DNA from: a virus
Lineage: Duplodnaviria; Heunggongvirae; Uroviricota; Caudoviricetes
Reading direction: 5' to 3' (one strand)
Length of the DNA stretch: 11,010 bases
IMG/VR virus record: IMGVR_UViG_2681813236_000014
Coordinates: 1-11,010 of that record
Shown: positions 1 through 11,010 of the stretch, piece after piece
Position numbering within the stretch: the stretch's first letter is position 1
How the letters are laid out: the number at the start of each line of letters is the position of its first letter
Position numbers and translations under genes: made by a program
Notes under the pieces: model-generated
Told to the model about the DNA's origin: nothing
Database searches by the model: none
The model's input: the letters and a program-made list of their open reading frames with translations, nothing else

Positions 1-37
1 GATAATAATTCTTAGTATTAATTCGGCAATCTGATTC

Positions 38-72
38 TACTCCCCCCCAGTACCTGATACTACCCCCCAGTA
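38..72. promoter_or_regulatory. Two RcnR operator sites in the rcnA-rcnR intergenic region (TACT-C7-AGTA at 38-52; TACT-A-C6-AGTA at 58-72)
   Basis: Seen directly: tactcccccccagta and tactaccccccagta. The reverse complement is the TACT-G6/7-AGTA motif known as the RcnR binding site; located immediately upstream of rcnR. Confidence 0.7.
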
Positions 73-120
73 GATTAATAGTGCTATGATTTTTCATATT
101 CTTGTTAACCAGGTGTTGCC

Positions 121-393
121 ATGTCTCATACAATCCGTGATAAACAGAAACTGAAAGCGCGTGCCAGTAAGATTCAGGGCCAGGTCGTGGCGCTCAAGAA
201 AATGCTCGACGAGCCGCACGAATGCGCTGCAGTTTTACAACAGATTGCTGCTATCCGTGGCGCGGTAAACGGTCTGATGCGGGAAGTGATTAAAGGTCAT
301 CTGACGGAACACATCGTTCACCAGGGGGATGAGCTAAAACGTGAAGAAGATCTGGATGTCGTTCTGAAGGTGCTGGATTCATATATCAAATAA
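121..393 (+). CDS. rcnR: RcnR, Ni/Co-responsive transcriptional repressor (RcnR/CsoR/FrmR family), 90 aa
   Basis: Translation [90 protein letters not shown] matches E. coli RcnR as I recall it; the operator motifs upstream are consistent. Confidence 0.92.
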
Positions 394-482
394 TTTATTA
401 ACGCGATTGTAAAACTGCCGTTTTTCCTCGTTTACAACGCGTGCGCTGGACATTACCATCCTCCTCTGCGATTTATCATCGC

Positions 483-534
483 AACCAAACGACTCGGGGT
501 GCCCTTCTGCGTGAAGGCTGAGAAATACCCGTAT
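483..534 (+). promoter_or_regulatory. 5' portion of the thiM TPP (THI-box) riboswitch, truncated by island insertion
   Basis: aaccaaacgactcggggtgcccttctgcgtgaaggctgagaaatacccgtat matches the start of the E. coli thiM leader/aptamer as recalled. The native continuation (CACCUGAUCUGGAUAAUGCCAGCG...) is absent; unrelated AT/GT-rich sequence follows from 535. Confidence 0.7.
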
Positions 535-535
535 T

Positions 536-722
536 TTCTCATTTAGTGTTTTTTGTGGTTCGGGGTTGCTTGTGGTTGTTTATGTATGTATTTGATAAAC
601 AATAAATTATCCTGTTTTCTTGTTTGTTGTTGTTCGTCGTTGTTCGTAGAGCTTCAACAAAATGTGTGGTCAGTTGTGTGGTCAGTTTTTTGAGGCTGGA
701 GGACTGAAAAGAGGATCTGATA
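536..722. repeat. att-proximal arm with short tandem direct repeats (TGTGTGGTCAGT x2 at 663-686; GTTGTTCGT x2 at ~628-646; TTGTGGTT x2 near 555-585)
   Basis: Seen directly. Lies between the insertion junction and the integrase start; this is the typical location of integrase arm-type or IHF sites and of the int promoter. Confidence 0.4.
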
Positions 723-1943
723 GTGGGAAAAGCACTAAACAAACTGAGCGATTCGACGTTAAAAAAATTGGCGGCTGTCCAGGCAGAAAAAGAGCGTTTT
801 TACTCCGACGGGGGCGGGCTGGAGATTAAACACTCAAAGGGCGGCAAATTAACCTGGTATTTCCGGTACCGAACGGGAGGCCGTGAGGTTGCCGCAGAGC
901 GGTTAAAGCTGGGGGCTTACCCTGAATTGTCGCTGAAAGCCGCAAGGGAAAAACGCACACTGTGCCGGGCATGGCTGGCTGAGGGTAAAAACCCCCGTTA
1001 TGAGTTGTGCGCCACAGTACAGGAAGCACTAAAACCCGTTACGGTGAAGGAAGCGATTAACTACTGGCTGGAGGAATACGCGAAGGATAACCGCAAAGAT
1101 TACATAAAGCTGGTGCAGCGTATGGATAAGCACATCATTTGCCATATTGGGGCAATTCCCCTTGATAAGTGTGATACAAGGCAGTGGATCGCATGTTTTG
1201 ACCGCGTACGAAAAAAAGCACCAGTAGCAGCGGGCCATGTCATGCAGACATGCAAACAGGCGCTAAAGTTTTGCCGCAGGCGGCGCTACGCGTTTAGCAA
1301 CGCCCTGGACGATTTGATCGTTACTGATGTGGGTAAGAGAGCAGAAATCCGCGAGAGAGTGCACAGCAACAGCGAACTAAAAGAAATTCTACGCGCTATT
1401 GATGGTGATGTGTTCGCTCCCTATTACAGTGCGTTAATGCGCTTGTTAATTGTGTTCGGGTGCAGAACGGCAGAGATCAGACTTTCAGAGATCAAAGAAT
1501 GGGACCTGAAAGAAATGTTGTGGACAGTGCCAAAAGAGCACAGCAAAACGAAGGTAACAATATTCCGACCTATTCCTGATGGTATTTTGCCGTTCATTCA
1601 GAAGCTGGTGGAGCAAAACGCACACACTGGGTTATTACTCGGCGAACTGAAAAAAGATACCACGGTGGCGCAATATGGACGAAATGCGCATAAGCGGCTT
1701 AAGCAGGAACACTGGACGCTGCATGATTTCCGACACACGTTTACAACTATGCTGAATGATTTAGGTGTCGATCCGCATATCGTGGAGCACATCACAGCGC
1801 ATCAGATGCCAGGTCAGCAAAAAACCTATAACCATTCACGCTATTTGCAGGCGAAACGGGACGCACTGAATCTATGGGTTGAGCGTCTTGATATGATTGC
1901 AGGATATAATGAAAATATTGTGATATTGAGAGGGATACAATGA
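723..1943 (+). CDS. int: Tyrosine recombinase, P4-type integrase (406 aa, GTG start)
   Basis: N-terminal arm-binding pattern (DGGGLEIKHSKGGKLTWYFRYR); catalytic-region motifs GCRTAEI, HDFRHT and a C-terminal Tyr (KTYNHS); RBS AAGAGGA 7 nt upstream; adjacent to the insertion junction. Confidence 0.9.
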   Translation: MGKALNKLSDSTLKKLAAVQAEKERFYSDGGGLEIKHSKGGKLTWYFRYRTGGREVAAERLKLGAYPELSLKAAREKRTLCRAWLAEGKNPRYELCATVQEALKPVTVKEAINYWLEEYAKDNRKDYIKLVQRMDKHIICHIGAIPLDKCDTRQWIACFDRVRKKAPVAAGHVMQTCKQALKFCRRRRYAFSNALDDLIVTDVGKRAEIRERVHSNSELKEILRAIDGDVFAPYYSALMRLLIVFGCRTAEIRLSEIKEWDLKEMLWTVPKEHSKTKVTIFRPIPDGILPFIQKLVEQNAHTGLLLGELKKDTTVAQYGRNAHKRLKQEHWTLHDFRHTFTTMLNDLGVDPHIVEHITAHQMPGQQKTYNHSRYLQAKRDALNLWVERLDMIAGYNENIVILRGIQ

Positions 1944-2794
1944 CGAAAAAAGTAAATAGTAAAAAAGATTTACCAAAGTCATTTGATTTAGGCAAATATG
2001 ATTGCCTAGAAAACTTGTCGGATAAAGATCTATTTCGCCAATTATATTGGCGACAAGATGATTTAACAATGAAACATTCTGAGATGCCTGAATATGGATT
2101 TATGTTTGGTGCTGAATACCCGTTGCATAATAATTACGGGGATCCATTTGGAGAGCTGAAAGAAGACGATTGGTTTTGTGATAAACAAAAAGAATATGAC
2201 CATAAAGTGCAACCGAAGTTAATTGAGCTAAGTTATGATGATGGAATTAAACCTGTAACAAGATTTGATATATCAATGATTAATAAACTGACTGCGGAAA
2301 GAGGATATTGGAAGGATAAACCAATCATCATAGATAATGAGATGGTTGGAAGTTTAATATCAGAAGATAATGGGATGTTTTGGGCTGTGATGCGTGAACC
2401 AGTGAATCTCCTTTCTGATACATTAGATAATATGCTTGTTTCTGTTGACTTACTACATAACAGAGATGATGAGTTGATTGAAGCGTTTACAAAACTATTA
2501 CCAAAATGGCGTAGTGAACTTTCAATTGTTGAGCCAGACAAACCAATTGCAGGAAGTTGGGAGAGCATACGACGTAAAATTATTGATTATAAGATAATCC
2601 CATTAATTGACTTATTATCTTGGGAGTTGTCTACAGATAGAAAAATTTCATTAGGGGTGCTTGCCGTATCTTTGTATCCTGATGGTGAAAAGGACACCTT
2701 TGCTATTGCTCAGACTGTAAAACCCTTCTTAGAAAAAATAATGCGCAGCGATTCTTTAGAAAAAATAAGAAAAATTTTATCTAATGAAAATTAA
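1940..2794 (+). CDS. Hypothetical protein, AT-rich cargo gene (284 aa), function unknown
   Basis: Long ORF with start overlapping the int stop (ATGA), RBS AGAGGGA. Markedly lower GC than flanking int and alpA. No motif I can assign. Confidence 0.7.
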   Translation: MTKKVNSKKDLPKSFDLGKYDCLENLSDKDLFRQLYWRQDDLTMKHSEMPEYGFMFGAEYPLHNNYGDPFGELKEDDWFCDKQKEYDHKVQPKLIELSYDDGIKPVTRFDISMINKLTAERGYWKDKPIIIDNEMVGSLISEDNGMFWAVMREPVNLLSDTLDNMLVSVDLLHNRDDELIEAFTKLLPKWRSELSIVEPDKPIAGSWESIRRKIIDYKIIPLIDLLSWELSTDRKISLGVLAVSLYPDGEKDTFAIAQTVKPFLEKIMRSDSLEKIRKILSNEN

Positions 2795-2897
2795 TCATGG
2801 AGAACGATAAATTAGAATAAAGTTTATTTTTCCAATATTGCACCAACTGCTATGGTAAATAAGATGCCCTTGTTCGGTTACGTTCGAGGGTGTTTTT

Positions 2898-3122
2898 ATG
2901 AATCAAAATACACAATTTCAATCACTAACAGATCGCGTAATTCGTGAGGATGAATGTCGTAAGTTAACAGGCGTCAGCCGTACTACACGCTACGAACTGG
3001 AGAAGAAAGGGGGCTTTCCGTCTCGCCGTAATCTTGGGGGGCGTTCTGTAGGCTGGTTGCTTTCCGAAGTTATGGACTGGGTGCAAAGCCGTGACCGCGT
3101 TAATTCAGGTAAGGCAGCGTAA
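2898..3122 (+). CDS. alpA: AlpA-family transcriptional regulator / excisionase-like (74 aa)
   Basis: HTH-containing small protein (LTGVSRTTRYELEKKGGFPSRRNLGGRSVGWLLSEVMDWVQS) typical of AlpA family; RBS GAGGG upstream; standard position after int in P4-like and PICI elements. Confidence 0.8.
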   Translation: MNQNTQFQSLTDRVIREDECRKLTGVSRTTRYELEKKGGFPSRRNLGGRSVGWLLSEVMDWVQSRDRVNSGKAA

Positions 3123-3140
3123 AGGGGAGCATATGACATA

Positions 3141-3168
3141 TAAAACAAAGGCGACCGGGGGCGGTCGC
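3141..3168 (-). terminator. Putative intrinsic terminator for the leftward regulator operon
   Basis: Perfect 8-bp GC-rich stem GGCGACCG/CGGTCGCC (3149-3156, 3161-3168) with 4-nt loop. On the minus strand it is followed by a U-rich run (complement of aaaacaaa, 3141-3148); no T-run on the plus strand. Confidence 0.5.
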
Positions 3169-3236
3169 CAATGGATACACACTAAACTTGAACGCATCGC
3201 CAACAATGCCACATTTGCGGCTGGTGGGCAATGTGA

Positions 3237-3416
3237 TCAGTCAGATTTGGTTCGTTCCAAGGTTTGCAACGAGAGCTTTTTCCTGTGCTCTTTAAGGAAT
3301 TTCTCAAGAGCAAACGAACAAGGTGCGAATCTTTCTGATTCATGTTCATGCGCTATATTTTTGCGTCGTCTCTTACGAGTTGGTGATGGTGTTTTGGTTG
3401 ATTCTGTGTCGCTCAT
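3237..3416 (-). CDS. Possible small basic protein (59 aa), below the ORF-track cutoff
   Basis: Manual translation of the minus strand gives MSDTESTKTPSPTRKRRRKNIAHEHESERFAPCSFALEKFLKEHRKKLSLQTLERTKSD with an AGGA RBS 6 nt upstream; sits between the RHH gene and the minus-strand terminator. Hand-derived, so coordinates could be off by a few nt. Confidence 0.3.
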   Translation of the reverse strand: MSDTESTKTPSPTRKRRRKNIAHEHESERFAPCSFALEKFLKEHRKKLSLQTLERTKSD

Positions 3417-3473
3417 GGTGCTGTCCTGTAAAGCAATGCGCCTGCGTTCCTCAAACTATGGCGCTGATAGTGG

Positions 3474-3779
3474 CTATTCCTGCTCTTTGACCTTGCGTCG
3501 CTGGAGTTCTTCACGCGCGACGGTGACGAGTTGCCCGATCTCCTCGGCGGCTTTGACTCCGATTTTTTCCACCTGCGCTAGGGCATCGAGCGAAGAAACC
3601 AGGAGGTTTTCTCCGCTTCCTTCTGCCTGGCGGCGGGCGATTTCACCGCGCATGGCGGTTACTATGAATCCGGCGTTGCTTTCACCGTCCAGTTTTACGG
3701 ATTCCATGCCTTCAATAACATCATGCGGGATCCGAGCTGTCAGTGATTGTGATTTTGCGTTTTTTGAACCTGTAGCCAT
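3474..3779 (-). CDS. Putative ribbon-helix-helix (CopG/Arc-like) DNA-binding regulator, 101 aa; candidate island repressor
   Basis: Strong RBS GAGAGGA 6 nt before the ATG at 3779 (the ORF-track start at 3794 is a TTG without RBS). N-terminus SLTARIPHDVIEGMESV fits a beta-strand/helix RHH pattern. Divergent from the pri operon across an operator-rich region. Confidence 0.6.
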   Translation of the reverse strand: MATGSKNAKSQSLTARIPHDVIEGMESVKLDGESNAGFIVTAMRGEIARRQAEGSGENLLVSSLDALAQVEKIGVKAAEEIGQLVTVAREELQRRKVKEQE

Positions 3780-3800
3780 CTGTAATCCTCTCAATGAAAG

Positions 3801-3877
3801 TGTAAGACAATATACACATAAAAAGTCTTACATAAAAGCATTGACATGTAAGCCACCTATAAATAAAGTTACTTACA
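3801..3877. promoter_or_regulatory. Divergent promoter/operator region: two TGTAAG-N19/20-CTTACA inverted-repeat operators plus rightward promoter (-35 TTGACA 3841-3846, -10 TAAAGT 3864-3869)
   Basis: Seen directly: TGTAAG at 3801-3806 and 3847-3852; CTTACA at 3827-3832 and 3872-3877. The second pair overlaps the promoter elements. Confidence 0.5.
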
Positions 3878-3975
3878 CCTTGTTAATGCAAGGTGCAGAA
3901 ACGACGAAACCCCGCACTGTAGGAGCAGTAACGGGGCTTCTAACCACCAACGATAGCAAGATTATCGAGGCAGCT

Positions 3976-4179
3976 ATGAGAAATCATACCATACACCCGC
4001 AAGGGCGGGACTCGTACAACCTGAATAAATACATCTGGCGTTTTATCGCCCTGAGCACCGCACAACCGCGCGTGATTCACATCGTGGCCACCAGCGAACA
4101 GGAAGCACGCCAGCAATCCCCGGCTGGCTGCGTGATGGTATTCGCCGCCCGTATTCGTCAGGGGGTGTGCCATGCCTGA
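3976..4179 (+). CDS. Small protein (67 aa), first gene of the rightward operon; possibly Icd-like cell-division-inhibitor family (weak recollection)
   Basis: First in-frame ATG after the promoter, RBS GAGG; MRNHTIHPQGRDSYNLNKYIWRFIALSTAQPRVIHIVATSEQEARQQSPAGCVMVFAARIRQGVCHA. The rest of the 362-aa ORF-track frame upstream is antisense to the RHH gene and not credible. Confidence 0.5.
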   Translation: MRNHTIHPQGRDSYNLNKYIWRFIALSTAQPRVIHIVATSEQEARQQSPAGCVMVFAARIRQGVCHA

Positions 4180-4492
4180 TATGTCAAATTACCAGTACCT
4201 GATTAATCCGCATTTTAACTGTGAGCATGATATTGCTAAAAAGATTTATTCCGCTGCGGATGGGGCTACTGACAATATATCAATGGCTGTTGCGTCAATT
4301 GGTAGCCTGATGTGGCATGCGTCAGAAAATGAGGACTATGACGAAAAGGCCATGCGCATTGATATGGGGAATATCGGTTTGTTACTGGCAATGCTTGGAC
4401 ATTTTGATATTTCGTTACGGTGCACCATTGAAAATGCCACAGATGCATTAAATGCTATAAAGAAAGCGAATACTGATTCAAATCGGGGATAA
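4172..4492 (+). CDS. Hypothetical protein (106 aa)
   Basis: Start overlaps the upstream stop (ATGCCTGA), RBS AGGGGG; in operon with the primase; no recognisable motif. Confidence 0.55.
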   Translation: MPDMSNYQYLINPHFNCEHDIAKKIYSAADGATDNISMAVASIGSLMWHASENEDYDEKAMRIDMGNIGLLLAMLGHFDISLRCTIENATDALNAIKKANTDSNRG

Positions 4493-4498
4493 ATAATC

Positions 4499-4798
4499 AT
4501 GAGAACGTATTTATCTGGCTTGACTGCCAGCGGTTATGCACACCCCCAAATTATCCCCGGCGCTATTTATCTGGATAAGAACGGTAACAGAGTAACGGTA
4601 AAAGAACTGATGTTTGACCGTGTGTATTTTATCCGTGATGGCTATTCATTTCTTAGTTCGCTGAACGTGGAGATCTTTATTAGCAGATTCAGGCGGGAAA
4701 TCCCGCTTTCCAGAAATAACCATGTGTCATGTATGGATGTTGATAAAAAACTACAGGAACTAAAAAACATGATTGCCGCGTGGAGAGAGCAGAAATGA
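4499..4798 (+). CDS. Hypothetical protein (99 aa)
   Basis: Stop overlaps the primase ATG at 4795 (ATGA), suggesting translational coupling; no recognisable motif. Confidence 0.55.
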   Translation: MRTYLSGLTASGYAHPQIIPGAIYLDKNGNRVTVKELMFDRVYFIRDGYSFLSSLNVEIFISRFRREIPLSRNNHVSCMDVDKKLQELKNMIAAWREQK

Positions 4799-6612
4799 AA
4801 AAAGCGCCAAATTTAAAACACCAGCCGCGTGACAAAATGACGGAAGTCATCATTTTTGCGGGTAGTGATGCGTGGGCACATGCGAAACAGTGGCAGGAAC
4901 AGGACGGGCGACTGGCTGGCGATAACGTGCCACCTGTCTGGCTTGGAGAGCAACAACTTGCCGAACTGGACAACCTGCAAATCGTACCGGACGGACGCTA
5001 TCGCGTGCGTCTCTATCAGGCGGGGTTATTGCGGCCGGGGCTTGTTAATACCATCGGGCAGAAACTGGCAGTGGCAGGTGTCAGGGATGCTGATTATTAC
5101 CCTGAAGGAATGCACAGCCAGAAACGGGAGAACTGGCGCGAATATCTGGAACGTGAACGGGCAGAGCAGGCGGAAAAGAAAAAGGTAGTTGAACTGCCTG
5201 TAAAGAAAAAAGAGCGGGTAAAAGACGATAACGCGTCATCACTGGCGCTTAACCAGATGGGAGCAAGTCAACGCGGCGAAGTTCTCCTGGCACATTATGG
5301 CGGTGAACTGGCGATTCATGCTGACTCTGACACTGTTCACCATTACAACGGCGTTGTATGGGAGCCAGTACAGGATAAAGAATTACAGCGAGCTATGGCA
5401 CAGATTTTCATTGATGCGGAGATCAGCTATTCGCAGAACGCCATTAAATCGGCGGTCGATACCATGAAGTTAAGTTTGCCTGTAATGGGGAATACAGCCC
5501 GTAACCTGATTGGATTCAGTAACGGGGTATTTGATACCAGAACAGGTAATTTTCGGGAGCATAACAAAAACGACTGGTTGTTAATTGCCAGTGAATTACC
5601 TTTCAGCCCACCAGCAGAGGGGGAAACGCTGGCAACACATGCGCCGAATTTCTGGAAGTGGTTACGCCGTTCGGTGGCTGAGAATGACCGCAAGGCGGAT
5701 CGCGTACTGGCTGCATTATTCATGGTGCTGGCGAACCGGTACGACTGGCAGTTATTCATTGAGGTAACAGGTCCAGGGGGAAGTGGTAAAAGCGTGATGG
5801 CGGAGATTTGCACCATGCTGGCGGGTAAGGCCAACACAGTATCGGCAAGCATGAAGGCGCTGGAAGATGCAAGGGAACGCGCGTTAGTGGTTGGCTTTTC
5901 GCTGATTATCATGCCGGATATGACCCGCTACGCTGGTGATGGGGCAGGGATTAAGGCTATTACAGGCGGTGACAAGGTGGCAATTGACCCGAAACACAAA
6001 GCCCCCTACTCAACGCGTATTCCGGCAGTAGTGCTGGCGGTTAACAATAACGCCATGTCATTCAGTGACCGCAGCGGGGGGATCTCACGTCGTCGGGTGA
6101 TATTCAATTTTTCGGAAGTTGTACCGGAGAACGAACGTGATCCAATGCTGGCGGAAAAAATAGAAGGTGAGCTGGCGGTAGTGATTCGCCATCTGCTTAC
6201 ACGGTTTGCTGACCAGGACGAAGCCAGACGCCTGTTATATGAGCAGCAGAAATCTGAAGAAGCACTGGCGATAAAGCGAGAGGGGGATTCGCTGGTGGAC
6301 TTCTGCGGCTATCTCATGGCGTCGGTAATGTGTGATGGCCTGTTAGTGGGTAATGCTGAAATTGTGCCATTCAGCCCACGCAGGTATCTCTATCATGCCT
6401 ATCTGGCTTATATGAGGGCACATGGGTTTGGTAAACCTGTAACACTGACGCGCTTCGGTAAAGATATGCCGGGGGCAATGGCGGAATATGGCAGGGAGTA
6501 TATGAAACGGAAAACGAAGCACGGTTTGCGTTCAAACGTGACACTGACGGAGGAATCAGAAGACTGGATGCCATCATGTGTATCGGTCACTAATGACGAT
6601 AGCAAAAATTAA
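4795..6612 (+). CDS. P4-family primase/helicase (replication initiator, pri-rep), ~605 aa
   Basis: Walker A GPGGSGKS (5769-5792) in the C-terminal helicase-like domain; large N-terminal domain; iteron origin immediately downstream. Start chosen at the ATG at 4795 (RBS GGAGAG, ATGA overlap) rather than the GTG at 4780. Confidence 0.88.
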   Translation: MKKAPNLKHQPRDKMTEVIIFAGSDAWAHAKQWQEQDGRLAGDNVPPVWLGEQQLAELDNLQIVPDGRYRVRLYQAGLLRPGLVNTIGQKLAVAGVRDADYYPEGMHSQKRENWREYLERERAEQAEKKKVVELPVKKKERVKDDNASSLALNQMGASQRGEVLLAHYGGELAIHADSDTVHHYNGVVWEPVQDKELQRAMAQIFIDAEISYSQNAIKSAVDTMKLSLPVMGNTARNLIGFSNGVFDTRTGNFREHNKNDWLLIASELPFSPPAEGETLATHAPNFWKWLRRSVAENDRKADRVLAALFMVLANRYDWQLFIEVTGPGGSGKSVMAEICTMLAGKANTVSASMKALEDARERALVVGFSLIIMPDMTRYAGDGAGIKAITGGDKVAIDPKHKAPYSTRIPAVVLAVNNNAMSFSDRSGGISRRRVIFNFSEVVPENERDPMLAEKIEGELAVVIRHLLTRFADQDEARRLLYEQQKSEEALAIKREGDSLVDFCGYLMASVMCDGLLVGNAEIVPFSPRRYLYHAYLAYMRAHGFGKPVTLTRFGKDMPGAMAEYGREYMKRKTKHGLRSNVTLTEESEDWMPSCVSVTNDDSKN

Positions 6613-6620
6613 ACTTATGG

Positions 6621-6850
6621 AATAACTGTTCACCACTGTTCACCCCGTCATAAATGTCTTTTATATCATTATATTATAGGGTGAACAGTTATTTATGAAC
6701 TGTTCACCAAACTATTCACTGTTCACCTTTTTGATTGTTTATTGAGCTGCAAGGGTGAACAGTGGTGAACAGTTGGTGAATAGTTTTTGTGAAACTGTTC
6801 ACCCCTTAACATTATGAATTGAAAGAGAAAATAGCAAAAGGTGAACACGT
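6621..6850. repeat. Iteron cluster / putative origin of replication
   Basis: About 10 copies of the 10-mer ACTGTTCACC in both orientations: direct at 6625, 6635, 6699, 6718, 6794; inverted GGTGAACAGT at 6680, 6754, 6764, plus degenerate copies at 6775 and 6840. An AT-rich stretch lies between them (6645-6679). Confidence 0.75.
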
Positions 6851-6955
6851 GAAGGGTTAAAATACAAAAATTTTATTACAGCATGGAATATTAAGTTTTA
6901 GCCGACAGGTAGTTAGCCATAAGAGGATATTTGTCGCTTAGTATTACGTACATAA

Positions 6956-6980
6956 CAGCAAACACTTTTCTGGTTTGCTG
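6956..6980 (-). terminator. Possible terminator hairpin downstream of the HEPN-like gene
   Basis: 8-bp stem CAGCAAAC/GTTTGCTG with 9-nt loop; flanking U-run on the minus strand is weak. Confidence 0.3.
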
Positions 6981-7003
6981 GATTAATAGATAAGCGCTAT
7001 AAG

Positions 7004-7717
7004 TTAGTTAGTTTTGAAAAATTTATTGAATAACTCTAAGCTTTCAGGATGTATATATTGAGTAGGGTAACTGATACGTTGTGAGCGTCCAATTTTTATT
7101 GTGTTTTTTTTCGTCTTCCCAAAAAATAGATTCTTCCATGTTAAAATGTTTCCGTGATTATATTTATTGTCTTTTAATCGCTTTTCCAAATAACCATCTG
7201 TGATTTTATATTTATGTGGCGGTACATTCCTTGAGTGCTCAATTTTCCGTAATTCTACTTCTAGCATATCTATTAGCTCACCTTTAGGGGTTTTGAGTTG
7301 ATAATTTAGTAAGCGGCAGTATCTGCGTAATTCCCATACAGTTCTATCTAATGTAATAATTTCAAACCCATTAGTATACATGACTTTTTGGAAGTATCTA
7401 TTTGGTCCTTGGTCATTTAGATACTCTATGAAATATATGCTTTTATCACTCAGATCTAGTTTAATATATGGAATATCATTAATTTTTTTAATTCCTGCAA
7501 CAAGATCATGTCCAATATTTTTAACAGGGATTCTATTAAAAATAAGAATGCATTTTATATATTTTTCAATTGCTTGTTGAGACATCCATAAAAATTGGAA
7601 AGGAAGATTGTTTTTAAAGCAAATACGAGCAGTTAGATAATCTTGATCAGCCATGTCTCTGAAAGATCTTTTAGCCGCATTATTCAGAAAAATTTTTTGA
7701 GTATCAGTAAGTTCCAT
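7004..7717 (-). CDS. AT-rich cargo protein with HEPN-like N-terminal domain (237 aa); candidate RNase-type defense/abortive-infection effector
   Basis: RBS AGGAAG; N-terminal helices with HEPN-like pattern (AAKRSFRDMADQDYLTARI...QQAIEKYIKCIL...NIGHDLVAGIKKI); roughly 30% GC by eye versus ~50% in flanks; opposite strand to surrounding island genes. Confidence 0.7.
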   Translation of the reverse strand: MELTDTQKIFLNNAAKRSFRDMADQDYLTARICFKNNLPFQFLWMSQQAIEKYIKCILIFNRIPVKNIGHDLVAGIKKINDIPYIKLDLSDKSIYFIEYLNDQGPNRYFQKVMYTNGFEIITLDRTVWELRRYCRLLNYQLKTPKGELIDMLEVELRKIEHSRNVPPHKYKITDGYLEKRLKDNKYNHGNILTWKNLFFGKTKKNTIKIGRSQRISYPTQYIHPESLELFNKFFKTN

Positions 7718-7863
7718 TCTCTTCCTGTGTCAGTGGTTGCAAGTGATTAGAAGATACAAGACATGATAAAGATTATAAATCGATTTTTATGGTAAAAATA
7801 TGTTTATTTACCACTTTTGTAGATCGATACTATGTATAGTTTAGTCAGTCAGAGGAAGTTGTT

Positions 7864-8073
7864 GTGAGTTGTATTAATGACCTGAACACAGGCGATATCA
7901 GAGGCGGTTCCGTTCATCTGGATGCGCAGACCGTTATGCGCCTTAAGCAGTACAGGATCGACCATATAAATCATCATCCTGACCAACCATTACCAGGTGT
8001 GGCGCAGATTGTCAGGCATGCCGTAAACGCCTGGCTTAATCAGAGTGGTTTTGCATCGGAGAGTGAGCAATGA
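7864..8073 (+). CDS. Hypothetical small protein (69 aa, GTG start) preceding the capsid gene
   Basis: RBS AGAGGAAG 5 nt before the GTG; stop overlaps the next ATG (ATGA); function not assignable. Confidence 0.5.
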   Translation: MSCINDLNTGDIRGGSVHLDAQTVMRLKQYRIDHINHHPDQPLPGVAQIVRHAVNAWLNQSGFASESEQ

Positions 8074-9983
8074 ATCACTGGTACACCATTAAGGCGGCGG
8101 ATGTTCGCGGAGCGGCGGATATATCTATCTATGAGGAGATTGGCGGCTTCGGTGTTACTGCAAAGCAGTTCGCGGAAGACCTGAAAGCCCTTGGCGATGT
8201 TTCACATATCAATCTGAGGATCCATTCACCAGGTGGTGATGTGTTTGAAGGCATCGCCATCTATAACCTGCTACGGAATCATCCGGCAGACATTACGGTT
8301 TATATCGATGGTGTTGCGGCTTCAATGGCTTCGGTTGTCGCAATGGCTGGCGATCGTGTTGTTATGCCGGAGAACGCCATGATGATGATCCATAAGCCGT
8401 GGGGTATCTCTGGCGGAAATGCTGGCGATATGCGTGATTATGCTGATTTGCTGGATAAGGTGGAAACCGTGTTAATCCCTGCTTATGCCAGAAAAACGGG
8501 CAAATCAGCACAGGAAATTACCGCCATGCTGGAGGATGAAACCTGGATGGATGGGAAAGAATGCCTTAAGCACGGTTTTGCTGATGAATTGTTGCCATCC
8601 GTCAGAGCAATGGCGCGAATTGAATCGAAACGCACAGGAGATTTTTTACATATGCCGGAAACCATTAAAGGAATGATTACACCGCCACAGGGAGCGGCAA
8701 ATATTGCTGGTAATGAACAGAAGCGCATCAATGGAATAAGTGAAGTGTTTAGCTTGTTCGGCAGTCGTTACGACGGGATCAAAATGGCGTGTCTGGAAGA
8801 TGCATCATGTACACCGGAAATGGCCCGTGAAAAGCTGTTGAACGAGCTGGGGCGCGAGTCCACGCCATCCAATAAAAATACCTCGCCTCATATCTATGCC
8901 GGAAACGGAAACATAACAGGTGATGCAATTCGTCAGGGGCTTTATTCCCGTCTTGGGTATGAACGCCCTGAACGAGGCAACCCTTACGCGATGATGAGCC
9001 TTTTTGAAATGGCCCAGGCATCACTGGTTGATCGTGGTATCACTGTGAGCGGTTTTATTAATCGCTCGCAGGTTGTTAATGCGGCTTTTACACACAGCAG
9101 CAGCGATTTTTCTCATATTCTGGCTGGTGGCGCTGAGAAATCAGTACTGAAAGGCTGGCAGGACAGCGGCGAAACGTTCCAGAAATGGACGCGTACCGGT
9201 TCGCTTTCAAACTTTCATGAAGCAAAGCGCGTTGGTCTGAATGGTTTTTCAAAGCTGGATAAAGTACCGGAAGGCGCGGAATATAAATACATCACCACTA
9301 GCGATAAAGGTGTACCTATTGCGCTGGCCACGTACGGGAATATTTTTTCCGTTACCCGTCAGGCCATTATCAACGATGACCTGACCCAGTTAACTACAAT
9401 CCCCATGGCGATGGGACGCGCAGCTGCCAGAACAGTTGGCAATCTGGTTTATCTCCTGTTAACCAGCAACGGCAAGTTTACGGATGGTAAAGCGTTATTC
9501 CATGCCGATCATAAAAATCTTATTGCGAAGGATATGGACATGGAGGGGCTTAACGAAGCCCGTAAGCTGATGCGCCTCCAGGAAGACGCTAACGGCGATT
9601 CGCTGAATATTACCCCCGCATTTGTCCTGGTCCCCGCCGCGCTGGAGTCTGCCGCACATCGCGCCATTCTGTCATCGTCATCACTCTTTCCGGTTGATGG
9701 CGTGGGCACTATCAATCAGAACCCCGGCATCATTAACGTGGTGAAAGATATGGCGGAGGTAATCGTTGAGCCACGTCTTGATAAAGCCAATAACAAGGAG
9801 TGGTATGTGGCAGCGGCGAAGGGTATGGACACGATAGAGGTCGCTTATCTTGATGGTATTGATACGCCATATCTTGAGGAGCAGGAGGGCTTTACTGTTG
9901 ATGGCGTCGCCTGGAAGGTGCGCATAGATGCAGGTGTCGCGGCCCTCGACTATCGCGGATTACTGAAATCGAGTGGAGCATGA
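8070..9983 (+). CDS. Prohead protease (ClpP/S14-like) fused to major capsid protein (637 aa)
   Basis: N-terminus has ClpP-like motifs (IHSPGGDV, GVAASMASVVAMAGD, MMIHKPWG). C-terminal ~400 aa resemble phage major head proteins (DGKALFHADHKN recalls Mu gpT-like DGKPFFAADHP). Strong RBS; intrinsic terminator immediately downstream. Confidence 0.85.
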   Translation: MNHWYTIKAADVRGAADISIYEEIGGFGVTAKQFAEDLKALGDVSHINLRIHSPGGDVFEGIAIYNLLRNHPADITVYIDGVAASMASVVAMAGDRVVMPENAMMMIHKPWGISGGNAGDMRDYADLLDKVETVLIPAYARKTGKSAQEITAMLEDETWMDGKECLKHGFADELLPSVRAMARIESKRTGDFLHMPETIKGMITPPQGAANIAGNEQKRINGISEVFSLFGSRYDGIKMACLEDASCTPEMAREKLLNELGRESTPSNKNTSPHIYAGNGNITGDAIRQGLYSRLGYERPERGNPYAMMSLFEMAQASLVDRGITVSGFINRSQVVNAAFTHSSSDFSHILAGGAEKSVLKGWQDSGETFQKWTRTGSLSNFHEAKRVGLNGFSKLDKVPEGAEYKYITTSDKGVPIALATYGNIFSVTRQAIINDDLTQLTTIPMAMGRAAARTVGNLVYLLLTSNGKFTDGKALFHADHKNLIAKDMDMEGLNEARKLMRLQEDANGDSLNITPAFVLVPAALESAAHRAILSSSSLFPVDGVGTINQNPGIINVVKDMAEVIVEPRLDKANNKEWYVAAAKGMDTIEVAYLDGIDTPYLEEQEGFTVDGVAWKVRIDAGVAALDYRGLLKSSGA

Positions 9984-9989
9984 CAACAA

Positions 9990-10013
9990 GGGCGGCGATA
10001 GCCGCCTTTTTTT
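9990..10013 (+). terminator. Rho-independent terminator after the capsid gene
   Basis: Stem GGCGGC/GCCGCC (9991-9996, 10001-10006), loop GATA, followed by T7 (10007-10013). Confidence 0.7.
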
Positions 10014-10061
10014 ACGGGTCCTCCCGGTGGGGTGGTCTGCCACGGGGCGGGAGCGGCGCGG
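10014..10061. other. Lambda-like cos site (cosQ/cosN-homologous segment); candidate 12-nt cohesive end GGGCGGGAGCGG at 10045-10056
   Basis: ACGGGTCCTCCCGGTG...ACGGGGCGGGAGCGGCGCGG aligns with the recalled lambda junction ACGGGTCCTTTCCGGTGATCCGACAGGTTACG|GGGCGGCGACCT|CGCGGG; the terS start lies ~196 bp downstream, as Nu1 does in lambda. Confidence 0.6.
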
Positions 10062-10240
10062 AAAAAGGCTAGTTTTTGCATTTTCATTCGTCATCATCAT
10101 CTTCATATTGTATTGAATTTTAAGCATTTTTATTTTTGGTATGTTAATTTTACTTGTTTTATGCTCAACATATAGCGCATTTTTTGACCTCTTCTGAAAG
10201 TTGTTCGCAAGATGCATGTTTAAAACATTCTGGAGCGGGT

Positions 10241-10726
10241 ATGGATCGAGAACTGAAAAATCTGATGCTGAACATTAATCAACTGGCGGCGATAGCGGGA
10301 ATATGTCGTCAGACTGCGGCGGCAAGGCTGAAAAACATCCAGCCAGCCGGAGGGCATGACAAGCTGAAACTCTATCGGGTGACTGACATTCTGACCTGTT
10401 TTCTTGATCTTCCCGTTCCGGCATCACTGGAAGAAATGGAGCCACATGACCGTAAGGCCTGGTATCAGTCCGAACGTGAACGCCTCAAGTTCGAACAGGA
10501 AACGGCGCAACTCATACCCGCCGATGATGTGCGAAAAGAGATGGCTATATGGGGGGAAATCGTAAGCGAGGAACTGGCAAAACTCCCCAATATTCTGGCA
10601 CGTGATGCCGGGCTTAAACCGATGGCAGTAAACAGAGTGCAGTCAATTATTGACGATTTGTGTAATCAGATTATCAGCCGGATGGTAAAAAATGACGTAG
10701 TGAATGAGGTCGCAAAACAGGCATGA
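10241..10726 (+). CDS. Small terminase subunit, Nu1-like (161 aa)
   Basis: RBS GGAG 7 nt before the ATG at 10241 (the ORF-track start at 10154 lies inside the cos region and lacks an RBS). N-terminal HTH (LNINQLAAIAGICRQTAAARLKN) and overall layout resemble lambda Nu1; immediately downstream of cos. Confidence 0.72.
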   Translation: MDRELKNLMLNINQLAAIAGICRQTAAARLKNIQPAGGHDKLKLYRVTDILTCFLDLPVPASLEEMEPHDRKAWYQSERERLKFEQETAQLIPADDVRKEMAIWGEIVSEELAKLPNILARDAGLKPMAVNRVQSIIDDLCNQIISRMVKNDVVNEVAKQA

Positions 10727-11010
10727 TAATGACCGAATCTGAAATACTGCGATTAATCCGCTGTGCTGGTGGAATCAGCCAGTTGGCTGACGAACAGGCC
10801 GCGCAGCCGGATACAGTCACCGCTGAAAATTACGCGCGTGTGGTGGCTGAGGTGATGCGCCGTGACGGTATTGAGCTTAACGGCGTGGATATGCGCAACA
10901 TACGAACCAGAGTTCTTGAGTTGCTGGCATACCGTCGCCGTTCTCAACAACGGAGGGAGAGCGCGAAAAATACTTACCAGTGGAGGAAGCCGGAGCACTT
11001 ACGGCGGTAA
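10723..11010 (+). CDS. Hypothetical protein (95 aa) downstream of terS
   Basis: Start overlaps the terS stop (ATGA); stop at the window end; no recognisable motif. Confidence 0.45.
   Translation: MIMTESEILRLIRCAGGISQLADEQAAQPDTVTAENYARVVAEVMRRDGIELNGVDMRNIRTRVLELLAYRRRSQQRRESAKNTYQWRKPEHLRR

Follow-up and report, generated by a model that had tools for sequence, protein, structure and literature searches.

Positions 483–722 of the 11,010-nucleotide stretch of DNA that was analysed (the window) are read here, with a probability of about 0.85, as the attL of an EcCI224-type phage-inducible chromosomal island (PICI) that has integrated into the aptamer of the thiM TPP riboswitch. The 'intergenic' site of this PICI is then the three-way junction of a textbook riboswitch, which is broken by integration without repair.

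The first 1000 positions of the window match 5415 of 5426 complete E. coli genomes in a megablast search. In K-12 and the other island-free genomes the match spans positions 1–534, at up to 100% identity, and ends there; PGAP annotates a 'riboswitch' beneath it in the island-free genomes. The shared leader runs to ...GCTGAGAAATACCCGTAT, after which K-12 continues with CACCTGATCTGG... and the window with TTTCTCATTTAG...; with a slash marking the break between 534 and 535, K-12 reads ...GGCTGAGAAATACCCGTAT/CACCTGATCTGG... and the window reads ...GGCTGAGAAATACCCGTAT/TTTCTCATTTAG.... As the same breakpoint is found against thousands of genomes and the inserted segment is flanked by a 14 bp direct repeat, this boundary is not due to chance. 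The initial annotation, which was made from the sequence alone, had described a thiM-leader match through 534 followed by unrelated DNA, and the island-free genomes, K-12 included, bear this out: they diverge from the window after 534 and do not continue as in 535–722. The features around the junction are the following.

121–393, + strand: rcnR, the upstream host gene in the left flank (Pfam Trns_repr_metal, E = 3.5e-21; annotated as rcnR in all matching genomes)
431–459, + strand: sigma-70-like promoter TTTACA-17-TACCAT, the candidate thiMD promoter, facing int through the half aptamer (consensus promoter scan)
485–534, + strand: 5' half of the thiM TPP aptamer, comprising the P1 5' strand, P2, P3 (the pyrimidine-sensor arm), J3-2, the P2 3' strand and J2-4 (Rfam RF00059 alignment; identical to K-12 up to the break)
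521–534, + strand: att core AGAAATACCCGTAT, the 14 bp identity block common to attL, attR and attB; of the two copies in the direct repeat, the window holds only this one, at attL, the second being at attR
521–539, no strand assigned: dyad AGAAA-N9-TTTCT across the core/arm boundary, a candidate pair of core-type integrase sites (dyad search)
535–722, + strand: island-side arm of attL (P' arm of attP) up to the int start codon, AT-rich and missing from island-free genomes, with the int ribosome-binding site GAGGA at 710–714
620–695, + strand: 76 nt block, found again in direct orientation close to the island's right end (23463–23537 in locus L003; local alignment)
723–1943, + strand: int, a tyrosine integrase of P4-like architecture, 406 amino acids (Pfam Arm-DNA-bind_3, 1.9e-17; Phage_integrase, 8.1e-17)

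The rcnR–thiM intergenic region lies directly downstream of rcnR in the window. According to the Rfam alignment, the core AGAAATACCCGTAT covers J3-2 (AGAA), the P2 3' strand (AUACCC) and J2-4 (GUAU). In the RNA these are the end of the conserved CUGAGA junction (J3-2), the P2 3' strand and the GUAU linker to P4, which together make up the three-way junction between the pyrimidine-sensor arm (P2–P3) and the pyrophosphate-sensor arm (P4–P5).

A second copy of the core is present at attR in the five lysogen loci examined (L001, L003, L011, L012 and L013). In the closest complete genome, NZ_CP085074 (locus L003), which is 99.3% identical to the window across all 11,010 bases, this copy occupies 23597–23610. 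The two copies are 11,076 nt apart there and thiM starts 82 nt past the second. The right junction of this locus reads ...ATAACAAAAATTAGTA/AGAAATACCCGTAT/CACCTGATCTGGATAATGCC... and is followed by the remaining thiM leader and thiM, and the comparison places the right end of the island (attR) about 600 nt beyond the end of the window. The 14 bp direct repeat brackets segments of 10.6–15.1 kb in the five lysogens, with a constant distance of 82 nt between attR and the thiM ATG. A non-tRNA attachment site in a riboswitch had been proposed at the outset, and it stands: in 5/5 lysogens the right junction falls within the thiM leader, at 82 nt before the ATG of thiM, and ARAGORN finds neither a tRNA, as had been noted, nor a tmRNA in the window. 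Joining attL to attR in silico regenerates the K-12 leader with no mismatches in the aptamer or the expression platform, and the sole two differences are SNPs inside thiM. The reconstructed attP junction has no exact match in viral contigs or metagenome contigs. An exact search of one-genome-per-species contigs with the attL junction GAGAAATACCCGTATTTTCT returned only MAGs from Poribacteria and Melioribacteraceae; these are unrelated and were not taken as island junctions.

The consequences for the aptamer were evaluated with the Rfam TPP model RF00059, which has a gathering score of 54.3 bits. The intact K-12 leader (attB) scores 71.2 bits, the attL half 20.6 bits and the attR half 33.3 bits. 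A split of the aptamer between its two sensor arms had been recognized initially, and indeed the window holds only the 5' half match, which covers the P1 5' strand, P2, P3, J3-2 and the P2 3' strand up to the break; a scan of the whole window at E ≤ 1 gives no TPP match. Thus divided, attL keeps the promoter region, the P1 5' strand, P2 and P3, and attR keeps the 14-base copy, P4, P5, the P1 3' strand and the expression platform. In the attR match P1, P2 and P3 are flagged as non-pairing, and the attR core is preceded by AT-rich island DNA with nothing that corresponds to the P1 5' strand, the P2 5' strand or P3. No TPP match reaches the gathering score in the two lysogen loci L001 and L003, and in the PGAP annotation both junctions of the five lysogens examined are without a riboswitch, as is the attL junction in the 60 genomes listed of the 76 that contain it. 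A complete P1–P5 TPP aptamer is found at neither attL nor attR. A block of 14 identical bp cannot make up for the part that is lost, so that a functional aptamer is lacking at both junctions. According to the initial annotation, the right junction must rebuild a functional leader if thiMD is to remain regulated. No such leader is rebuilt: only 14 bp are duplicated, the P1 5' strand, the P2 5' strand and P3 are missing at attR, the TPP score stays below threshold and no riboswitch is annotated by PGAP.

The arm between the break and int had been labelled repeat-rich, a description that fits. Two tandem exact 12-mers TGTGTGGTCAGT are located at 663–686, within the 76 nt block (two matches, compared with 0.04 expected by chance), and the block at 620–695 recurs at the other end of the island, 60–135 nt to the left of the attR core. 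It is kept at both ends in all lysogens examined, whatever their cargo. The 535–722 arm is conserved among E. coli lysogens and remains recognizable in the Salmonella relatives, which have the tandem at the same distance from int, unchanged in one of them and with TGTGAGGTCAGT twice in the other; it has been retained there although the flanks have diverged. Because the integrase possesses an arm-binding N-terminal domain, we interpret the 12-mers as sites of the arm type and the dyad as sites of the core type. The tandem TGTGTGGTCAGT units are probably the arm-type sites bound by this domain, and the AGAAA-N9-TTTCT dyad, which attL shares with the reconstructed attP and which attB does not have, is a candidate for the core-type integrase sites. 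With the repeated 76 nt block and 12-mers in both arms, a 14 bp core in common with attB and a dyad at this core, the predicted attP has the organization expected of such a site.

The integrase that follows the break, also seen initially, has both an arm-binding domain (PF13356, residues 8–94) and a catalytic domain (PF00589, residues 216–374). It is 96% identical to a cluster of 588 E. coli sequences, and no close relative is found among phage records, where the best match is 50.7% identical. The remainder of the island is made up as follows.

535–11010, + strand: island body, extending about 600 nt past the window to attR (comparison with L003)
1940–2794, + strand: DUF6387 gene between int and alpA, accessory (Pfam DUF6387, 3.3e-31)
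2898–3122, + strand: alpA-type regulator (Pfam Phage_AlpA, 4.8e-16)
4780–6612, + strand: D5-type primase/helicase, the PICI replication protein (Pfam D5_N, DUF5906, Pox_D5)
6606–6847, no strand assigned: iteron field ACTGTTCACC/GGTGAACAGT, at least nine copies in both orientations (repeat search)
7004–7717, − strand: HEPN-domain gene in a variable accessory slot (Pfam HEPN, 1.6e-4)
8070–9983, + strand: fusion of a ClpP-like prohead protease and a major capsid protein (Pfam Phage_capsid_4, 1.4e-53; CLP_protease, 1.8e-35)
10154–10726, + strand: DUF1441 protein of the packaging module (Pfam DUF1441, 2.2e-35)

The iteron field at 6606–6847 is the probable replication origin of the island. PADLOC gives no defence-family match for the DUF6387 and HEPN genes. 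A 362-residue open reading frame at 3091–4179 is probably spurious, as PGAP annotates small genes in its place, and the window's Rfam matches to MIR821, mir-4662 and ST7-OT4_3 are artefacts, of which the origin iterons account for the first two.

The order of int at the left followed by alpA, the primase and the iterons, with int, alpA and the primase all on the + strand, is that of the Gram-negative PICIs, for which both criteria and organization have been described (Fillol-Salom et al., 2018; PMC6092414). The element measures 11,076 nt in the closest genome and 10.6–15.1 kb in the five lysogens, which we count as agreeing with the PICI size of about 12–15 kb; at about 11 kb it is slightly under the nominal range, like the published EcCI224 (10.6 kb). 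A PICI is also expected to have a specific att site that prophages do not use. All elements at the 14 bp core are PICI-like among the lysogens examined, and an unrelated non-PICI island uses a different crossover in the same riboswitch. Two kinds of cargo accompany the int and att module, one of about 11 kb, as in the window, and one of 14.6–15.1 kb. The form of about 11 kb has no annotated tail, lysis, portal or large-terminase genes and carries the protease–capsid fusion. The 14.6–15.1 kb form, with the same int and att, has separate capsid, protease, portal, head–tail connector, HNH and terminase genes and resembles the capsid-forming PICIs.

Both the island and its exact core are already published as the PICI EcCI224, so that no new element is described here. 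EcCI224 was reported in E. coli Ecol_224 (CP018948.1, 1961620–1972242, 10.6 kb) with attC AGAAATACCCGTAT and flanks 'frmR-thiM' (Fillol-Salom et al., 2018, ISME J; PMC6092414, Table S1), and its attL and attR are given as 'rcnR_thiM.EcCI224' with the same capitalized core in the supplements of Tommasini et al. (2023; PMC10111431). Position 521 of the window maps to 1961620 of CP018948.1, and 92% of the window aligns to Ecol_224 at 99.3% identity. The two copies agree in locus, in core, in left coordinate and in the order int, DUF6387, alpA, primase, capsid fusion and DUF1441; they differ in the slot after the primase, where the window has the HEPN gene and Ecol_224 does not. Both papers (PMC6092414 and PMC10111431) list the site as intergenic (frmR-thiM and rcnR_thiM), and the word 'riboswitch' is absent from their main texts and from the 2023 supplements searched. 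Likewise, riboswitches are not among the attB classes of a 2025 paper (protein genes, tRNA/tmRNA, csRNA, ffs and intergenic). A full-text literature search, whose coverage is incomplete and which yields absence of evidence only, found no description of a riboswitch or thiM attachment site. Two points are unreported in the literature searched: the site is a riboswitch aptamer that is destroyed without repair, and a second island repairs the same aptamer.

Of the 5426 complete E. coli genomes, 5338 have an intact leader and 76 (1.4%) have the attL junction, the latter coming from humans, poultry, pigs, wildlife and water. The alleles of the flanking genes differ among the five lysogen loci examined, which suggests repeated acquisition. 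Two Salmonella integrases, 74% and 70% identical to that of the window, occupy the same exact position in the Salmonella thiM aptamer, in which the P3 loop is different and the core is identical. More distant integrase clades are found elsewhere: one at 67% identity at the IS061(mcaS)/smrA site and one from Citrobacter at 54% next to a yhdJ-like methylase gene. No integrase relatives were found in the one-genome-per-species contigs.

In a few genomes the leader is broken elsewhere, after ...GCCAGCGTAG. The integrase of this second family is unrelated to that of the window and contains the Phage_integrase domain only; 31 genomes have at least 80% of the second-family junction together with the 5' part of its int. 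In E. coli C (NZ_CP029371.1) the island is about 11.2 kb long and its cargo is annotated as SIR2, 'beta family', ImmA/IrrE, HigB and recombinase. PGAP places two TPP riboswitches here, one before int and one before thiM, which score 60.5 and 73.2 bits and are both above the Rfam threshold. Its attL and attR share an identity block of about 70 nt, from GACTCGGGG to GCGTAGG, and from this block it follows that the E. coli C island carries a replacement copy of most of the aptamer, like islands that target tRNA genes. Both this island and the window PICI use the thiM TPP aptamer as attB, and in both the thiM promoter and leader are immediately followed by int, which has the same orientation. The crossover of the E. 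coli C island is near ...GCCAGCGTAGG and the riboswitch is restored, whereas the window PICI destroys it. A difference at this locus in O157:H7 was considered as a further case of the window island and rejected, the riboswitch being intact there. The insert of about 2 kb between rcnR and the intact riboswitch shares the right end of the E. coli C island and, judged by this similarity, looks like a remnant of the second island family.

We now turn to the expression of int and thiMD. The TTTACA-17-TACCAT element at 431–459 is the only promoter-like site in 380–800 and consists of host sequence identical to K-12; we infer that it acts as a promoter. No terminator-like site is found in 380–800. 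With this element upstream and no terminator-like site before int, read-through from the thiM promoter into int, which had been suggested initially, is plausible, and int would be readable from a host promoter. On the other side of the island, thiMD keeps the pyrophosphate-sensor arm, the P1 3' strand and the expression platform, and lies 11–15 kb from its promoter. A crude consensus scan of the island's last 1 kb finds no sigma-70-like site, and the same segment contains one hairpin without a proper T tract; being AT-rich, it may provide a weak outward promoter. thiMD may thus be read only by leakage from the rightward operon of the island or from weak AT-rich promoters, and a promoter scan cannot tell 'silenced' from 'constitutive' thiMD.

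In the native leader, TPP stabilizes the aptamer including P1, upon which a stem forms that sequesters the RBS and AUG; without TPP an anti-sequestering stem exposes the RBS, and through Rho, TPP reduces the amount of the entire thiMD mRNA as well (PMC5499598). Since the aptamer cannot form at attR, the leader there is expected to be ON. Thermodynamic folds of the attR leader (ViennaRNA) with 14, 60, 120 or 250 nt of island sequence upstream all retain the GGGAAG/CUUCUU stem of the ligand-free native leader, and the predicted accessibility of the Shine–Dalgarno sequence is 0.26–0.53, which is not above the 0.54 of the ligand-free native leader. In each of the five lysogens the annotation shows thiM and thiD intact, and Ecol_224 and K-12 share one protein accession for ThiD. 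Intact thiMD neither proves nor excludes expression and is equally compatible with recent acquisition.

In the mechanism that we propose, the P4-like integrase would recombine attP with the 14 bp AGAAATACCCGTAT in the three-way junction of the aptamer, and the integrated island would cut thiMD off from its own promoter and from TPP. Any transcript that enters thiMD from the island would adopt the anti-sequestering (ON) fold and be translated regardless of TPP; as judged from the two junctions, thiMD would then not be TPP-regulated for as long as the island is integrated. Excision, expected upon induction by a helper phage as in other PICIs, would bring normal control of thiMD back.

For the destruction of the riboswitch, one alternative is that attP carries a replacement copy of the aptamer, so that the island restores the riboswitch and thiMD is still regulated by TPP when it is integrated. 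As a rule, integrases whose target lies within a gene provide such a replacement (PMC10111431), and the E. coli C island, with junctions of 60.5 and 73.2 bits and its identity block of about 70 nt, does exactly this at the same riboswitch. The window island has an identity block of 14 bp only, nothing resembling the P1 5' strand, the P2 5' strand or P3 upstream of its attR core (...ATAACAAAAATTAGTA), and an attR score of 33.3 bits against the required 54.3 bits, with non-pairing stems and no PGAP riboswitch. This alternative is very improbable, and on the compared sequences a restoring attP is refuted for the window island. It could also be argued that 535–722 is a degenerate remnant or ordinary intergenic DNA in which the repeats arose by chance, given that it is AT-rich and of low complexity and that short repeat families with two copies are frequently chance matches. 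We regard this as extremely improbable, as every lysogen examined has the 76 nt block again at the opposite end of the island, the count of tandem 12-mers far exceeds the chance expectation, the tandem is kept at an equal distance from int in Salmonella relatives with diverged flanks, and both arms are common to islands with different cargo (10.6–15.1 kb).

A reading of another kind accepts the broken riboswitch and takes integration as a selected regulatory switch ('regulated gene integrity' or active lysogeny), in which thiMD is turned off or made TPP-blind and reversible excision modulates thiamine metabolism or is tied to thiamine status. The aptamer is disrupted without a replacement sequence and precise excision is predicted to restore the leader exactly; the same site is used in E. 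coli and in the Salmonella relatives, the host thiM promoter faces int, and PICIs that disrupt prophage genes without replacement have been so interpreted (PMC10111431). This support is architectural. The junction occurs in only 1.4% of the genomes, and the truncated attL leader has no TPP pocket, so that the int transcript cannot sense TPP. It is simpler to assume that the site is merely conserved and is tolerated because thiamine is available in the gut, and we consider a selected switch improbable.

Should thiMD really be uncoupled from TPP as predicted, about 1.4% of the sequenced E. coli, together with some Salmonella, would be natural riboswitch knock-outs of the thiamine operon that are reversible by excision. 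They would offer a ready-made system for asking what the riboswitch is worth to its host, with the restoring E. coli C island as an internal control at the same locus, and satellites would be seen to exploit conserved RNA elements other than tRNA as landing sites across genera. Only tentatively, and with the odds leaning against it, can this be extended to a rewiring of thiamine metabolism by PICI carriage, in which integrated thiMD is silent or TPP-blind, the thiM promoter drives int and helper-induced excision restores riboswitch control, two unrelated integrases having each come to use the same aptamer, independently and with opposite strategies. Were it true, thiD would become limiting if thiMD were silent, and the cell would rely on thiamine from outside; this would also be the first described 'regulated integrity' that acts on a riboswitch instead of a coding gene.

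The window PICI can be compared with two groups of known elements. P4-family and other integrases that act at tRNA, tmRNA and structured RNA genes (for example at the ffs 4.5S RNA site; PMC12540744) are likewise tyrosine integrases with an N-terminal arm-binding domain, and their attB is likewise placed in a conserved structured RNA, at a site common across genera, here E. coli and Salmonella. The conserved riboswitch core would then serve as a landing site across genera in the way that tRNA genes do for other elements. In contrast to these systems, the target is the cis-regulatory leader of an mRNA and not a stable RNA gene, and the identity block is only 14 bp, without restoration. The elements of regulated gene integrity and active lysogeny, including helper-embedded PICIs in late genes of prophages (PMC7192596, PMC10111431), likewise disrupt their target, have no replacement in attP and restore the target by precise excision. 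They differ from the present case in that here a riboswitch and the link between a promoter and its operon are broken, and not a coding sequence.

The TPP aptamer of thiM also serves as attB for a second tyrosine-integrase island, which is found in E. coli C and is unrelated to the island of the window:

L021 (E. coli C, NZ_CP029371.1), 19962-31251: second island, about 11.2 kb
L020, 4001-4706: second island

The crossover of the E. coli C island lies near ...GCCAGCGTAGG in the thiM aptamer. The island brings with it a replacement copy of about 70 nt of the aptamer and as a consequence both junctions are complete TPP aptamers, with attL (60.5 bits) positioned immediately 5' of int and attR (73.2 bits) 5' of thiM. 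By annotation, the cargo consists of SIR2, ImmA/IrrE, HigB and a recombinase. The second-family junction together with the 5' part of int is present in 31 of the 5426 complete E. coli genomes searched (at least 80% of that sequence). In O157:H7 Z1813, an insert of about 2 kb (L004 4394-6666) separates rcnR from an intact thiM riboswitch. As the right end of this insert, with its 'HTH-like domain' gene and the stretch that immediately precedes the aptamer, is similar to that of the E. coli C island, the insert looks like a decayed remnant of the second island family.

In both Salmonella assemblies that carry relatives of the window integrase, rcnB directly precedes the thiM leader (L005 2168-2790 and L006 2145-2770), and no called rcnR or rcnA gene is present between the two. 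The P3 loop of the aptamer reads CTTTGTG in these assemblies and not CTGCGTG. The same variant is seen in E. coli SCU-123 (L013).

Other integrase clades are found at other sites. A sister clade from E. coli (67% identical) adjoins abgR (L007 2640-3000), and the small-RNA gene just before its site is probably mcaS (IsrA/IS061). Integrases of a 54%-identical clade, which occurs widely in Citrobacter, Klebsiella and Cronobacter, adjoin a yhdJ-like DNA methylase gene and are themselves followed by an AlpA gene (L009 1827-4224, Citrobacter); this neighbourhood holds a further PICI-type att site. The junction core in L007, AATATCGTGA, matches 'IS061_smrA.EcCIEC2733' (supplements of PMC10111431).

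Within the window, three further features were located:

1940-2794: DUF6387 gene, wedged between int and alpA
6606-6847: densely packed iteron field, ACTGTTCACC/GGTGAACAGT, with nine or more copies in both orientations, just 3' of the primase gene
7004-7717, minus strand: HEPN-domain gene, occupying a variable slot that follows the probable origin

The iteron field is probably the replication origin of the island, and it also gives rise to spurious Rfam matches to MIR821 and mir-4662. The DUF6387 and HEPN-domain genes are candidate accessory or anti-phage genes; neither matches any PADLOC model, and the reference EcCI224 locus lacks the HEPN-domain gene in this slot. A 362-amino-acid ORF at 3091-4179 is probably not a gene: for this stretch of near-identical genomes, PGAP instead calls a YlcI/YnfO-family gene on the minus strand and, on the plus strand, a small Icd-like gene.

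Two alternative right halves follow the shared int/att module and left half:

Window, 6613-11010: right half of the ~11 kb form
L001, 26929-34957, and L012, 26303-33959 (E. coli lysogens): right half of the ~15 kb form

The former encodes a protease-capsid fusion and DUF1441, whereas the latter contains separate capsid, protease, portal, connector, HNH and small and large terminase genes. That one int/att module carries both suggests that satellite types exchange modules at a single att site. In its gene set, the right half of the ~15 kb form resembles a capsid-forming PICI.

Follow-up and report, generated by a model that had tools for sequence, protein, structure and literature searches.

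Organization of the locus

The window (the whole stretch of DNA that was analysed, 11,010 nucleotides) carries the genes and sites listed in Table 1. Profile searches and alignments found int, alpA, an iteron origin, one capsid gene, cos and terS each at the place given for it in the original prediction. EcCICFT073 from E. coli CFT073, which is the prototype of the classical Gram-negative phage-inducible chromosomal islands (PICIs; Fillol-Salom et al. 2018, PMC6092414; 2019, PMC6739421), served as a reference for many of these genes.

Table 1. Genes and sites of the island, in window coordinates
Feature	Position	Strand	Evidence
attL core, AGAAATACCCGTAT	521..534	.	14-bp direct repeat; comparison with the K-12 empty site
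70-bp short tandem repeat block, 2.8 copies of TTGTTCGTCG and 2 copies of TGTGTGGTCAGT	620..689	.	repeat-family search, TRF
Tyrosine integrase, P4-type arm-binding domain	723..1943	+	Arm-DNA-bind_3 1.9e-17; Phage_integrase 8e-17; phrog_1 3.7e-66
DUF6387 accessory gene	1940..2794	+	PF19924 3.3e-31
AlpA-family excisionase/transcriptional activator	2898..3122	+	PF05930 4.8e-16
YlcI/YnfO family protein	3474..3794	-	NF041551 5.6e-20; phrog_6522 1.5e-57
Icd-like small protein, first gene of the replication operon	3976..4179	+	NF033153 5.3e-20
Hypothetical 106-aa protein	4172..4492	+	phrog_15327 5.4e-71
DUF4222 protein	4499..4798	+	PF13973 1.4e-16
Replication protein (Rep)	4795..6612	+	D5_N, DUF5906 and Pox_D5 domains (Pfam); phrog_864 3e-192
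Replication origin, nine ACTGTTCACC copies in both orientations, A+T-rich spacers	6625..6803	.	repeat count
HEPN-domain protein	7004..7717	-	PF05168 1.6e-4, 22.2 bits against a cut-off of 22
69-aa ORF	7864..8073	+	phrog_4934 4.8e-32; stop codon overlaps the capsid gene start
Single polypeptide with a ClpP-like prohead protease, a scaffold-like linker and an HK97-fold major capsid part	8070..9983	+	NF045540, Pfam
Intrinsic terminator after the capsid gene, hairpin GGCGGC-GATA-GCCGCC then T7	9991..10013	+	read from the sequence
cos site	10014..10240	+	alignment with the region upstream of terS in lambdoid phages
DUF1441-type small terminase homologue (terS)	10241..10726	+	PF07278 1.3e-35; phrog_141 6.7e-57
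93-aa protein, last gene (orf93)	10729..11010	+	phrog_1561 3e-51
attR, second copy of AGAAATACCCGTAT	window-equivalent 11600-11613, 603 bp beyond the window		near-identical contigs

Boundaries and integration site

The comparison with the K-12 empty site (...ggctgAGAAATACCCGTATcacctg...) confirmed that position 535, the predicted start, is exactly the first island-specific base. The window itself stops short of the right junction, which was taken from a 99.99% identical contig that has one mismatch to the window over 11,010 positions. In seven contigs, each 99.9-99.99% identical to the window, the distance between the two copies of AGAAATACCCGTAT is 11,079 bp. The capsid protein is exactly identical in eight contigs, and in all eight orf93 is followed by about 685 bp of gene-free DNA and then by thiM-thiD-yegX; in the complete genomes examined, thiM likewise lies within about 685 bp after orf93. 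The 603 bases between the window end and attR are non-coding in the one-mismatch contig and in every related genome examined. By its sequence context, the island lies between rcnR and thiM, inside the aptamer of the TPP riboswitch of thiM.

The repeat block near the left end has a second, 94% identical copy close to the right end (window-equivalent about 11464-11533). The attP of P4 carries annotated arm repeats, and by analogy with these the two blocks probably serve as integrase/AlpA arm sites on either side of the attP core.

Integration, regulation and cargo genes

The island integrase is 66% identical to that of EcCICFT073 and 22% identical to P4 Int, and AlpA is 66% identical to the HTH protein of EcCICFT073 and 45% identical to P4 ORF88. 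The YlcI/YnfO gene, which is divergent from the replication operon, has a counterpart in EcCICFT073 with 61% identity. Two genes form the cargo. One is the DUF6387 gene, whose start overlaps the int stop codon; its G+C content is low (34%), and neither a PADLOC match nor a counterpart in EcCICFT073 was found. Another is the HEPN gene, which lies in a slot of 30% G+C that holds variable cargo, being empty in an ST131 relative and occupied by an SSB gene in other relatives. The HEPN protein had no match in PADLOC, PHROG or NCBIfam, and the gene is a candidate accessory or defence gene.

Replication module

In a promoter scan, the top sigma-70-like match of the island lies at 3841-3869; it is one consensus match, and the total matches were not above chance. 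The Icd-like protein is 92% identical to that of EcCICFT073, and the DUF4222 protein is 33% identical to the homologue in the same position there, while the 106-aa protein had no match in Pfam, NCBIfam or PADLOC. Rep begins with about 140 residues that match no Pfam family, after which come D5_N, an SF3 helicase domain and an origin-binding domain of the P4 alpha type. Its identity is 51% to residues 320-771 of P4 alpha and 48% to the Rep of EcCICFT073, and its C-terminus matches the origin-binding domain of P4 alpha (PDB 1ka8, 1.8e-24). What had been called a P4-family primase is homologous to P4 alpha in the helicase and origin-binding parts only, and the primase domain of P4 alpha is missing. 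The nine iterons lie directly 3′ of the rep stop codon. In the window, ACTGTTCACC occurs 10 times against 0.44 expected, a number reached in none of 200 shuffles, and its core TGTTCACC is identical to the octamer bound by P4 alpha, which the P4 annotation calls "ori type 1 repeat".

These likenesses, together with the AlpA identity and a length of 11.08 kb, near the 11.6 kb of P4, are what a P4-like satellite exploiting a P2-type helper would offer. Such an element is nevertheless extremely improbable here: homologues of Sid, Psu, Delta and epsilon occur in no island ORF, the C4/isrK immunity RNA was not found at E ≤ 0.1, and a presumed 19-nt P2/P4 cos end, used as a query, was unmatched. Moreover, Int is only 22% identical to that of P4, and cos, terS and the capsid gene belong to the lambdoid mEp460 type.

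Capsid gene and late operon

The 69-aa ORF is probably the first gene of the late operon. RefSeq has, as an alternative to it, a 42-aa ORF on the opposite strand that has no family match, and in L012 a 210-bp gene is annotated at this place. The single capsid gene that had been predicted is present, but it is not a plain capsid gene: its product is a protease-scaffold-capsid fusion that scored 904 bits against NF045540 (cut-off 475) and matched Phage_capsid_4 (1.4e-53) and CLP_protease (1.8e-35) in Pfam. The sequence shows the ClpP motifs AASMAS and MIHKP. The fusion and mEp460 gp05 share 58% identity, and the linker of the island protein has a 29-residue deletion. The satellite copies form a lineage separate from the phage copies, and dN/dS among them is 0.08-0.15, which indicates purifying selection; in some relatives that otherwise look intact, the gene is degraded (lost or frameshifted). 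We propose from these data that the gene is functional and conserved. In mEp460, a terminator is annotated at the place equivalent to 9991..10013.

These features bear on a possible, though rather doubtful, reading in which the satellite is partly capsid-forming: its own polypeptide would build the shell, probably a small one for about 11 kb, on the helper portal, and its TerS would steer the helper TerL to its own cos. If so, the island would stand midway between classical PICIs and capsid-forming PICIs (cf-PICIs). One gene gives the protease, the scaffold-like linker and the capsid, that is, everything a shell needs; the Ser and His motifs of the protease are kept, dN/dS is about 0.1, the identity to helper capsids is 58-60%, and the linker deletion could alter the assembly geometry. 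The island genome is also one quarter of that of the helper, and SaPIbov5 Ccm, a capsid-protein homologue of a cos SaPI that makes small capsids, is a precedent. However, the island capsid is 40% diverged from that of the helper, so that its fit to the helper portal is only putative, and the degraded copies mentioned above also count against this reading. Furthermore, in EcCICFT073, which of the studied elements is the closest to the island, deletion of the capsid or decoration gene left interference unrelieved, and this PICI is packaged in phage-sized heads (PMC6092414); therefore, the capsid gene of the island may not act in capsid size control.

cos and terS

The putative cosN, GGGCGGGAGCGG at 10045-10056, matches the 12 bases with which the phage cdtI record opens (GGGCGGGAGCGT), and GGGCGGCGACCT of lambda is its parallel; the lambda record opens in the same way. 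The flanks (10014-10090) are conserved, while the cosB-like stretch from there to terS is variable. The first 75 bp or so of cos are about 97% identical to phage, as against 66% in the flanking coding DNA, and the cos core is kept across the four satellites and four phages compared. Among the few elements compared, the cosB type and the TerS type showed no clean co-variation.

The island TerS is 65-71% identical to the TerS proteins of mEp460/PhiR40_1-type phages, and its gene holds the position of RppA in EcCICFT073. The C-terminus of the satellite TerS is divergent and has no acidic tail of the kind found in the phage proteins, which makes its direct binding to the helper TerL uncertain. The product of orf93 is 72% identical to that of the last gene of EcCICFT073 and shows no similarity to TerL. 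At least 80% of the late module is present in 187 of 5,426 complete E. coli genomes, which also speaks for a functional capsid gene.

Class of the element

A classical PICI is described in the literature by five components (int, alpA, pri-rep, a capsid homologue and terS), and the island has all of them. Components that would exclude a PICI were not found among its ORFs. cf-PICIs are separated from classical PICIs by portal, head-tail adaptor/connector, HNH and terL genes, and the proteobacterial cf-PICI order is capsid-protease-portal-connectors-hnh-terS-terL; their prototype, EcCIEDL933, is 15.4 kb long (bioRxiv 10.1101/2022.09.08.507074; PMC10085698). None of these separating genes is present in the island, as searched in its ORFs and in the sequence to the right junction.

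The original prediction was of a capsid-forming satellite, not a prophage, of about 15 kb, with the rest of its packaging module beyond the window. The satellite part stands: no ORF matched tail, lysis or CI-type repressor families in the Pfam, PHROG and NCBIfam profile searches, in agreement with the predicted absence of such genes, and the tail and lysis modules of a full prophage were not seen downstream in related genomes. The capsid-forming part does not, since portal, terL and connectors are lacking. When public genomes were used to extend the sequence to the right junction, orf93 was followed by gene-free DNA and thiM, and the island measures 11,079 bp between the 14-bp repeats.

A cf-PICI would make its own complete heads and borrow only tails, its missing genes lying downstream of the window. 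The int, alpA, rep, capsid/protease and terS genes accord with this, as do the absent tail and lysis genes and a satellite-specific capsid lineage under purifying selection, as published for cf-PICI capsids. It is very unlikely all the same, because the island ends about 600 bases beyond the window, and no portal, large terminase or connector genes are found there; its order, capsid-cos-terS-orf93, also differs from that of proteobacterial cf-PICIs, and its length from that of EcCIEDL933. Without portal, adaptor/connector, HNH and terL, the island cannot build a packaging-competent head alone. It is also very unlikely that the island is the remnant of a decayed lambdoid prophage with a few head genes. 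The capsid fusion, terS and cos are indeed homologous to lambdoid head-module genes, but the late genes are just about 60% identical to the phage copies and under purifying selection, and their order departs from terS-terL-W-portal-capsid in phages. The precise att repeats and matched arm repeats, the recurrence of the 11,079-bp unit in several different assemblies and the int-alpA-rep-ori backbone shared with the experimentally mobile EcCICFT073 are further points against a remnant, and phage early, lysis and tail remnants were not found with Pfam and PHROG. Judged by its gene content, the element is a complete phage satellite of a known E. coli PICI type; since terL, portal and connectors as well as tail and lysis modules are all missing downstream, it is neither a prophage nor a cf-PICI. 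In particular, with high confidence, the window covers an 11,079-bp classical Gram-negative EcCICFT073-like PICI except for its last 603 bp.

Proposed life cycle

The steps from the helper signal to replication are inferred from homology with EcCICFT073 and P4, and the packaging steps from the sequence. A lambdoid helper phage would switch on alpA, and AlpA and Int would cut the island out at the 14-bp core, with the doubled repeats to its left and right acting as arm sites. The P4-alpha-like helicase/origin-binding protein would then fire the TGTTCACC iteron origin just 3′ of its own gene, giving concatemers. The predicted cos combines a cosN and flanks nearly identical to those of mEp460/cdtI/PhiR40_1-type phages with a cosB-like stretch of its own. 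The island TerS homologue may recognise this cos and either recruit the helper TerL directly or pair with the helper TerS as Rpp does, whereupon the helper terminase would cut and package the island DNA. Portal, TerL, connectors, tail and lysis functions would come from the helper. The protease-scaffold-capsid module might contribute to or re-size capsids, or might interfere with helper head assembly. As 11.08 kb is one quarter of a helper genome of 42-47 kb, either helper-sized heads would take the island as a tetramer or small heads would take a monomer. The predicted helpers are mEp460/cdtI/PhiR40_1-type lambdoid phages, because the capsid (58%), TerS (65-71%) and the cos core are shared with them, and near-identical modules lie inside the terL of such prophages.

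Comparison with known systems

The island resembles P4 in Rep, the iteron core, the AlpA/Vis-type regulator, the P4-type arm-binding integrase and a length of about 11 kb. Unlike P4, it lacks sid, psu, delta and epsilon as well as the alpha primase domain, CI RNA was not detected in it, and its cos and predicted helper are lambdoid, not P2-type. Its likeness to SaPIbov5, drawn by description, is that of a cos-packaged satellite with a homologue of the helper's HK97-fold major capsid protein; unlike Ccm, the island capsid is fused to protease and scaffold, and by analogy it might redirect capsid size. With EcCIEDL933, the island shares the int-alpA-rep backbone, terS, a satellite-lineage capsid with protease and the lack of tail and lysis genes, but it has a lambda-type cos beside a DUF1441 terS in place of the HNH-terS-terL module, and 11.1 kb instead of 15.4 kb.

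In its late module, the island resembles satellites embedded in lambdoid prophages, an arrangement described by Tommasini, Mageeney and Williams (helper-embedded satellites; bioRxiv 10.1101/2022.07.18.500453). Two satellites inside prophage terL have a capsid-cos-terS-orf93 module that is identical to the island module at 99.4% (strain B1-56) and 90% (strain EC42405), and a DUF1441 terS, a portal and a ClpP-capsid fusion are present in the prophages around them. The same four zones (integration, Bro/regulatory, replication and late) occur in both kinds of element. In contrast, the integrase of the island is different, its site is chromosomal (the thiM leader) rather than a prophage late gene, and DUF6387 lies where the terL-inserted satellites have a BRO-N gene.

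The island and EcCICFT073 are both about 11 kb long and both have a capsid homologue, and the island is predicted to use cos packaging with a lambdoid helper, as EcCICFT073 does. The shared order is int, alpA, divergent YlcI/YnfO, Icd-like, small ORFs, DUF4222, rep and ori, followed by an accessory slot, a small ORF, the capsid gene, a packaging-specificity gene and the 93-aa last gene. The late modules differ: that of EcCICFT073 is made up of a capsid gene like lambda E, a decoration gene like D and RppA, that of the island of the ClpP protease-capsid fusion and a full-length DUF1441 TerS homologue, and none of these pairs shows similarity at the BLAST level. The attB (the roxA/phoQ region against the thiM riboswitch) and the cargo (SSB and PerC against DUF6387 and HEPN) also differ, and the predicted helper head type is lambda/phi80 for EcCICFT073 and mEp460/cdtI/PhiR40_1 for the island.

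Ends of the island and its attachment site

Over its full length, the window is 99.3% identical to complete E. coli genomes, and GCA_949281815.1 differs from it by one base in 11,010. In the complete genomes and in eight contigs encoding the exact capsid protein, thiM starts ~680–685 bp past the end of the window; the layout in the eight contigs is rcnR, the island, ~685 bp, and thiM-thiD-yegX. Comparison with the empty site of K-12 revealed a 14-bp direct repeat, AGAAATACCCGTAT, the two copies of which are 11,079 bp apart. The element is therefore 11.08 kb long, rather than the ~15 kb of the original prediction, which had also placed terL, portal and connector genes beyond the window: only 603 bp with no annotated gene are found there, and then thiM. 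With no packaging genes between the window and thiM, the island should not be counted as a capsid-forming PICI (cf-PICI).

A 70-bp block of doubled short repeats (2.8 copies of TTGTTCGTCG and two copies of TGTGTGGTCAGT) has a second copy, 94% identical, within the 603 bp, and both copies sit just inside the island ends. These terminal repeats were considered as the true att core and rejected, because the 14-bp repeat, which lies further out, marks the junctions in the K-12 comparison. Once the island is excised as a circle, the att core would have one copy of the block on each side, and these copies are thus most likely the arm sites of Int and AlpA.

The thiM TPP riboswitch is split by the insertion within its aptamer: rcnR has the 5′ half (…ggggtgc…ctgagaaatacccgtat) beside it, and the 3′ half remains with thiM, 11 kb off. 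No tRNA that might be the integration target occurs in the window; the target is the riboswitch. Apart from an lncRNA match due to chance, the Rfam scan of the island and its flanks at E ≤ 0.1 picked up nothing but the truncated TPP aptamer at attR, at 33 bits where the gathering score is 54. As the island carries no substitute for the lost aptamer half or for the thiM promoter, carriers probably regulate thiMD (thiamine salvage) differently. A literature search for thiM or rcnR as a satellite attachment site gave nothing relevant, and the thiM-riboswitch site is one of the features specific to this island. The flanking ORF at 121–393 was also considered as frmR; this was rejected, as RefSeq annotates it as rcnR, host DNA outside the island.

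Gene content

From position 535 to the end of the window, the genes form a co-oriented set in which only two lie on the opposite strand.

Features of the window and its right flank, with protein identities to the classical PICI EcCICFT073 (L001 is a sequence that runs on past the end of the window)
Feature	Position	Strand	Remarks	Identity to EcCICFT073
E. coli chromosome	1–534		rcnR (121–393) and 5′ half of the thiM TPP riboswitch	
Split TPP aptamer	492–534; L001 26523–26657			
14-bp direct repeat	521–534; window-equivalent 11600–11613			
70-bp block	620–689; L001 26464–26533 (window-equivalent ~11464–11533)			
Integrase	723–1943	+	Phage_integrase and Arm-DNA-bind_3 domains	66%
DUF6387 protein	1940–2794	+	34% G+C	
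AlpA	2898–3122	+	PF05930, 4.8e-16	66%
362-aa open frame	3091–4179	+	in some assemblies a 348-aa protein; no family match	
YlcI/YnfO	3474–3794	−		61%
Icd-like protein	3976–4179	+		92%
106-aa protein	4172–4492	+		
DUF4222	4499–4798	+		33%
Replication protein Rep	4795–6612	+	D5_N/SF3-helicase/Pox_D5	48%
Rep N-terminal region (residues 1–140)	4795–5220	+	~140 residues; no Pfam match, phrog_2850 only	
Iteron origin	6625–6803		nine copies	
HEPN-domain gene	7004–7717	−	inside a 30% G+C stretch	
42-aa ORF	7849–7977	−	RefSeq; no family match	
69-aa ORF	7864–8073	+	phrog_4934, 4.8e-32	
ClpP-protease/major-capsid fusion	8070–9983	+		
cos, non-coding	10014–10240		aligned with lambdoid phage region upstream of terS	
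Putative cosN block	10045–10056		base 12 at 10056	
DUF1441 small terminase (TerS)	10241–10726	+	DUF1441 and phrog_141 matches	
TerS C-terminal part (residues ~107–161)	10560–10726	+	satellite-specific	
93-aa ORF (orf93)	10729–11010	+	stop codon is the final base of the window	72%

The integrase, alpA, iteron origin, single capsid gene, cos and terS listed in the original prediction were all recovered through ORF family matches, the iteron count and the cos alignment. The reported lack of tail, lysis and repressor genes was also confirmed: no ORF of the window matched the tail, holin, lysis, portal, large-terminase, head-tail connector or CI-type repressor families. The components are those of a classical PICI, and the call of a satellite holds, but the cf-PICI sub-type does not, as portal, connectors and terL are absent. 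Under the cf-PICI reading, portal, connectors and terL would lie downstream of the window. The major capsid protein and the head maturation protease that such an element needs are present, in fused form, but the reading fails on four defining genes. No ORF matches a portal family, and the island stops shortly after the window; the head-tail adaptor and connector are absent; the large terminase and HNH are also absent, with orf93 unrelated to TerL and thiM next. As for orf93 itself, its identification as a TerL fragment was rejected for want of any similarity, its PADLOC match to BrxA (0.0065) was dismissed, and no relative was found in the PDB.

Two gene assignments required a choice. The 362-aa open frame spans the oppositely oriented YlcI/YnfO gene and ends as the Icd-like gene; going by the family matches, the two small genes are the more likely coding units. 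The plus-strand 69-aa ORF, which overlaps the capsid start codon by four bases, is more likely a real gene, and the first one of the late operon, than the minus-strand 42-aa ORF. The promoter and terminator consensus scan gave counts not above the shuffled expectation, with the best match upstream of icd. The Icd-like protein showed no similarity to the P4 'cI' ORF, nor did the 106-aa protein to P4 ORF106.

Replication module and cargo genes

The sequence ACTGTTCACC occurs ten times in the window against 0.44 expected, and nine of these copies form the cluster directly 3′ of the rep stop codon. The iteron core, TGTTCACC, is identical to the 'ori type 1 repeat' annotated in satellite P4. Rep is 51% identical to residues 320–771 of P4 alpha (the helicase and origin-binding domain), and at its C-terminus there is a match to the solved structure of the origin-binding domain of P4 (PDB 1ka8, 1.8e-24). 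In this part the original prediction of a P4-family primase is borne out; the primase itself is not, since Rep has no recognisable primase catalytic domain and the zinc-finger/Toprim part of P4 alpha is absent.

This related replication module with its identical iteron core raises the alternative that the island is a P4-like satellite. However, the psu-delta-sid operon and epsilon, sought from the P4 gene list, are absent from every ORF, and the Rfam scan of the island and its flanks (E ≤ 0.1) found no P4-type immunity RNA (C4/isrK). In addition, cos is lambda-like: no match with three or fewer mismatches was found to the 19-nt sequence that we take to be the P2/P4 cos end. The P4-like alternative thus fails.

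The slot between the origin and the late operon holds variable cargo across the relatives: the HEPN gene here, no cargo gene but just a hypothetical ORF of 42 aa in the relative from the ST131 strain 751, SSB and a small ORF in the relatives embedded in prophage terL, and SSB and PerC in EcCICFT073. The HEPN protein scores at the Pfam cut-off (22.2 against 22) and has no PADLOC, PHROG or NCBIfam match; its gene is possibly one for defence or abortive infection that has yet to be described. The DUF6387 gene, situated between int and alpA with its start overlapping the stop codon of int (ATGA), is missing from EcCICFT073 and from the terL-embedded relatives. PADLOC gave no credible match for the HEPN protein, the DUF6387 protein or the small ORFs.

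The capsid fusion gene

The capsid fusion retains the Ser and His motifs of ClpP (AASMAS and MIHKP) and is 58% identical to the protein of the lambdoid phage mEp460, the largest difference being a 29-residue deletion in the protease-capsid linker. Among four satellite copies, dN/dS is 0.08–0.15, with dS up to 0.31. Between satellite and phage copies, identity is about 60% and dS is saturated, and the phage copies are 99% identical to one another. These values point to an old, satellite-specific lineage under purifying selection; judged by them, the capsid gene was not captured recently, nor is it a remnant in decay. Purifying selection on it is clear, and by its domain content the gene alone would encode everything that a shell needs. 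This putative single-gene shell module maintained by selection is one of the features specific to this island, and it bears on the open question of the purpose of capsid homologues in Gram-negative PICIs.

Two points count against an essential role. One is that the capsid gene is lost or frameshifted in some relatives. Another is that EcCICFT073 was packaged in phage-sized heads, and that its interference was not relieved when the capsid or decoration gene was deleted (PMC6092414).

The selection data also bear on the possibility that the island is what is left of a lambdoid prophage. This reading fails on them, and also on the precise att sites with arm repeats, the conserved 11,079-bp unit and the PICI backbone. 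Moreover, as compared with the head-tail module of mEp460, tail, lysis, CI/Cro immunity, terL and portal genes are all missing.

cos and the small terminase

The non-coding cos segment can be aligned to the DNA that precedes terS in the lambdoid phages PhiR40_1 and vB_EcoS-606R10. The homology to these phages begins abruptly at ACGGGTCC, and the first ~75 bp show ~97% identity, against 66% in the adjoining coding DNA. The GenBank record of phage cdtI starts with GGGCGGGAGCGT..., in parallel with the start of the lambda record, GGGCGGCGACCT; its counterpart in the island is GGGCGGGAGCGG. In four satellites and four phages, conservation extends over the cosN block with its flanks, while the stretch from cosN to terS, the position of cosB in lambda, varies. 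Base 12 of the putative cosN is G in the island and two satellite relatives, and T in the four phages/prophages compared and in the satellite of strain EC42405.

The TerS proteins of four satellites have a mutual identity of at least 96%; they are 61–68% identical to the mEp460/PhiR40_1 type and 31% identical to the cdtI type. For the island TerS, comparison with that of the mEp460 phage type gave 65–71% identity. Their N-terminal part is close to that of PhiR40_1, the C-terminal ~50 residues are satellite-specific, and the acidic tail present in both phage TerS types compared (DDEEELQQEE or DEEGESL) is absent. A search of the PDB with TerS gave nothing significant. In lambda, the C-terminal part of TerS contacts TerL, and the changed C-terminus may alter the choice of partner. 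The island protein could act either as a true TerS with the helper TerL or as an Rpp-like partner of the helper TerS.

Relatives and the likely helper

The late module (7864–11010) was found at ≥ 80% coverage in 187 of 5,426 complete E. coli genomes (~3%). Strains B1-56 (99.4% identity) and EC42405 (90%) carry it in satellites (L011 2707–15637 and L012 2807–15609, respectively) that split the terL (gpA) of lambdoid prophages in two; these prophages carry a DUF1441 terS, a portal gene and a ClpP-capsid fusion. A prophage of this kind would have no TerL until the satellite excises. The arrangement is the helper-embedded satellite (HES) described by Tommasini, Mageeney and Williams, who note that, of all late genes, Gram-negative PICIs capture capsid genes most frequently. 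An HES lies within a late gene of a prophage, whereas the present island lies in the chromosomal thiM leader; the late module common to both links the two lifestyles, chromosomal islands and satellites in the terL of likely helpers.

The head module of mEp460 has the order terS(DUF1441)-terL-W-portal-protease/capsid fusion-decoration. By its predicted products, the late module of the island matches the lambdoid head type represented by this phage, unlike that of EcCICFT073. The genomes of this helper class are 42–47 kb, so that the island is one quarter of a helper genome (4 × 11,079 = 44,316 bp, against 44,510 bp for mEp460).

Other occupants of the thiM site differ in their late regions. In strain 751, a partial 'phage tail protein' gene and a 'tail assembly protein' gene lie between the capsid gene and cos (L008 12132–12832), which looks like further late-gene capture in this family. 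Some relatives are degraded or duplicated: that of 19KM1776 carries a capsid gene with a frameshift, an additional terS, a protease fragment and then another integrase, and that of Es_ST80_L1_NDM_10_2017 has lost the capsid domain and keeps a protease remnant.

Beside the observed boundaries, gene content, origin repeats, cos homology, kinship with EcCICFT073 and with lambdoid heads, and capsid selection, a life cycle can be proposed from homologous systems. A helper would trigger alpA expression, Int and AlpA would excise the island, and Rep acting with the iterons would replicate it to concatemers. The helper terminase, guided by the island TerS, would then cut cos and package the DNA, with portal, connectors, tail and lysis functions taken from the helper. 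The capsid fusion may either build the shell or re-size it, and the DNA may enter as monomers or as tetramers. For helper induction and high-frequency transfer in phage-like particles, two features of a classical PICI, the cos identity with the phages and the relatives embedded in such prophages give circumstantial support.

Comparison with known satellites

The classical PICI of Proteobacteria consists of int, a regulator (alpA), pri-rep, a capsid-morphogenesis or capsid-homologue gene and terS, and PICIs with all components occur almost only in E. coli (PMC10085698). The terL, portal and connector genes set cf-PICIs apart and are 'forbidden' in the PICI model of SatelliteFinder (PMC10085698; bioRxiv 10.1101/2022.09.08.507074). 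As the class standard, we used this five-component model in its Gram-negative lineage, with attachment repeats and a size of about 10–15 kb. The island has a terminal integrase, an AlpA-type regulator, a rep gene with the origin at its 3′ side, a capsid homologue and terS; it has no tail, holin, portal or connector genes, and its att direct repeats are 11,079 bp apart. Judged from the sequence, it is an ordinary classical PICI, complete within ~11 kb.

A further reading concerns the island together with the ~3% of complete E. coli genomes carrying the late module. It is possible, although we consider it rather unlikely, that they stand midway between classical and capsid-forming PICIs. A whole icosahedral shell, possibly a small one fitted to 11 kb, would then be built from one self-processing protease-scaffold-capsid polypeptide; the helper would supply portal, large terminase, connectors and tail, and the island's own TerS and cosB variant would give packaging priority. 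If true, this would reveal a stepwise origin of cf-PICIs by late-gene capture.

Five-component elements had already been counted by SatelliteFinder, and the pattern of late-gene capture had been described in the HES preprint. The closest comparison is with EcCICFT073, which is mobilised by lambda and phi80 and which we read from the CFT073 genome. Its gene order is the same as that of the island. Its late module consists of a lambda E-like capsid gene, a D-like decoration gene and RppA, the last identified through its match to the RppC structure 6hlk; the island has instead the protease-capsid fusion and, in the RppA position, a full-length DUF1441 TerS homologue. Specific to the island are the exchange of TerS for Rpp and that of the fusion for E/D. 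It shows cleanly how PICIs trade modules: an EcCICFT073 backbone with its late module swapped to another lambdoid head and terminase type.

Follow-up and report, generated by a model that had tools for sequence, protein, structure and literature searches.

The segment between positions 535 and 722 of the window (the whole 11,010-nucleotide stretch that was analysed) forms, in the attL of a PICI-type phage satellite, the arm next to int (the P′ arm); the satellite sits in the thiM TPP riboswitch of E. coli. Most likely, the tandem 12-bp repeats of this arm serve as arm-type sites for the satellite integrase and the arrays with a 10-bp period as sites for its AlpA-family protein, in a layout like that of P4. 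The assignment of 12-mers to Int and of 10-bp arrays to AlpA is likely, drawing on covariation and analogy, and its AlpA part is held with much less confidence. The features concerned, in window coordinates, are as follows.

518–541, no strand assigned: attL core, GAGAAAT / ACCCGTA / TTTTCTC.
553–577, plus strand: B′, variable and degenerate core-proximal copies with a 10-bp period, including TTGTGGTT twice.
585–597, minus strand: IHF-like site TATCAAATACATA in an AT-rich spacer, one mismatch to WATCAANNNNTTR, recognised by consensus matching only.
620–649, plus strand: B array, TTGTTTGTTG TTGTTCGTCG TTGTTCGTAG, three direct copies with a 10-bp period, including GTTGTTCGT twice; proposed AlpA array.
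663–686, plus strand: A pair, TGTGTGGTCAGT twice in a perfect 12-bp tandem; proposed integrase arm-type sites P′1 and P′2.
709–714, plus strand: Shine–Dalgarno sequence AAGAGG of int, 8 nt before the GTG at 723.
723–1943, plus strand: int, a tyrosine integrase with an N-terminal arm-binding domain; GTG start at 723.
2898–3122, plus strand: alpA, AlpA/Vis-family excisionase and regulator, candidate binder of the B array (Pfam Phage_AlpA, 4.8e-16).

The E. coli gene rcnR (121–393) lies near the start of the window and is followed by the promoter of thiM and then by the 5′ half of its TPP riboswitch. When window 380–760 was compared with 5426 complete E. coli genomes, host similarity ended at base 534 in 5404 of them; within the same set, the match ran across this base in only 72. 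From 535 onward the DNA belongs to an island of 10–16 kb, which opens with the 188-bp non-coding arm and continues with int. The arm was found in 76 E. coli genomes, with at least two matching places in each, and the block that forms the far arm was likewise found in 76. The genome of strain A65EC (NZ_CP182331.1, ~1213049–1228063) has four arm-matching places rather than two, which suggests either two tandem islands at the thiM site or an extra copy of the arm.

A 14-bp block, AGAAATACCCGTAT (521–534), is the same at attL and attR. It was present at both island ends in four of the loci compared (L001, L003, L004 and L005), and nothing else is common to the two junctions. At the core, GAGAAAT and TTTTCTC would constitute an inverted pair of 7-bp core-type half-sites with a 7-bp overlap, ACCCGTA, between them. 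The window stops short of the right end of its own island; the far arm was taken from the thiM-site elements L001 and L003–L006.

The island splits the TPP aptamer of thiM (window 480–534; L001 11356–11490; L111 506–602). With the Rfam TPP model, for which the threshold is 54.3 bits, the intact site reaches 71.2 bits; the halves separated by the insertion reach only 33.3 (attR) and 20.6 (attL). RefSeq annotates no riboswitch at the split aptamer, and thiMD is cut off from its own promoter by the entire island. Salmonella relatives occupy the same riboswitch site, and no mention of insertion into the thiM riboswitch was found in the PICI literature searched. Upstream of rcnR, in host DNA unrelated to the island, there are two copies of TACT-(C/A)C6-AGTA (38–75), which look like the G/C-tract operator sites reported for RcnR.

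The original prediction had listed three short repeats in a GT-rich arm, and all three were found in the sequence at 536–722. The GT-richness is strong: this segment contains 44% T, 27% G, 19% A and 10% C, and the whole window 26.5% T, 25% G, 28% A and 20% C. The first repeat, TGTGTGGTCAGT, occurs twice head to tail (663–674 and 675–686); the second, GTTGTTCGT, occurs at 629–637 and 639–647, inside an array with a 10-bp period (620–647, 2.8 copies); the third, TTGTGGTT, occurs at 553–560 and 570–577. In 5000 dinucleotide-preserving shuffles of 536–722, the 12-bp tandem of TGTGTGGTCAGT was reached twice (0.04%), while 29% of the shuffled sequences contained an exact 9-mer repeat and 67% an exact 8-mer repeat. 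The 9-mer and 8-mer repeats are thus not significant from the window sequence alone, and only the 12-mer pair stands out. Comparison with relatives rescues the TTGTTCGT array, whose position and period are kept, but not the TTGTGGTT pair as such, since close relatives read TTGTAGTT/TTCGTGAT or TTGTGGTT/TTCGTAGT. While the GT-rich composition and the frequency of 8-mer and 9-mer repeats in shuffles would suit functionless products of low-complexity chance or replication slippage, the rarity of the 12-bp tandem among shuffles, its invariance in diverged arms and the presence of pairs on both arms in six lineages including P4, at a fixed distance in five, leave such an origin with hardly any credibility.

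The 12-bp pair is duplicated at the other end of the island. L001 (strain Ecol_224) is identical to the window over 380–760, and its right end carries a 76-bp block ~95% identical to window 620–697 in unchanged orientation. In this block a short spacer separates the TTGTTCGT array from the 12-mer pair; ~60 bp beyond it lie AGAAATACCCGTAT and the 3′ half of the riboswitch. The layout of the L001 ends would give a circular attP that reads B array, A pair, ~65 bp, core, ~85 bp, B array, A pair, 36 bp, int. Counted from the first base of the 14-bp core block, the A pair begins 142 bp further on in the P′ arm and 89 bp earlier in the P arm; a repeat that differs from the core is therefore found on both arms less than ~150 bp from the crossover, the far arm being that of L001 and L003–L006 and of all 76 arm-carrying genomes. 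The far-arm pair has the same orientation in every related element with both ends readable. The distance from pair to pair is 232, 232 and 234 bp in reconstituted attP sites and 233 bp in the contiguous attP of the packaged phage vB_KppS-Ant (51% integrase identity), and this spacing of 232–234 bp is held although the cores are unrelated.

Among six attL and five attR arms, which are 87–100% identical, the A pair and a few flanking bases are invariant, while the AT-rich segment 581–615 and the TTGTGGTT region vary freely. When three Salmonella elements from the same riboswitch site are included (integrases 67–74% identical), no segment outside the core is better conserved than the pair. Within the 12-mer, the thiM-site elements of E. 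coli and Salmonella differ at a single place, position 5, which reads T,T, A,A or C,C in the two copies. For the thiM lineage alone, recent duplication or gene conversion could explain the ~95% identity of the arm blocks, which includes the non-motif spacer. A remnant of tandem insertion was rejected as the origin of the far-arm copy: no second core lies ahead of it, and the layout is repeated at the motif level only in L010, L014 and vB_KppS-Ant.

Relatives were drawn from contigs with integrases 54–74% identical and from one packaged satellite genome at 51%. Every integrase relative examined (50–74% identity) has a 12-bp tandem pair 14–60 bp upstream of int, and their attachment sites include thiM, abgR, cspD/clpS, fis and a Stx-prophage late region. 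The 12-mer variants encountered are TGAGGTCAGT, TGCGGTCAGT, TGCAGTCAGT, TGTAGTTAAT and TGTATAAACA, with one variant per lineage in both copies. For the islands with both ends available (four at thiM, one at cspD/clpS and one at fis, together with the vB_KppS-Ant attP), the lineage's own variant is paired again on the far arm and occurs nowhere else in loci of 11–30 kb. A degenerate pattern scan of species-representative genomes recovered int-adjacent and far-arm pairs in Shigella, Raoultella, Buttiauxella and Tenebrionibacter. It returned ~94 stretches, most of them chance matches outside Enterobacterales, and none outside that order has an integrase downstream. In L012 (9650–11218) an integrase relative (64% identical) with its own 12-bp pair lies beside Stx-prophage lysis and late genes, an arrangement that fits the published helper-embedded PICI type.

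The repeat changes with the integrase. Across 16 loci, G or A at position 6 of the site goes with E/Q plus R/K or S plus T/S/M, respectively, at two positions in predicted strands of the arm-binding domain, and G or A at position 11 goes with K or R without exception. As these changes represent about two or three independent evolutionary events, the residue-to-base covariation is only suggestive. The site TAGTTAAT is common to L013, L009, L010 and L012, yet the N-domain of L013 is only 61–65% identical to theirs. Taken as a whole, the sites are kept among elements with the same integrase and change with the integrase lineage, few of the changes being independent. Absence of the repeats from relatives with the same integrase had been proposed as the observation that would overturn an arm-site reading; when this was checked, the repeats were present in all of them.

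The arm-type or accessory-site reading is upheld by the position of the stretch between the crossover (534) and int, by the duplication of the 12-bp pair on the far arm, by the retention of the pair where spacers vary, by its covariation with the integrase lineage and by its match to the arm-repeat layout of P4. The pair could instead be an operator through which AlpA or another island regulator controls int transcription. An operator would suit the location of the pair, 36 bp ahead of the int start, and the binding of direct repeats by AlpA-family proteins; in P4, Vis acts as a repressor of Pint (as cited in PMC7286903). Yet no island gene follows the far-arm pair, the spacing of the pairs across the core is fixed at 232–234 bp, and no copy of the 12-mer occurs at other island promoters. 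Moreover, the AlpA recognition helices of the window and L010 are near-identical (86% overall), yet their 12-mers differ. We consider an operator very unlikely and retain the pair as the putative integrase sites.

The B arrays appear to follow a different lineage. A TTGTTCG-like array lies directly upstream of each 12-mer pair on both arms in every lineage, and a degenerate pair follows the core. Tandem Repeats Finder (TRF) assigns the B array of the window a period of 10 and 2.8 copies. The B′ region reads GTTGTTCGTAG or GTGTTCGTGA in close relatives, and the corresponding place in L010 reads GTGTTCGCGG GTGTTCGTGG. The B motif variants TTGTTCC, TGTCCG, TCAGG and GTTCAT are lineage-specific and the same among the arrays of one element. 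The window and L010 (cspD/clpS) have TTGTTCG in common and AlpA proteins 86% identical, while they differ in the 12-mer and are only 61% identical in the integrase N-domain; P4 and L013 have in common TTGTCCG and the AlpA/Vis helix LSRST. The pairings of helix and motif are RTTRY with TGTTCG/A (window, L010, L014), RSCRY with TGTTCC (L009) and (L)SRST with TGTCCG (L013, P4), a small sample of linked genes. The TTGTTCGT array appears to follow the AlpA/Vis excisionase lineage rather than that of the integrase, which makes AlpA the likely binder.

Sites for recombination directionality factors (RDFs) are classically confined to one arm, as for lambda Xis and P2 Cox. The B arrays depart from the one-arm arrangement, since they occur in either arm and also beside the core. 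They do conform to the usual pattern of excisionase sites, direct repeats one helical turn apart (PMC7498355): such repeats are present in attP, and the element carries an RDF gene. The presence on both arms, the direct abutment on the A pairs, the lack of significance of the exact repeats by themselves and the absence of a B motif upstream of alpA in L010 would suit a second class of integrase arm site, or a phased GT-rich spacer that shapes the arm. Against this, the variant appears to go with the AlpA/Vis lineage and not the Int N-domain (window/L010; P4/L013), the 10-bp direct-repeat spacing is the RDF pattern (PMC7498355), and alpA is immediately preceded by a B-like pair in the thiM lineage, as it is in L014, where the pair is inverted. 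A non-AlpA role of this kind is a possibility of some weight, though clearly the less probable one, and AlpA remains the preferred candidate.

Directly before the alpA start, CCCTTGTTCGGTTACGTTCGAGGG is followed by a T-run (window 2864–2897). This segment can be described either as two further copies of the motif with a 10-bp period or as an imperfect hairpin with a U-tract. The thiM-type islands keep this segment before alpA; L014 has it inverted, and L010 lacks it.

Candidate sites for a bending protein were found between the pairs and the core. A match comparable to the IHF-like site at 585–597, whose TGAT core is invariant in the alignment, occurs at +152 to +155 from the far-arm pair in the thiM type, in L014 and in phage Ant. 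A second IHF-like match lies at ~+64, on the other arm; in several lineages such one-mismatch matches keep their offsets on each arm.

The integrase matches Pfam Arm-DNA-bind_3 (1.9e-17, residues 8–94) and Phage_integrase (8.1e-17), and its N-terminus matches in sequence the solved arm-binding domains 3JTZ and 3JU0. The int start used here is the RefSeq start in L001. The suggestion that the arm holds the int promoter was not supported by a promoter scan, which detected no sigma-70-like promoter in 534–722; a promoter and terminator scan of 380–900 gave neither an int promoter nor a terminator. The sole promoter-like site is the host thiM promoter (431–459, TTTACA-17-TACCAT), which now faces int through the severed riboswitch and the arm. 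Since no terminator is predicted between this promoter and int, host-driven transcription of int is possible in the integrated state.

That the repeats are themselves int promoter elements (-35/-10 hexamers, an UP element or activator sites) is suggested by their position immediately upstream of int, and P4 has a plausible TTGAAA-18-CATAAT that shares bases with its last B copy and with its first arm repeat. However, besides the outcome of the scan, in which only the host site at 431–459 was recovered, the 12-mer contains no -10-like hexamer and its far-arm copy precedes no gene. Promoter elements are an unlikely account of the repeats, and the att-arm interpretation is kept.

Other features of the arm were also considered and discarded. 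An Rfam scan of the window gave nothing real in the arm. A hairpin on the int strand, in which GGTCAGT pairs with the region of the int Shine–Dalgarno sequence, has a modest z-score of -2.2, and an RNA explanation was dropped because the downstream sequence of the hairpin is not conserved in the Salmonella relatives. Two small open reading frames, 539–742 (minus strand) and 662–829 (plus strand), were rejected as genes; they are absent from RefSeq, and relatives show indels and variation that is not codon-like.

Downstream of int, Pfam identifies DUF6387, the AlpA-family gene, a D5-type primase, a HEPN open reading frame, a ClpP-protease/major-capsid fusion and DUF1441. Full capsid-forming PICIs carry the same int/att module at the same site, together with capsid, protease, portal, connector, HNH and terminase genes. 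One integrase/att module is thus associated with two satellite bodies: the full capsid-forming PICI, including TerS/TerL (L002, L004, L005), and the smaller island with the ClpP-protease/capsid fusion and DUF1441 (window, L001, L003). To judge from where it lies and how large it is, the O157:H7 version probably corresponds to the published prototype EcCIEDL933. The right half of the window is mosaic, and the closest islands sit at other chromosomal positions, so that other att sites are likely for them. Just past the primase gene (6653–6832) there are dense direct and inverted copies of GTGAACAG/CTGTTCAC, which look like replication-origin iterons; a plant microRNA match in the same segment was spurious. 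The HEPN-domain open reading frame (7004–7717, minus strand) is encoded opposite to its neighbours, the replication module on one side and the capsid module on the other, and is possibly an accessory or defence gene of the island.

These results support a model in which the two TGTGTGGTCAGT copies at 663–686 are bound by the N-terminal Arm-DNA-bind_3 domain of the integrase. With the identical pair of the far arm, which precedes the core by ~90 bp, and with the attP pairs 232 bp apart, four arm sites would be available for an integrase tetramer. The IHF-like sites between the pairs and the core would bend the arms back, such that the C-terminal domains could hold GAGAAAT and TTTTCTC. The TTGTTCGT arrays beside each pair, and the degenerate copy at the core, would most likely be coated by the Vis-like AlpA, conferring directionality. 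Both kinds of site lie 36–100 bp upstream of the int start, and Int and AlpA probably damp int expression, as in P4 and KplE1; because no sigma-70 promoter was found in the arm, this autoregulatory step has no mapped promoter to act on.

More speculatively, and with doubt prevailing, enterobacterial PICIs, cf-PICIs and P4 might be built on one rigid att design, with 12-bp pairs ~233 bp apart, a residue-to-base code and, unlike lambda, excisionase arrays on both arms; int of the integrated island might also be driven by the captured host thiM promoter through the severed riboswitch. The proposed code may be one in which E/Q plus R/K as against S plus T/S reads G or A at position 6, and K as against R does so at position 11. 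If this were true, the specificity of arm interaction sites would be predictable and swappable from sequence.

No description of arm sites was found in the PICI literature searched. The analysis maps the att arm base by base for satellites of a group widespread in E. coli and Salmonella; it provides direct targets for EMSA and mutagenesis and a way to delimit such islands from sequence. For studies of specificity it also offers a small collection of naturally occurring integrase variants with their matching arm sites. The understanding of site-specific recombination is unchanged; the biology is ordinary, and what is unusual is how easily it can be seen here.

In lambda, attP contains the arm-type sites P1, P2 and P′1–P′3 and sites for Xis, IHF and Fis. 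As in lambda, the integrase would be heterobivalent, with arm sites distinct from core sites and tandem direct arm sites on the P′ arm; the placing of bending-protein sites between arms and core and of RDF sites as direct repeats is also alike (PMC2951348, PMC7498355). In contrast to lambda, the arm-binding fold belongs to the Arm-DNA-bind_3 family, the layout is a symmetric 2+2, and the putative RDF arrays occupy both arms instead of the P arm only.

In KplE1 (CPS-53), arm-type and TorI sites in attL overlap the intS promoter, and IntS and TorI both repress intS (PMC2951348). The two elements are alike in that int lies next to attL, so that arm-type and RDF sites overlap the region upstream of int. 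They differ in that the KplE1 promoter was mapped experimentally whereas none is detectable by consensus here, and the site sequences are unrelated.

The closest parallel in layout is P4. PICI integrases and P4 Int have been reported in one clade (PMC10111431), and in P4 both Int and Vis act as repressors of Pint (as cited in PMC7286903). The P4 record NC_001609 (Pierson & Kahn 1987) annotates an 'attP arm sequence repeat' as 12-bp tandem pairs at 3942–3965 and 4151–4174, with the core at 4078–4097. The layouts are homologous: P4, like the window, L001, L010, L014 and vB_KppS-Ant, against which this was checked, has two head-to-tail 12-bp pairs, one on either side of the core, which point the same way as int. 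The pair nearer to int lies shortly before the int start (~15 bp in P4), and TGTCC-like motifs ~10 bp apart lie directly upstream of this pair. The two integrases share both domains, and between Vis and the AlpA of the window there is 45% identity. Unlike the window, P4 has the repeat GGGGGCAYAWWW in place of TGTGTGGTCAGT, and the two are unrelated; the window 12-mer likewise bears no likeness to P4 GGGGGCAT. The P4 pairs are 209 bp apart, as against 232 bp here, and an extra inverted copy of the repeat covers the P4 int start, none being seen in the window. The integrases are only 22% identical over their full length, and the target is a tRNA-Leu gene in P4 and the thiM riboswitch here. By analogy, the element would work like P4 yet is its distant relative.

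Follow-up and report, generated by a model that had tools for sequence, protein, structure and literature searches.

The closest described counterparts of the gene studied here belong to the conjugative, ROD21-like (EARL) islands, in which a conserved gene of 843–876 bp lies beside an AlpA-type RDF and has no assigned function (PMC6035254). In ICEKp258.2, this gene is ORF28 (KPNJ2_RS09320), which is annotated as DUF6387, encodes 287 aa, and lies upstream of AlpA, with int at the other end of the island (PMC10763509). The counterpart in ROD21 of Salmonella Enteritidis is SEN1999, a hypothetical protein (PMC3198454). The link from SEN1999 and the EARL islands to DUF6387 depends on how RefSeq annotates the gene in ICEKp258.2, together with size and position.

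A second comparison is with PICIs. Those of Gram-negative bacteria are reported to be under the activator AlpA, whereas those of Gram-positive bacteria are under the repressor Stl. The Stl/Rpr repressors of Gram-positive PICIs are encoded beside int and co-transcribed, and are highly divergent and modular, with a variable sensing part. As for accessory functions, the 5′ end of PICIs is described in PMC11364771, on the authority of its ref. 12, as the site of immune and accessory genes, and the same paper reports that binding-type systems such as Tai are missed by PADLOC and DefenseFinder.

We analyzed a window of 11,010 nucleotides (positions 1–11,010 of IMG/VR record IMGVR_UViG_2681813236_000014), which contains an ORF of interest between int and alpA. 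The relevant features are as follows.

431–536, plus strand: host thiM promoter-like site (431–459) and the 5′ part of the thiM TPP riboswitch aptamer, up to the island junction at ~537 (K-12 identity, promoter match)
723–1943, plus strand: P4-type tyrosine integrase gene (int), first cistron, 406-aa lineage (Pfam Arm-DNA-bind_3 and Phage_integrase)
1928–1943, plus strand: good Shine–Dalgarno sequence GAGAGGGA (1928–1935) and ATGA stop/start overlap (sequence read directly)
1940–2794, plus strand: DUF6387 family gene, 284 aa, 855 bp (Pfam PF19924, alignments, AlphaFold, GC)
2798–2834, plus strand: AT-rich stem-loop right after the DUF6387 stop codon (RNA fold of 2790–2915, z = −2.64)
2861–2897, plus strand: terminator-like hairpin with A and U tract flanks, ending at the alpA ATG (folds, covariation)
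2898–3122, plus strand: alpA, AlpA-family activator/RDF, constant downstream neighbor (Pfam Phage_AlpA, E 4.8e-16; synteny)

The rcnR–thiM intergenic region is identical to that of E. coli K-12 up to ...GAGAAATACCCGTAT (~536), where the homology ends, and rcnR itself lies in the E. coli chromosomal flank at 121–393 (NCBIfam equivalog). The island junction at ~537 falls inside the thiM TPP aptamer, and the thiM promoter, with a promoter-like TTTACA-17-TACCAT at 431–459 upstream of the junction, faces int. Rfam did not match a TPP riboswitch in the window, because the junction leaves the aptamer truncated; its matches to MIR821 and a lncRNA were judged spurious. Int was found at ≥90% identity in 76 E. 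coli genomes, and all five annotated examples occupy the rcnR/thiM site.

Downstream of alpA are an Icd-like gene, a DUF4222 gene and a D5-type primase (Pfam, PHROG), followed by an AT-rich HEPN-like gene on the minus strand, a ClpP–capsid fusion, and a DUF1441/small-terminase (TerS) gene (Pfam, PHROG). The island thus encodes an integrase, AlpA, primase, capsid, protease and small terminase; tail genes were absent within the window, and the right end of the island lies beyond it. This gene set matches that of the capsid-forming PICI of the cf-PICI preprint (doi 10.1101/2022.09.08.507074). By gene content and junction, the host element is a capsid-forming satellite of the PICI type that has integrated into the thiM TPP riboswitch.

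The position of the ORF also resembles that of the EARL companion gene, which immediately precedes an AlpA-family RDF gene on the same strand, is att-proximal, and is part of an island with a P4-type integrase. A gene of ~850 bp is expected from the EARL islands, and the ORF here spans 855 bp and lies 103 nt upstream of alpA on the same strand. The EARL islands differ in having int at the opposite end and on the other strand, with no coupling to the companion gene, and in relying on conjugation rather than capsids.

The ORF at 1940–2794 is a real gene and is correctly delimited. In 2000 shuffles of 1801–3000, the longest open frame had a mean length of 60 codons and was at most 128 codons long, so a 284-aa frame does not arise by chance in such AT-rich DNA. 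Identical or near-identical copies are annotated in RefSeq as 'DUF6387 family protein' in 50 of 5426 complete E. coli genomes. The start codon (ATG, 1940–1942) overlaps the int stop codon (TGA, 1941–1943) as ATGA, read directly from the sequence, and is preceded by GAGAGGGA at 1928–1935. The GC content of the gene is 0.335 (GC3 0.263), compared with 0.483 for int, 0.484 for alpA and 0.453 for the whole window. An earlier note, made from this DNA alone, had described the overlapping start with a good ribosome binding site and a GC content clearly below that of int and alpA, and both descriptions are borne out. Its statement that the product carries no recognizable motif was wrong. The protein matches Pfam PF19924 (DUF6387) with an E-value of 3.3e-31 and 109.2 bits (gathering cut-off, 28.9), and the match is nearly full length, with residues 3–272 covering profile positions 2–252 of 258.

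Homologs formed 57 clusters in a word-indexed search and ~1259 clusters at 50% identity in a profile search; a profile of the C-terminal domain retrieved fragments only. An alignment of 187 sequences showed a conserved N-terminal motif at residues ~11–40 (L11, P12, F15, Y20, R38), and a poorly conserved, indel-rich center at ~41–165. The conserved C-terminal helical domain spans ~166–270 (D176, R191, K213, Y217, P221, D224, W228, P247, G249, T259, P262). Ten of the longest members carry DUF6387 alone, with no fused domain. The AlphaFold model is confident and all-alpha (pLDDT 87.6), and matched no PDB entry and no viral structure; PDB sequence searches with the single sequence and with the family profile also returned nothing.

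Sequence inspection showed no Cys/His cluster, no nucleotide-binding, nuclease or catalytic motif, and no hydrophobic or transmembrane segment. The protein has a pI of ~5, and its C-terminal domain a pI of 5.5. PADLOC-DB v2.0 yielded 0 families at E ≤ 1, NCBIfam gave no functional match, and the sole PHROG match, phrog_23422, carries no function. In the literature searched, 2 papers mention DUF6387, and neither assigns it a function. The remote homology and structure search that the earlier note proposed identified a family (Pfam DUF6387), with no match to a solved fold, a defense database or a catalytic domain.

Coupling to int is not peculiar to this island. The 4-nt overlap with the int stop codon was present in 28 of 30 distinct DUF6387 genes, drawn from E. 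coli, Klebsiella, Enterobacter, Yersinia, Providencia, Tenebrionibacter and metagenomic or viral contigs, and all 30 alleles were AT-richer than their own int (median GC 0.366 vs. 0.498). Downstream, the GC stem of the hairpin before alpA is formed by 2866–2872 paired with 2885–2891, and its 3′ arm contains the alpA Shine–Dalgarno sequence GAGGG (2886–2890). Across 13 distinct loci, 97.4% of the cells are compatible with pairing, compared with 35–64% when the partners are slid, and the 13 distinct sequences show compensatory double changes at 4 pairs. The terminator-like hairpin precedes alpA with either DUF6387 or an unrelated occupant (family B, described below) in the slot, and is missing in PICIs without a slot gene. 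The stem-loop at 2798–2834 was not conserved in the other loci compared.

No terminator-like site was found on the plus strand between the island junction and int. A candidate internal promoter at 1888–1916 was rejected, as it matches the consensus at only 9 of 12 positions and lies where such matches are less frequent than in shuffled controls. The ATGA coupling, the hairpin at alpA, the inward-facing thiM promoter, and the lack of an intervening plus-strand terminator support a predicted int–DUF6387 bicistron that ends at a predicted terminator abutting alpA. Expression through whatever drives int, possibly including thiM, had been suggested earlier, and the geometry, with the junction inside the aptamer and the promoter directed at int, is compatible with it. 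Transcription would start from the int promoter, possibly with thiM read-through, and the terminator at the alpA start codon would insulate the int–DUF6387 operon from the alpA induction circuit.

To describe the variability of the int–alpA slot, related islands were sampled by AlpA. An empty slot, consisting of a ~430-bp non-coding gap between int and alpA, was found in 21 loci with ~90% identical AlpA, and in the other islands sampled in this way the slot was filled by DUF6387 alleles or by the unrelated family B. The slot was empty, or held DUF6387 or family B, among islands with 86–100% identical AlpA or 96% identical Int, and islands at the rcnR/thiM site with 96%-identical Int carried either a 29%-identical DUF6387 or family B. 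An empty slot was not seen among the sampled islands of the 406-aa Int lineage. Among complete E. coli genomes, the window allele occurred in 50, a divergent allele in 3, and two family B alleles in ~10 and ~50. Near-identical DUF6387 alleles accompanied different packaging and replication modules.

Other PICIs were compared at the same position. Reporter fusions in EcCICFT073 place ORF3 beside alpA (PMC6092414), from which we read alpA as ORF2, directly after int. The slot gene of another PICI, EcCIMP1_002, encodes a small unrelated protein, for which UV rescue showed no phenotype. YfjH of CP4-57, which lies between intA and alpA but on the opposite strand, was set aside as a candidate homolog.

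These comparisons indicate that the DUF6387 gene is an optional and exchangeable part of the island. Its location between int and alpA, with content that varies among close islands, is that of the PICI 5′ accessory region. The earlier note had assigned the gene to the cargo of an int-proximal accessory slot. The variable slot is real, being empty or filled by DUF6387 alleles or family B; a free-roaming cargo gene is not what we see, as DUF6387 is tied to the AlpA side. The survey of related islands suggested in that note did reveal replacement. It also revealed a conservation upstream of AlpA that approaches the strict conservation by which cargo status was to be refuted, but is not strict.

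The coupling raises the possibility that the protein, made 1:1 with Int, modulates integration, excision or the choice of att site. Such a role would account for the ATGA coupling in 28 of 30 distinct genes, its retention when the occupant is replaced, and the consistently filled slot in the 406-aa Int lineage. However, the alleles have been reassorted with respect to Int: the identities of DUF6387 and Int are only weakly correlated (rho 0.33), and DUF6387 identity ranges from 29 to 100% where Int is ≥95% identical (29% with Int at 96%), and conversely reaches 70% where Int is 50% identical. Moreover, non-homologous proteins fill the same place, and the gene accompanies alpA rather than the distant int in Pasteurellaceae and EARL islands. 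We therefore regard an integrase cofactor as improbable.

The gene is also closely associated with AlpA. The order int, DUF6387, alpA was found in about 45 related loci. An AlpA/HTH_17 gene lay directly 3′ of DUF6387 in 8/8 genome loci (a contig scan that gave 8 loci only, because the peptide patterns were narrow), in 30/34 IMG/VR loci, in 6/6 Klebsiella places, and in 3/4 informative remote representatives. A P4-type int usually precedes DUF6387, whereas in Haemophilus and Avibacterium (Pasteurellaceae) DUF6387 and alpA are still together with int located at the far end. AlpA-adjacent DUF6387 spans cfPICIs, P4-like elements, Pasteurellaceae islands, a Neptunomonas element and conjugative EARL islands, and two loci contain tandem DUF6387 paralogs. 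The family is nearly missing from phages, with matches in 2 of 50,697 records, neither of which is a genuine phage genome. It occurs in 4 plasmid records, and one of these, a circle of 16,971 bp, is in fact a cfPICI. Its placement is almost confined to the position directly upstream of an AlpA-type gene, which is unusual for free-moving cargo, and this fidelity to AlpA suggests a link to the life cycle of the island.

One explanation for such a link is that DUF6387 is a life-cycle regulator, an island sensor or anti-activator of the AlpA switch that is functionally Stl-like, is made constitutively with Int, and keeps alpA or AlpA/Int activity off. Its variable center would be the receptor for a helper-phage protein or another trigger. 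On general grounds and from the introduction of PMC6092414, the Stl/Rpr repressors resemble DUF6387 in being int-adjacent, divergent and modular with a variable part. The proposal draws on the near-invariant site upstream of and co-oriented with AlpA-type genes across very different elements, including those with int elsewhere, on the EARL papers, which name the gene as the conserved companion of the RDF (PMC6035254), and on the architecture of conserved ends and a variable middle. [quoted passage not shown]

The regulator reading is weakened by the lack of a recognizable DNA-binding domain, as neither Pfam nor NCBIfam detected an HTH or other such domain in the protein, whereas Stl has a recognizable N-terminal HTH. 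The C-terminal domain is acidic (pI 5.5), and hhalign detected no homology between DUF6387 and AlpA proteins (probability 0.2%). It is further weakened by the AlpA core, which is ~90–100% identical with DUF6387, family B or nothing in the slot, and by the EcCICFT073-type PICI, in which alpA is inferred to follow int directly and is still induced by helper phages (PMC6092414). A regulator is the nearest rival of the reading we prefer, and is possible but rather doubtful.

Family B, the alternative occupant, is represented by WP_158181256.1 and by WP_000775337.1 from an O157:H7 island, which we take to be EcCIEDL933-like. It resembles DUF6387 in position, ATGA coupling to int, AT-richness, acidity, conserved ends with a variable center, the same hairpin before alpA, and length (257–264 aa). 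No homology between the two families was detectable (hhalign probability 0.1%), and the predicted fold of family B is unlike that of DUF6387, with a beta-rich middle and a beta-alpha-alpha-beta N-terminus. A perfect 14-bp palindrome follows the family B gene, and this palindrome and the predicted N-terminus are both in favor of regulation. Homology of that N-terminus to AlpA/HTH_17 was not supported by hhalign or Pfam, and the predicted secondary structure alone is suggestive.

The gene had also been proposed as a candidate defense or fitness gene. We found nothing specific to defense: there is no PADLOC match and no effector or catalytic domain, and the family is nearly missing from phages and plasmids. 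The comparison with Tai is by description. Tai and DUF6387 are both small single genes in a variable PICI-type region, lack a PADLOC match, and may plausibly act by binding. Tai differs in being located downstream of pri in PICIs, and also in phage moron loci and P4 hotspots (PMC11364771), in contrast to DUF6387, which is nearly confined to the AlpA-adjacent position and essentially missing from phages.

An opposite role, in which an acidic protein co-expressed with Int on entry neutralizes a host restriction or defense component, can also be envisaged. An acidic (pI ~5), non-enzymatic protein with a hypervariable center and tandem paralogs would suit this role, as would expression tied to int, which must act on entry, and the presence of the family in elements moved by phage capsids and by conjugation. 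On the other hand, an integrated gene downstream of a host promoter would be constitutive and would weaken the host's own defenses, and the protein has no similarity to known anti-restriction folds. An anti-defense or establishment factor is thus, like an integrase cofactor, less likely than a regulator, and we give it little credence.

The explanation we tentatively prefer is that DUF6387 is a non-enzymatic, binding-type accessory factor, acting in interference or immunity, that is made with Int in the resident island. The accessory reading is suggested by the gene being dispensable, replaceable, shuffled relative to Int and independent of the other modules, and by its being AT-rich and duplicated in tandem, with a variable center between conserved ends. 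The lack of a transmembrane or catalytic signature, together with the pI of ~5, points to a non-enzyme. Immunity by binding fits the placement of PICI immune genes at the 5′ end, and the precedent of Tai-like systems that finders miss (PMC11364771).

According to this accessory reading, the product would be a soluble, acidic, all-alpha protein, produced in the island resident from the second, translationally coupled cistron of the int operon, and its gene would be an accessory module that islands can lack or exchange, situated in the variable region next to att and int (the 5′ end). The conserved N- and C-terminal parts may form a scaffold, and the hypervariable center a recognition surface. 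Most likely, the product would act by binding a protein of an incoming phage or a rival mobile element stoichiometrically, rather than by catalysis. We infer the timing of expression, the action by binding and the phage or mobile-element target.

Several observations sit less easily with the accessory reading. There is no match in defense databases, and no report of a phage phenotype for DUF6387. Defense genes such as Tai roam hotspots and element types, whereas DUF6387 stays adjacent to AlpA (PMC11364771). The family is nearly missing from phage and plasmid records, and the slot was not seen empty in this Int lineage.

A broader proposal is that DUF6387, and family B by non-homologous replacement, form an island-encoded control layer of AlpA-type elements, in which a sensor or anti-activator made with Int keeps the AlpA switch off and is released when its hypervariable center binds a specific protein of a helper phage or another trigger protein. 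We consider this unlikely; if true, it would account both for the helper specificity of Gram-negative cf-PICIs and for the regulation of excision in EARL islands.

DUF6387 is already catalogued, and the EARL literature notes a conserved neighbor of the RDF. In the searchable papers, we did not find statements of the conserved coupling to int, the covarying terminator before alpA, the three-state slot, or the shuffling relative to Int. The family is large (~1259 clusters), is a habitual partner of AlpA, and has a confidently predicted fold unlike any solved. Its pairing with AlpA occurs in two medically relevant classes of islands, the capsid-forming satellites of E. coli and Klebsiella and the pathogenicity islands ROD21/ICEKp258.2. 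Since the gene is wedged between int and alpA, with predicted co-translation with Int and a conserved terminator before alpA, DUF6387 is a candidate for helper sensing in Gram-negative PICIs or for the control of EARL excision. If it is instead a binding-type immunity protein, it would represent a widespread defense family missed by current finders.

Examination of the interval between the integrase gene (int) and alpA showed that it closes with a conserved hairpin, placed as follows.

2861-2897: terminator-like hairpin, flanked by A and U tracts, that runs up to the ATG of alpA

The Shine-Dalgarno sequence of alpA lies inside the 3' arm of this hairpin. A hairpin is likewise present just 5' of alpA in the related loci L002, L003, L005, L006, L014, L017 and others, and four of its pairs show compensatory changes. 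It is lacking in the slot-less EcCICFT073-like PICIs. A -10-like box (TAnnAT) directly adjoins the 5' arm, so that transcripts begun there would be without the full hairpin. The hairpin and its abutting box suggest a promoter-embedded insulator, an idea of our own.

In loci where the slot holds the unrelated family B gene, a perfect 14-bp palindrome, GTGTGATATCACAC, follows that gene (~8028-8041 in locus L003), and an equivalent palindrome is present 3' of the family B gene in L005, L065 and L066. This palindrome, a candidate operator, is followed ~20 nt downstream by a TAGAAT box and the alpA hairpin. In the AlphaFold model of the family B protein, the N-terminus is beta-alpha-alpha-beta, the middle is rich in beta structure and the C-terminus is helical.

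Two related loci, L007 (6007-7684) and L096 (1619-3330), contain a tandem pair of differing DUF6387 paralogues between int and alpA; the sources of these pairs are Providencia and one metagenome contig. The strongest sigma-70-like match in this region (TTGTTA-17-TATAAT, 10/12) is at 2069-2041 on the minus strand, antisense within the DUF6387 gene, near its 5' end, and directed at int. Possible readings are a spurious, AT-rich promoter and the source of an antisense transcript.

The island is inserted within the aptamer of the thiM TPP riboswitch; its left flank (~431-537) keeps the promoter of thiM and the aptamer's 5' half, both of which now face int. The right end of the island lies beyond the window. 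Two sets of repeats are found in the region upstream of int.

~630-650: T/G-rich TGTTCGT repeats, near the tandem copies below
664-687: GTGTGGTCAGTT repeated exactly in tandem (two copies), ~40 nt 5' of the int start

These repeats may be arm-type integrase sites or regulatory sites.

On the primase side, two further features were noted.

6653-6832: iterons of GGTGAACAG type, in inverted arrangement about an AT-rich core
7004-7717, minus strand: HEPN-like gene, 237 aa, AT-rich (GC 0.298), with a marginal HEPN match

The iteron region, located downstream of the primase gene, looks like a PICI replication origin; an Rfam match to MIR821 over the same positions was rejected as spurious. The HEPN-like gene is located in the accessory region "downstream of pri" described for PICIs by He et al. 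2024. It has homologues in loci L027 and L037, and in the Klebsiella locus L018 the same place is held by a 237-aa ORF with no Pfam match. PADLOC returned no match for the gene. A mechanical ORF of 362 aa at 3091-4179 is probably not a gene: its match to Icd-like protein is limited to the last ~65 codons, and the annotation of E. coli SMS-3-5 places in this interval a short Icd-like gene, YlcI/YnfO and, on the opposite strand, a small hypothetical gene.

A circular Klebsiella pneumoniae "plasmid" of 16,971 bp (L100, CP018459.1) carries int, DUF6387 and a DNA-binding protein gene together with capsid, terminase and head-tail genes, and additionally a gene annotated as tape measure. Most likely this record is a cfPICI that had been excised and was assembled as a replicon.

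Comparison with the SMS-3-5 locus (L001) showed that the left arm, int-DUF6387-alpA-primase, is common to it and the window (at least 99.6%), whereas its packaging module (separate HK97-type capsid, protease, portal, HNH and TerS/TerL) is wholly unlike that of the window. The two halves of islands of this type are mosaic.

Follow-up and report, generated by a model that had tools for sequence, protein, structure and literature searches.

The immI region of phage P22 carries arc, which encodes a ribbon-helix-helix (RHH) protein, as the first gene of the arc-ant operon, with Mnt encoded divergently. In phage lambda, the accessory genes rexA and rexB are co-transcribed with the prophage repressor gene cI. 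At the immI locus of phage P1 (c4-icd-ant) and in P4 immunity, whether transcription extends into the downstream genes depends on the translation of a leader ORF. The P1 icd gene is apparently required for ant expression (PMC8201110). In the Gram-positive PICIs (SaPIs), the master-repressor operon (Stl/Rpr) runs leftward and is divergent from xis-pri-rep (Fillol-Salom et al. 2018, PMC6092414). Gram-negative PICIs are transcribed unidirectionally, in the rightward direction, and their AlpA protein activates a reporter placed after alpA; their global repressor is unclear and the logic of their induction a mystery (PMC6092414).

The window, that is the whole stretch of DNA analysed here, covers the 11,010 nucleotides at positions 1 to 11,010 of the IMG/VR record IMGVR_UViG_2681813236_000014. 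The 1.4 kb around a 59-codon minus-strand reading frame (ORF59) are 100% identical to E. coli Ecol_224. In the annotation of that strain, the island adjoins rcnR and encodes a tyrosine integrase, a DUF6387 protein, an AlpA-type regulator, a YlcI/YnfO protein on the opposite strand, an Icd-like protein, a DUF4222 protein, a DNA primase and a ClpP-like protease/major-capsid fusion. The short island next to rcnR combines integrase, AlpA and primase genes with capsid genes of its own, and we class the window accordingly as a phage satellite of E. coli, of the capsid-forming PICI (cf-PICI) type, and not as a prophage. The word 'lysogen', used in an earlier sequence-only reading of the locus, is therefore loose. 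The features discussed below are collected in Table 1. Our best explanation of the locus as a whole, which we consider likely, is that ORF59 constitutes the translated last cistron of a leftward repressor operon of the satellite.

Table 1 Features around ORF59 in the window.
Feature	Position	Strand	Basis or remark
alpA (Phage_AlpA family)	2898-3122	+	PF05930, E = 4.8e-16; convergent with ORF59
Terminator of leftward operon	3169-3140	-	Scan, fold, compensatory stems
ORF59 3' UTR	3170-3236	-	Alignment, fold, Chi position
ORF59	3416-3237	-	PHROG 21027; selection tests; AlphaFold2
Shine-Dalgarno-like AGGA	3427-3424	-	7 nt 5' of ORF59 ATG
Intercistronic spacer, 57 nt	3417-3473	-	Constant length; hairpin 3464-3438
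RHH gene, 101 aa, first cistron	3779-3474	-	NF041551, Arc profile match
Divergent control region	3780-3975	both	Inverted repeats within 3797-3881, promoter-like site
Rightward frame antisense to cassette	ORF 3091-4179, ATG 3133	+	Stop counts; 362 aa
icd-like gene	3976-4179	+	
Primase	4795-6612	+	

ORF59 extends on the minus strand from an ATG at 3416 to a TGA at 3239-3237 and encodes the peptide MSDTESTKTPSPTRKRRRKNIAHEHESERFAPCSFALEKFLKEHRKKLSLQTLERTKSD. Its coordinates and its AGGA ribosome-binding site, previously read off by hand, were both confirmed. CAGG at the binding site and the ATG are unchanged across a 45-sequence alignment. The peptide is rich in lysine and arginine, as had been noticed, with 8 K, 7 R and 3 H (15 K/R against 9 D/E), and the RKRRRK stretch is part of TRKRRRKN at residues 13-20. 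Conservation is partial in this N-terminal Arg/Lys tract and centres on the core ERFAPC-FALEKFLKE. AlphaFold2 predicts helices at residues 12-29 and 31-58 with moderate confidence (mean pLDDT 68).

Reading frames of this size are common by chance (3 kb contain 32 ORFs with 30 aa or more), and a terminator scan called 2 sites against 2.0 expected from shuffles. Length and hairpin alone are not beyond chance, and ORF59 and its terminator are held to be real because of comparative evidence. We fetched 76 loci from a viral collection and 80 from metagenomes. With a few genome records and the window, and with the core peptide motif as the search filter, these gave a set of 157 sequences. ORF59 is uninterrupted in all 157 motif-bearing sequences (51 distinct nucleotide sequences), with lengths of 48-66 aa, and its position does not change across these loci. 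Pairwise dN/dS in its frame is 0.29 overall and 0.17 in core codons 25-45, in a comparison that spans sequences down to 58-60% identity. Over the same stretch, four of the other five frames lie at 0.74-1.09 and the antisense shadow frame at 0.43. The neighbouring RHH gene has a value of 0.34.

Because the antisense frame shares third positions with ORF59, it is a real competitor. We mapped 168 substitutions, inferred by parsimony, to a tree and classed each as synonymous (S) or non-synonymous (N) in either of the two frames. Expressed per mutational opportunity, and with the ORF59 effect written before the antisense effect, the rates are SS 0.41, SN 0.51, NS 0.17 and NN 0.15. The rate thus tracks synonymy in the ORF59 frame and is indifferent to synonymy in the antisense frame. 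Among the 28 discordant changes, 19 are silent in ORF59, where 41% would be expected (p = 0.004). Amino-acid exchanges are also less drastic in the ORF59 frame (mean BLOSUM62 of 0.10 vs -0.75 in the antisense frame), indels are in frame and third-position changes cluster in the invariant peptide core. Conservation and codon-level selection across relatives, which the sequence-only reading had put forward as a check, bear the gene out. The pattern indicates that ORF59 is a protein-coding gene under purifying selection in its own frame. Several features of the data qualify this conclusion. Codon positions 1 and 2 of ORF59 change about equally (38 vs 44), its N-terminal third is fast-evolving, and its C-terminal tails are variable and frameshifted in some database copies.

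It is conceivable that ORF59 is untranslated and that the stretch is conserved for the overlapping rightward ORF, or as RNA or DNA in the form of a 3' UTR, an sRNA or a Chi site. Nucleotide conservation indeed varies unusually little between the end of the RHH gene and the terminator, even across the non-coding parts. The 3' UTR that follows the ORF59 stop as a whole folds strongly (z = -5.3). It contains an invariant 14-nt block, ATTGCCCACCAGCC, which is unchanged in all sequence classes while both of its flanks vary, and then a variable hairpin. The block is the complement of the Chi site GCTGGTGG at 3220-3227 of the plus strand. The antisense frame is kept open, and identical copies of ORF59 are left unannotated in RefSeq. 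The dependence of the substitution rates on ORF59 synonymy alone, the in-frame indels and the concentration of third-position changes in the peptide core speak against an untranslated stretch, as does the peptide motif, which is kept by members with 39-46% identity. A search of Rfam for C4/CI-type immunity RNAs and sRNAs gave no family at the gathering score and two chance-level matches (E ~1). We rejected a known sRNA or C4-like RNA at the locus on this basis, and we consider an untranslated ORF59 quite improbable.

The terminator downstream of ORF59 consists of GGCGACCG-CCCC-CGGTCGCC at 3169-3150, with 8 pairs (7 G-C) and a loop of 4, followed by TTTGTTTTAT, the T-run of which occupies 3149-3140. 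The perfect 8-bp hairpin with a U-run, described earlier from the letters, is thus present, and it has compensatory stems in relatives. There, differing stems still pair (GGCGACC/GGTCGCC, GGCCACC/GGTGGCC and GGCGGCTCC/GGGGCCGC), each with a T-run after it. Because the stem still pairs in at least three versions of its sequence and the T-run is kept, we regard the hairpin as a working, conserved terminator. Read on the plus strand, it is not followed by a U-run and should therefore stop leftward transcription only. The end of the T-run lies 18 nt from the alpA stop.

ORF59 and the RHH gene are on the same strand, and the gap between them is 57 nt in 74 of 74 loci. This length is a multiple of 3, and the two genes thus share one frame. 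The scan called no terminator between them, and no leftward promoter for the operon passed a consensus scan. The spacer contains a GC-rich hairpin that is weak in the window allele (z = -0.7) and reaches 10-11 bp in most other alleles, and which could attenuate read-through into ORF59. From this arrangement we infer that ORF59 is co-transcribed with the RHH gene as the second and last cistron of a leftward operon. The proposal of a leftward two-gene regulator operon stands as far as orientation, spacing, the absence of a called terminator and the regulator-type upstream gene are concerned; making ORF59 itself a regulator goes beyond this evidence.

The 101-aa product of the upstream gene matches NF041551 (YlcI/YnfO) with 71.4 bits, compared to a cut-off of 30. 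A profile of 16 alleles searched against the PDB has P22 Arc (1b28/1arq) as its best match, which is weak (E = 0.015), and relatives of the gene are named Arc-like or CopG family in databases. The AlphaFold2 model shows an extended segment at residues 11-18, helices at 19-28 and 35-54, and then a long helix. Foldseek found nothing significant for this model, with the RHH ParB 3no7 at E = 9.3. Sequence profile and secondary structure together support an Arc-like ribbon-helix-helix fold as the probable structure of the protein. The substitution test at this gene places the selection in the RHH frame (p = 1.6e-7). The alleles differ widely, with lengths of 59, 63, 65 or 101 aa and differences in the residues of the presumed DNA-reading strand, and the gene is spread over Enterobacterales. 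A literature search on the function of YlcI/YnfO returned nothing useful.

The motif TGTAAG(A/C)C occurs four times in the control region between the RHH gene and the icd-like gene, where it forms two inverted pairs (3801-3808/3825-3832 and 3847-3855/3872-3881). The repeats of the window, TGTAAGAC/GTCTTACA, present twice, overlap a rightward promoter-like element, TTGACA-17-TAAAGT, at 3841-3869. Other RHH alleles carry other repeats in this region, namely TGTGCGCACA, TGTAAT/ATTACA and TCGGTGTGTTTCA. Because the repeats change along with the RHH allele, their behaviour is that of an immunity-type repressor and operator. The RHH protein is thus probably a repressor, in candidate form, of the divergent icd-primase promoter, acting via the overlapping inverted repeats.

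This layout resembles that of the SaPI Stl/Rpr operon, in which a leftward operon headed by a DNA-binding protein is likewise divergent from a rightward replication operon, repeats overlap the promoters and repressor alleles are diverse. In contrast to Stl, the candidate repressor is a small Arc-like RHH protein. Unlike in the SaPIs, the operon points towards alpA and int and ends before them, and the cassette lies antisense inside a rightward open frame. With P22 immI the locus shares an Arc-type RHH gene as the first cistron, a second gene behind it and divergent promoters with operators (operator-like repeats in our case). The second gene of P22 encodes an antirepressor of 300 aa, to which the 59-aa ORF59 is unrelated, and the match to Arc itself is the weak one given above.

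An RHH protein encoded ahead of a small second protein is also what would be expected if the two genes were a type II toxin-antitoxin system made of an RHH antitoxin and a small toxin. Gene order and sizes are like those of RHH-antitoxin operons, some RHH alleles have weak matches to HicB or PSK-type RHH families, and one homologue of ORF59 (P0051) is labelled 'RelE' by one source. No family in Pfam, NCBIfam or PADLOC matches ORF59 itself, which bears no mark of a toxin or defence protein and has an all-helical predicted structure. The same ORF59 is found behind unrelated RHH alleles, the 59-aa forms of which lack room for a toxin-binding tail. Furthermore, islands of Klebsiella, Yersinia, Photorhabdus, Serratia and Pectobacterium have the RHH cassette but lack ORF59. 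We consider a toxin-antitoxin pair very unlikely.

The profile of PHROG 21027 matches ORF59 with E = 5.2e-15 and 56.5 bits (residues 5-46 on profile positions 4-45 of 65), which assigns it to this family without an assigned function. A single-sequence search gave 29 homologous clusters and a profile search 95, all of them from Escherichia or Shigella. ORF59 is present in 1477 of 5426 complete E. coli genomes (~27%) and in 1 of 185,579 species representatives. HMMER searches of 1.84 billion representatives returned 10 matches, all to the same narrow family or to frameshifted or fused copies. Distant members (39-46% identity) retain the motif F/Y-x-P-C-x-F-A-L-E-x-F-L-K. By tblastn, ORF59 was not found in 50,697 GenBank phage records, and it is therefore no gene of P4 or of other deposited phages. 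The earlier description of the gene as unlisted applies to RefSeq, where the identical copy of Ecol_224 is left unannotated. It does not apply to the family, since homologues are known as hypothetical proteins in some NCBI genomes (e.g. WP_157918692.1) and are collected in PHROG 21027; a 57-aa homologue is annotated in strain XH992.

ORF59 is absent from islands of Klebsiella, Yersinia, Photorhabdus, Serratia, Edwardsiella and Pectobacterium that bear the same RHH cassette. It thus appears dispensable for the core switch, as the cassette seems to work without it in other genera. Within Escherichia and Shigella, ORF59 stays 58-100% identical while the RHH gene, the operators, Icd, primase, AlpA and the integrase are exchanged. 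This constancy argues against a role as specificity partner of the repressor, and ORF59 is probably outside the DNA specificity of that protein. Together with the restriction to Escherichia and Shigella, it makes a constant target, a host or helper-phage factor, most likely.

A function for ORF59 rests on context because there is no Pfam, NCBIfam, PADLOC, PDB or significant fold match; its sequence profile gave chance-level matches to the PDB, and its AlphaFold2 model gave no significant match in a Foldseek search of the PDB. The main rival explanation is a modulator of the switch, i.e. a co-repressor, anti-repressor or Cro-like partner that cooperates with the RHH protein or acts on the divergent promoters. 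ORF59 would share its transcript with the candidate repressor, and a small, basic and, by prediction, helical protein suits the binding of nucleic acid or protein. The interpretation in the sequence-only reading was of the same kind. Such a partner fits poorly with the lack of covariation between ORF59 and the RHH or operator alleles, with the lack of conservation of the basic tract in distant members (e.g. P0033) and with the presence of the switch without ORF59 in other genera. We regard the modulator as unlikely, although it leads the alternatives.

The narrow distribution could also reflect a young, lineage-restricted gene that arose from the repressor 3' UTR and has little or no function, its constraint being mostly hitch-hiking in a recently spread module. 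The spread of the RHH gene across Enterobacterales, compared to the Escherichia and Shigella range of ORF59, would fit this, as would the fast-evolving N-terminus and the variable, sometimes frameshifted C-terminal tails. A dN/dS of ~0.3 overall and 0.17 in the core, obtained with sequences down to 58-60% identity, and a frame that is uninterrupted in every locus examined are difficult to reconcile with a gene of this type, which we find rather improbable.

We therefore return to ORF59 as the translated last cistron of a repressor operon and propose the following mechanism. The RHH protein, encoded first, would bind the inverted repeats and repress the divergent icd-primase promoter. Leftward transcription would end at the hairpin and U-run, shielding the convergent alpA. 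The operon would be expressed in the quiescent, integrated state. With low confidence, we suggest that ORF59 is an accessory protein on this maintenance transcript that may act on a constant host or helper-phage target. Contact could be made via the invariant amphipathic helix (FAPC-FALEKFLKE), and the basic N-terminus could contribute affinity for nucleic acid or of an electrostatic kind. The arrangement would be similar to that of lambda rex, in that a gene unneeded for repression rides the maintenance transcript and is presumably made in the quiescent state. Unlike the rex genes, ORF59 is far smaller and has no exclusion or defence activity known or predicted.

The opposite strand shows a second feature of the locus. 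The plus-strand ORF of 362 aa is antisense to ORF59, the RHH gene, the terminator and the control region. Its ATG at 3133 lies 10 nt past the alpA stop and is preceded by AGGGGAG, and in the window the frame is continuous with that of the icd-like gene. It shares third codon positions with ORF59 and the RHH gene and is therefore the usual shadow frame, which explains some of its length but not all. Over 3133-3975 it contains 0 stops, compared to 16 and 20 in the other two plus frames. In the parts of this stretch that are non-coding on the minus strand, the counts are 0 vs 9 and 13. Other genes of the window have ~3 shadow-frame stops per 100 codons.

The same signature is found in relatives. 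From the ORF59 stop to the icd start, 78 of 94 distinct E. coli variants are stop-free, while the other plus frames contain a mean of 11.6 and 14.2 stops. The frame is fused with icd in 71 variants, and in 11 of the other 16, those that contain a stop, the last one is located at the icd start. The control regions of nine divergent classes have 2 stops in the plus-strand frame vs 34 and 30. In other start contexts, about 10 of 21 have the first ATG at most 20 nt from the stop of the upstream gene. The open frame is present in Klebsiella, Yersinia, Photorhabdus, Serratia and Pectobacterium, and in part in Edwardsiella. In these genera it is 237-558 codons long, overlaps or abuts the stop of the upstream alpA or antA, and either continues into icd as a fusion or ends 10-14 nt 5' of it. 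The frame has 7 stops at an Erwinia locus, at which no rightward gene is called upstream of the cassette.

The substitution tests at ORF59 and at the RHH gene show the amino-acid sequence of the plus-strand frame to be unconstrained. They reject the plus-strand ORF as the real gene with ORF59 and the RHH gene as its shadows. Openness as a by-product of the minus-strand proteins is rejected too, since the minus-strand non-coding parts are also stop-free. Synonymous reshuffling gave a probability of no stop of 0.2-0.7 per gene, which is uninformative. The openness of the frame thus appears to be kept by selection, with the encoded protein free to change. The earlier dismissal of a long, implausible plus-strand ORF was right in that the frame is antisense and its amino-acid sequence unconstrained; it missed an openness that is conserved far beyond chance and an operon-like position between alpA and icd. 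Overall, the earlier interpretation of the locus is partly supported.

The conserved open antisense frame points to an undescribed control layout. As in P1 immI and P4, an Icd-like ORF heads an operon, and an upstream frame, here putatively translated, is fused to it or 10-14 nt away. The fusion or short gap would be expected if ribosome traffic protects the transcript. Unlike in P1 and P4, the Rfam search gave no C4/CI-like RNA, and the leader of about 220-560 codons runs antisense through the repressor cassette. We propose that ribosomes would have to travel from alpA to icd on read-through transcripts.

A broader reading, which we offer tentatively and with more doubt than conviction, is that the RHH-ORF59 cassette constitutes the missing maintenance-repressor module of the Gram-negative PICIs, placed antisense inside a forced-open leader ORF to form a convergent transcription and translation switch. 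The leader ORF would span the interval between the stop of alpA or antA and the start of icd, with its openness selected and its sequence not. Through its translation, AlpA-dependent read-through transcripts would be spared early, possibly Rho-dependent, termination on their way across the cassette; the same translation would bring ribosomes to icd and switch off the convergent repressor operon. ORF59 would then be specific to Escherichia, a gene that originated in the repressor 3' UTR opposite the forced-open frame or was inserted there. In the literature on Gram-negative PICIs, which we covered incompletely so that novelty is unproven, we found no RHH repressor, leftward cassette or antisense leader frame.

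Taken alone, ORF59 is a modest gain in annotation, a small protein, by our tests under selection, in about a quarter of sequenced E. coli. The context outweighs the gene, which belongs to an existing, uncharacterised family and draws its interest from its setting. An operon of an Arc-like repressor and ORF59 with allele-specific operator-like repeats is a concrete candidate for the maintenance module missing from Gram-negative PICIs. The opposite strand carries what appears to be an unusual signature, in which a frame is selected for being open and the protein that it encodes is not under selection.

The treatment of ORF59, the RHH gene and the plus-strand ORF in RefSeq is inconsistent. Depending on the genome, ORF59 is omitted, called hypothetical or replaced by the antisense ORF. 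In O157:H7 strain 611, a 247-aa 'hypothetical protein' is annotated on the plus strand and both minus-strand genes are omitted. In ATCC 25922, the stretch is labelled a truncated 'Icd-like' pseudogene.

The region encoding ORF59, a 59-aa protein in the second cistron of the leftward operon, the probable ribbon-helix-helix (RHH) protein of the first cistron and the frame antisense to both is treated inconsistently between RefSeq genomes (L080, L079, L001). ORF59 is omitted, in some cases together with the RHH gene, and identical copies of ORF59 lack any RefSeq feature (L001, Ecol_224). The antisense frame is itself annotated in two genomes, once as a hypothetical protein and once as a pseudogene. 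Across E. coli variants, this rightward frame contains no stops between the end of alpA or antA and the beginning of icd, and it is also stop-free in at least five other genera. Despite being stop-free, it encodes an amino-acid sequence without constraint. At one Erwinia locus the frame is not open, and there no rightward gene was called upstream of the cassette.

Features of the ORF59 locus and its surroundings (window coordinates unless a locus is named)
Feature	Position	Strand	Remark
DUF6387 protein	1940-2794	+	between int and alpA
Rightward frame	3133-4179	+	antisense to ORF59 and RHH gene
Antisense frame as annotated	L080 2289-3032		247-aa hypothetical protein WP_001304194.1, O157:H7 strain 611
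Antisense frame as annotated	L079 2367-2846		truncated 'Icd-like' pseudogene, ATCC 25922
Chi site in ORF59 3' UTR	3220-3227	+
Further Chi sites	1604, 6291, 9123, 10765	+
Further Chi sites	4088, 5608	-
Spacer hairpin	3438-3464	-	constant 57-nt spacer, RHH stop to ORF59 start
TGTAAG(A/C)C repeats	3797-3881		4 copies as two inverted pairs set 46 bp apart
icd leader	3876-3985	+	three predicted hairpins
Promoter-like site	4239-4212	-	opposite icd
237-aa ORF	7004-7717	-	between primase and capsid genes

The sole invariant block of the ORF59 3' UTR is ATTGCCCACCAGCC, the complement of Chi. All E. coli sequence classes preserve this block, while the flanks vary on both sides, and in Klebsiella Chi is likewise present ~80 nt past the RHH stop. 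The window holds seven Chi sites (five plus, two minus), compared to 0.25 expected from shuffles. In many E. coli matches, alignment to the region starts at position 3219, directly adjoining Chi, which suggests a recombination junction at this point.

The hairpin between the two cistrons occupies the same position in all related loci. In most alleles it has a GC-rich stem of 10-11 bp with wobble changes; the window allele is weak (z = -0.7). The loop contains GAGGAA. The hairpin could function in attenuation, or as an element for processing or stability.

Upstream of the RHH gene, the TGTAAG(A/C)C repeats overlap a promoter-like site that points rightward. Where an island has another RHH allele, different repeats stand at this position. 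Judged from sequence, this variation is the behaviour expected of allele-specific operators, and the repeats are candidates for this role. The icd leader is predicted to fold (z = -3.5) into hairpins that match no Rfam family. Read on the minus strand (3890-3950), the central hairpin is followed by UUUCGUCGUUUCU and is terminator-like. It could mark the end of a leftward antisense transcript from the promoter-like site opposite icd.

The RHH protein occurs in a short (59 aa) and a long (101 aa) form (alleles in loci L003-L161). The long form contains a 42-aa insert (AEGSGEN...REELQ), located after the second helix and before the basic C-terminus RRKAKEQE common to both forms. AlphaFold2 models the insert as a single long helix, possibly an oligomerisation module.

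Elsewhere in the window, the 237-aa ORF and the DUF6387 protein matched none of the PADLOC defence models. Both occupy positions where satellites often hold accessory or defence cargo.

Follow-up and report, generated by a model that had tools for sequence, protein, structure and literature searches.

A Putative Antisense-Encoded Repressor and Its Candidate Operators in the Control Region of a Gram-Negative Phage-Inducible Chromosomal Island

Gene Content of the Island

Judged by its gene content, the DNA of 11,010 nt analysed here (the whole of which is referred to as the window) is a Gram-negative phage-inducible chromosomal island (PICI) of Escherichia coli. Family scans identified int, alpA, a primase, a protease-capsid fusion and a DUF1441 small-terminase-like protein; int, alpA and the primase gene share one orientation, a probable origin follows the primase gene, and the element is small and carries neither tail nor lysis genes. 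The integrase gene (723–1943, + strand) is followed by a gene for a DUF6387 protein (1940–2794, +) and by alpA (2898–3122, +), the 74-aa product of which matches the Pfam family Phage_AlpA with 58.8 bits. AlpA is the known activator of Gram-negative PICIs (PMC6092414). Two genes on the minus strand come next in the map, namely an ORF for a very basic protein of 59 aa (3237–3416, −; phrog_21027, E 5e-15) and the gene of a 101-aa regulator of the YlcI/YnfO family (3474–3779, −; NF041551). The rightward operon starts with the gene of a 67-aa Icd-like protein (3976–4179, +; NF033153, 71.2 bits; phrog_6196), which overlaps the following small ORF (4172–4492, +) by 8 nt, and continues with genes for a DUF4222 protein (4499–4798, +) and a P4-type primase (4780–6612, +).

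Directly after the primase gene, at 6625–6805, lie at least nine copies of the iteron-like repeats ACTGTTCACC / GGTGAACAGT in both orientations, which are probably the iterons of the island replication origin. The interval between origin and capsid gene holds an accessory slot with a gene for a HEPN-domain protein (7004–7717, −), and the map is completed by the ClpP-like protease/major capsid fusion (8070–9983, +) and the DUF1441 small-terminase-like protein (10154–10726, +). A 2-kb stretch that includes the control region discussed below is 100% identical in an island of E. coli Ecol_224 (~10.5 kb, in the rcnR/thiM interval), and despite this identity the HEPN slot of that island is annotated differently. 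The HEPN, DUF6387 and small ORFs have no match in PADLOC, and no tRNA-like element was found by ARAGORN.

Predicted Operators and Promoters between the Divergent Genes

The segment from 3780 to 3975 separates the leftward regulator gene from the Icd-like gene and contains four copies of TGTAAG, at 3801–3806 (+), 3827–3832 (−), 3847–3852 (+) and 3872–3877 (−), with one further copy in the 11 kb, at 6196. The first-pass annotation had described these as two inverted pairs with spacers of 20 and 19 nt, the second pair overlapping a rightward promoter with a perfect −35 element, and both descriptions are borne out by the sequence in all coordinates. The first pair forms a perfect 8/8 inverted repeat (TGTAAGAC/GTCTTACA, 3801–3808/3825–3832), and grouping the four copies into two nested pairs is as good a reading as grouping them into two adjacent ones.

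As 9-mers, the four putative operators are site a (GTGTAAGAC, 3800–3808, +), over the predicted start of the leftward promoter P_L; site b (ATGTAAGAC, 3825–3833, −), in the spacer of P_L and overlapping its weak −35; site c (ATGTAAGCC, 3846–3854, +), which abuts the −35 of the rightward promoter P_R and lies in its spacer; and site d (GTGTAAGTA, 3870–3878, −), over the predicted P_R start. P_R was found by a promoter scan and comprises TTGACA (3841–3846, +), a 17-nt spacer and TAAAGT (3864–3869, +), so that 10 of 12 consensus positions are matched over 3841–3869; TTGAnn stands at offset 62 in 21 of 31 loci. The predicted P_L has its −10 element TATATT at 3809–3814 (−), with TAnnnT at the same offset (31–36; 30–35 in the window) in 23 of 31 loci; it has a poor −35 (TTTATG, 3831–3836, −) and failed the promoter scan. 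The layout is mirror-symmetric about 3839, and in each promoter one site occupies the spacer and another covers the start.

Judged from the window by itself, the hexamer cluster departs only modestly from chance (p ~0.07); of 1000 shuffles that preserved dinucleotides, 6.9% had four or more copies of some hexamer in a span of 80 bp. The cluster can be taken as real because the positions of the sites are conserved across 30 related loci: in nearly all of these, 9-bp sites lie ~22, 45, 68, and 90 nt from the regulator ATG, whatever their sequence. This comparison set spans about ten genera, with 22 loci from Enterobacter, Xenorhabdus, Photorhabdus, Erwinia, Serratia, Yersinia, Pantoea, Klebsiella, Pectobacterium and others, and also takes in seven further E. 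coli islands, three more E. coli islands being compared by annotation only. Near alpA, no further operator-like sites were found beyond chance. Two contigs labelled Pseudomonas lundensis and Martelella alba (L021, L007) carry this otherwise enterobacterial module, which may reflect contamination, mislabelling or transfer.

A YlcI/YnfO Family Protein with a Probable RHH Domain

The product of the leftward gene matches the NCBIfam model NF041551 over residues 9–50 with 71.4 bits (cut-off 30), and the identical protein in RefSeq is named as a member of the YlcI/YnfO family. An RHH-like N-terminus had been proposed for it, and the evidence makes this probable. No curated RHH profile matches the regulator family at its threshold; below threshold, PF07704 matches 19 of 26 members (best E 0.001), and RHH_1, TacA1, CB_ParB_C and HicB-like profiles match a few of 53 members, the weak RHH_1 and TacA1 matches falling in the more distant ones. 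The AF2 model (pLDDT 82) consists of an extended N-terminus, helices at 19–28 and 35–54, and one long helix at 59–100; its N-terminal part is superposable on known RHH domains and follows their order of a strand and then two helices, and the monomer model itself contains no β-strand. In hhalign, SLTARIPHDV of the regulator is placed weakly on FNLRWPREV of Arc (E 0.004, probability 8%). The N-terminal domain (residues ~9–54) thus has a probable RHH fold.

A Foldseek search of the full-length model against the PDB returned nothing below E 4.9, an outcome that we would guess is probably dominated by the long C-terminal helix. Profile searches against PDB sequences gave only a weak helix-hairpin-helix (HhH)-like match (Hef, E 0.006) and topoisomerase V, both of which were rejected. 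The C-terminal half (residues 59–100; 3474–3650) does contain an HhH-like motif, L..VE.IG.KA..EI, with I73 and G74 invariant; its match to the Hef HhH domain is weak (E 0.006), but AF2 draws one continuous helix there.

Among the candidates of a word-index search, 256 relatives of the regulator were found at E ≤ 0.001. The family is small, as only 76 cluster representatives exist among 1.84 billion proteins, and its named members are mostly from Enterobacterales. The regulator is absent from all 50,697 phage records searched, only one of which, of 16.5 kb, matches the Icd-like gene in part. Short forms of 59–65 aa occur in several loci (L029, L030, L031, L033), that of the prototype island EcCICFT073 included, and their operators are short palindromes. 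The tail of the short forms, inspected in those other than EcCICFT073, is RRKAKEQE/RRKAKEPE and nearly the same as in the 101-aa forms, which suggests that the short forms arose by internal deletion of the helical domain.

The 59-aa ORF, which is probably co-transcribed with the upstream regulator gene, recurs at this location in six other E. coli islands with 59–83% identity and has a RefSeq annotation in CFT073 and in strain XM. Its presence could be read as a sign that the regulator is a minor, antitoxin-like protein, which autoregulates a two-gene leftward operon and only trims P_R, with AlpA as the sole switch. The closest structural matches of the regulator are indeed RHH antitoxins, a small conserved ORF does lie downstream of its gene, and the literature assigns control to AlpA. 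However, two of the four sites occupy the spacer and the start of the strong P_R, and their offsets are conserved in all genera; the 59-aa ORF has no match to a toxin family and was not found by tblastn in the more distant genera, hence we regard a merely auxiliary role as unlikely. In one locus (L038, 2277–3402), the operators are preceded upstream by small minus-strand genes in two tandem pairs, which may represent a duplicated regulator module.

A Long Open Frame on the Plus Strand and a One-Way Terminator

On the plus strand, a stop-free frame of 348 codons (3133–4179) begins at an ATG at 3133, with the Shine-Dalgarno (SD) sequence GGGGAG at 3124–3129 and the alpA stop codon at 3120–3122. 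The frame crosses the 59-aa ORF and the regulator gene in antisense and then passes through the AT-rich operator region, P_R and the leader, its final part encoding the Icd-like protein. Upstream of ATG 3976 it is open for 308 codons, back into the end of alpA, compared with 6 and 10 in the other frames, and within 3780–3975 it contains no stop codon, compared with 8 and 6 in the other two; a stop-free stretch over 3780–3975 arose in 1.3% of shuffles. The frame is open for 170–540 codons in 22 of 33 loci, across genera, and in many loci, too, an ATG with its own SD sequence follows the alpA stop codon immediately. It is closed in the other 11, most of which have a changed phase between the two start codons, and translated read-through therefore cannot be universal. 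The middle of the long frame gives a Ser/Cys/Arg-rich translation and evolves with no constraint at the protein level, and it seems to be translatability that is kept in it. The overlap is cheap, since the third codon positions of the two strands coincide in that phase. In some RefSeq genomes, the long frame is itself called “Icd-like protein,” with 134 or 305 aa (L036, 2928–3845; L031, 3217–3621), and in L036 the leftward regulator gene is unannotated where PGAP calls the long plus-strand ORF.

On the same DNA, amino acid identity between loci is 0.64 in the regulator frame vs. 0.57 in the plus-strand frame, and the mean BLOSUM62 score of the replacements is +0.05 vs. −0.98, a difference in favor of the regulator frame in 81 of 81 pairs. 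Because conservation at the protein level favors its frame over the plus-strand frame, the leftward regulator is considered to be a real protein gene, and it also has an SD sequence, a family-model match and a confident predicted fold. It is unusual for a genuine protein gene to overlap in antisense with a frame that is kept open for translation alone.

The only terminator predicted between alpA and the regulator gene is an intrinsic one for the leftward transcript (3140–3169, −), made up of a hairpin at 3150–3169 and a T-tract at 3140–3149; on the plus strand, no T-tract accompanies this hairpin. EcCICFT073 has an equivalent hairpin with a one-sided T-tract. The first-pass annotation was thus right that alpA lacks a terminator of its own, and mistaken in calling alpA convergent with the replication operon: both run in the same direction, and alpA is convergent only with the leftward regulator gene.

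Co-variation of the Sites with the Regulator N-Terminus

Across loci, the motif hardly changes in its outer GTG(T); its inner bases vary by lineage and track residues 10–17 of the regulator. Regulators with SLTAR at this position are found with GTGTAAGAC, those with LTTVR with GTGTGTTTC, both in E. coli and in Xenorhabdus/Photorhabdus, those with xKNxR with GTGTGTATT or GTGTGCATT, those with QISIR with GTGTGATTC, and those with QIVSR with GTGGCATKC. The palindromes that accompany the short regulator forms include GTGTTYAACAC, TGTGCGCACA and GTGGGCCAC. The N-terminal codons of the regulator are only 50–130 bp from the sites, and the co-variation could in part be linkage within one recombination block.

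The proposal that the repeats are the operators of the regulator is well supported by this comparative evidence: they keep conserved positions over the strong P_R, and their sequence tracks the N-terminus of what would be an RHH repressor. The alternatives that the repeats are bound by AlpA, by a host factor or by the Icd-like protein, or that the leftward ORF is a shadow of the long plus-strand ORF, draw on the plus-strand frame being open across the whole region, on PGAP sometimes annotating the plus-strand ORF in place of the leftward gene, and on the PHROGs label “transcriptional repressor” for relatives of the Icd-like protein. This label most likely traces to the old P4 “cI” ORF annotation, and the motif tracks neither candidate, as an AlpA that is 92% identical (L029) goes with a different motif and the Icd-like proteins of five loci, at 87–93% identity, each go with a different one. 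Protein-level conservation, which the plus-strand frame lacks, together with the SD sequence, family match and confident fold of the leftward frame, also speaks against a shadow ORF, and we consider either alternative highly improbable.

A Structured Leader on the Rightward Transcript

Given a start near 3876, the leader of the P_R transcript is ~100 nt long, and three hairpins are predicted in it. The first, at the 5′ end, is a 7-bp hairpin CACCTTG/CAAGGTG (3876–3895, +). Five other loci, from several genera (L007, L009, L013, L016, L021), have a perfect DnaA-box sequence, TTATCCACA, at the predicted P_R start, just after site d; in the window, the place of this DnaA-box-like sequence is taken by the 7-bp hairpin. 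The second is a two-part hairpin (3906–3940, +), with an outer stem that includes CCCCG (3910–3914) and CGGGG (3932–3936) and an inner stem ACTG/CAGT, so that the short stem noted earlier in a leader of about 100 nt is present and is the core of a longer conserved structure; the same fold is found in 29 of 29 loci, at −11 to −24 kcal/mol. It is followed by a C/A-rich unpaired tract, TAACCACCAACG (3941–3952, +), which is nearly invariant in the leader alignment (A2). The third hairpin, CGATA/TATCG (3951–3955/3963–3967, +; feature span 3951–3970), is adjacent to the ribosome binding site, the first base of the SD sequence GAGG (3967–3970) being the last base of the stem.

The structure tested on alignment A2 comprised the hairpins at 3906–3940 and 3951–3967. 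In this structure, 86% of cells are paired compared with 29–43% with slid partners, changes on both sides occur in 10 of 18 pairs (in 4 of 5 for the hairpin at 3951–3967), and the covariation score was reached by 0 of 500 shuffles. Two of the three leader hairpins are therefore supported by compensatory changes. The alignment contains no G-U intermediates, and a palindrome at the DNA level is possible for that reason; an RNA structure is favored over a DNA palindrome because the arms are unequal and the loops variable. An intrinsic terminator or attenuator was not recognized at 3906–3940, where no plus-strand terminator was called and the stem is followed by TAACCACCAACG rather than by a U-tract. 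No Rfam family was found in the leader or in the whole window, the matches to SprD and P31 being weak, at chance level, and hence rejected. The sequence GGCTTCTAACCA resembles what we take to be boxA of nut/rrn antitermination sites, and is mentioned as a lead. Our best guess is that the leader hairpins control translation of the Icd-like protein or mRNA stability.

A Model for Silencing and Induction of the Island

The explanation that we favor, with slightly better than even confidence, is that 3780–3975 is the control region of the immunity (“Bro”) zone of the PICI, in which an RHH repressor with four sites shuts off P_R, and that induction is an AlpA-driven bypass. The YlcI/YnfO RHH protein would be made leftward from the weak P_L and would bind the four 9-bp sites a–d (~GTGTAAGAC), thereby shutting off the strong P_R, from which the Icd-like, DUF4222 and primase genes would be expressed, and limiting its own synthesis. 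When a helper phage switches on alpA, as has been published (PMC6092414), transcripts from the alpA promoter, translated meanwhile, would pass the leftward-only terminator, cross the regulator gene in antisense and reach the replication genes without use of P_R, and would collide with leftward transcription of the repressor gene. The repressor would then be bypassed, and perhaps interfered with, instead of being removed by a phage protein.

In EcCICFT073, AlpA is required, and over-expression of AlpA alone induces the island without a helper (PMC6092414). A bypass fits this published AlpA-only induction, and a phage anti-repressor, although still conceivable, would be unnecessary. The first-pass annotation had instead proposed that the RHH protein is the master repressor of the island and is de-repressed by a helper-phage factor. 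Of this interpretation, the reading as repressor and operators is well supported by the comparisons and the role of master repressor is plausible, while nothing in the evidence points to de-repression by a helper protein, and the orientation given to alpA is wrong. The corresponding model, in which induction follows when a helper-phage protein binds and inactivates the master repressor as in staphylococcal pathogenicity islands (SaPIs), can claim that the regulator gene is divergent from the replication operon, like that of SaPI Stl (PMC6092414), that there are many specificity classes, as expected of immunity types, and that antirepressor-like genes (AntA/AntB, Rha or BRO-N) are present in some islands in the interval from alpA to the regulator gene. 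However, the window itself has no antirepressor gene, the AlpA results in EcCICFT073 (PMC6092414) speak against it, and by way of the open frame coupled to alpA, induction could proceed without an anti-repressor. We consider the SaPI-type model quite unlikely, and think it more likely that AlpA-driven read-through bypasses the repressor than that a phage protein removes it.

The complete module is present in EcCICFT073, where genes for the regulator, the small ORF and the Icd-like protein (C_RS30120, C_RS30800, and C_RS30125) are accompanied by the same promoters, GTGGGCCAC sites and leader in the intergenic region. The late locus tags of these three genes were probably added on re-annotation. 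Published papers on Gram-negative PICIs describe islands that are transcribed in one direction, and the 2018 description of these islands called the existence of such a repressor unclear. A survey of 2023, which defines a “Bro zone” that in several islands holds P4-like immunity RNAs, makes no reference to the YlcI/YnfO protein, and in a survey of 2026 YlcI/YnfO is merely an accessory “prophage-associated protein” (PMC13612085). In the literature searched, no description of the YlcI/YnfO gene as a PICI repressor was found. If the leftward gene and the operators are a repressor module, Gram-negative PICIs would have a divergent repressor/operator unit as in Gram-positive PICIs, within an immunity region built like that of P4, and both the silence of the island and the way AlpA overcomes it would be directly testable in EcCICFT073.

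A more far-reaching version, which we put forward as a tentative and rather doubtful generalization, is that Gram-negative PICIs have the YlcI/YnfO RHH protein as their immunity repressor, its gene lying antisense within a translated, alpA-coupled, eta-like frame. One AlpA-driven, ribosome-covered read-through would then have two effects, in that convergent transcription would silence the repressor gene and the replication genes would be reached in spite of the repressed promoter, and the many operator/protein classes would be immunity types that prevent cross-regulation of co-resident islands.

Comparison with Known Immunity Systems

With Stl (Rpr) of SaPIs and Gram-positive PICIs, the window shares a divergent regulator gene in the interval between int and the replication operon (PMC6092414). 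In contrast to the regulator described here, Stl does not belong to the YlcI/YnfO family and is inactivated by binding a helper-phage protein, whereas AlpA is the known inducer of Gram-negative PICIs. The antiterminator mechanism of AlpA from Pseudomonas aeruginosa was considered for the 74-aa AlpA of the window and rejected, as the former is an eight-helix, 21Q-like protein (PMC9371919).

The immI region of P1/P7 (c4 RNA, icd, ant) resembles the window in its Icd-type first cistron, its structured leader and the overlap with the next ORF, but the window has no detectable C4 RNA and its regulation would be exerted by a DNA-binding protein at the promoter. In the immI region of P22, the RHH repressors Mnt and Arc act at the divergent promoters P_ant and P_mnt, and in Mnt the RHH domain is followed by a C-terminal helical oligomerisation domain. 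The likeness to P22 lies in a small RHH repressor that is divergent from the repressed operon and in operators that overlap the promoters. However, there is no significant sequence relation (hhalign E 0.004–0.06, probability below 10%), the window has four sites 21–25 bp apart where P22 has one operator of 17–21 bp, and the target in the window would be a replication operon, as opposed to the antirepressor in P22.

The immunity region of satellite phage P4 (P_LL, vis and eta/kil, with P_LE internal) has the same layout as the window, where the 348-codon frame is the counterpart of eta/kil: an AlpA-family gene, then a translationally coupled long ORF that runs over an internal early promoter and a leader and has a Kil/Icd-like end, and then small ORFs and a P4-type primase. 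Transcription from a late promoter upstream can extend through the P4 immunity region (PMC10111431). The vis stop and the eta start of P4 overlap as ATGA at 8767, from where 152 open codons lead to the kil ATG, and the open eta frame spans P_LE, seqA/isrK and the CI/C4 RNA, with Kil as its end. Only transcription from the late promoter upstream leads to translation of eta, and this translation keeps transcripts from terminating within the immunity region (PMC10111431). The relation of the Icd-like protein to the P4 “cI” ORF is confined to a shared family annotation and layout, BLASTP being not significant.

The two regions differ in that P4 immunity is exerted by an RNA (CI; Rfam C4) through premature termination, whereas the window has a protein gene on the opposite strand and putative operators on the internal promoter. 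No C4, isrK or c4-a1b1 RNA was detected in the window by cmscan (E up to 10 on 3300–4400; gathering score on the whole window), while the same search finds C4 and isrK in P4 and in one E. coli locus, L034. Among the regulator-bearing loci, 19 of 20 are without C4 or isrK RNA, and L034 (3210–3398) has both systems in tandem: its regulator, operators and a leader nearly identical to that of the window precede, in the same frame, isrK and C4 RNAs and a kil gene of the P4 type, so that it looks like a hybrid of two immunity types. From these comparisons, the control region would be a satellite immunity region of the P4 type, where the place of the P4 immunity RNA is probably taken by an RHH protein that is encoded antisense and has its operators at the promoter.

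Follow-up and report, generated by a model that had tools for sequence, protein, structure and literature searches.

Gene content and organization of the locus

The window, i.e., the whole 11,010-nt stretch of DNA analyzed here, carries an island of ~10.8 kb located between rcnR and thiM, which represents a Gram-negative PICI-type phage satellite of E. coli. Genes and features are found in the order int, AlpA, Icd-like, ORF1, ORF2, P4-alpha-type replicase, TGTTCACC iterons, protease/capsid fusion, and TerS. Gram-negative PICIs are defined by unidirectional int, alpA, and pri genes, an iteron origin after pri, and a size of 10–20 kb (PMC10111431, PMC6092414), and each of these characteristics was observed in this island, with the iteron origin downstream of pri. 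We focused on the two small genes directly upstream of the replicase, along with their immediate surroundings:

3474–3794, − strand: YlcI/YnfO-family small protein, divergent from the operon (NCBIfam NF041551, E = 6e-20)
3841–3869, + strand: promoter-like site TTGACA-17-TAAAGT (consensus scan, 10/12 matches)
3872–3975: structured 5′ leader after the promoter-like site (fold −32.3 kcal/mol, z = −3.25)
3976–4179, + strand: small Icd-like protein of 67 aa, encoded first in the operon (NCBIfam NF033153 phage_ICD_like, E = 5e-20)
4172–4492, + strand: ORF1, 106 aa, ATG start (phrog_15327)
4499–4798, + strand: ORF2, 99 aa, ATG start (DUF4222/RgdR family, Pfam PF13973)
4795–6612, + strand: replicase, annotated as “DNA primase family” (Pfam D5_N, DUF5906, Pox_D5)
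6615–6850, both orientations: origin-like field of iterons, with nine perfect copies of TGTTCACC

The promoter-like site at 3841–3869 is a candidate promoter for an operon comprising the Icd-like gene, ORF1, ORF2, and the replicase, and the divergent YlcI/YnfO-family protein, whose gene keeps the same position in the related islands L001, L004–L006, and L019–L021, is a candidate island regulator. The two ORFs are present at the place and with the sizes originally predicted; the chain of overlapping stop and start codons proposed to link them to their neighbors holds at both ends of the pair, but not between its members. Specifically, the Icd-like gene and ORF1 overlap by 8 nt (TGA at 4177–4179, ATG at 4172), and ORF2 and the replicase overlap by the 4-nt sequence ATGA (TGA at 4796–4798, ATG at 4795), whereas a 6-nt spacer lies between ORF1 and ORF2 (TAA at 4490–4492, start at 4499). 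The ORF1 and ORF2 starts are each associated with their own Shine-Dalgarno-like run, and a GGGGA run of this type lies within the 3′ end of ORF1, before the ORF2 start. In a 99.9% identical island (L001), NCBI PGAP calls the same four genes with identical boundaries, including the Icd-like annotation. The same geometry (8-nt overlap with the Icd-like gene, 3–6 nt spacer, 4-nt DUF4222/replicase overlap) was also repeated in divergent islands that differ both in their small genes and in their replicases.

Downstream of the two ORFs, residues 145–595 of the replicase are 51% identical to residues 320–771 of P4 alpha, i.e., its helicase and origin-binding part (BLASTP). Residues 1–140 (nt 4795–5214) form a separate N-terminal domain that had no Pfam match and is common to DUF927-type and RepA-type satellite replicases. 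The octamer TGTTCACC, identical to the P4 type-1 ori/crr repeat, was found 10 times in the whole window versus 0.36 expected by chance, with nine of these copies directly following the replicase stop. An antisense-RNA immunity element of the C4/CI/isrK kind, known from P4 and P1, was searched for in the window and not found, while the P4 control scored 74.9 bits.

Assignment of ORF2 to the DUF4222/RgdR family

ORF2 matched Pfam PF13973 (DUF4222) across residues 17–67, with 60.2 bits (cut-off 27) and E = 1.4e-16; by sequence it falls within the DUF4222/RgdR family, as one of its divergent members. Hence the original description of both proteins as uncharacterized and without recognizable domains applies to ORF1 only, for which searches of Pfam (E ≤ 0.1), NCBIfam, and PADLOC returned no domain despite its membership in phrog_15327. 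Structure prediction and remote-homology search, which had been proposed as a check, led to DUF4222 and an SH3/KOW-like model for ORF2, and to a helical hairpin with no informative match for ORF1. ORF2 is basic (pI 9.6), and its AlphaFold2 model combines an SH3/KOW-like beta-barrel at residues 20–66 with a C-terminal helix at residues 78–98 (core pLDDT about 90). The top Foldseek matches were Spt5 KOW domains (E = 0.02, with none at ≤1e-3), onto which residues 20–66 superpose at about 2.1 Å over 55 residues, although with E-values of only 0.02–0.1 and no sequence relationship to ORF2. Since a small KOW/SH3-like beta-barrel is generic, this resemblance indicates a fold class only. Neither single-sequence nor profile searches of the PDB returned a match, and a profile comparison of DUF4222 with P4 ORF151 aligned 26 columns with 9.7% probability (hhalign).

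The only characterized member of this family is RgdR, which is reported to regulate type III secretion and motility and to bind DNA non-specifically (PMC3378721). RgdR is encoded by ECs1581 on the E. coli O157:H7 prophage Sp7 (OI-51), also known as the cf-PICI EcCIEDL933, and scores 82 bits for DUF4222. Both proteins are 99 aa long and align from residue 1 to residue 99 with 29% identity (BLASTP, E = 7e-12), and both contain an N-terminal SGLTASG peptide, which is conserved, an R-[DE]-G-Y core, and a C-terminal helix. Across 23 aligned DUF4222 sequences, 18 columns were invariant. Gene position is shared as well, as rgdR is the last gene before the replicase ECs1582 in Sakai Sp7, with the same 4-nt ATGA overlap. 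The two differ in charge, ORF2 being less basic (+4.7 vs +11.6), in the upstream partner gene (ECs1580-like family for RgdR, ORF1 for ORF2), and in the type of replicase to which they are coupled (DUF927-type and P4-alpha-type, respectively). Finally, the RGD tripeptide found at residues 20–22 of RgdR is missing from ORF2, where these positions read P20-G21-A22, so that ORF2 belongs to the DUF4222 family but is not an “RGD” allele of RgdR.

ORF1 represents a rare family restricted to satellite small-gene arrays

In contrast to ORF2, ORF1 is acidic (pI 4.8). It matched phrog_15327, a family without known function, over its full length (residues 1–106 of 106, E = 5.4e-71). Its AlphaFold2 model (pLDDT 80) is a helical hairpin formed by helices 19–51 and 58–105, with a conserved tip, IGSLMWHASENxxY. 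No PDB entry was matched in single-sequence or profile searches, and Foldseek searches against PDB and BFVD returned generic helical hairpins only, all with E > 0.4. A WXG100/EsxB-like hairpin was considered and rejected, as Foldseek E-values exceeded 1 and the turn reads ENEDYD rather than containing a WXG.

Relatives of ORF1 are scarce, with 16 matches in an exhaustive search of 1.84 billion representative proteins. Large repeat proteins from this search (P0058, with TPR-like repeats, P0060, and P0063) were discarded as repeat-amplified chance matches. Remote homologues at 26–41% identity retain the conserved motifs and occupy the same slot before the replicase, and all four are encoded between AlpA/Icd-like genes and a replicase. 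The family is confined to the small-ORF array preceding satellite replicases. The slot between the Icd-like and DUF4222 genes is variable among islands and is filled by ORF1 in the window; the ECs1580-like family that takes this place in other islands is unrelated to ORF1 (hhalign probability 0.2%).

Conservation and distribution of the ORF1–ORF2 cassette

Ratios of non-synonymous to synonymous substitution rates (dN/dS) were 0.19–0.21 for ORF1 and 0.15–0.31 for ORF2, and, judged from these substitution patterns, both truly encode proteins and are subject to purifying selection. Taken together, the low dN/dS, the recurrence of the junction geometry in divergent islands, and the presence of remote homologues in the same slot indicate that this arrangement is more than chance. 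Among 5426 complete E. coli genomes, ORF1 was detected in 474 and ORF2 in 471, with both present in about 470. ORF1 and this ORF2 allele are thus inherited about 1:1 in E. coli, as a low-GC two-gene cassette (40–42% GC, compared with 57% and 52% in the genes on either side), although this linkage could simply reflect adjacency.

Cassette behavior was also evident from a comparison with L020. Between the window and L020, the replicase engine is 99% identical but DUF4222 only 35%, and the genes preceding DUF4222 belong to different families (29% identity in a forced global alignment). The replicase N-terminal domain is 75% identical between the window and Sakai, against 32% for DUF4222, and a co-evolution test across these two components identified only a weak relation, which lends no support to a specific interaction between them. 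DUF4222 divergence does not track the replicase N-terminal domain, which argues against tight co-evolution.

Essentially every E. coli PICI carries a DUF4222 gene, also in commensals and LEE-negative strains. In tblastn searches against 50,697 phage genomes, no match was obtained for either ORF1 or ORF2, and phage DUF4222 ORFs were reached with the RgdR query only. A contig scan for DUF4222 with peptide patterns that were overly strict recovered 2 loci.

DUF4222 genes directly precede several types of replication initiators

In E. coli satellites and lambdoid phages, DUF4222 genes nearly always immediately precede and overlap a gene for a replication initiator. Every E. coli island inspected displayed the same 4-nt DUF4222/replicase overlap, with replicases of the P4-alpha-like, DUF927, DUF5906, and RepA/AAA_25 types. 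In SfIV, vB_EcoS-716R3, and the K-12 element e14, a DUF4222 ORF was identified (Pfam E = 8e-19) that extends 11 nt into an O-like initiator gene, and in two Klebsiella phages a DUF4222 match lies between a cII-like gene and the replication-gene region. The ORFs of e14 and SfIV-like phages are unannotated and share the Pfam domain of ORF2 as well as the overlap with the downstream initiator. Unlike ORF2, however, they are 59–73 aa long, consist of the beta-barrel core, with neither the N-terminal peptide nor the C-terminal helix, overlap another annotated gene (ymfM) out of frame, and precede a lambda-O-like winged-helix initiator. No DUF4222 was detected in four satellites outside Escherichia that encode ORF1 homologues and similar replicases (L009, L014, L017, and L018), hence this domain is not generally required by such replicases.

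Possible functions of ORF1 and ORF2

Overall, our preferred explanation, to which we assign a probability of about 50%, is that ORF1 and ORF2 are real genes of a satellite replication operon, in which ORF2 would act as an initiator-linked cofactor and ORF1 as a protein-binding factor. The initiator-linked role is favored because DUF4222 genes occur directly 5′ of several unrelated initiator types. The original suggestion of a replication-module accessory factor is thereby retained for ORF2, through this genomic context only; the putative link to replication is drawn solely from gene order, as guilt by association. Translational coupling may keep ORF2 at a constant ratio to the replicase, and the protein would work at the initiator or origin of replication, where it could be a cofactor or regulator that binds DNA or the initiator. 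The influence of RgdR on LEE and motility would in that case be incidental to its being a small, basic protein that binds DNA, rather than its native role. ORF1 most likely binds a protein partner through its conserved hairpin tip. Candidate partners are the replicase, a helper or host protein, and ORF2, with which it would form an acidic/basic cognate pair; this is the weakest step in the scheme.

The nearest functional analogue of ORF2 may be P4 Cnr (ORF106, DUF5375), a small protein whose gene directly precedes alpha. In P4, cnr controls copy number, and Cnr acts on alpha. The analogy extends to the replicases, given the 51% identity noted above and the shared TGTTCACC iterons, but not to the gene junction, as cnr and alpha are separated by a 14-nt gap. 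Membership of ORF1 or ORF2 in PF17345 (DUF5375) was rejected, with no Pfam or BLASTP match for either, while P4 ORF106 itself scored 209 bits.

A broader generalization, which we regard as doubtful, is that DUF4222 proteins make up one general group of cofactors, small beta-barrels co-translated with initiators, both lambda-O-like and of several satellite types, and so far unrecognized as such. The virulence phenotype of RgdR would then be secondary, as might be the filamentation attributed to YmfM/SfiC of e14, because the cloned ymfM fragment holds most of the hidden and better-conserved DUF4222 ORF. ORF1 would be the acidic partner matched to its own DUF4222 allele.

Alternatively, ORF2 may be an accessory transcriptional regulator of host genes, e.g., for type III secretion, motility, or surface properties, that benefits the bacterium and lies before the replicase only incidentally. 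The only experiments on the family indeed point to a transcriptional influence on host genes. LEE1 is activated by RgdR, which is also required for full type III secretion and for colonization of sheep and represses motility, and the UPEC orthologue C1493 has the same effects (PMC3378721). Accordingly, rgdR was placed among PICI accessory/virulence genes (Fillol-Salom 2018). However, occurrence in essentially all E. coli PICIs, whatever the strain background, is the behavior of a core gene rather than of cargo, and DUF4222 is coupled to the initiator, whereas accessory genes occupy hotspots elsewhere. The same domain also precedes lambdoid phage initiators. At the sequence level, ORF2 lacks the RGD and shares only 29% identity with RgdR, for which DNA binding is non-specific and a natural R20C variant is inactive on type III secretion, showing that residue 20 matters (PMC3378721). 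Taken together, this makes a dedicated host regulator unlikely.

For helper-phage interference, host takeover, or anti-defense by one or both proteins, the case is weaker. The original prediction had proposed helper interference as an option, and we found nothing in support of it: neither protein had a PADLOC match or any similarity to P4 epsilon/Ash, Sid, or Psu. While small interference proteins are common in satellites, the small-ORF array is mosaic with a GC content unlike its flanks, and neither protein was found in the phage genomes searched by tblastn, the ORF2 family is conserved, and its genes accompany initiators, not packaging genes. In addition, the evident interference/packaging genes of the island (protease/capsid fusion and TerS) lie downstream. 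We thus consider such a role improbable.

A related scenario would make ORF1 a helper-derepression or anti-repressor protein, analogous to P4 epsilon and coupled to the Icd-like ORF, that induces or manipulates a helper prophage. Epsilon, which inactivates the P2 repressor (PMC8628076), belongs to the Derepression family (PF25738), is similar in size to ORF1 (95 vs 106 aa), and overlaps the historical “cI” ORF of P4 by 8 nt, as ORF1 does the Icd-like gene; by eye, the C-terminal part of this “cI” ORF seemed to resemble Icd-like proteins. The variability of this slot among islands would be expected of helper-specific factors, and a small, acidic, helical protein would suit a protein-binding inhibitor. 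Epsilon is basic, however (pI 9.3), and ORF1 was rejected as a member of PF25738 or Ash PF10554, with no Pfam match at E ≤ 0.1, no BLASTP match, and an hhalign probability of 0.1% against epsilon. The best 50 viral-structure matches of ORF1 were all non-significant, with no derepression-protein name among them. Moreover, three islands with ORF1 homologues (L014, L017, and L018) encode separate AntA, Bro-N, or Ash-family genes, Gram-negative PICIs are induced by their helper through alpA and not the reverse (PMC6092414), and the C4/CI RNA immunity element detected in the P4 control is missing from the window. Derepression by ORF1 is therefore distinctly improbable. Lastly, the notion that these short ORFs, one with very few relatives, are chance open frames or decayed remnants without product is effectively refuted by dN/dS values well below 1, a Shine-Dalgarno-like run at each start, homologues down to 26% identity in the same synteny, the strong Pfam match of ORF2, and confident folds.

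Returning to the preferred reading of an initiator-linked cofactor and its protein-binding neighbor, this would move rgdR, usually considered as PICI “virulence cargo”, to the core of a satellite/phage replication module, would call for a reinterpretation of its effects on EHEC type III secretion, and would offer a way into the control of the replication burst by satellites. As matters stand, ORF1 and ORF2 are an unremarkable part of a type of element already known, with ORF2 in a known family and ORF1 in a rare unnamed one, and they form a defined two-gene cassette. The gain in annotation ranges from about 470 E. coli genomes for this allele to >1,700 for all alleles sampled, and includes recognition of the unannotated DUF4222 ORF in e14 and related phages.

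Gene content of the island

Judged by published hallmarks (PMC6092414, PMC10111431), the window is a Gram-negative PICI-type satellite, and the island carries a P4-alpha-type replication module; its ORF1/ORF2 pair is a commonplace part of an element of known type. An island 99.9% identical to the window, flanked by rcnR and thiM, is present in E. coli Ecol_224, where the PGAP gene calls yield the same genes. Both small ORFs of the original prediction (106 and 99 aa) were found ahead of the replicase.

Genes of the island (window coordinates, strand, description; from the ORF listing and family scans except where a source is named)
723-1943, +, tyrosine integrase
1940-2794, +, DUF6387 gene, 284 aa
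2898-3122, +, AlpA
3474-3794, -, YlcI/YnfO gene, divergent
3976-4179, +, Icd-like gene, 67 aa
4172-4492, +, ORF1, 106 aa (ORF listing)
4499-4798, +, ORF2, 99 aa, DUF4222 (ORF listing, Pfam)
4795-6612, +, replicase, 'DNA primase family'
7004-7717, -, HEPN-domain ORF, 237 aa (weak Pfam match, E=1.6e-4)
8070-9983, +, ClpP-protease/major-capsid fusion, 637 aa
10154-10726, +, DUF1441/TerS-like gene

Operon junctions and leader

Overlapping stop and start codons had been proposed along the whole operon, and these are present at the two outer junctions: the Icd-like stop falls 8 nt into ORF1, and the ORF2 stop and replicase ATG overlap as ATGA. Between ORF1 and ORF2 there is no overlap, the spacer being 6 nt. 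Each start is preceded by a Shine-Dalgarno-like G-rich run located within the gene upstream, and the same junction geometry is repeated in islands with other small genes and other replicases. Both ORFs are under purifying selection (dN/dS 0.19-0.21 for ORF1 and 0.15-0.31 for ORF2). Ahead of the Icd-like gene lies a promoter-like TTGACA-17-TAAAGT (3841-3869), and the computed fold of the operon 5' leader (3872-3975) contains three hairpins (-32.3 kcal/mol, z=-3.25). This leader matched no Rfam family, and specifically no C4/isrK immunity RNA, in a search for which the P4 control scored 74.9 bits for C4.

Replicase and putative origin

The window 'primase' aligns with residues 320-771 of P4 alpha only, and the replicase therefore lacks the primase part of alpha. 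Its residues 1-140 (nt 4795-5214) correspond to an N-terminal domain of about 125-140 aa that is conserved among replicases and has no Pfam match. Since this domain is common to satellite replicases with three engines (P4-alpha-like, DUF927, and RepA/AAA_25; 41-75% identity), it behaves as an exchangeable module. Just 3' of the replicase, nine exact copies of the iteron TGTTCACC occur in both orientations at 6615-6850, for a chance expectation of 0.36 across the whole window. Because this octamer is the same as the P4 type-1 ori/crr repeat, the iteron field is likely the island origin.

ORF2 belongs to the DUF4222/RgdR family

Neither small protein was originally thought to have a recognisable domain, which holds for ORF1 (no match in Pfam, NCBIfam, or PADLOC) and had to be revised for ORF2, which matches Pfam DUF4222 at 60.2 bits (cut-off 27). 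DUF4222 is tied in the literature to RgdR (ECs1581) from the O157:H7 prophage Sp7/OI-51, a 99-aa activator of LEE1 and type III secretion and repressor of motility whose DNA binding is non-specific (PMC3378721); OI-51 has since been identified as the cf-PICI (a satellite class) EcCIEDL933. ORF2 can be aligned to RgdR end to end at 29% identity, with PGA at the site where RgdR has RGD, and in the Sakai genome RgdR is encoded, like ORF2, directly ahead of a replicase with a 4-nt overlap. We conclude that ORF2 adds a new, divergent and RGD-less protein to this known family, and suggest as a useful re-interpretation that rgdR be viewed as a core, initiator-coupled gene. ORF2 is basic (pI 9.6), and its AlphaFold2 model (core pLDDT about 90) features a four-stranded SH3/KOW-like barrel at residues 20-66, then a C-terminal helix, along with an N-terminus that is disordered though bearing the invariant SGLTASG peptide. 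The best Foldseek matches of this predicted structure, to KOW domains of Spt5 and further small barrels (E=0.02-0.1), are informative about fold class only.

DUF4222 is found beside replication initiators

In the E. coli genomes sampled, every DUF4222 match that extended far enough had a replicase annotated beside it, of the 'DNA primase family', DUF927, DUF5906, 'helicase RepA family', or AAA ATPase type, and the two genes overlap by 4 nt in every island studied in detail. The RgdR clade was detected in 1260 of 5426 complete genomes, and the window's ORF2 allele in 471. A tblastn search with RgdR also gave matches in 43 temperate phages, including two Klebsiella phages in which the match lies between a cII-like gene and the replication-gene region, and an Stx2a phage in which it precedes the initiator by two genes. 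In three elements the match is an unannotated DUF4222 ORF of 59-73 aa (Pfam E=8e-19):

L022:3438-3659, hidden DUF4222 ORF, phage SfIV
L023:3480-3659, hidden DUF4222 ORF, phage vB_EcoS-716R3 (716R3)
L024:3002-3181, hidden DUF4222 ORF, E. coli K-12 prophage e14

In all three, ymfM (annotation: 'cell division inhibitor YmfM') contains the hidden ORF out of frame in its 3' half, and the ORF terminates 11 nt into a lambda-O-like initiator gene. Over the same DNA, e14 and 716R3 are 86% identical in the DUF4222 frame versus 48% in the ymfM frame, indicating that selection acts on the DUF4222 frame. This ORF in e14 and related phages is an annotation by-product of our analysis, and the ymfM filamentation clone (bioRxiv 10.1101/2020.11.19.390815) would include most of it.

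Mainly because DUF4222 accompanies five or more unrelated initiator types, we propose that ORF2 may have an initiator-linked role as a replication cofactor. A functional analogue would be P4 cnr (ORF106, DUF5375), a copy-number control gene located directly 5' of alpha, whose product has no sequence relation to ORF2. Four satellites outside Escherichia with ORF1 homologues (L009, L014, L017, and L018) have no DUF4222, and two of these (L014 and L018) still have the replicase N-terminal domain, whose divergence does not track that of DUF4222; in addition, the experiments on this family bear on host gene expression only. For these reasons, we give the replication cofactor role roughly even odds, and consider it unlikely that ORF2 is a host regulator, the function to which the expression data would point. 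The replication accessory role first suggested for the pair is plausible for ORF2, from gene context; no support was found for helper interference.

ORF1 represents a rare family

A match along the whole protein places ORF1 in phrog_15327, a rare, catalogued but uncharacterised family. When 1.84 billion representative proteins were searched exhaustively with HMMER, 16 matches were returned, among which large repeat proteins were discarded as chance matches. The true remote homologues (P0059, P0064-P0066) are 26-41% identical to ORF1, have in common with it the motif IGxLM..A..N..Y at the hairpin turn, and are all encoded in int-AlpA islands, among small overlapping ORFs ahead of AAA_25 or DUF927 replicases. 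One of these islands includes an Icd-like gene upstream, with the identical 8-nt overlap, and a ClpP/capsid fusion downstream. ORF1 is acidic (pI 4.8) and was modelled as a long antiparallel helical hairpin (pLDDT 80), with no significant match in the PDB or a viral structure library. We infer a protein-binding role for ORF1, possibly with its DUF4222 allele as cognate partner, the least secure step of this interpretation. By position, ORF1 resembles P4 epsilon, which has an 8-nt overlap with an Icd-like/'cI' ORF, but the two have no sequence or structural likeness, and the analogy is weakened by the separate Ash/AntA/Bro-N genes of related islands.

ORF1 and ORF2 form a mobile cassette

ORF1 and the ORF2 allele are co-inherited in E. 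coli (474 and 471 genomes, respectively) as a cassette of low GC content, 40-42% compared to 57% and 52% for the flanking genes. Other E. coli islands have an unrelated acidic helical ECs1580-like protein in the ORF1 slot. In E. coli O157:H7 F3113, the Icd-like/ORF1/ORF2/replicase block (L019:7079-9715; 95% identity with the window) resides in a cf-PICI (HK97-type capsid, protease, portal) at pepT/roxA-phoQ; hence, the block travels from one satellite type and integration site to another. The island of E. coli CB6837 combines a replicase engine 99% identical to that of the window with a different small-ORF/DUF4222 block. The cassette can precede different replicase engines, in different satellite types. 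Direct tblastn with ORF1 and ORF2 gave no match among deposited phage genomes, consistent with alleles specific to satellites.

The CB6837 island and a related satellite in ABW_A19 interrupt the major capsid gene of a prophage, and partial capsid genes are annotated on either side of them. Each has capsid and decoration genes of its own, along with a DUF2971 gene in the former and a TIR-domain gene in the latter. This helper-embedded configuration is already known (Mageeney et al. 2023, PMC10111431).

Accessory and packaging genes

The first 4 nt of the DUF6387 gene lie within the integrase gene, overlapping its stop, and the DUF6387 gene may be another accessory gene, as its GC content (33.5%) is far below that of the rest of the island. 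The HEPN-domain ORF (GC 29.8%; no match in a PADLOC search) is missing from the Ecol_224 island, in which a 174-nt hypothetical gene is found in that region instead. This ORF, which stands between origin and capsid gene, is likely to be a variable gene of the accessory or defence-hotspot kind. The packaging module (8070-11010) comprises the ClpP-like prohead protease/major capsid fusion, the DUF1441/TerS-like gene, and a phrog_1561 gene, and a protease/capsid fusion of the same kind is encoded by the metagenomic island L009, whose ORF1 homologue is 41% identical.

Follow-up and report, generated by a model that had tools for sequence, protein, structure and literature searches.

An array of P4-type octamers 3' of pri-rep as a probable replication origin of a Gram-negative PICI

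Background

In the plasmid origins that depend on RepA, pi or TrfA, the repeats are direct and 17-22 bp long, DnaA boxes are present, and the Rep protein, which is not a helicase, recruits the host DnaB; such plasmid iterons commonly serve copy control as well as initiation. In satellite phage P4, the binding of the alpha protein to DNA is controlled through Cnr.

The GenBank record of P4 (X51522) uses the name 'ori type 1 repeat' for the octamer TGTTCACC, of which it marks copies in the origin as well as in crr, the 'cis required region for replication'. The origin holds six annotated type 1 copies (9310-9413); in ori1, three sites in tandem are separated by 14 bp from an inverted site, and 35 bp of AT-rich DNA lead from there to a final tandem pair. 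The crr, located directly after the alpha stop codon and about 4.7 kb from ori, consists of two 120-bp direct repeats with five octamers each. Judging from its title, the paper of Yeo et al. 2002 identifies PDB 1ka8 as the structure of the P4 origin-binding domain.

Regarding the phage-inducible chromosomal islands (PICIs) of Gram-negative bacteria, the replication of EcCICFT073 was reported to require both rep and a putative ori site, and rep together with the adjacent putative ori site sufficed to replicate a plasmid (Fillol-Salom et al. 2018, PMC6092414). In the same work, the P4 and PICI initiators were treated as only distantly related, and a further type of origin is found there which consists of an AT-rich region with a set of short iterons on either side, placed directly downstream of the gene for the initiator-helicase; the supplements of this paper contain no iteron sequences.

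The element and its distribution in Escherichia coli

The stretch of DNA analysed here, hereafter the window, is 11,010 nucleotides long. Its features, by window position, are the following.

723-1943: integrase
2898-3122: AlpA-like excisionase/regulator
4780-6612, plus strand: pri-rep, the initiator gene, annotated as a DNA primase (maximal ORF of 610 aa; the RefSeq start is at 4795)
6283-6573, plus strand: region of pri-rep coding for the origin-binding domain (aa 502-598; phmmer match to PDB 1ka8)
7004-7717, minus strand: HEPN-domain gene, 237 aa
8070-9983: ClpP-like prohead protease-major capsid fusion, 637 aa
10154-10726: DUF1441/small-terminase-like protein (phrog_141)

The element thus carries the PICI core set as listed in PMC10085698, namely int, an alpA-type regulator, pri-rep, a capsid-morphogenesis gene and a small terminase gene. 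Portal and large terminase genes were not found within the 11-kb window, nor did a scan of its ORFs of at least 50 aa reveal sid, delta or psu. A complete head and packaging set is encoded by the related vB_KppS-Ant (16.5 kb). Besides, the HEPN gene lies in a low-GC segment (26-34%) between the putative origin and the capsid and packaging genes, gives no match to PHROG, and looks like accessory cargo in a PICI hot spot, possibly with an anti-phage role.

Among 5426 complete E. coli genomes, 1201 (about a fifth) contain a match to the segment comprising the primase gene and the array (4780-7000), and 631 of these 1201 genomes cover at least 80% of it; in one matching genome, the segment resides in an island beside tRNA-Ile. 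In E. coli CFSAN064035, where positions 12297-15400 of the retrieved locus were compared with window 723-4180, the integrase gene measures 1428 nt versus 1221 nt and the left arm is different. Despite this different integrase and left arm, the primase-origin-HEPN segment is 99.9% identical, and since a near-identical replication segment is coupled there to another integrase and left arm, the comparison indicates that the integration and replication modules would have been exchanged by modular recombination.

A compact array of twelve sites

The original prediction placed about ten copies of a short repeat, present in both orientations and including two perfect tandem pairs, at 6621-6850. All of this was borne out by the counts, the extent needing only a small correction since the whole feature runs from 6625 to about 6885, a compact region of approximately 260 bp. 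The octamer TGTTCACC occurs in nine exact copies within 6627-6847, for an expectation of 0.36 (about 0.4) in the whole window, with copies in both orientations. When the longer 10-mer ACTGTTCACC is searched with at most one mismatch, ten matches are found in the 11-kb window, compared to 0.44 expected by chance, and none of 200 shuffled sequences reaches ten; nine of these matches lie in 6625-6803 (eight exact and one with one mismatch), and the tenth lies at 5332 within the upstream ORF. The 10-mer forms perfect tandem pairs at 6625-6644 (plus strand) and 6754-6773 (minus strand). Three degenerate copies, TATTCACT (6713-6720), TATTCACC (6775-6782) and GTGAAGGG (6849-6856), bring the nine exact octamers to twelve sites; the two former were added by allowing two mismatches (at 6713 and 6775), and the latter was found through the alignment to relatives.

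The array is the sole repeat cluster of the 11-kb window. The same holds for a 34-kb E. coli locus with the same allele, which has no further copy, and for the complete 16.5-kb genome of vB_KppS-Ant, whose initiator is 74.5% identical and which has the post-gene array alone. In a full-text search of the literature, TGTTCACC was matched only by unrelated primer sequences.

When 6621-6730 is aligned with 6751-6860 in reverse complement, the array proves to be an inverted duplication of a module of about 110 bp. Each module opens with a tandem pair of sites, followed by about 35 bp of AT-rich DNA, an inverted site, 9 bp, and three sites in the first orientation, as follows.

6625-6727, plus strand: module A, alignable with module B (reverse-complemented) as well as P4 ori1 and both P4 crr repeats
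6625-6634 and 6635-6644, plus strand: sites 1 and 2 of module A, in tandem
6645-6679: AT-rich spacer A, 35 bp, 77% AT
6680-6689: site 3 of module A, inverted, followed by a 9-bp gap
6699-6708, 6711-6719 (degenerate) and 6718-6727: sites 4 to 6 of module A, direct
6728-6753: central spacer between the inverted modules, 26 bp
6754-6856, minus strand: module B, inverted copy of module A
6754-6763, 6764-6773 and 6775-6784 (one mismatch): sites 7 to 9 of module B, in tandem, followed by a 9-bp gap
6794-6803: site 10 of module B, in the opposite orientation
6804-6837: AT-rich spacer B, 34 bp, 74% AT
6840-6847: site 11 of module B, an exact octamer
6849-6856: site 12 of module B, degenerate (GTGAAGGG)
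about 6855-6885: AT-rich tail TTAAAATACAAAAATTTTATTAC after the last site pair, 77% AT

The AT-rich stretch that had been expected between the repeats is therefore indeed AT-rich, but is not single, two such stretches being present (6645-6679 and 6804-6837). Spacer A, whose length is kept across loci in the alignment of relatives, is a candidate DNA-melting site, while spacer B contains a conserved TTAAC...ATGA motif beside site 10, with T195, A196, T203 and G204 as invariant columns of the alignment. The central spacer varies among relatives in both sequence and length, and AT-rich tails comparable to that of the window are found in relatives as well as behind the P4 ori and crr pairs. In terms of base composition, the G+C fraction goes from about 0.5 in the initiator gene to about 0.34 across the array region. 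A repeat finder also detected imperfect inverted repeats across the array, one of 54 nt at 74% complementarity and one of 35 nt at 83%.

The array sits between convergent 3' ends, those of the initiator gene (6612, plus strand) and of the HEPN-domain gene (7004, minus strand). Promoter-like and terminator-like sites are absent from 6613-7003, DnaA boxes, the IHF consensus and GATC are absent from 6500-7100, and an Rfam scan of the window returned no family match. In three E. coli genomes, IS903B has entered the array where site 2 meets spacer A, and 9 bp of target are duplicated, as exemplified by E. coli MLI106K4, where the insertion point is equivalent to window 6639-6647; MLI106K4 and Iso00041 both have the element at 6647. 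The first tandem pair is thereby split from the remaining sites, and these genomes could represent natural variants with a disrupted origin.

P4 has a second origin (ori2) within alpha. The exact TGTTCACC at 5334, the only one outside the array in the whole window, was considered as a second origin of this sort and rejected. It belongs to a lone intragenic ACTGTTCACC (5332-5341, plus strand) inside the initiator ORF, near which an inverted octamer with one mismatch also lies within this ORF (5302-5309). Since the copy encodes T-V-H-H, and these amino acids are conserved in vB_KppS-Ant while the DNA site is absent there, the intragenic copy is probably incidental.

An initiator with the helicase and origin-binding core of P4 alpha

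The order of the regions in the initiator is an N-terminal region (aa 1 to about 150), D5_N, the SF3 helicase and a C-terminal origin-binding domain, with D5_N, DUF5906 (SF3 helicase) and Pox_D5 as Pfam matches. It shares 50.7% identity with P4 alpha over aa 150-600 (tblastn), a stretch that spans the helicase and origin-binding domains, and its aa 502-598 match the P4 alpha C-terminal domain of PDB 1ka8 with a phmmer E-value of 1.8e-24.

The N-terminal part is of another kind. Whereas the N-terminus of P4 alpha matches Zn_Ribbon_Prim and Toprim_3, the window initiator has neither zinc-ribbon nor Toprim, and its first 160 aa (4780-5259) give no Pfam or NCBIfam match at E <= 1. An AlphaFold single-sequence model of this N-terminal domain (pLDDT 63.5) displays a generic alpha/beta fold with no significant fold match in the PDB; the corresponding model of the origin-binding domain (pLDDT 38) is unusable. 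The 'primase' label derives from TIGR01613, a model whose match spans the helicase part and stays under the model's own cut-off. The statement that the repeats lie immediately downstream of a primase gene holds for the position, the first site (6625) being 13 bp past the stop codon (6612), but not for the word 'primase', as the protein has no recognisable primase domain.

Further comparison of seven loci (L040, L017, L015, L022, L030, L033 and L085) with window 4780-6612 shows that the same helicase/origin-binding core and downstream array are joined to three unrelated N-terminal regions:

N-terminal type 1: P4-type zinc-ribbon/Toprim, in proteins of about 790-800 aa
N-terminal type 2: window/EcCICFT073 type, in proteins of about 585-610 aa
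N-terminal type 3: beginning ...LFSCxYxWVNG..., in proteins of about 575-585 aa

In the context of alpha control, the two small ORFs that precede the initiator gene were compared by BLASTP with P4 ORF106, and no Cnr homologue was found.

Relatives, site classes and co-variation

A scan of one genome per species yielded 80 Enterobacterales loci that encode relatives, from hosts including Raoultella, Kluyvera, Klebsiella, Pectobacterium, Pantoea, Serratia, Yersinia, Erwinia, Xenorhabdus and Photorhabdus. A comparable array directly follows the stop codon in 77 of them, this number being that of the loci with an intact frame and enough downstream sequence. In 65 loci, 4-11 TGTTCACC-like sites are present in the 330-450 bp past the stop codon, with the orientation string of the window (e.g. 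++-+++--+--), and flanks of about 7 kb around these same loci contain 0-3 exact copies. Eighteen further loci have the same layout with a different site, which is TGTCTACC in six, TCTCCACC / TGTCCACC in nine and TGTCCGCC in three. Sixteen sequences from different genera and classes align collinearly from the first to the twelfth site, through the two AT-rich spacers, and on into the tail.

When members of the TTCACC class are compared with the window, identity amounts to 67-86% at the sites and to 47-59% in the spacers (Mann-Whitney p = 2e-12). More broadly, four lineage-dependent site classes could be distinguished, TTCACC, TCTACC, TCCACC and TCCGCC, and residue 582 of the initiator is the column that co-varies best with them, being G in 62 of 63 TTCACC sequences, R in all TCTACC, N in all TCCACC and R in all TCCGCC sequences, with the caveat that the independent switches are few and occurred among related sequences. 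Residues 546 and 578-581 also track the site class, and these putative specificity residues would be located on the 'wing' or on the recognition helix. In the same line, TCTACC loci whose helicase cores are 91-93% identical to that of the window have binding domains only 59-63% identical, compared to 73-77% in same-class loci of equal core identity. Such co-variation between site class and binding domain would be expected of a C-terminal domain that reads the repeats.

Arrays of this kind were also seen in more distant elements. The complete 43-kb Serratia phage Scapp encodes an alpha-like primase (38% identity), past whose gene a bidirectional GAAAAGTGCAA array with AT-rich DNA is located (4530-4830 of the retrieved locus). 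Since Scapp is a full phage with a comparable array, the putative post-gene origin plan is not confined to satellites. In Pasteurella Pmp7, a short GTGAA-based set of sites is found after the gene.

The modules of the window and those of P4

P4 ori1 (9310-9413) and module B agree in the order and spacing of their sites, and module A has this layout when read backwards. When module A was aligned with the reverse complements of module B and P4 ori1 and with both crr repeats, the five sequences turned out to be collinear, with a mean column identity of 67%. Since both the layout and this multiple alignment match the P4 modules, the window array can be described as two P4-type modules.

The P4-type proteins of Xenorhabdus and Enterobacter are also followed by an array of two inverted modules. 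Because of these, the direct-repeat crr of P4 itself may be the exception.

EcCICFT073, the reference PICI of E. coli, was located in CFT073, and its Pri-Rep is 48% identical to the window initiator over the full length, N-terminal domain included; in the 250 bp past its pri-rep stop codon, the same twelve-site layout is found with TGTCTACC / TATCTACC as sites. As for the definition of a Gram-negative PICI origin (PMC6092414, Fig. 2 legend), the window displays both the array layout and the location immediately 3' of pri-rep (stop 6612, first site 6625), and the putative origin agrees with this definition in each feature that was compared.

Interpretation and rival explanations

Taken together, these data make it very likely that the array (6625-6885) is the cis-acting origin of a Gram-negative PICI, read by the winged-helix domain at the C-terminus of the SF3 helicase whose gene lies just upstream. 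Both the binding of the initiator and the origin activity are inferred here by homology, the array being, as judged from the alignments, homologous to P4 ori1/crr and to the origin of EcCICFT073. More precisely, its designation as a putative P4 alpha-type origin is supported by its crr position and its ori1-like modules. Among the features of such an origin, the octamer copies, the module layout and an initiator combining the binding domain with an SF3 helicase are all found in the window, and a separate ori and crr, as well as a zinc-ribbon plus Toprim primase in the initiator, are lacking. The earlier origin proposal gained support from three sides, all pointing to an initiator-dependent origin just after pri-rep: the identity of the octamer with that of P4 together with the P4-alpha-type origin-binding domain, the collinearity with the region 3' of the EcCICFT073 pri-rep, and some 80 loci in which sites are kept, spacers diverge and site class and binding domain change together. 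Counting against this reading are the annotation of the P4 region in the same position, crr, as cis-required and not as origin, the initiator without a recognisable primase domain, and the degeneracy of two of the twelve sites.

The first of these points leads to the idea that the array would be a crr-like cis element, an enhancer or organiser bound by the initiator, with synthesis starting at a separate origin. The array lies exactly at the P4 crr position, 3' of an alpha-type gene, and its modules align with the crr repeats too. However, a second cluster is lacking from the 11-kb window, from the 34-kb E. coli locus and from the complete 16.5-kb vB_KppS-Ant genome, the order of the sites in the module (2, AT-rich, 1, 3) fits P4 ori1 better than crr, and, in the case of EcCICFT073, rep and the adjacent putative ori replicated a plasmid (PMC6092414), so that this explanation appears quite unlikely. 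A mainly regulatory array, involved in titration or handcuffing for copy control, in autoregulation, in incompatibility or as the operator of a neighbouring gene, could be suspected from the double role of plasmid iterons, from the Cnr control of alpha in P4 and from a dyad symmetry that suits dimeric regulators. We regard it as very unlikely, in view of the placement between convergent 3' ends without a promoter-like site, of the result that BLASTP against P4 ORF106 gave no Cnr homologue, and of a site class that co-varies with the initiator's own binding domain; copy control would moreover supplement the role of origin rather than replace it, and both may coexist.

It is extremely improbable that the array serves as a packaging site (pac/cos-like and bound by a small terminase), that it forms an RNA structure or that its repeats arose by chance. 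Chance is hard to reconcile with an enrichment far beyond expectation. While the island encodes a DUF1441/phrog_141 small-terminase-like protein, and such proteins often bind repeated sites, the same array is found by alpha-type genes in elements with different packaging, i.e. P4-type elements and phage Scapp. The long imperfect inverted repeats could fold as RNA, but the direct tandem copies shift in step with the inverted ones across lineages, a change that pairing does not need, and there is no Rfam match.

Under the preferred reading as an initiator-dependent origin, induction and excision of the island would be followed by the filling of the sites with initiator molecules, the six sites of a module corresponding to one hexamer with its six binding domains. 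Melting of the AT-rich DNA would come next; helicase rings loaded from the two inverted modules would face in opposite directions, and the excised circle would replicate. As a hypothesis, two rings placed head to head are possible because each module has six sites and this helicase family forms hexamers. A broader proposal joins three ideas: that the array is a symmetric two-hexamer loading platform, with head-to-head hexamers and six domains per ring as proposed for other SF3/D5-type helicases; that the ori1/crr arrangement of P4 is a split form, derived from an ancestral two-module origin; and that a residue-encoded specificity code exists, in which site switches are set by few residues (546 and 578-582). 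This joint proposal is speculative, and we would rather doubt it than rely on it. If true, the recognition code would keep co-resident satellites from cross-activating each other, and initiators without a primase domain would depend for priming on the host or the helper phage.

Significance and comparison with known systems

The array is, by all appearances, a well-built example of an already known kind of origin and overturns nothing in current understanding. Modestly new are the octamer identity with P4, the conserved two-module plan of twelve sites, and the site and domain classes that change together. The putative origin and its initiator-site pair would thereby be fixed for a PICI allele matched in about a fifth of the complete E. 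coli genomes, and the layout of PICI origins would be tied directly to the P4 ori/crr system, down to an identical octamer. In addition, the site classes and co-varying residues constitute a ready test set for origin specificity and satellite incompatibility, and a compact origin of 260 bp could serve in satellite-based delivery vectors.

With the iteron plasmids, the array shares repeated putative initiator-binding sites beside AT-rich DNA. It differs from them in that the sites measure 8-10 bp and occur in both orientations, no DnaA box is present, and the initiator is itself an SF3 helicase. An origin of the plasmid type (RepA, pi, TrfA) was therefore rejected, owing to the short bidirectional sites, the absence of a DnaA box and the SF3 helicase initiator. 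With the origin described in PMC6092414 as two short-iteron sets flanking an AT-rich region, the window array has the same logic in common, and a relationship between the site sequences is not expected.

EcCICFT073 is an element of the same type, with int, alpA, DUF4222, pri-rep and capsid-like and packaging genes, and in both elements the array stands immediately 3' of pri-rep and comprises two modules with AT-rich spacers. However, its iteron is TGTCTACC / TATCTACC and not TGTTCACC, its origin-binding domain is only about 29% identical to that of the window, its second spacer is GC-richer, and its origin was tested by experiment, that of the window being a putative one.

Finally, compared to the separate ori and crr of P4, the window has one compact cluster in which two inverted modules lie 26 bp apart, whereas the P4 crr repeats are direct; the window initiator is devoid of the primase region (zinc-ribbon and Toprim) that P4 alpha possesses, and P4 type 2 repeats were not identified in the window element. 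On the side of likeness, the initiator is 51% identical to alpha, with an SF3 helicase and an alpha-type origin-binding domain, the array is located directly 3' of the alpha-type gene, in the position of P4 crr, its modules carry the site order of P4 ori1 though in the crr position, and the core octamer TGTTCACC is identical in the two systems.

Follow-up and report, generated by a model that had tools for sequence, protein, structure and literature searches.

What is a lone AT-rich gene, oriented against its neighbors, doing between the replication origin and the capsid genes of a satellite? The window (the whole 11,010-nt stretch that was analyzed) holds a ca. 10-kb Gram-negative PICI inserted downstream of rcnR. 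The order int, alpA, pri, ori and late/packaging genes and the unidirectional layout are those described for these elements, in which ori lies downstream of pri (PMC10111431). The features of the island are the following:

723-1943: integrase, gene 1 of the island (Pfam)
1940-2794, plus strand: DUF6387 gene (PF19924, 3e-31), directly 3' of the integrase gene, AT-rich (GC 0.335, GC3 0.26)
2898-3122: AlpA (Pfam)
3474-3794, minus strand: YlcI/YnfO-like ORF, one other minus-strand ORF of the island
4499-4798: DUF4222
4780-6612, plus strand: pri, a D5-type primase-helicase gene that borders the slot upstream (Pfam)
about 6613-6875: PICI replication origin, with direct and inverted ACTGTTCACC iterons (repeat search)
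6876-7774: variable cassette of 899 bp that carries the HEPN gene (breakpoints 6875/6876 and 7774/7775 by comparison with sister islands)
6956-6980, minus strand: weak hairpin 3' of the HEPN stop codon (the segment folds at -10.9 kcal/mol, z -1.0)
7004-7717, minus strand: ORF of the solo HEPN family, 237 aa, ATG start, WP_029397291.1 (ORF call, Pfam, RefSeq)
7721-7726, minus strand: RBS AGGAAG, 3 nt 5' of the HEPN ATG
7772-7777, minus strand: exact TATAAT, a candidate -10 box that lacks a good -35 (read from the sequence)
7864-8073, plus strand: 69-aa ORF, a member of the capsid module; its stop and the start of the capsid gene overlap in ATGA (8070-8073)
8070-9983, plus strand: ClpP prohead protease/major capsid protein fusion (ClpP-MCP), downstream flank (Pfam)
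10154-10726: DUF1441 (Pfam)

Between the primase and HEPN genes, ACTGTTCACC is repeated about ten times, in direct and inverted orientation, in agreement with the published position of the PICI ori (PMC10111431), and the gene thus adjoins the replication origin, as a preliminary description of this DNA had proposed. Part of this palindromic origin (6653-6832) also gave Rfam matches to miRNA precursors far below threshold (MIR821, 45 bits against a gathering value of 249), which are spurious. Close to the integrase, the slot of the DUF6387 gene is filled in sister islands by a TIR-domain gene (L012) or by HicB and putAbiC (L015/L016), and it may be another cargo or defense position. The DUF6387 gene of the window itself had no match in PADLOC.

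The 237-aa ORF is a real gene. It is the longest open frame of the cassette, at 241 codons, against 66 codons on average and 136 at most in 1,000 shuffles of the same cassette, and it has its own RBS. Its GC content (0.298, i.e., 29.8%; GC3, 0.24) is much lower than that of the flanking primase (0.511; GC3, 0.53) and ClpP-MCP (0.497; GC3, 0.50) genes. The closest pair of alleles, that of the window and one 95% identical to it, gave a dN/dS of 0.14, and the enterobacterial orthologs have exactly 237 codons each, with no decay seen among them; the gene is under purifying selection. The preliminary description had also placed it on the strand opposite to the island genes, which holds for both adjacent genes; the island has one other minus-strand ORF, at 3474-3794. 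The promoter that it was said to own fared worse. A consensus promoter scan found no minus-strand site 5' of the gene, and the only candidate is the TATAAT at 7772-7777, missed by the scan, with a poor -35 and spanning the cassette boundary. Likewise, a terminator scan found none 3' of the gene. The hairpin at 6956-6980 was rejected as a terminator, its stability being no better than that of shuffled sequences.

The product of 7004-7717 is a HEPN protein, a name that its RefSeq entry already carries ("HEPN domain-containing protein"). PF05168 (HEPN) matches aa 20-80 only, with a score (22.2 bits, E of 1.6e-4) barely above the gathering threshold of 22 bits, and the same model matches 29 of 31 relatives at E values up to 0.05 (best, 2e-8). 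An AlphaFold2 model built from 31 sequences (pLDDT 90, pTM 0.88) has the all-alpha, four-helix up-and-down core of the HEPN superfamily. When this model was compared with the PDB by Foldseek, the check that had been suggested at the outset, the four best matches were each a small HEPN protein. In searches by sequence, the protein itself matched nothing in the PDB, and the family profile recovered 1wol at an E value of 0.21 together with chance matches to Pim-1 kinase and nothing else. The protein consists of an HEPN-T (PF05168-type) four-helix core and a family-specific C-terminal extension of ca. 100 aa, with the following parts, all encoded on the minus strand:

7316-7705: HEPN core, ca. aa 5-134 (helices 5-35, 39-60, 72-80, 91-103 and 119-131)
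7553-7567: E51-K52-Y53-I54-K55, E-x3-K motif of helix 2 (E51 and K55 conserved in 100%, K52 in 99% and Y53 in 98%)
7508-7510: H70, candidate alternative catalytic His in the insert between helices 2 and 3 (99% conserved)
7394-7399: R107-Y108, inferred arginine position of the HEPN motif (99% conserved)
7007-7315: C-terminal extension, aa 135-237 (near-invariant G175, E178, L192 and N196)

The limits of the core follow from the fold matches, in which the aligned stretch is at most 132 residues. An HEPN domain had been read earlier in the N-terminal ca. 75 aa; the fold was recognized correctly, but the core extends to ca. aa 134, and the unexplained C-terminal part is therefore ca. 100 aa long rather than the 130 first estimated. 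That part is as unrecognizable as had been said: no structure library, the PDB and BFVD included, gave a match past the HEPN core, and among the viral structures of BFVD no significant match to the protein was found at all. Within the full-length model, aa 135-237 have block-mean pLDDT values of 77 to 95. Modeled by itself, the same segment is too poor (pLDDT 67, pTM 0.34) to serve as a fold query, and for this reason we take it to extend the core and not to form a separate domain. It looks specific to the family and packed against the HEPN core, with G175, E178 and N196 as its conserved polar residues.

Residue conservation was computed over 166 family members with a median identity of 34%. 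Near-invariant positions are R20, D24, D26, Y27, R31, W44, E51, K52, Y53, K55 and H70 in the N-terminal part and R107, Y108, D124, W128, R131, C134, G175, E178, L192 and N196 in the rest, with E51, K52, K55, H70, R107, Y108, D124 and R131 conserved in at least 99% of the sequences. The Ex3[KR] motif described for helix 2 of HEPN proteins by Anantharaman et al. (PMC3710099) appears here as E51/K55 in all 166 members. The Rx4-6H catalytic motif of the superfamily does not. There is no His 5 to 7 residues past R107 (RYFQKVMYTNG), either in the query or in the family consensus, and the canonical motif is therefore absent. AbiV and the AF0298-type HEPN-T proteins have likewise lost the motif His and retained the Arg, and in them a second conserved His, located in the insert between helices 2 and 3 and thus N-terminal to the motif, could build an alternative active site (PMC3710099). 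At the sequence level the present family has the same pair, H70 and R107, each in 99% of members, and H70 falls in the loop 61-71, between helices 39-60 and 72-80. Judging from the alignment, H70, R107 and E51-x3-K55 would fit the alternative H+R site proposed for AbiV/AF0298-type HEPNs. Of the Arg62/His70 pair put forward in the preliminary description, only the histidine survives, as R62 is replaced by T, Q or K among close homologs.

The family is large and scattered. A word-indexed search retrieved only 37 relatives, and an exhaustive profile search gave 1573 representatives (of clusters at 50% identity) at E values of 1e-3 or below, 408 of them at 1e-30 or below. The best 150 of the 1573 are nearly all 220 to 280 aa long and match from end to end. 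Within a set of one genome per species (185,579 genomes), 247 encode a relative, and they belong to Proteobacteria, Nitrospirota, Planctomycetota, Acidobacteriota, Verrucomicrobiota and other phyla. The protein had no match among the 5027 models of PADLOC-DB v2 at E values up to 1, none in NCBIfam or PHROGs, and none by tblastn against 50,697 phage records at E values up to 0.01. Calling it an undescribed family, as was done at first, is thus right with respect to PADLOC, NCBIfam and PHROG models, although RefSeq already names the HEPN domain. The low GC is not peculiar to the window: in 63 of 71 loci the GC of the gene is lower than that of the flanks by 3 points or more (mean over the loci, -9.2), and this family-wide deficit, across many phyla, is a mark of foreign, mobile cargo.

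Distant relatives adjoin gyrA, PQQ enzymes, DNA polymerase III and similar genes. Among 149 immediate neighbors, housekeeping genes are the majority and about 5 to 7 are defense genes (ThsB-TIR twice, PtuA, a defense-type reverse transcriptase, PDC-M01A and PDC-S05), a count too crude for statistics. Plasmid copies in Legionella have an Abi gene and an anti-restriction gene close by, and those in Yersinia ruckeri have DUF4041, P-loop NTPase and recombinase genes.

Could the protein have no nuclease or immune role at all, and act as a non-catalytic HEPN regulator or adaptor that binds nucleotides, RNA or another ligand? The missing Rx4-6H is what this reading would predict, and so are the many relatives among housekeeping genes. 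The closest structures of the core, small HEPN proteins without an assigned activity and the HEPN domain of sacsin, which is described as a nucleotide binder, point the same way. We know of no demonstrated nuclease activity in AF0298-type HEPNs. However, the patchy spread (0.6% of E. coli genomes, 247 of 185,579 species genomes) is unlike that of a housekeeping regulator, the GC, low relative to the host throughout the family, and the carriage on satellites and plasmids also speak against it, and the invariant H/R/E/K set resembles a catalytic site. On balance we find a purely binding role doubtful.

The slot itself is variable. Only 34 of 5426 complete E. coli genomes (0.6%) have the HEPN gene, as three alleles of about 99%, 95% and 68% nucleotide identity, against 739 genomes with the flanking primase/origin or capsid sequences, so that it is not a conserved component of all related islands. 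Nine HEPN-less sister islands were sampled in E. coli. Eight had an SSB gene or its remnant and one had no annotated gene (in L011 the slot is a 429-bp stretch of this kind). The SSB-type replacement is a 1024-bp pair of a hypothetical gene and an SSB gene; in the eight islands the SSB gene or remnant comes after the origin, in most cases behind a hypothetical gene of 81 aa, and ProQ/FinO and PerC come next in two of them and PerC alone in one. The comparison of slots that had been recommended thus does reveal changing contents, but not a parade of defense genes. Two islands without the HEPN gene (L010 and L011) are nearly identical to that of the window in capsid (99.8%) and primase (99.7%).

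Outside E. coli, the same position is occupied in Citrobacter, Klebsiella, Rahnella and one metagenome lineage by HEPN homologs with 47 to 69% identity. In all the satellites examined, the gene lies between a replication gene (D5 primase in some, RepA/AAA_25 helicase in others) and the small ORF plus ClpP-MCP, always on the opposite strand. Its identity (65, 68.5, 67 and 47%) broadly follows that of the capsid (79, 78, 71 and 70.5%), a co-divergence with the capsid module that spans four genera and the metagenome lineage, and ca. 111 nt 5' of the ATG are common to the window and Citrobacter. Kept beside the capsid across genera and missing from near-identical islands, the HEPN gene is therefore a long-term yet dispensable resident next to the ClpP-capsid module. 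The data support its being horizontally acquired accessory cargo of the PICI, placed after pri/ori and antisense to the island genes. A hotspot passenger had been proposed from the start, and the variable slot and foreign GC bear this out, but a gene that has diverged together with the capsid module is less of a random visitor than that term implies.

Several islands illustrate how these elements are assembled. In L001 (NZ_CP031134.1), the primase-ori-HEPN-capsid-DUF1441 core is 99.5 to 100% identical to that of the window at the protein level, the integrase and second gene differ, and the insertion site is tRNA-Ile/mug, not rcnR-thiM. Elsewhere the pri/ori of the window is combined with lambda-like capsid and terS modules (L012 and L107) or, in L013, with a full capsid-forming module. 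Modules are extensively shuffled among islands. L024 (NZ_CP031215.1, 9404-11119) shares the rcnR-thiM site, int and DUF6387 with the window. L026 (NZ_CP024240.1, 2349-14579), and also L025, has a RepA-type PICI with the 68%-nucleotide HEPN allele nested inside the ClpP-MCP gene of a primase-type PICI (site, tRNA-Ile/mug; capsid halves, 2349-2678 and 12978-14579). The HEPN satellites of Klebsiella and Rahnella (L014-L018) are embedded in lambdoid prophages, with the portal gene on one side and the capsid gene on the other, and those of Klebsiella (L014-L017) split the prophage ClpP-MCP gene; such helper-embedded PICIs have already been described (PMC10111431). Finally, three genomes (H1-H3, e.g., NZ_CP117053.1) have a copy of IS903B that separates the end of the primase gene from the HEPN gene, in the equivalent of window positions 6600-7004, with the HEPN ORF intact.

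The lasting adjacency to the ClpP-capsid module could indicate a satellite-specific role instead. The protein might cut or sequester late transcripts of the helper, or regulate the divergent capsid operon, and so favor packaging of the satellite. The position directly 5' of, and divergent from, the small ORF and ClpP-MCP in every satellite examined, whichever the replication gene, speaks for such a factor, and the conserved intergenic stretch and the parallel divergence of the two genes agree with it. Yet the two near-identical islands do without the gene, and L024 has kept an intact HEPN allele (95% nucleotide identity) beside a ClpP-MCP gene that has suffered a frameshift and truncation. Moreover, a 71%-identical copy stands alone in the chromosome of Pectobacterium, between an AraC-type regulator and an aminotransferase, with no mobile-element genes found within 10 kb; its similarity to the window begins exactly at the ATG, and only the ORF is conserved. 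The distant relatives in many phyla are in non-satellite contexts too. We consider a role in the life cycle of the satellite quite unlikely.

A partner protein for the HEPN gene seems to be lacking, as had been noted from the first. No antitoxin gene was found beside it in the window, and no nucleotidyltransferase neighbor in the window, in at least 10 homolog contexts or among the families reported for the 149 neighbors. An all-against-all comparison of 289 neighbors from 77 loci gave no recurrent family, and we conclude that the HEPN family has no conserved protein partner. Two small ORFs on the capsid side were considered and rejected. The 69-aa ORF at 7864-8073 (no Pfam match; 37 to 42% identity across genera) also occurs in islands without HEPN. 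The 42-aa "hypothetical protein" annotated by RefSeq on the minus strand (7849-7977) has an overlapping ORF in a HEPN-less island and is antisense to the plus-strand ORF, which is conserved across genera; of the two, 7864-8073 is more likely to be the real gene, judging from this conservation.

The antitoxin need not be a protein, and the gene might be an addiction toxin that stabilizes the island, controlled by an RNA encoded within or antisense to the ORF. HEPN proteins are common as TA toxins (PMC3710099), AbiV, which is likewise a HEPN protein, depends on an RNA antitoxin (bioRxiv 10.1101/2024.05.05.592566), and an antisense RNA is plausible because the gene is always antisense to island transcription; still, we hold this to be improbable, since the flanking non-coding sequence is not conserved between contexts, the DNA next to the gene has neither tandem repeats nor an Rfam match, no small neighbor recurs among the 77 loci, and every allele keeps its 237 codons without decay.

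Comparison with known systems places the protein near several of them and within none. The minimal PF05168 HEPN-T proteins (AF0298/2hsb, TT1696/1ufb, ST0689/1wol and 4nqf) have 120 to 150 aa and usually come with a minimal NTase, as a pair or as a fusion, whereas the window protein has the additional conserved extension and an NTase neighbor was never found. The type II TA pair HEPN-MNT (HepT/MntA) differs in its adjacent minimal nucleotidyltransferase gene, for which there is no counterpart near the window gene, and in its Rx4H, and it belongs to another HEPN clade. AbiV of Lactococcus is a small HEPN Abi RNase that forms a type III pair with the RNA antitoxin abiV2 (bioRxiv 10.1101/2024.05.05.592566); its likeness lies in the alternative N-terminal His, for which Anantharaman et al. 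grouped it with AF0298 (PMC3710099). Tai (tail assembly inhibition), found in PICIs and lambdoid phages, has the same address, the accessory region beside the PICI pri, and taiEcA of phi80 is divergently oriented inside its operon (PMC11364771). Its homologs are mostly phage-borne, including phi80 orf63, in contrast to the window protein, which had no match in the phage collection, and HEPN is nowhere mentioned in the Tai paper (PMC11364771). The favored functional model, by analogy, is HepS ("HEPN Solo"), the abortive-infection anticodon nuclease of the Salmonella prophage Gifsy-1 (PMC13043305), which resembles our protein in being a single HEPN protein without a partner, encoded in a mobile element at an accessory position. 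The HepS family is defined by the canonical RX4-6H and by homology to STM14_3211 of Gifsy-1; the window protein lacks the former and showed no sign of the latter. Homology to Tai or HepS was rejected because tblastn gave no match in the phage records, an absence from the phage collection on which the judgment about Tai rests; for HepS there is also the missing motif and the lack of a match among PDB sequences.

Our preferred reading is that the gene encodes a solo HEPN anti-phage or abortive-infection effector, carried without a partner as accessory cargo of the PICI, and we see the arguments for and against it as evenly balanced. On its side are the sharp edges of the 899-bp cassette, its low GC, its rarity relative to the flanks and the solo status of the gene, and its location beside pri is one where PICIs are documented to carry immune genes, Tai having been found there (PMC11364771). 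Some circumstantial weight also comes from the defense genes that adjoin a few relatives and from the Abi and anti-restriction genes close to plasmid copies. HepS provides the precedent for defense by a solo HEPN (PMC13043305). Retention of the gene is indicated by the low dN/dS and by the intact HEPN gene next to the decayed capsid gene of L024. Against a defensive function are the absence of Rx4-6H and of any PADLOC match, the few defense neighbors, the fact that the alternative occupant of the slot in E. coli is SSB, a replication accessory, in eight of the nine sampled islands, and the permanence of the gene beside the ClpP-capsid module from E. coli to the metagenome relative with 47% identity.

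If the protein is such an effector, the uninduced lysogen would produce it from the gene's own promoter and keep it inactive, plausibly through the oligomeric state of the protein or the C-terminal extension. Upon infection, RNA would be cleaved or sequestered at a non-canonical site made up of H70, R107 and E51-x3-K55. HepS is a constitutive, auto-inhibited tetramer that is opened by a phage tail-tip protein and then cuts tRNA anticodons (PMC13043305), and by analogy the extension might serve as sensor or inhibitor. One more step is suggested by the invariant antisense orientation: read-through from pri during satellite induction may silence the HEPN gene by antisense. The most far-reaching version, in which the protein is the founding member of a family of solo HEPN immune effectors (ca. 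1,500 clusters at 50% identity) that cut RNA with His70/Arg107, sense phages with the C-terminal part and are switched off by antisense in PICIs, is unlikely to be right as a whole.

The HEPN identity of the protein was already known from RefSeq, the slot had been published, and so had the concept of defense by a solo HEPN. What is new is the delineation of a large, unmodeled HEPN-T family without a partner, in which a conserved, non-canonical site is combined with a C-terminal extension, and the fixed place and orientation of its gene in ClpP-capsid PICIs. Were the protein inactive, it would be one more ordinary annotated "HEPN domain-containing protein." Should it protect against phages, the family would represent a widespread single-gene system that is missing from PADLOC, NCBIfam and PHROGs and would provide the first activity for an AF0298-type HEPN site without Rx4-6H, and the region after pri in Gram-negative PICIs would be extended as a hunting ground for immune genes.

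Follow-up and report, generated by a model that had tools for sequence, protein, structure and literature searches.

A predicted lambda-type cos site in an Escherichia coli phage satellite lies in an exchangeable cassette with the DNA-binding half of a small-terminase homologue

E. coli satellites of the cos type mobilise genes for virulence and for defence, and it is the packaging signal that determines by which phages a satellite can be moved. The cos1 site and the Rpp system of EcCICFT073 were reportedly treated by Fillol-Salom in 2018 and 2019 and by Murialdo and Feiss in 2022. In the EcCICFT073 family, a lambda-like cosQ and cosN at the same position as in the locus studied here has been shown experimentally to be functional (PMC6092414, PMC6739421; review PMC9026076). 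Of 29 reference PICIs, 21 carry capsid genes (PMC10111431), and Rpp proteins are without the TerS C-terminus (PMC9026076). Because the cos of the family is functional after the capsid gene and capsid genes are common, the order of capsid gene, cos and small DNA-binding protein is the normal EcCICFT073-type layout. For an E. coli PICI, the possession of a lambda-like cos is a known and expected feature. EcCICFT073 was located in CFT073 for the comparisons made below.

The window is the whole stretch of DNA that was analysed (11,010 nucleotides). It is identified by its gene content as a phage satellite of about 10.8 kb that belongs to the EcCICFT073/Gram-negative PICI family. It has an int-alpA-primase/ori backbone with unidirectional organisation, a size within 10–20 kb and a probable att site of its own in the form of 70-nt repeats. 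The element is integrated between rcnR and thiM of E. coli and occurs with 99.3% identity in several complete genomes. The capsid-cos-terS junction was found in 190 of 5426 complete E. coli genomes, and sister satellites of the same architecture occupy other integration sites. No TerL is encoded in the window. The features around the cos are as follows:

620–689, + strand: left copy of a 70-nt direct repeat, probable att region (repeat search in the full chromosomal locus, L001)
723–6612, + strand: satellite backbone (Pfam and PHROG matches, RefSeq annotation, synteny with EcCICFT073)
723–1943, + strand: tyrosine integrase
1940–2794, + strand: DUF6387 protein
2898–3122, + strand: AlpA-like regulator
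within 723–6612, + strand: Icd-like protein
4499–4798, + strand: DUF4222
4780–6612, + strand: D5-type primase
8070–9983, + strand: ClpP-like prohead protease/major capsid fusion gene (PF00574 and PF25209)
9989–10013, + strand: intrinsic-terminator-like hairpin and T-run ending the capsid gene (sequence, fold, comparison with EcCICFT073)
10241–10726, + strand: hybrid small-terminase homologue, DUF1441/phrog_141, 161 aa (profile matches, alignments)
10729–11010, + strand: conserved gene of about 93 aa (93–95), phrog_1561, which follows Rpp or TerS in EcCICFT073-type satellites

The right copy of the 70-nt repeat lies about 450 nt past the window end (L001 17464–17533), with 94% identity and a spacing of 10,844 bp, and the two copies probably mark the element ends. 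A 14-nt exact repeat lies farther out, with a spacing of 11,076 bp. Four element copies, about 43 kb, are roughly equal to the 42–45-kb genomes of the related phages. At 6615–6709, directly after the primase gene, the 21-nt sequence TTATGGAATAACTGTTCACCA is repeated in variant form and in the same orientation at a distance of 74 nt, and the two copies are probably iterons of the satellite replication origin. The slot between the primase/ori and the capsid gene is variable. It contains a HEPN-domain protein here (7004–7717, − strand) and an SSB with an 81-aa gene in the sister satellites L027–L030, and it may be a hotspot for defence or accessory cargo. The ClpP/capsid fusion is 58% identical to the equivalent protein of vB_EcoS-569R4, and the 93-aa protein is 72% identical to its EcCICFT073 homologue and 74% identical to that of satellite L022. 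The terminator has its stem at 9989–9996 and 10001–10008, and its T-run abuts cosQ, as in EcCICFT073 cos1.

An earlier sequence-only reading had placed a lambda-homologous cos between the capsid gene and terS. This placement holds, with the ClpP/capsid fusion (8070–9983) followed by the cos and then by the small-terminase homologue (10241–10726). The sequence and coordinates given for the site are exact (ACGGGTCCTCCCGGTG at 10014–10029, a 15-nt spacer at 10030–10044 and GGGCGGGAGCGGCGCGG at 10045–10061), and the lambda ends given for comparison agree with NC_001416 (right end ...TTTACGGGTCCTTTCCGGTGATCCGACAGGTTACG, left end GGGCGGCGACCTCGCGGG). The cos parts and the cassette that contains them are predicted as follows:

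10016–10022, + strand: cosQ GGGTCCT (identity to lambda 48473–48479)
10043–10058, + strand: cosN (homology to lambda cosN)
10045–10056, + strand: predicted 12-nt 5' cohesive end GGGCGGGAGCGG (phage record ends, homology)
10057–10240, + strand: cosB-equivalent region (alignment of 11 cos regions)
10088–10101, + strand: candidate R3-like element TCGTCATCATCATC, bp 44–57 from the predicted end
10138–10147, inverted: candidate R2-like element GGTATGTTAA, bp 94–103 from the predicted end
10164–10175, + strand: candidate R1-like element CTCAACATATAG, bp 120–131 from the predicted end
10014 to about 10460–10520, + strand: packaging-specificity cassette of cosQ-cosN-cosB and the 5' part of terS (sliding identity, alignment)

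The cosQ heptamer is an exact match to lambda and is kept in all the related phage and satellite cos regions that were aligned. The flanking blocks had been described as near-identical to those of lambda; TTTACGGGTCC, CCGGTG, ACG and CGCGG are kept, and in the T/C run the left block is one base shorter (TCC versus TTTCC). The spacer is 15 nt in both, and the distance from cosQ to the predicted nick is 22 nt here versus 23 nt in lambda. The core 12-mer GGGCGGGAGCGG is identical to the lambda core GGGCGGCGACCT at 7 of 12 positions. In the ungapped comparison it differs at positions 7, 8, 9, 11 and 12, that is, at five positions and not at the four or so counted before. The distance to terS is lambda-like as proposed, since the ATG at 10241 is bp 197 from 10045 and lambda Nu1 starts at bp 191. 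The two-fold symmetry of cosN (CG-GGGCGGGAGCGG-CG, 10043–10058), counted from the sequence, covers 8 of 16 positions versus 10 of 16 in lambda, and the lower symmetry is a point against the cos reading.

A single match to the cosN pattern ACGGGGCGGNNNCNNCGCGG is present in the window, and none of 200 shuffles contained it. When the alignments to lambda and to lambdoid cos regions were computed, the local alignment of the window with lambda had a score of 16, which was equalled by 6 of 2000 dinucleotide shuffles (p ~0.003), so that the significance of the direct resemblance to lambda alone is modest. The alignment to lambdoid phages is strong, the best cos match having E = 4e-31 and 95% identity over 86 nt. 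The case for homology to lambdoid cos regions rests far more on these intermediate phages than on lambda itself. By homology, the 48 bases at 10014–10061 are recognised as a real lambda-type cos site, at which nicking and packaging would take place. The nicks are predicted at 10044/10045 on the top strand and 10056/10057 on the bottom strand, from homology and from the start points of deposited phage records. The core is a changed version of the 12-mer of lambda, which agrees with the lambdoid cosN with an altered overhang that had been suggested.

Other candidates for cos pieces were dismissed. The sequence GGGCGGCGA at 9990–9998 equals the first 9 nt of the lambda overhang; it is the 5' arm of the hairpin that terminates the capsid gene, and its position is 55 nt upstream of the core of the real cosN. 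The window would contain about 0.08 such 9-mers by chance alone, and the sequence, lying in a terminator stem without cosQ or CG flanks, was assigned to chance. The sequence ACGGGCCATTTCCGGTG at 8812–8828 (− strand, antisense in the capsid gene) has 2 mismatches to the lambda cosQ-flank 17-mer and is accompanied by neither cosN nor GGGTCCT, and was also taken as chance. A second cos, as in EcCICFT073, was rejected because the cosN pattern occurs only once in the window. In the single-strand fold of 9989–10061 (z = −2.6), CGGGUCCUCCCGG of the cosQ-side block is paired with CCGGGGCGGGAGCGGCGCG of the cosN core, and this pairing is probably incidental to a G+C-rich, partly symmetric site. The Rfam search of the region gave no match near the gathering score.

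A BLAST search against 50,697 phage records found the region in mEp460, vB_EcoS-569R4, phi458, PhiR47_1, cdtI, Tritos, Stx-converting phages and Fels-1. Across the whole of 10014–10260 the identity was 77–81%, and within cosQ-cosN and early cosB it reached values of up to 95%. The nearest relatives of the cos are in the mEp460/569R4/phi458/cdtI group of lambdoid phages and not in lambda. The 12-mer GGGCGGGAGCGG is identical in mEp460 and prophage L024, and the 12-mer of 569R4, phi458, cdtI and Tritos is GGGCGGGAGCGT, with one base different. The GenBank records of cdtI and Tritos open with GGGCGGGAGCGT at the base homologous to 10045, and the record of Hafnia phage yong2 closes with a 12-mer directly before CGCGG. 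The ends of these three records fit the predicted 12-nt overhang at 10045–10056. The record of L005 (LR595868.1, mEp460_4F5) opens 5 nt before the predicted nick and misses 2 nt of the 12-mer (GGGCGGGAG--CGCGG), which may be an assembly artefact at cohesive ends. The gene order in the related phages is lysis genes, cos, DUF1441 terS, gpA-family terL, W, portal and ClpP/capsid fusion. In prophages with a 97–100% identical cos, TerL consists of PF05876 GpA_ATPase and PF20454 GpA_nuclease. The proposal of a cos-type terminase is consistent with these relatives, as phages and prophages with the same or a near-identical cos encode a gpA-family TerL that would act on such a site.

The cos is part of an exchangeable cassette with the TerS DNA-binding half and not a stand-alone copy. 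The cassette is about 450 bp long and takes in the first ~75–95 terS codons. In the sliding-identity analysis, the stretch from 10014 to about 10460 is 97–100% identical to prophages L024/L026, and the identity to L024 outside this stretch is 43–67%. The comparison of satellite L027 with the window gave the reciprocal pattern. The left edge of the cassette falls on the cosQ block's first base, and the BLAST matches to phages and to hundreds of prophages start at 10014/10015. The flanks of the cassette are satellite-specific. The cosB is 93–100% identical to that of L024/L026, and these prophages refuted the idea of a satellite cosB unlike every phage cosB, as in Rpp systems.

In the alignment of TerS homologues, the N-terminal and C-terminal halves assort independently. 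The N-terminal half (residues 1 to ~95) occurs in at least 3 types, which are W (the window), R (569R4/mEp460/phi458) and X (Stx2 phages). Of the C-terminal half there are 2 types, the phage type with an acidic tail (...EAGADDEEELQQEE) and the satellite type without it (...SRMVKNDVVNEVAKQA). The W half is combined with the phage C-half in the full prophages L024–L026. The satellite C-half is combined with the R half in L027–L029 and with the X half in L030, all of them satellites that share the architecture of the window and are inserted elsewhere in the chromosome. The type of the DNA from cosN to terS always equals the type of the TerS N-half, in satellites and phages alike (3 types). Since the cassette also encodes the TerS DNA-binding half, the site and its reader move together. 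In the alignment of 11 cos regions, three cosB segments follow the W, R or X type of the TerS DNA-binding half, and the neighbouring segments are constant. From this pattern, the three segments are candidate TerS-binding elements R3, R2 and R1, in an arrangement similar to the R3-R2(inverted)-R1 layout of lambda. The IHF consensus WATCAANNNNTTR was searched in cosB and gave no match.

Prophages of the W type are rare, with 7 records at ≥99% identity, and those of the R type are very common. Because of this rarity, the cosB of a W-type satellite is, in most hosts, probably unread by the own TerS of resident helpers. The satellite TerS C-half is 97–100% conserved between satellites with different cassettes, which suggests selection. 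The sister satellite L022 (E. coli 08-00022, adjoining tRNA-Pro, cos at 9262) has the order primase, capsid fusion, cos and 93-aa gene, without terS, and its cos, cosB included, is nearly identical to that of Stx2-converting phages. The lack of terS in L022 implies that EcCICFT073-type satellites use both a borrowed cos only and a cos with their own TerS.

The TerS of the window matches its profiles over the full length (PF07278, 1.3e-35; phrog_141, 6.7e-57) and is 67% identical to the TerS of 569R4. Residues 1 to ~95 are phage-type, and residues ~96–161 are satellite-specific. It ends with ...KNDVVNEVAKQA versus ...EAGADDEEELQQEE in phages, and the acidic tail of all aligned phage members is missing. 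Because this tail is absent, the recruitment of TerL by the satellite TerS is uncertain. Only fragments came back when the C-terminal 67 aa were searched in the large database. In tblastn of the 50,697 phage records, no hit to these 67 residues exceeded 58% identity, and the last ~11 residues never aligned. The related-locus search with TerS found 5 loci. The AF2 model (pLDDT 78) has a winged-helix-like N-terminus (H-E-H-H-E-E-H), long helices and a disordered tail. Foldseek of this model gave weak matches to MerR-type wHTH proteins and to 6hn7_B (E 0.25, probability 0.93), a chain of the RppC-TerS(1-98) complex whose entry belongs to the Rpp paper. The sequence search of the PDB with TerS, RppC included, gave no match, and BLASTP against RppA (c1503) showed no similarity. 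The hybrid TerS lies in the Rpp slot of EcCICFT073, between the cos and the conserved 93-aa gene.

Taken together, 10014–10240 is very probably the cos (cosQ, cosN and cosB) of an EcCICFT073-type satellite that is packaged via a helper terminase. In the proposed mechanism, a lambdoid helper would induce excision and replication of the satellite, and a DUF1441-type small terminase would position the gpA-family TerL of the helper at cosB. TerL would then nick the top strand of cosN at 10044/45 and the bottom strand at 10056/57, 12 bp away, and leave the 5' overhang GGGCGGGAGCGG. Packaging would proceed rightward through terS and stop at the next usable cos, with cosQ assisting. In the preferred reading, the hybrid TerS would be the packaging-specificity subunit of the satellite itself in the Rpp slot, and would couple the satellite cosB to the helper TerL, directly or in mixed oligomers with the helper TerS. 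As a tentative extension, the hybrid TerS and its matching cos would form an undescribed hijacking module that replaces Rpp in EcCICFT073-type satellites. Swaps of the cassette (W, R, X) would change the cosB that is used, and the constant C-half would rewire the terminase assembly in favour of the satellite, for example through a different engagement of the helper TerL or through poisoning of the helper's TerS oligomers. This module may work together with small capsids made from the protease-capsid fusion of the satellite.

The hybrid TerS could also be an Rpp-like poison or redirector, which forms mixed oligomers with the helper TerS via the shared central region and, lacking the TerL-binding tail, blocks helper packaging, while the helper TerS is still needed to bring TerL and the use of the cos is unchanged. 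This is a possibility on the unlikely side. Its position between the cos and the 93-aa gene is the same slot as that of rppA, its acidic tail is lost as in the Rpp proteins without a TerS C-terminus (PMC9026076), and its C-half is satellite-specific and absent above 58% identity from the 50,697 phage records. However, the sequence is unlike RppA or any PDB chain, RppC included, and the cosB of Rpp-type PICIs is unlike that of any helper, whereas the cosB of the window is that of real prophages (93–100%). The equivalence to Rpp is one of position only.

A role of the site as a passively copied phage cos, like that of SaPIbov5, is more doubtful; it would be read wholly by the helper TerS and TerL, and the satellite terS would be dispensable or serve interference only. 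Such a state is suggested by L022, in which the capsid gene, a Stx2-phage-type cos and the 93-aa gene are found with no terS at all, and by the R-type satellites, which share their cosB with the very common R-type prophages. In the window, however, the terS ORF is intact, and the conservation of the satellite TerS half across cassettes (97–100%) suggests selection. Prophages of the W type, which could read this cosB, are also rare. That the site is what remains, without function, of a decayed prophage, or a G+C-rich hairpin or terminator that arose by chance, is highly improbable. The stable fold (z = −2.6), the position after a terminator and a similarity to lambda that alone reaches p ~0.003 speak for it; against it stand the 95% identity to phage cos regions, the complete and intact PICI architecture in 190 genomes, the homology edge exactly at cosQ and the zero Rfam family matches.

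The window extends the PICI repertoire by a predicted cohesive-end variant of the mEp460/cdtI type. Of more use is the linkage of site and reader, in which cosQ-cosN-cosB and the TerS DNA-binding half are exchanged as one unit among satellites and prophages. The agreement of cosB type with TerS type yields candidate TerS-binding elements for DUF1441-type terminases, and the satellite-specific TerS C-half in the Rpp slot suggests a second packaging-hijack route in Gram-negative PICIs. In the open-access literature that was searched, neither the linked cos/TerS-DNA-binding cassette nor a satellite TerS C-half replacing Rpp was found described. The searches of that literature for the overhang 12-mer and for DUF1441 returned nothing relevant, and mEp460 appeared only in unrelated genome reports.

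Among the known systems, the SaPIbov5-type Staphylococcus satellites resemble the window in having a helper-type cos and a helper capsid homologue (Ccm analogue), but their sequence is unrelated and SaPIbov5 is without a TerS homologue. The lambda cos shares with the window the exact cosQ, the ACG and CGCGG flanks, the 15-nt spacer, the 12-bp core and a terS about 190 bp downstream. In contrast, 5 of 12 core bases differ, cosB has no detectable similarity, and the TerS of lambda is Phage_Nu1 versus DUF1441 in the window. The phages mEp460, 569R4, phi458, cdtI and Tritos have a 95–100% identical cosQ-cosN and a cos about 195 bp upstream of a DUF1441 terS. Unlike in the window, the cos of the mEp460/cdtI group follows the lysis genes, terL comes after terS, cosB and the TerS DNA-binding half are mostly of the R type, and TerS has the acidic C-terminal tail.

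EcCICFT073 shares with the window the backbone of int, alpA, YlcI/YnfO, Icd-like, DUF4222 and primase genes, followed by a capsid module, a T-run, cosQ-cosN (cos1), a small DNA-binding protein (rppA, c1503) and the 93-aa gene. It differs in having the exact 12-mer of lambda, GGGCGGCGACCT, whereas the window has the mEp460-type GGGCGGGAGCGG. Its capsid module is of the lambda E/D type and that of the window is a ClpP/capsid fusion, and its cosB is unlike that of any phage whereas the cosB of the window is that of real prophages (93–100%). Finally, Rpp starts from bp ~102 in EcCICFT073, and in the window the hybrid DUF1441 TerS starts from bp 197.
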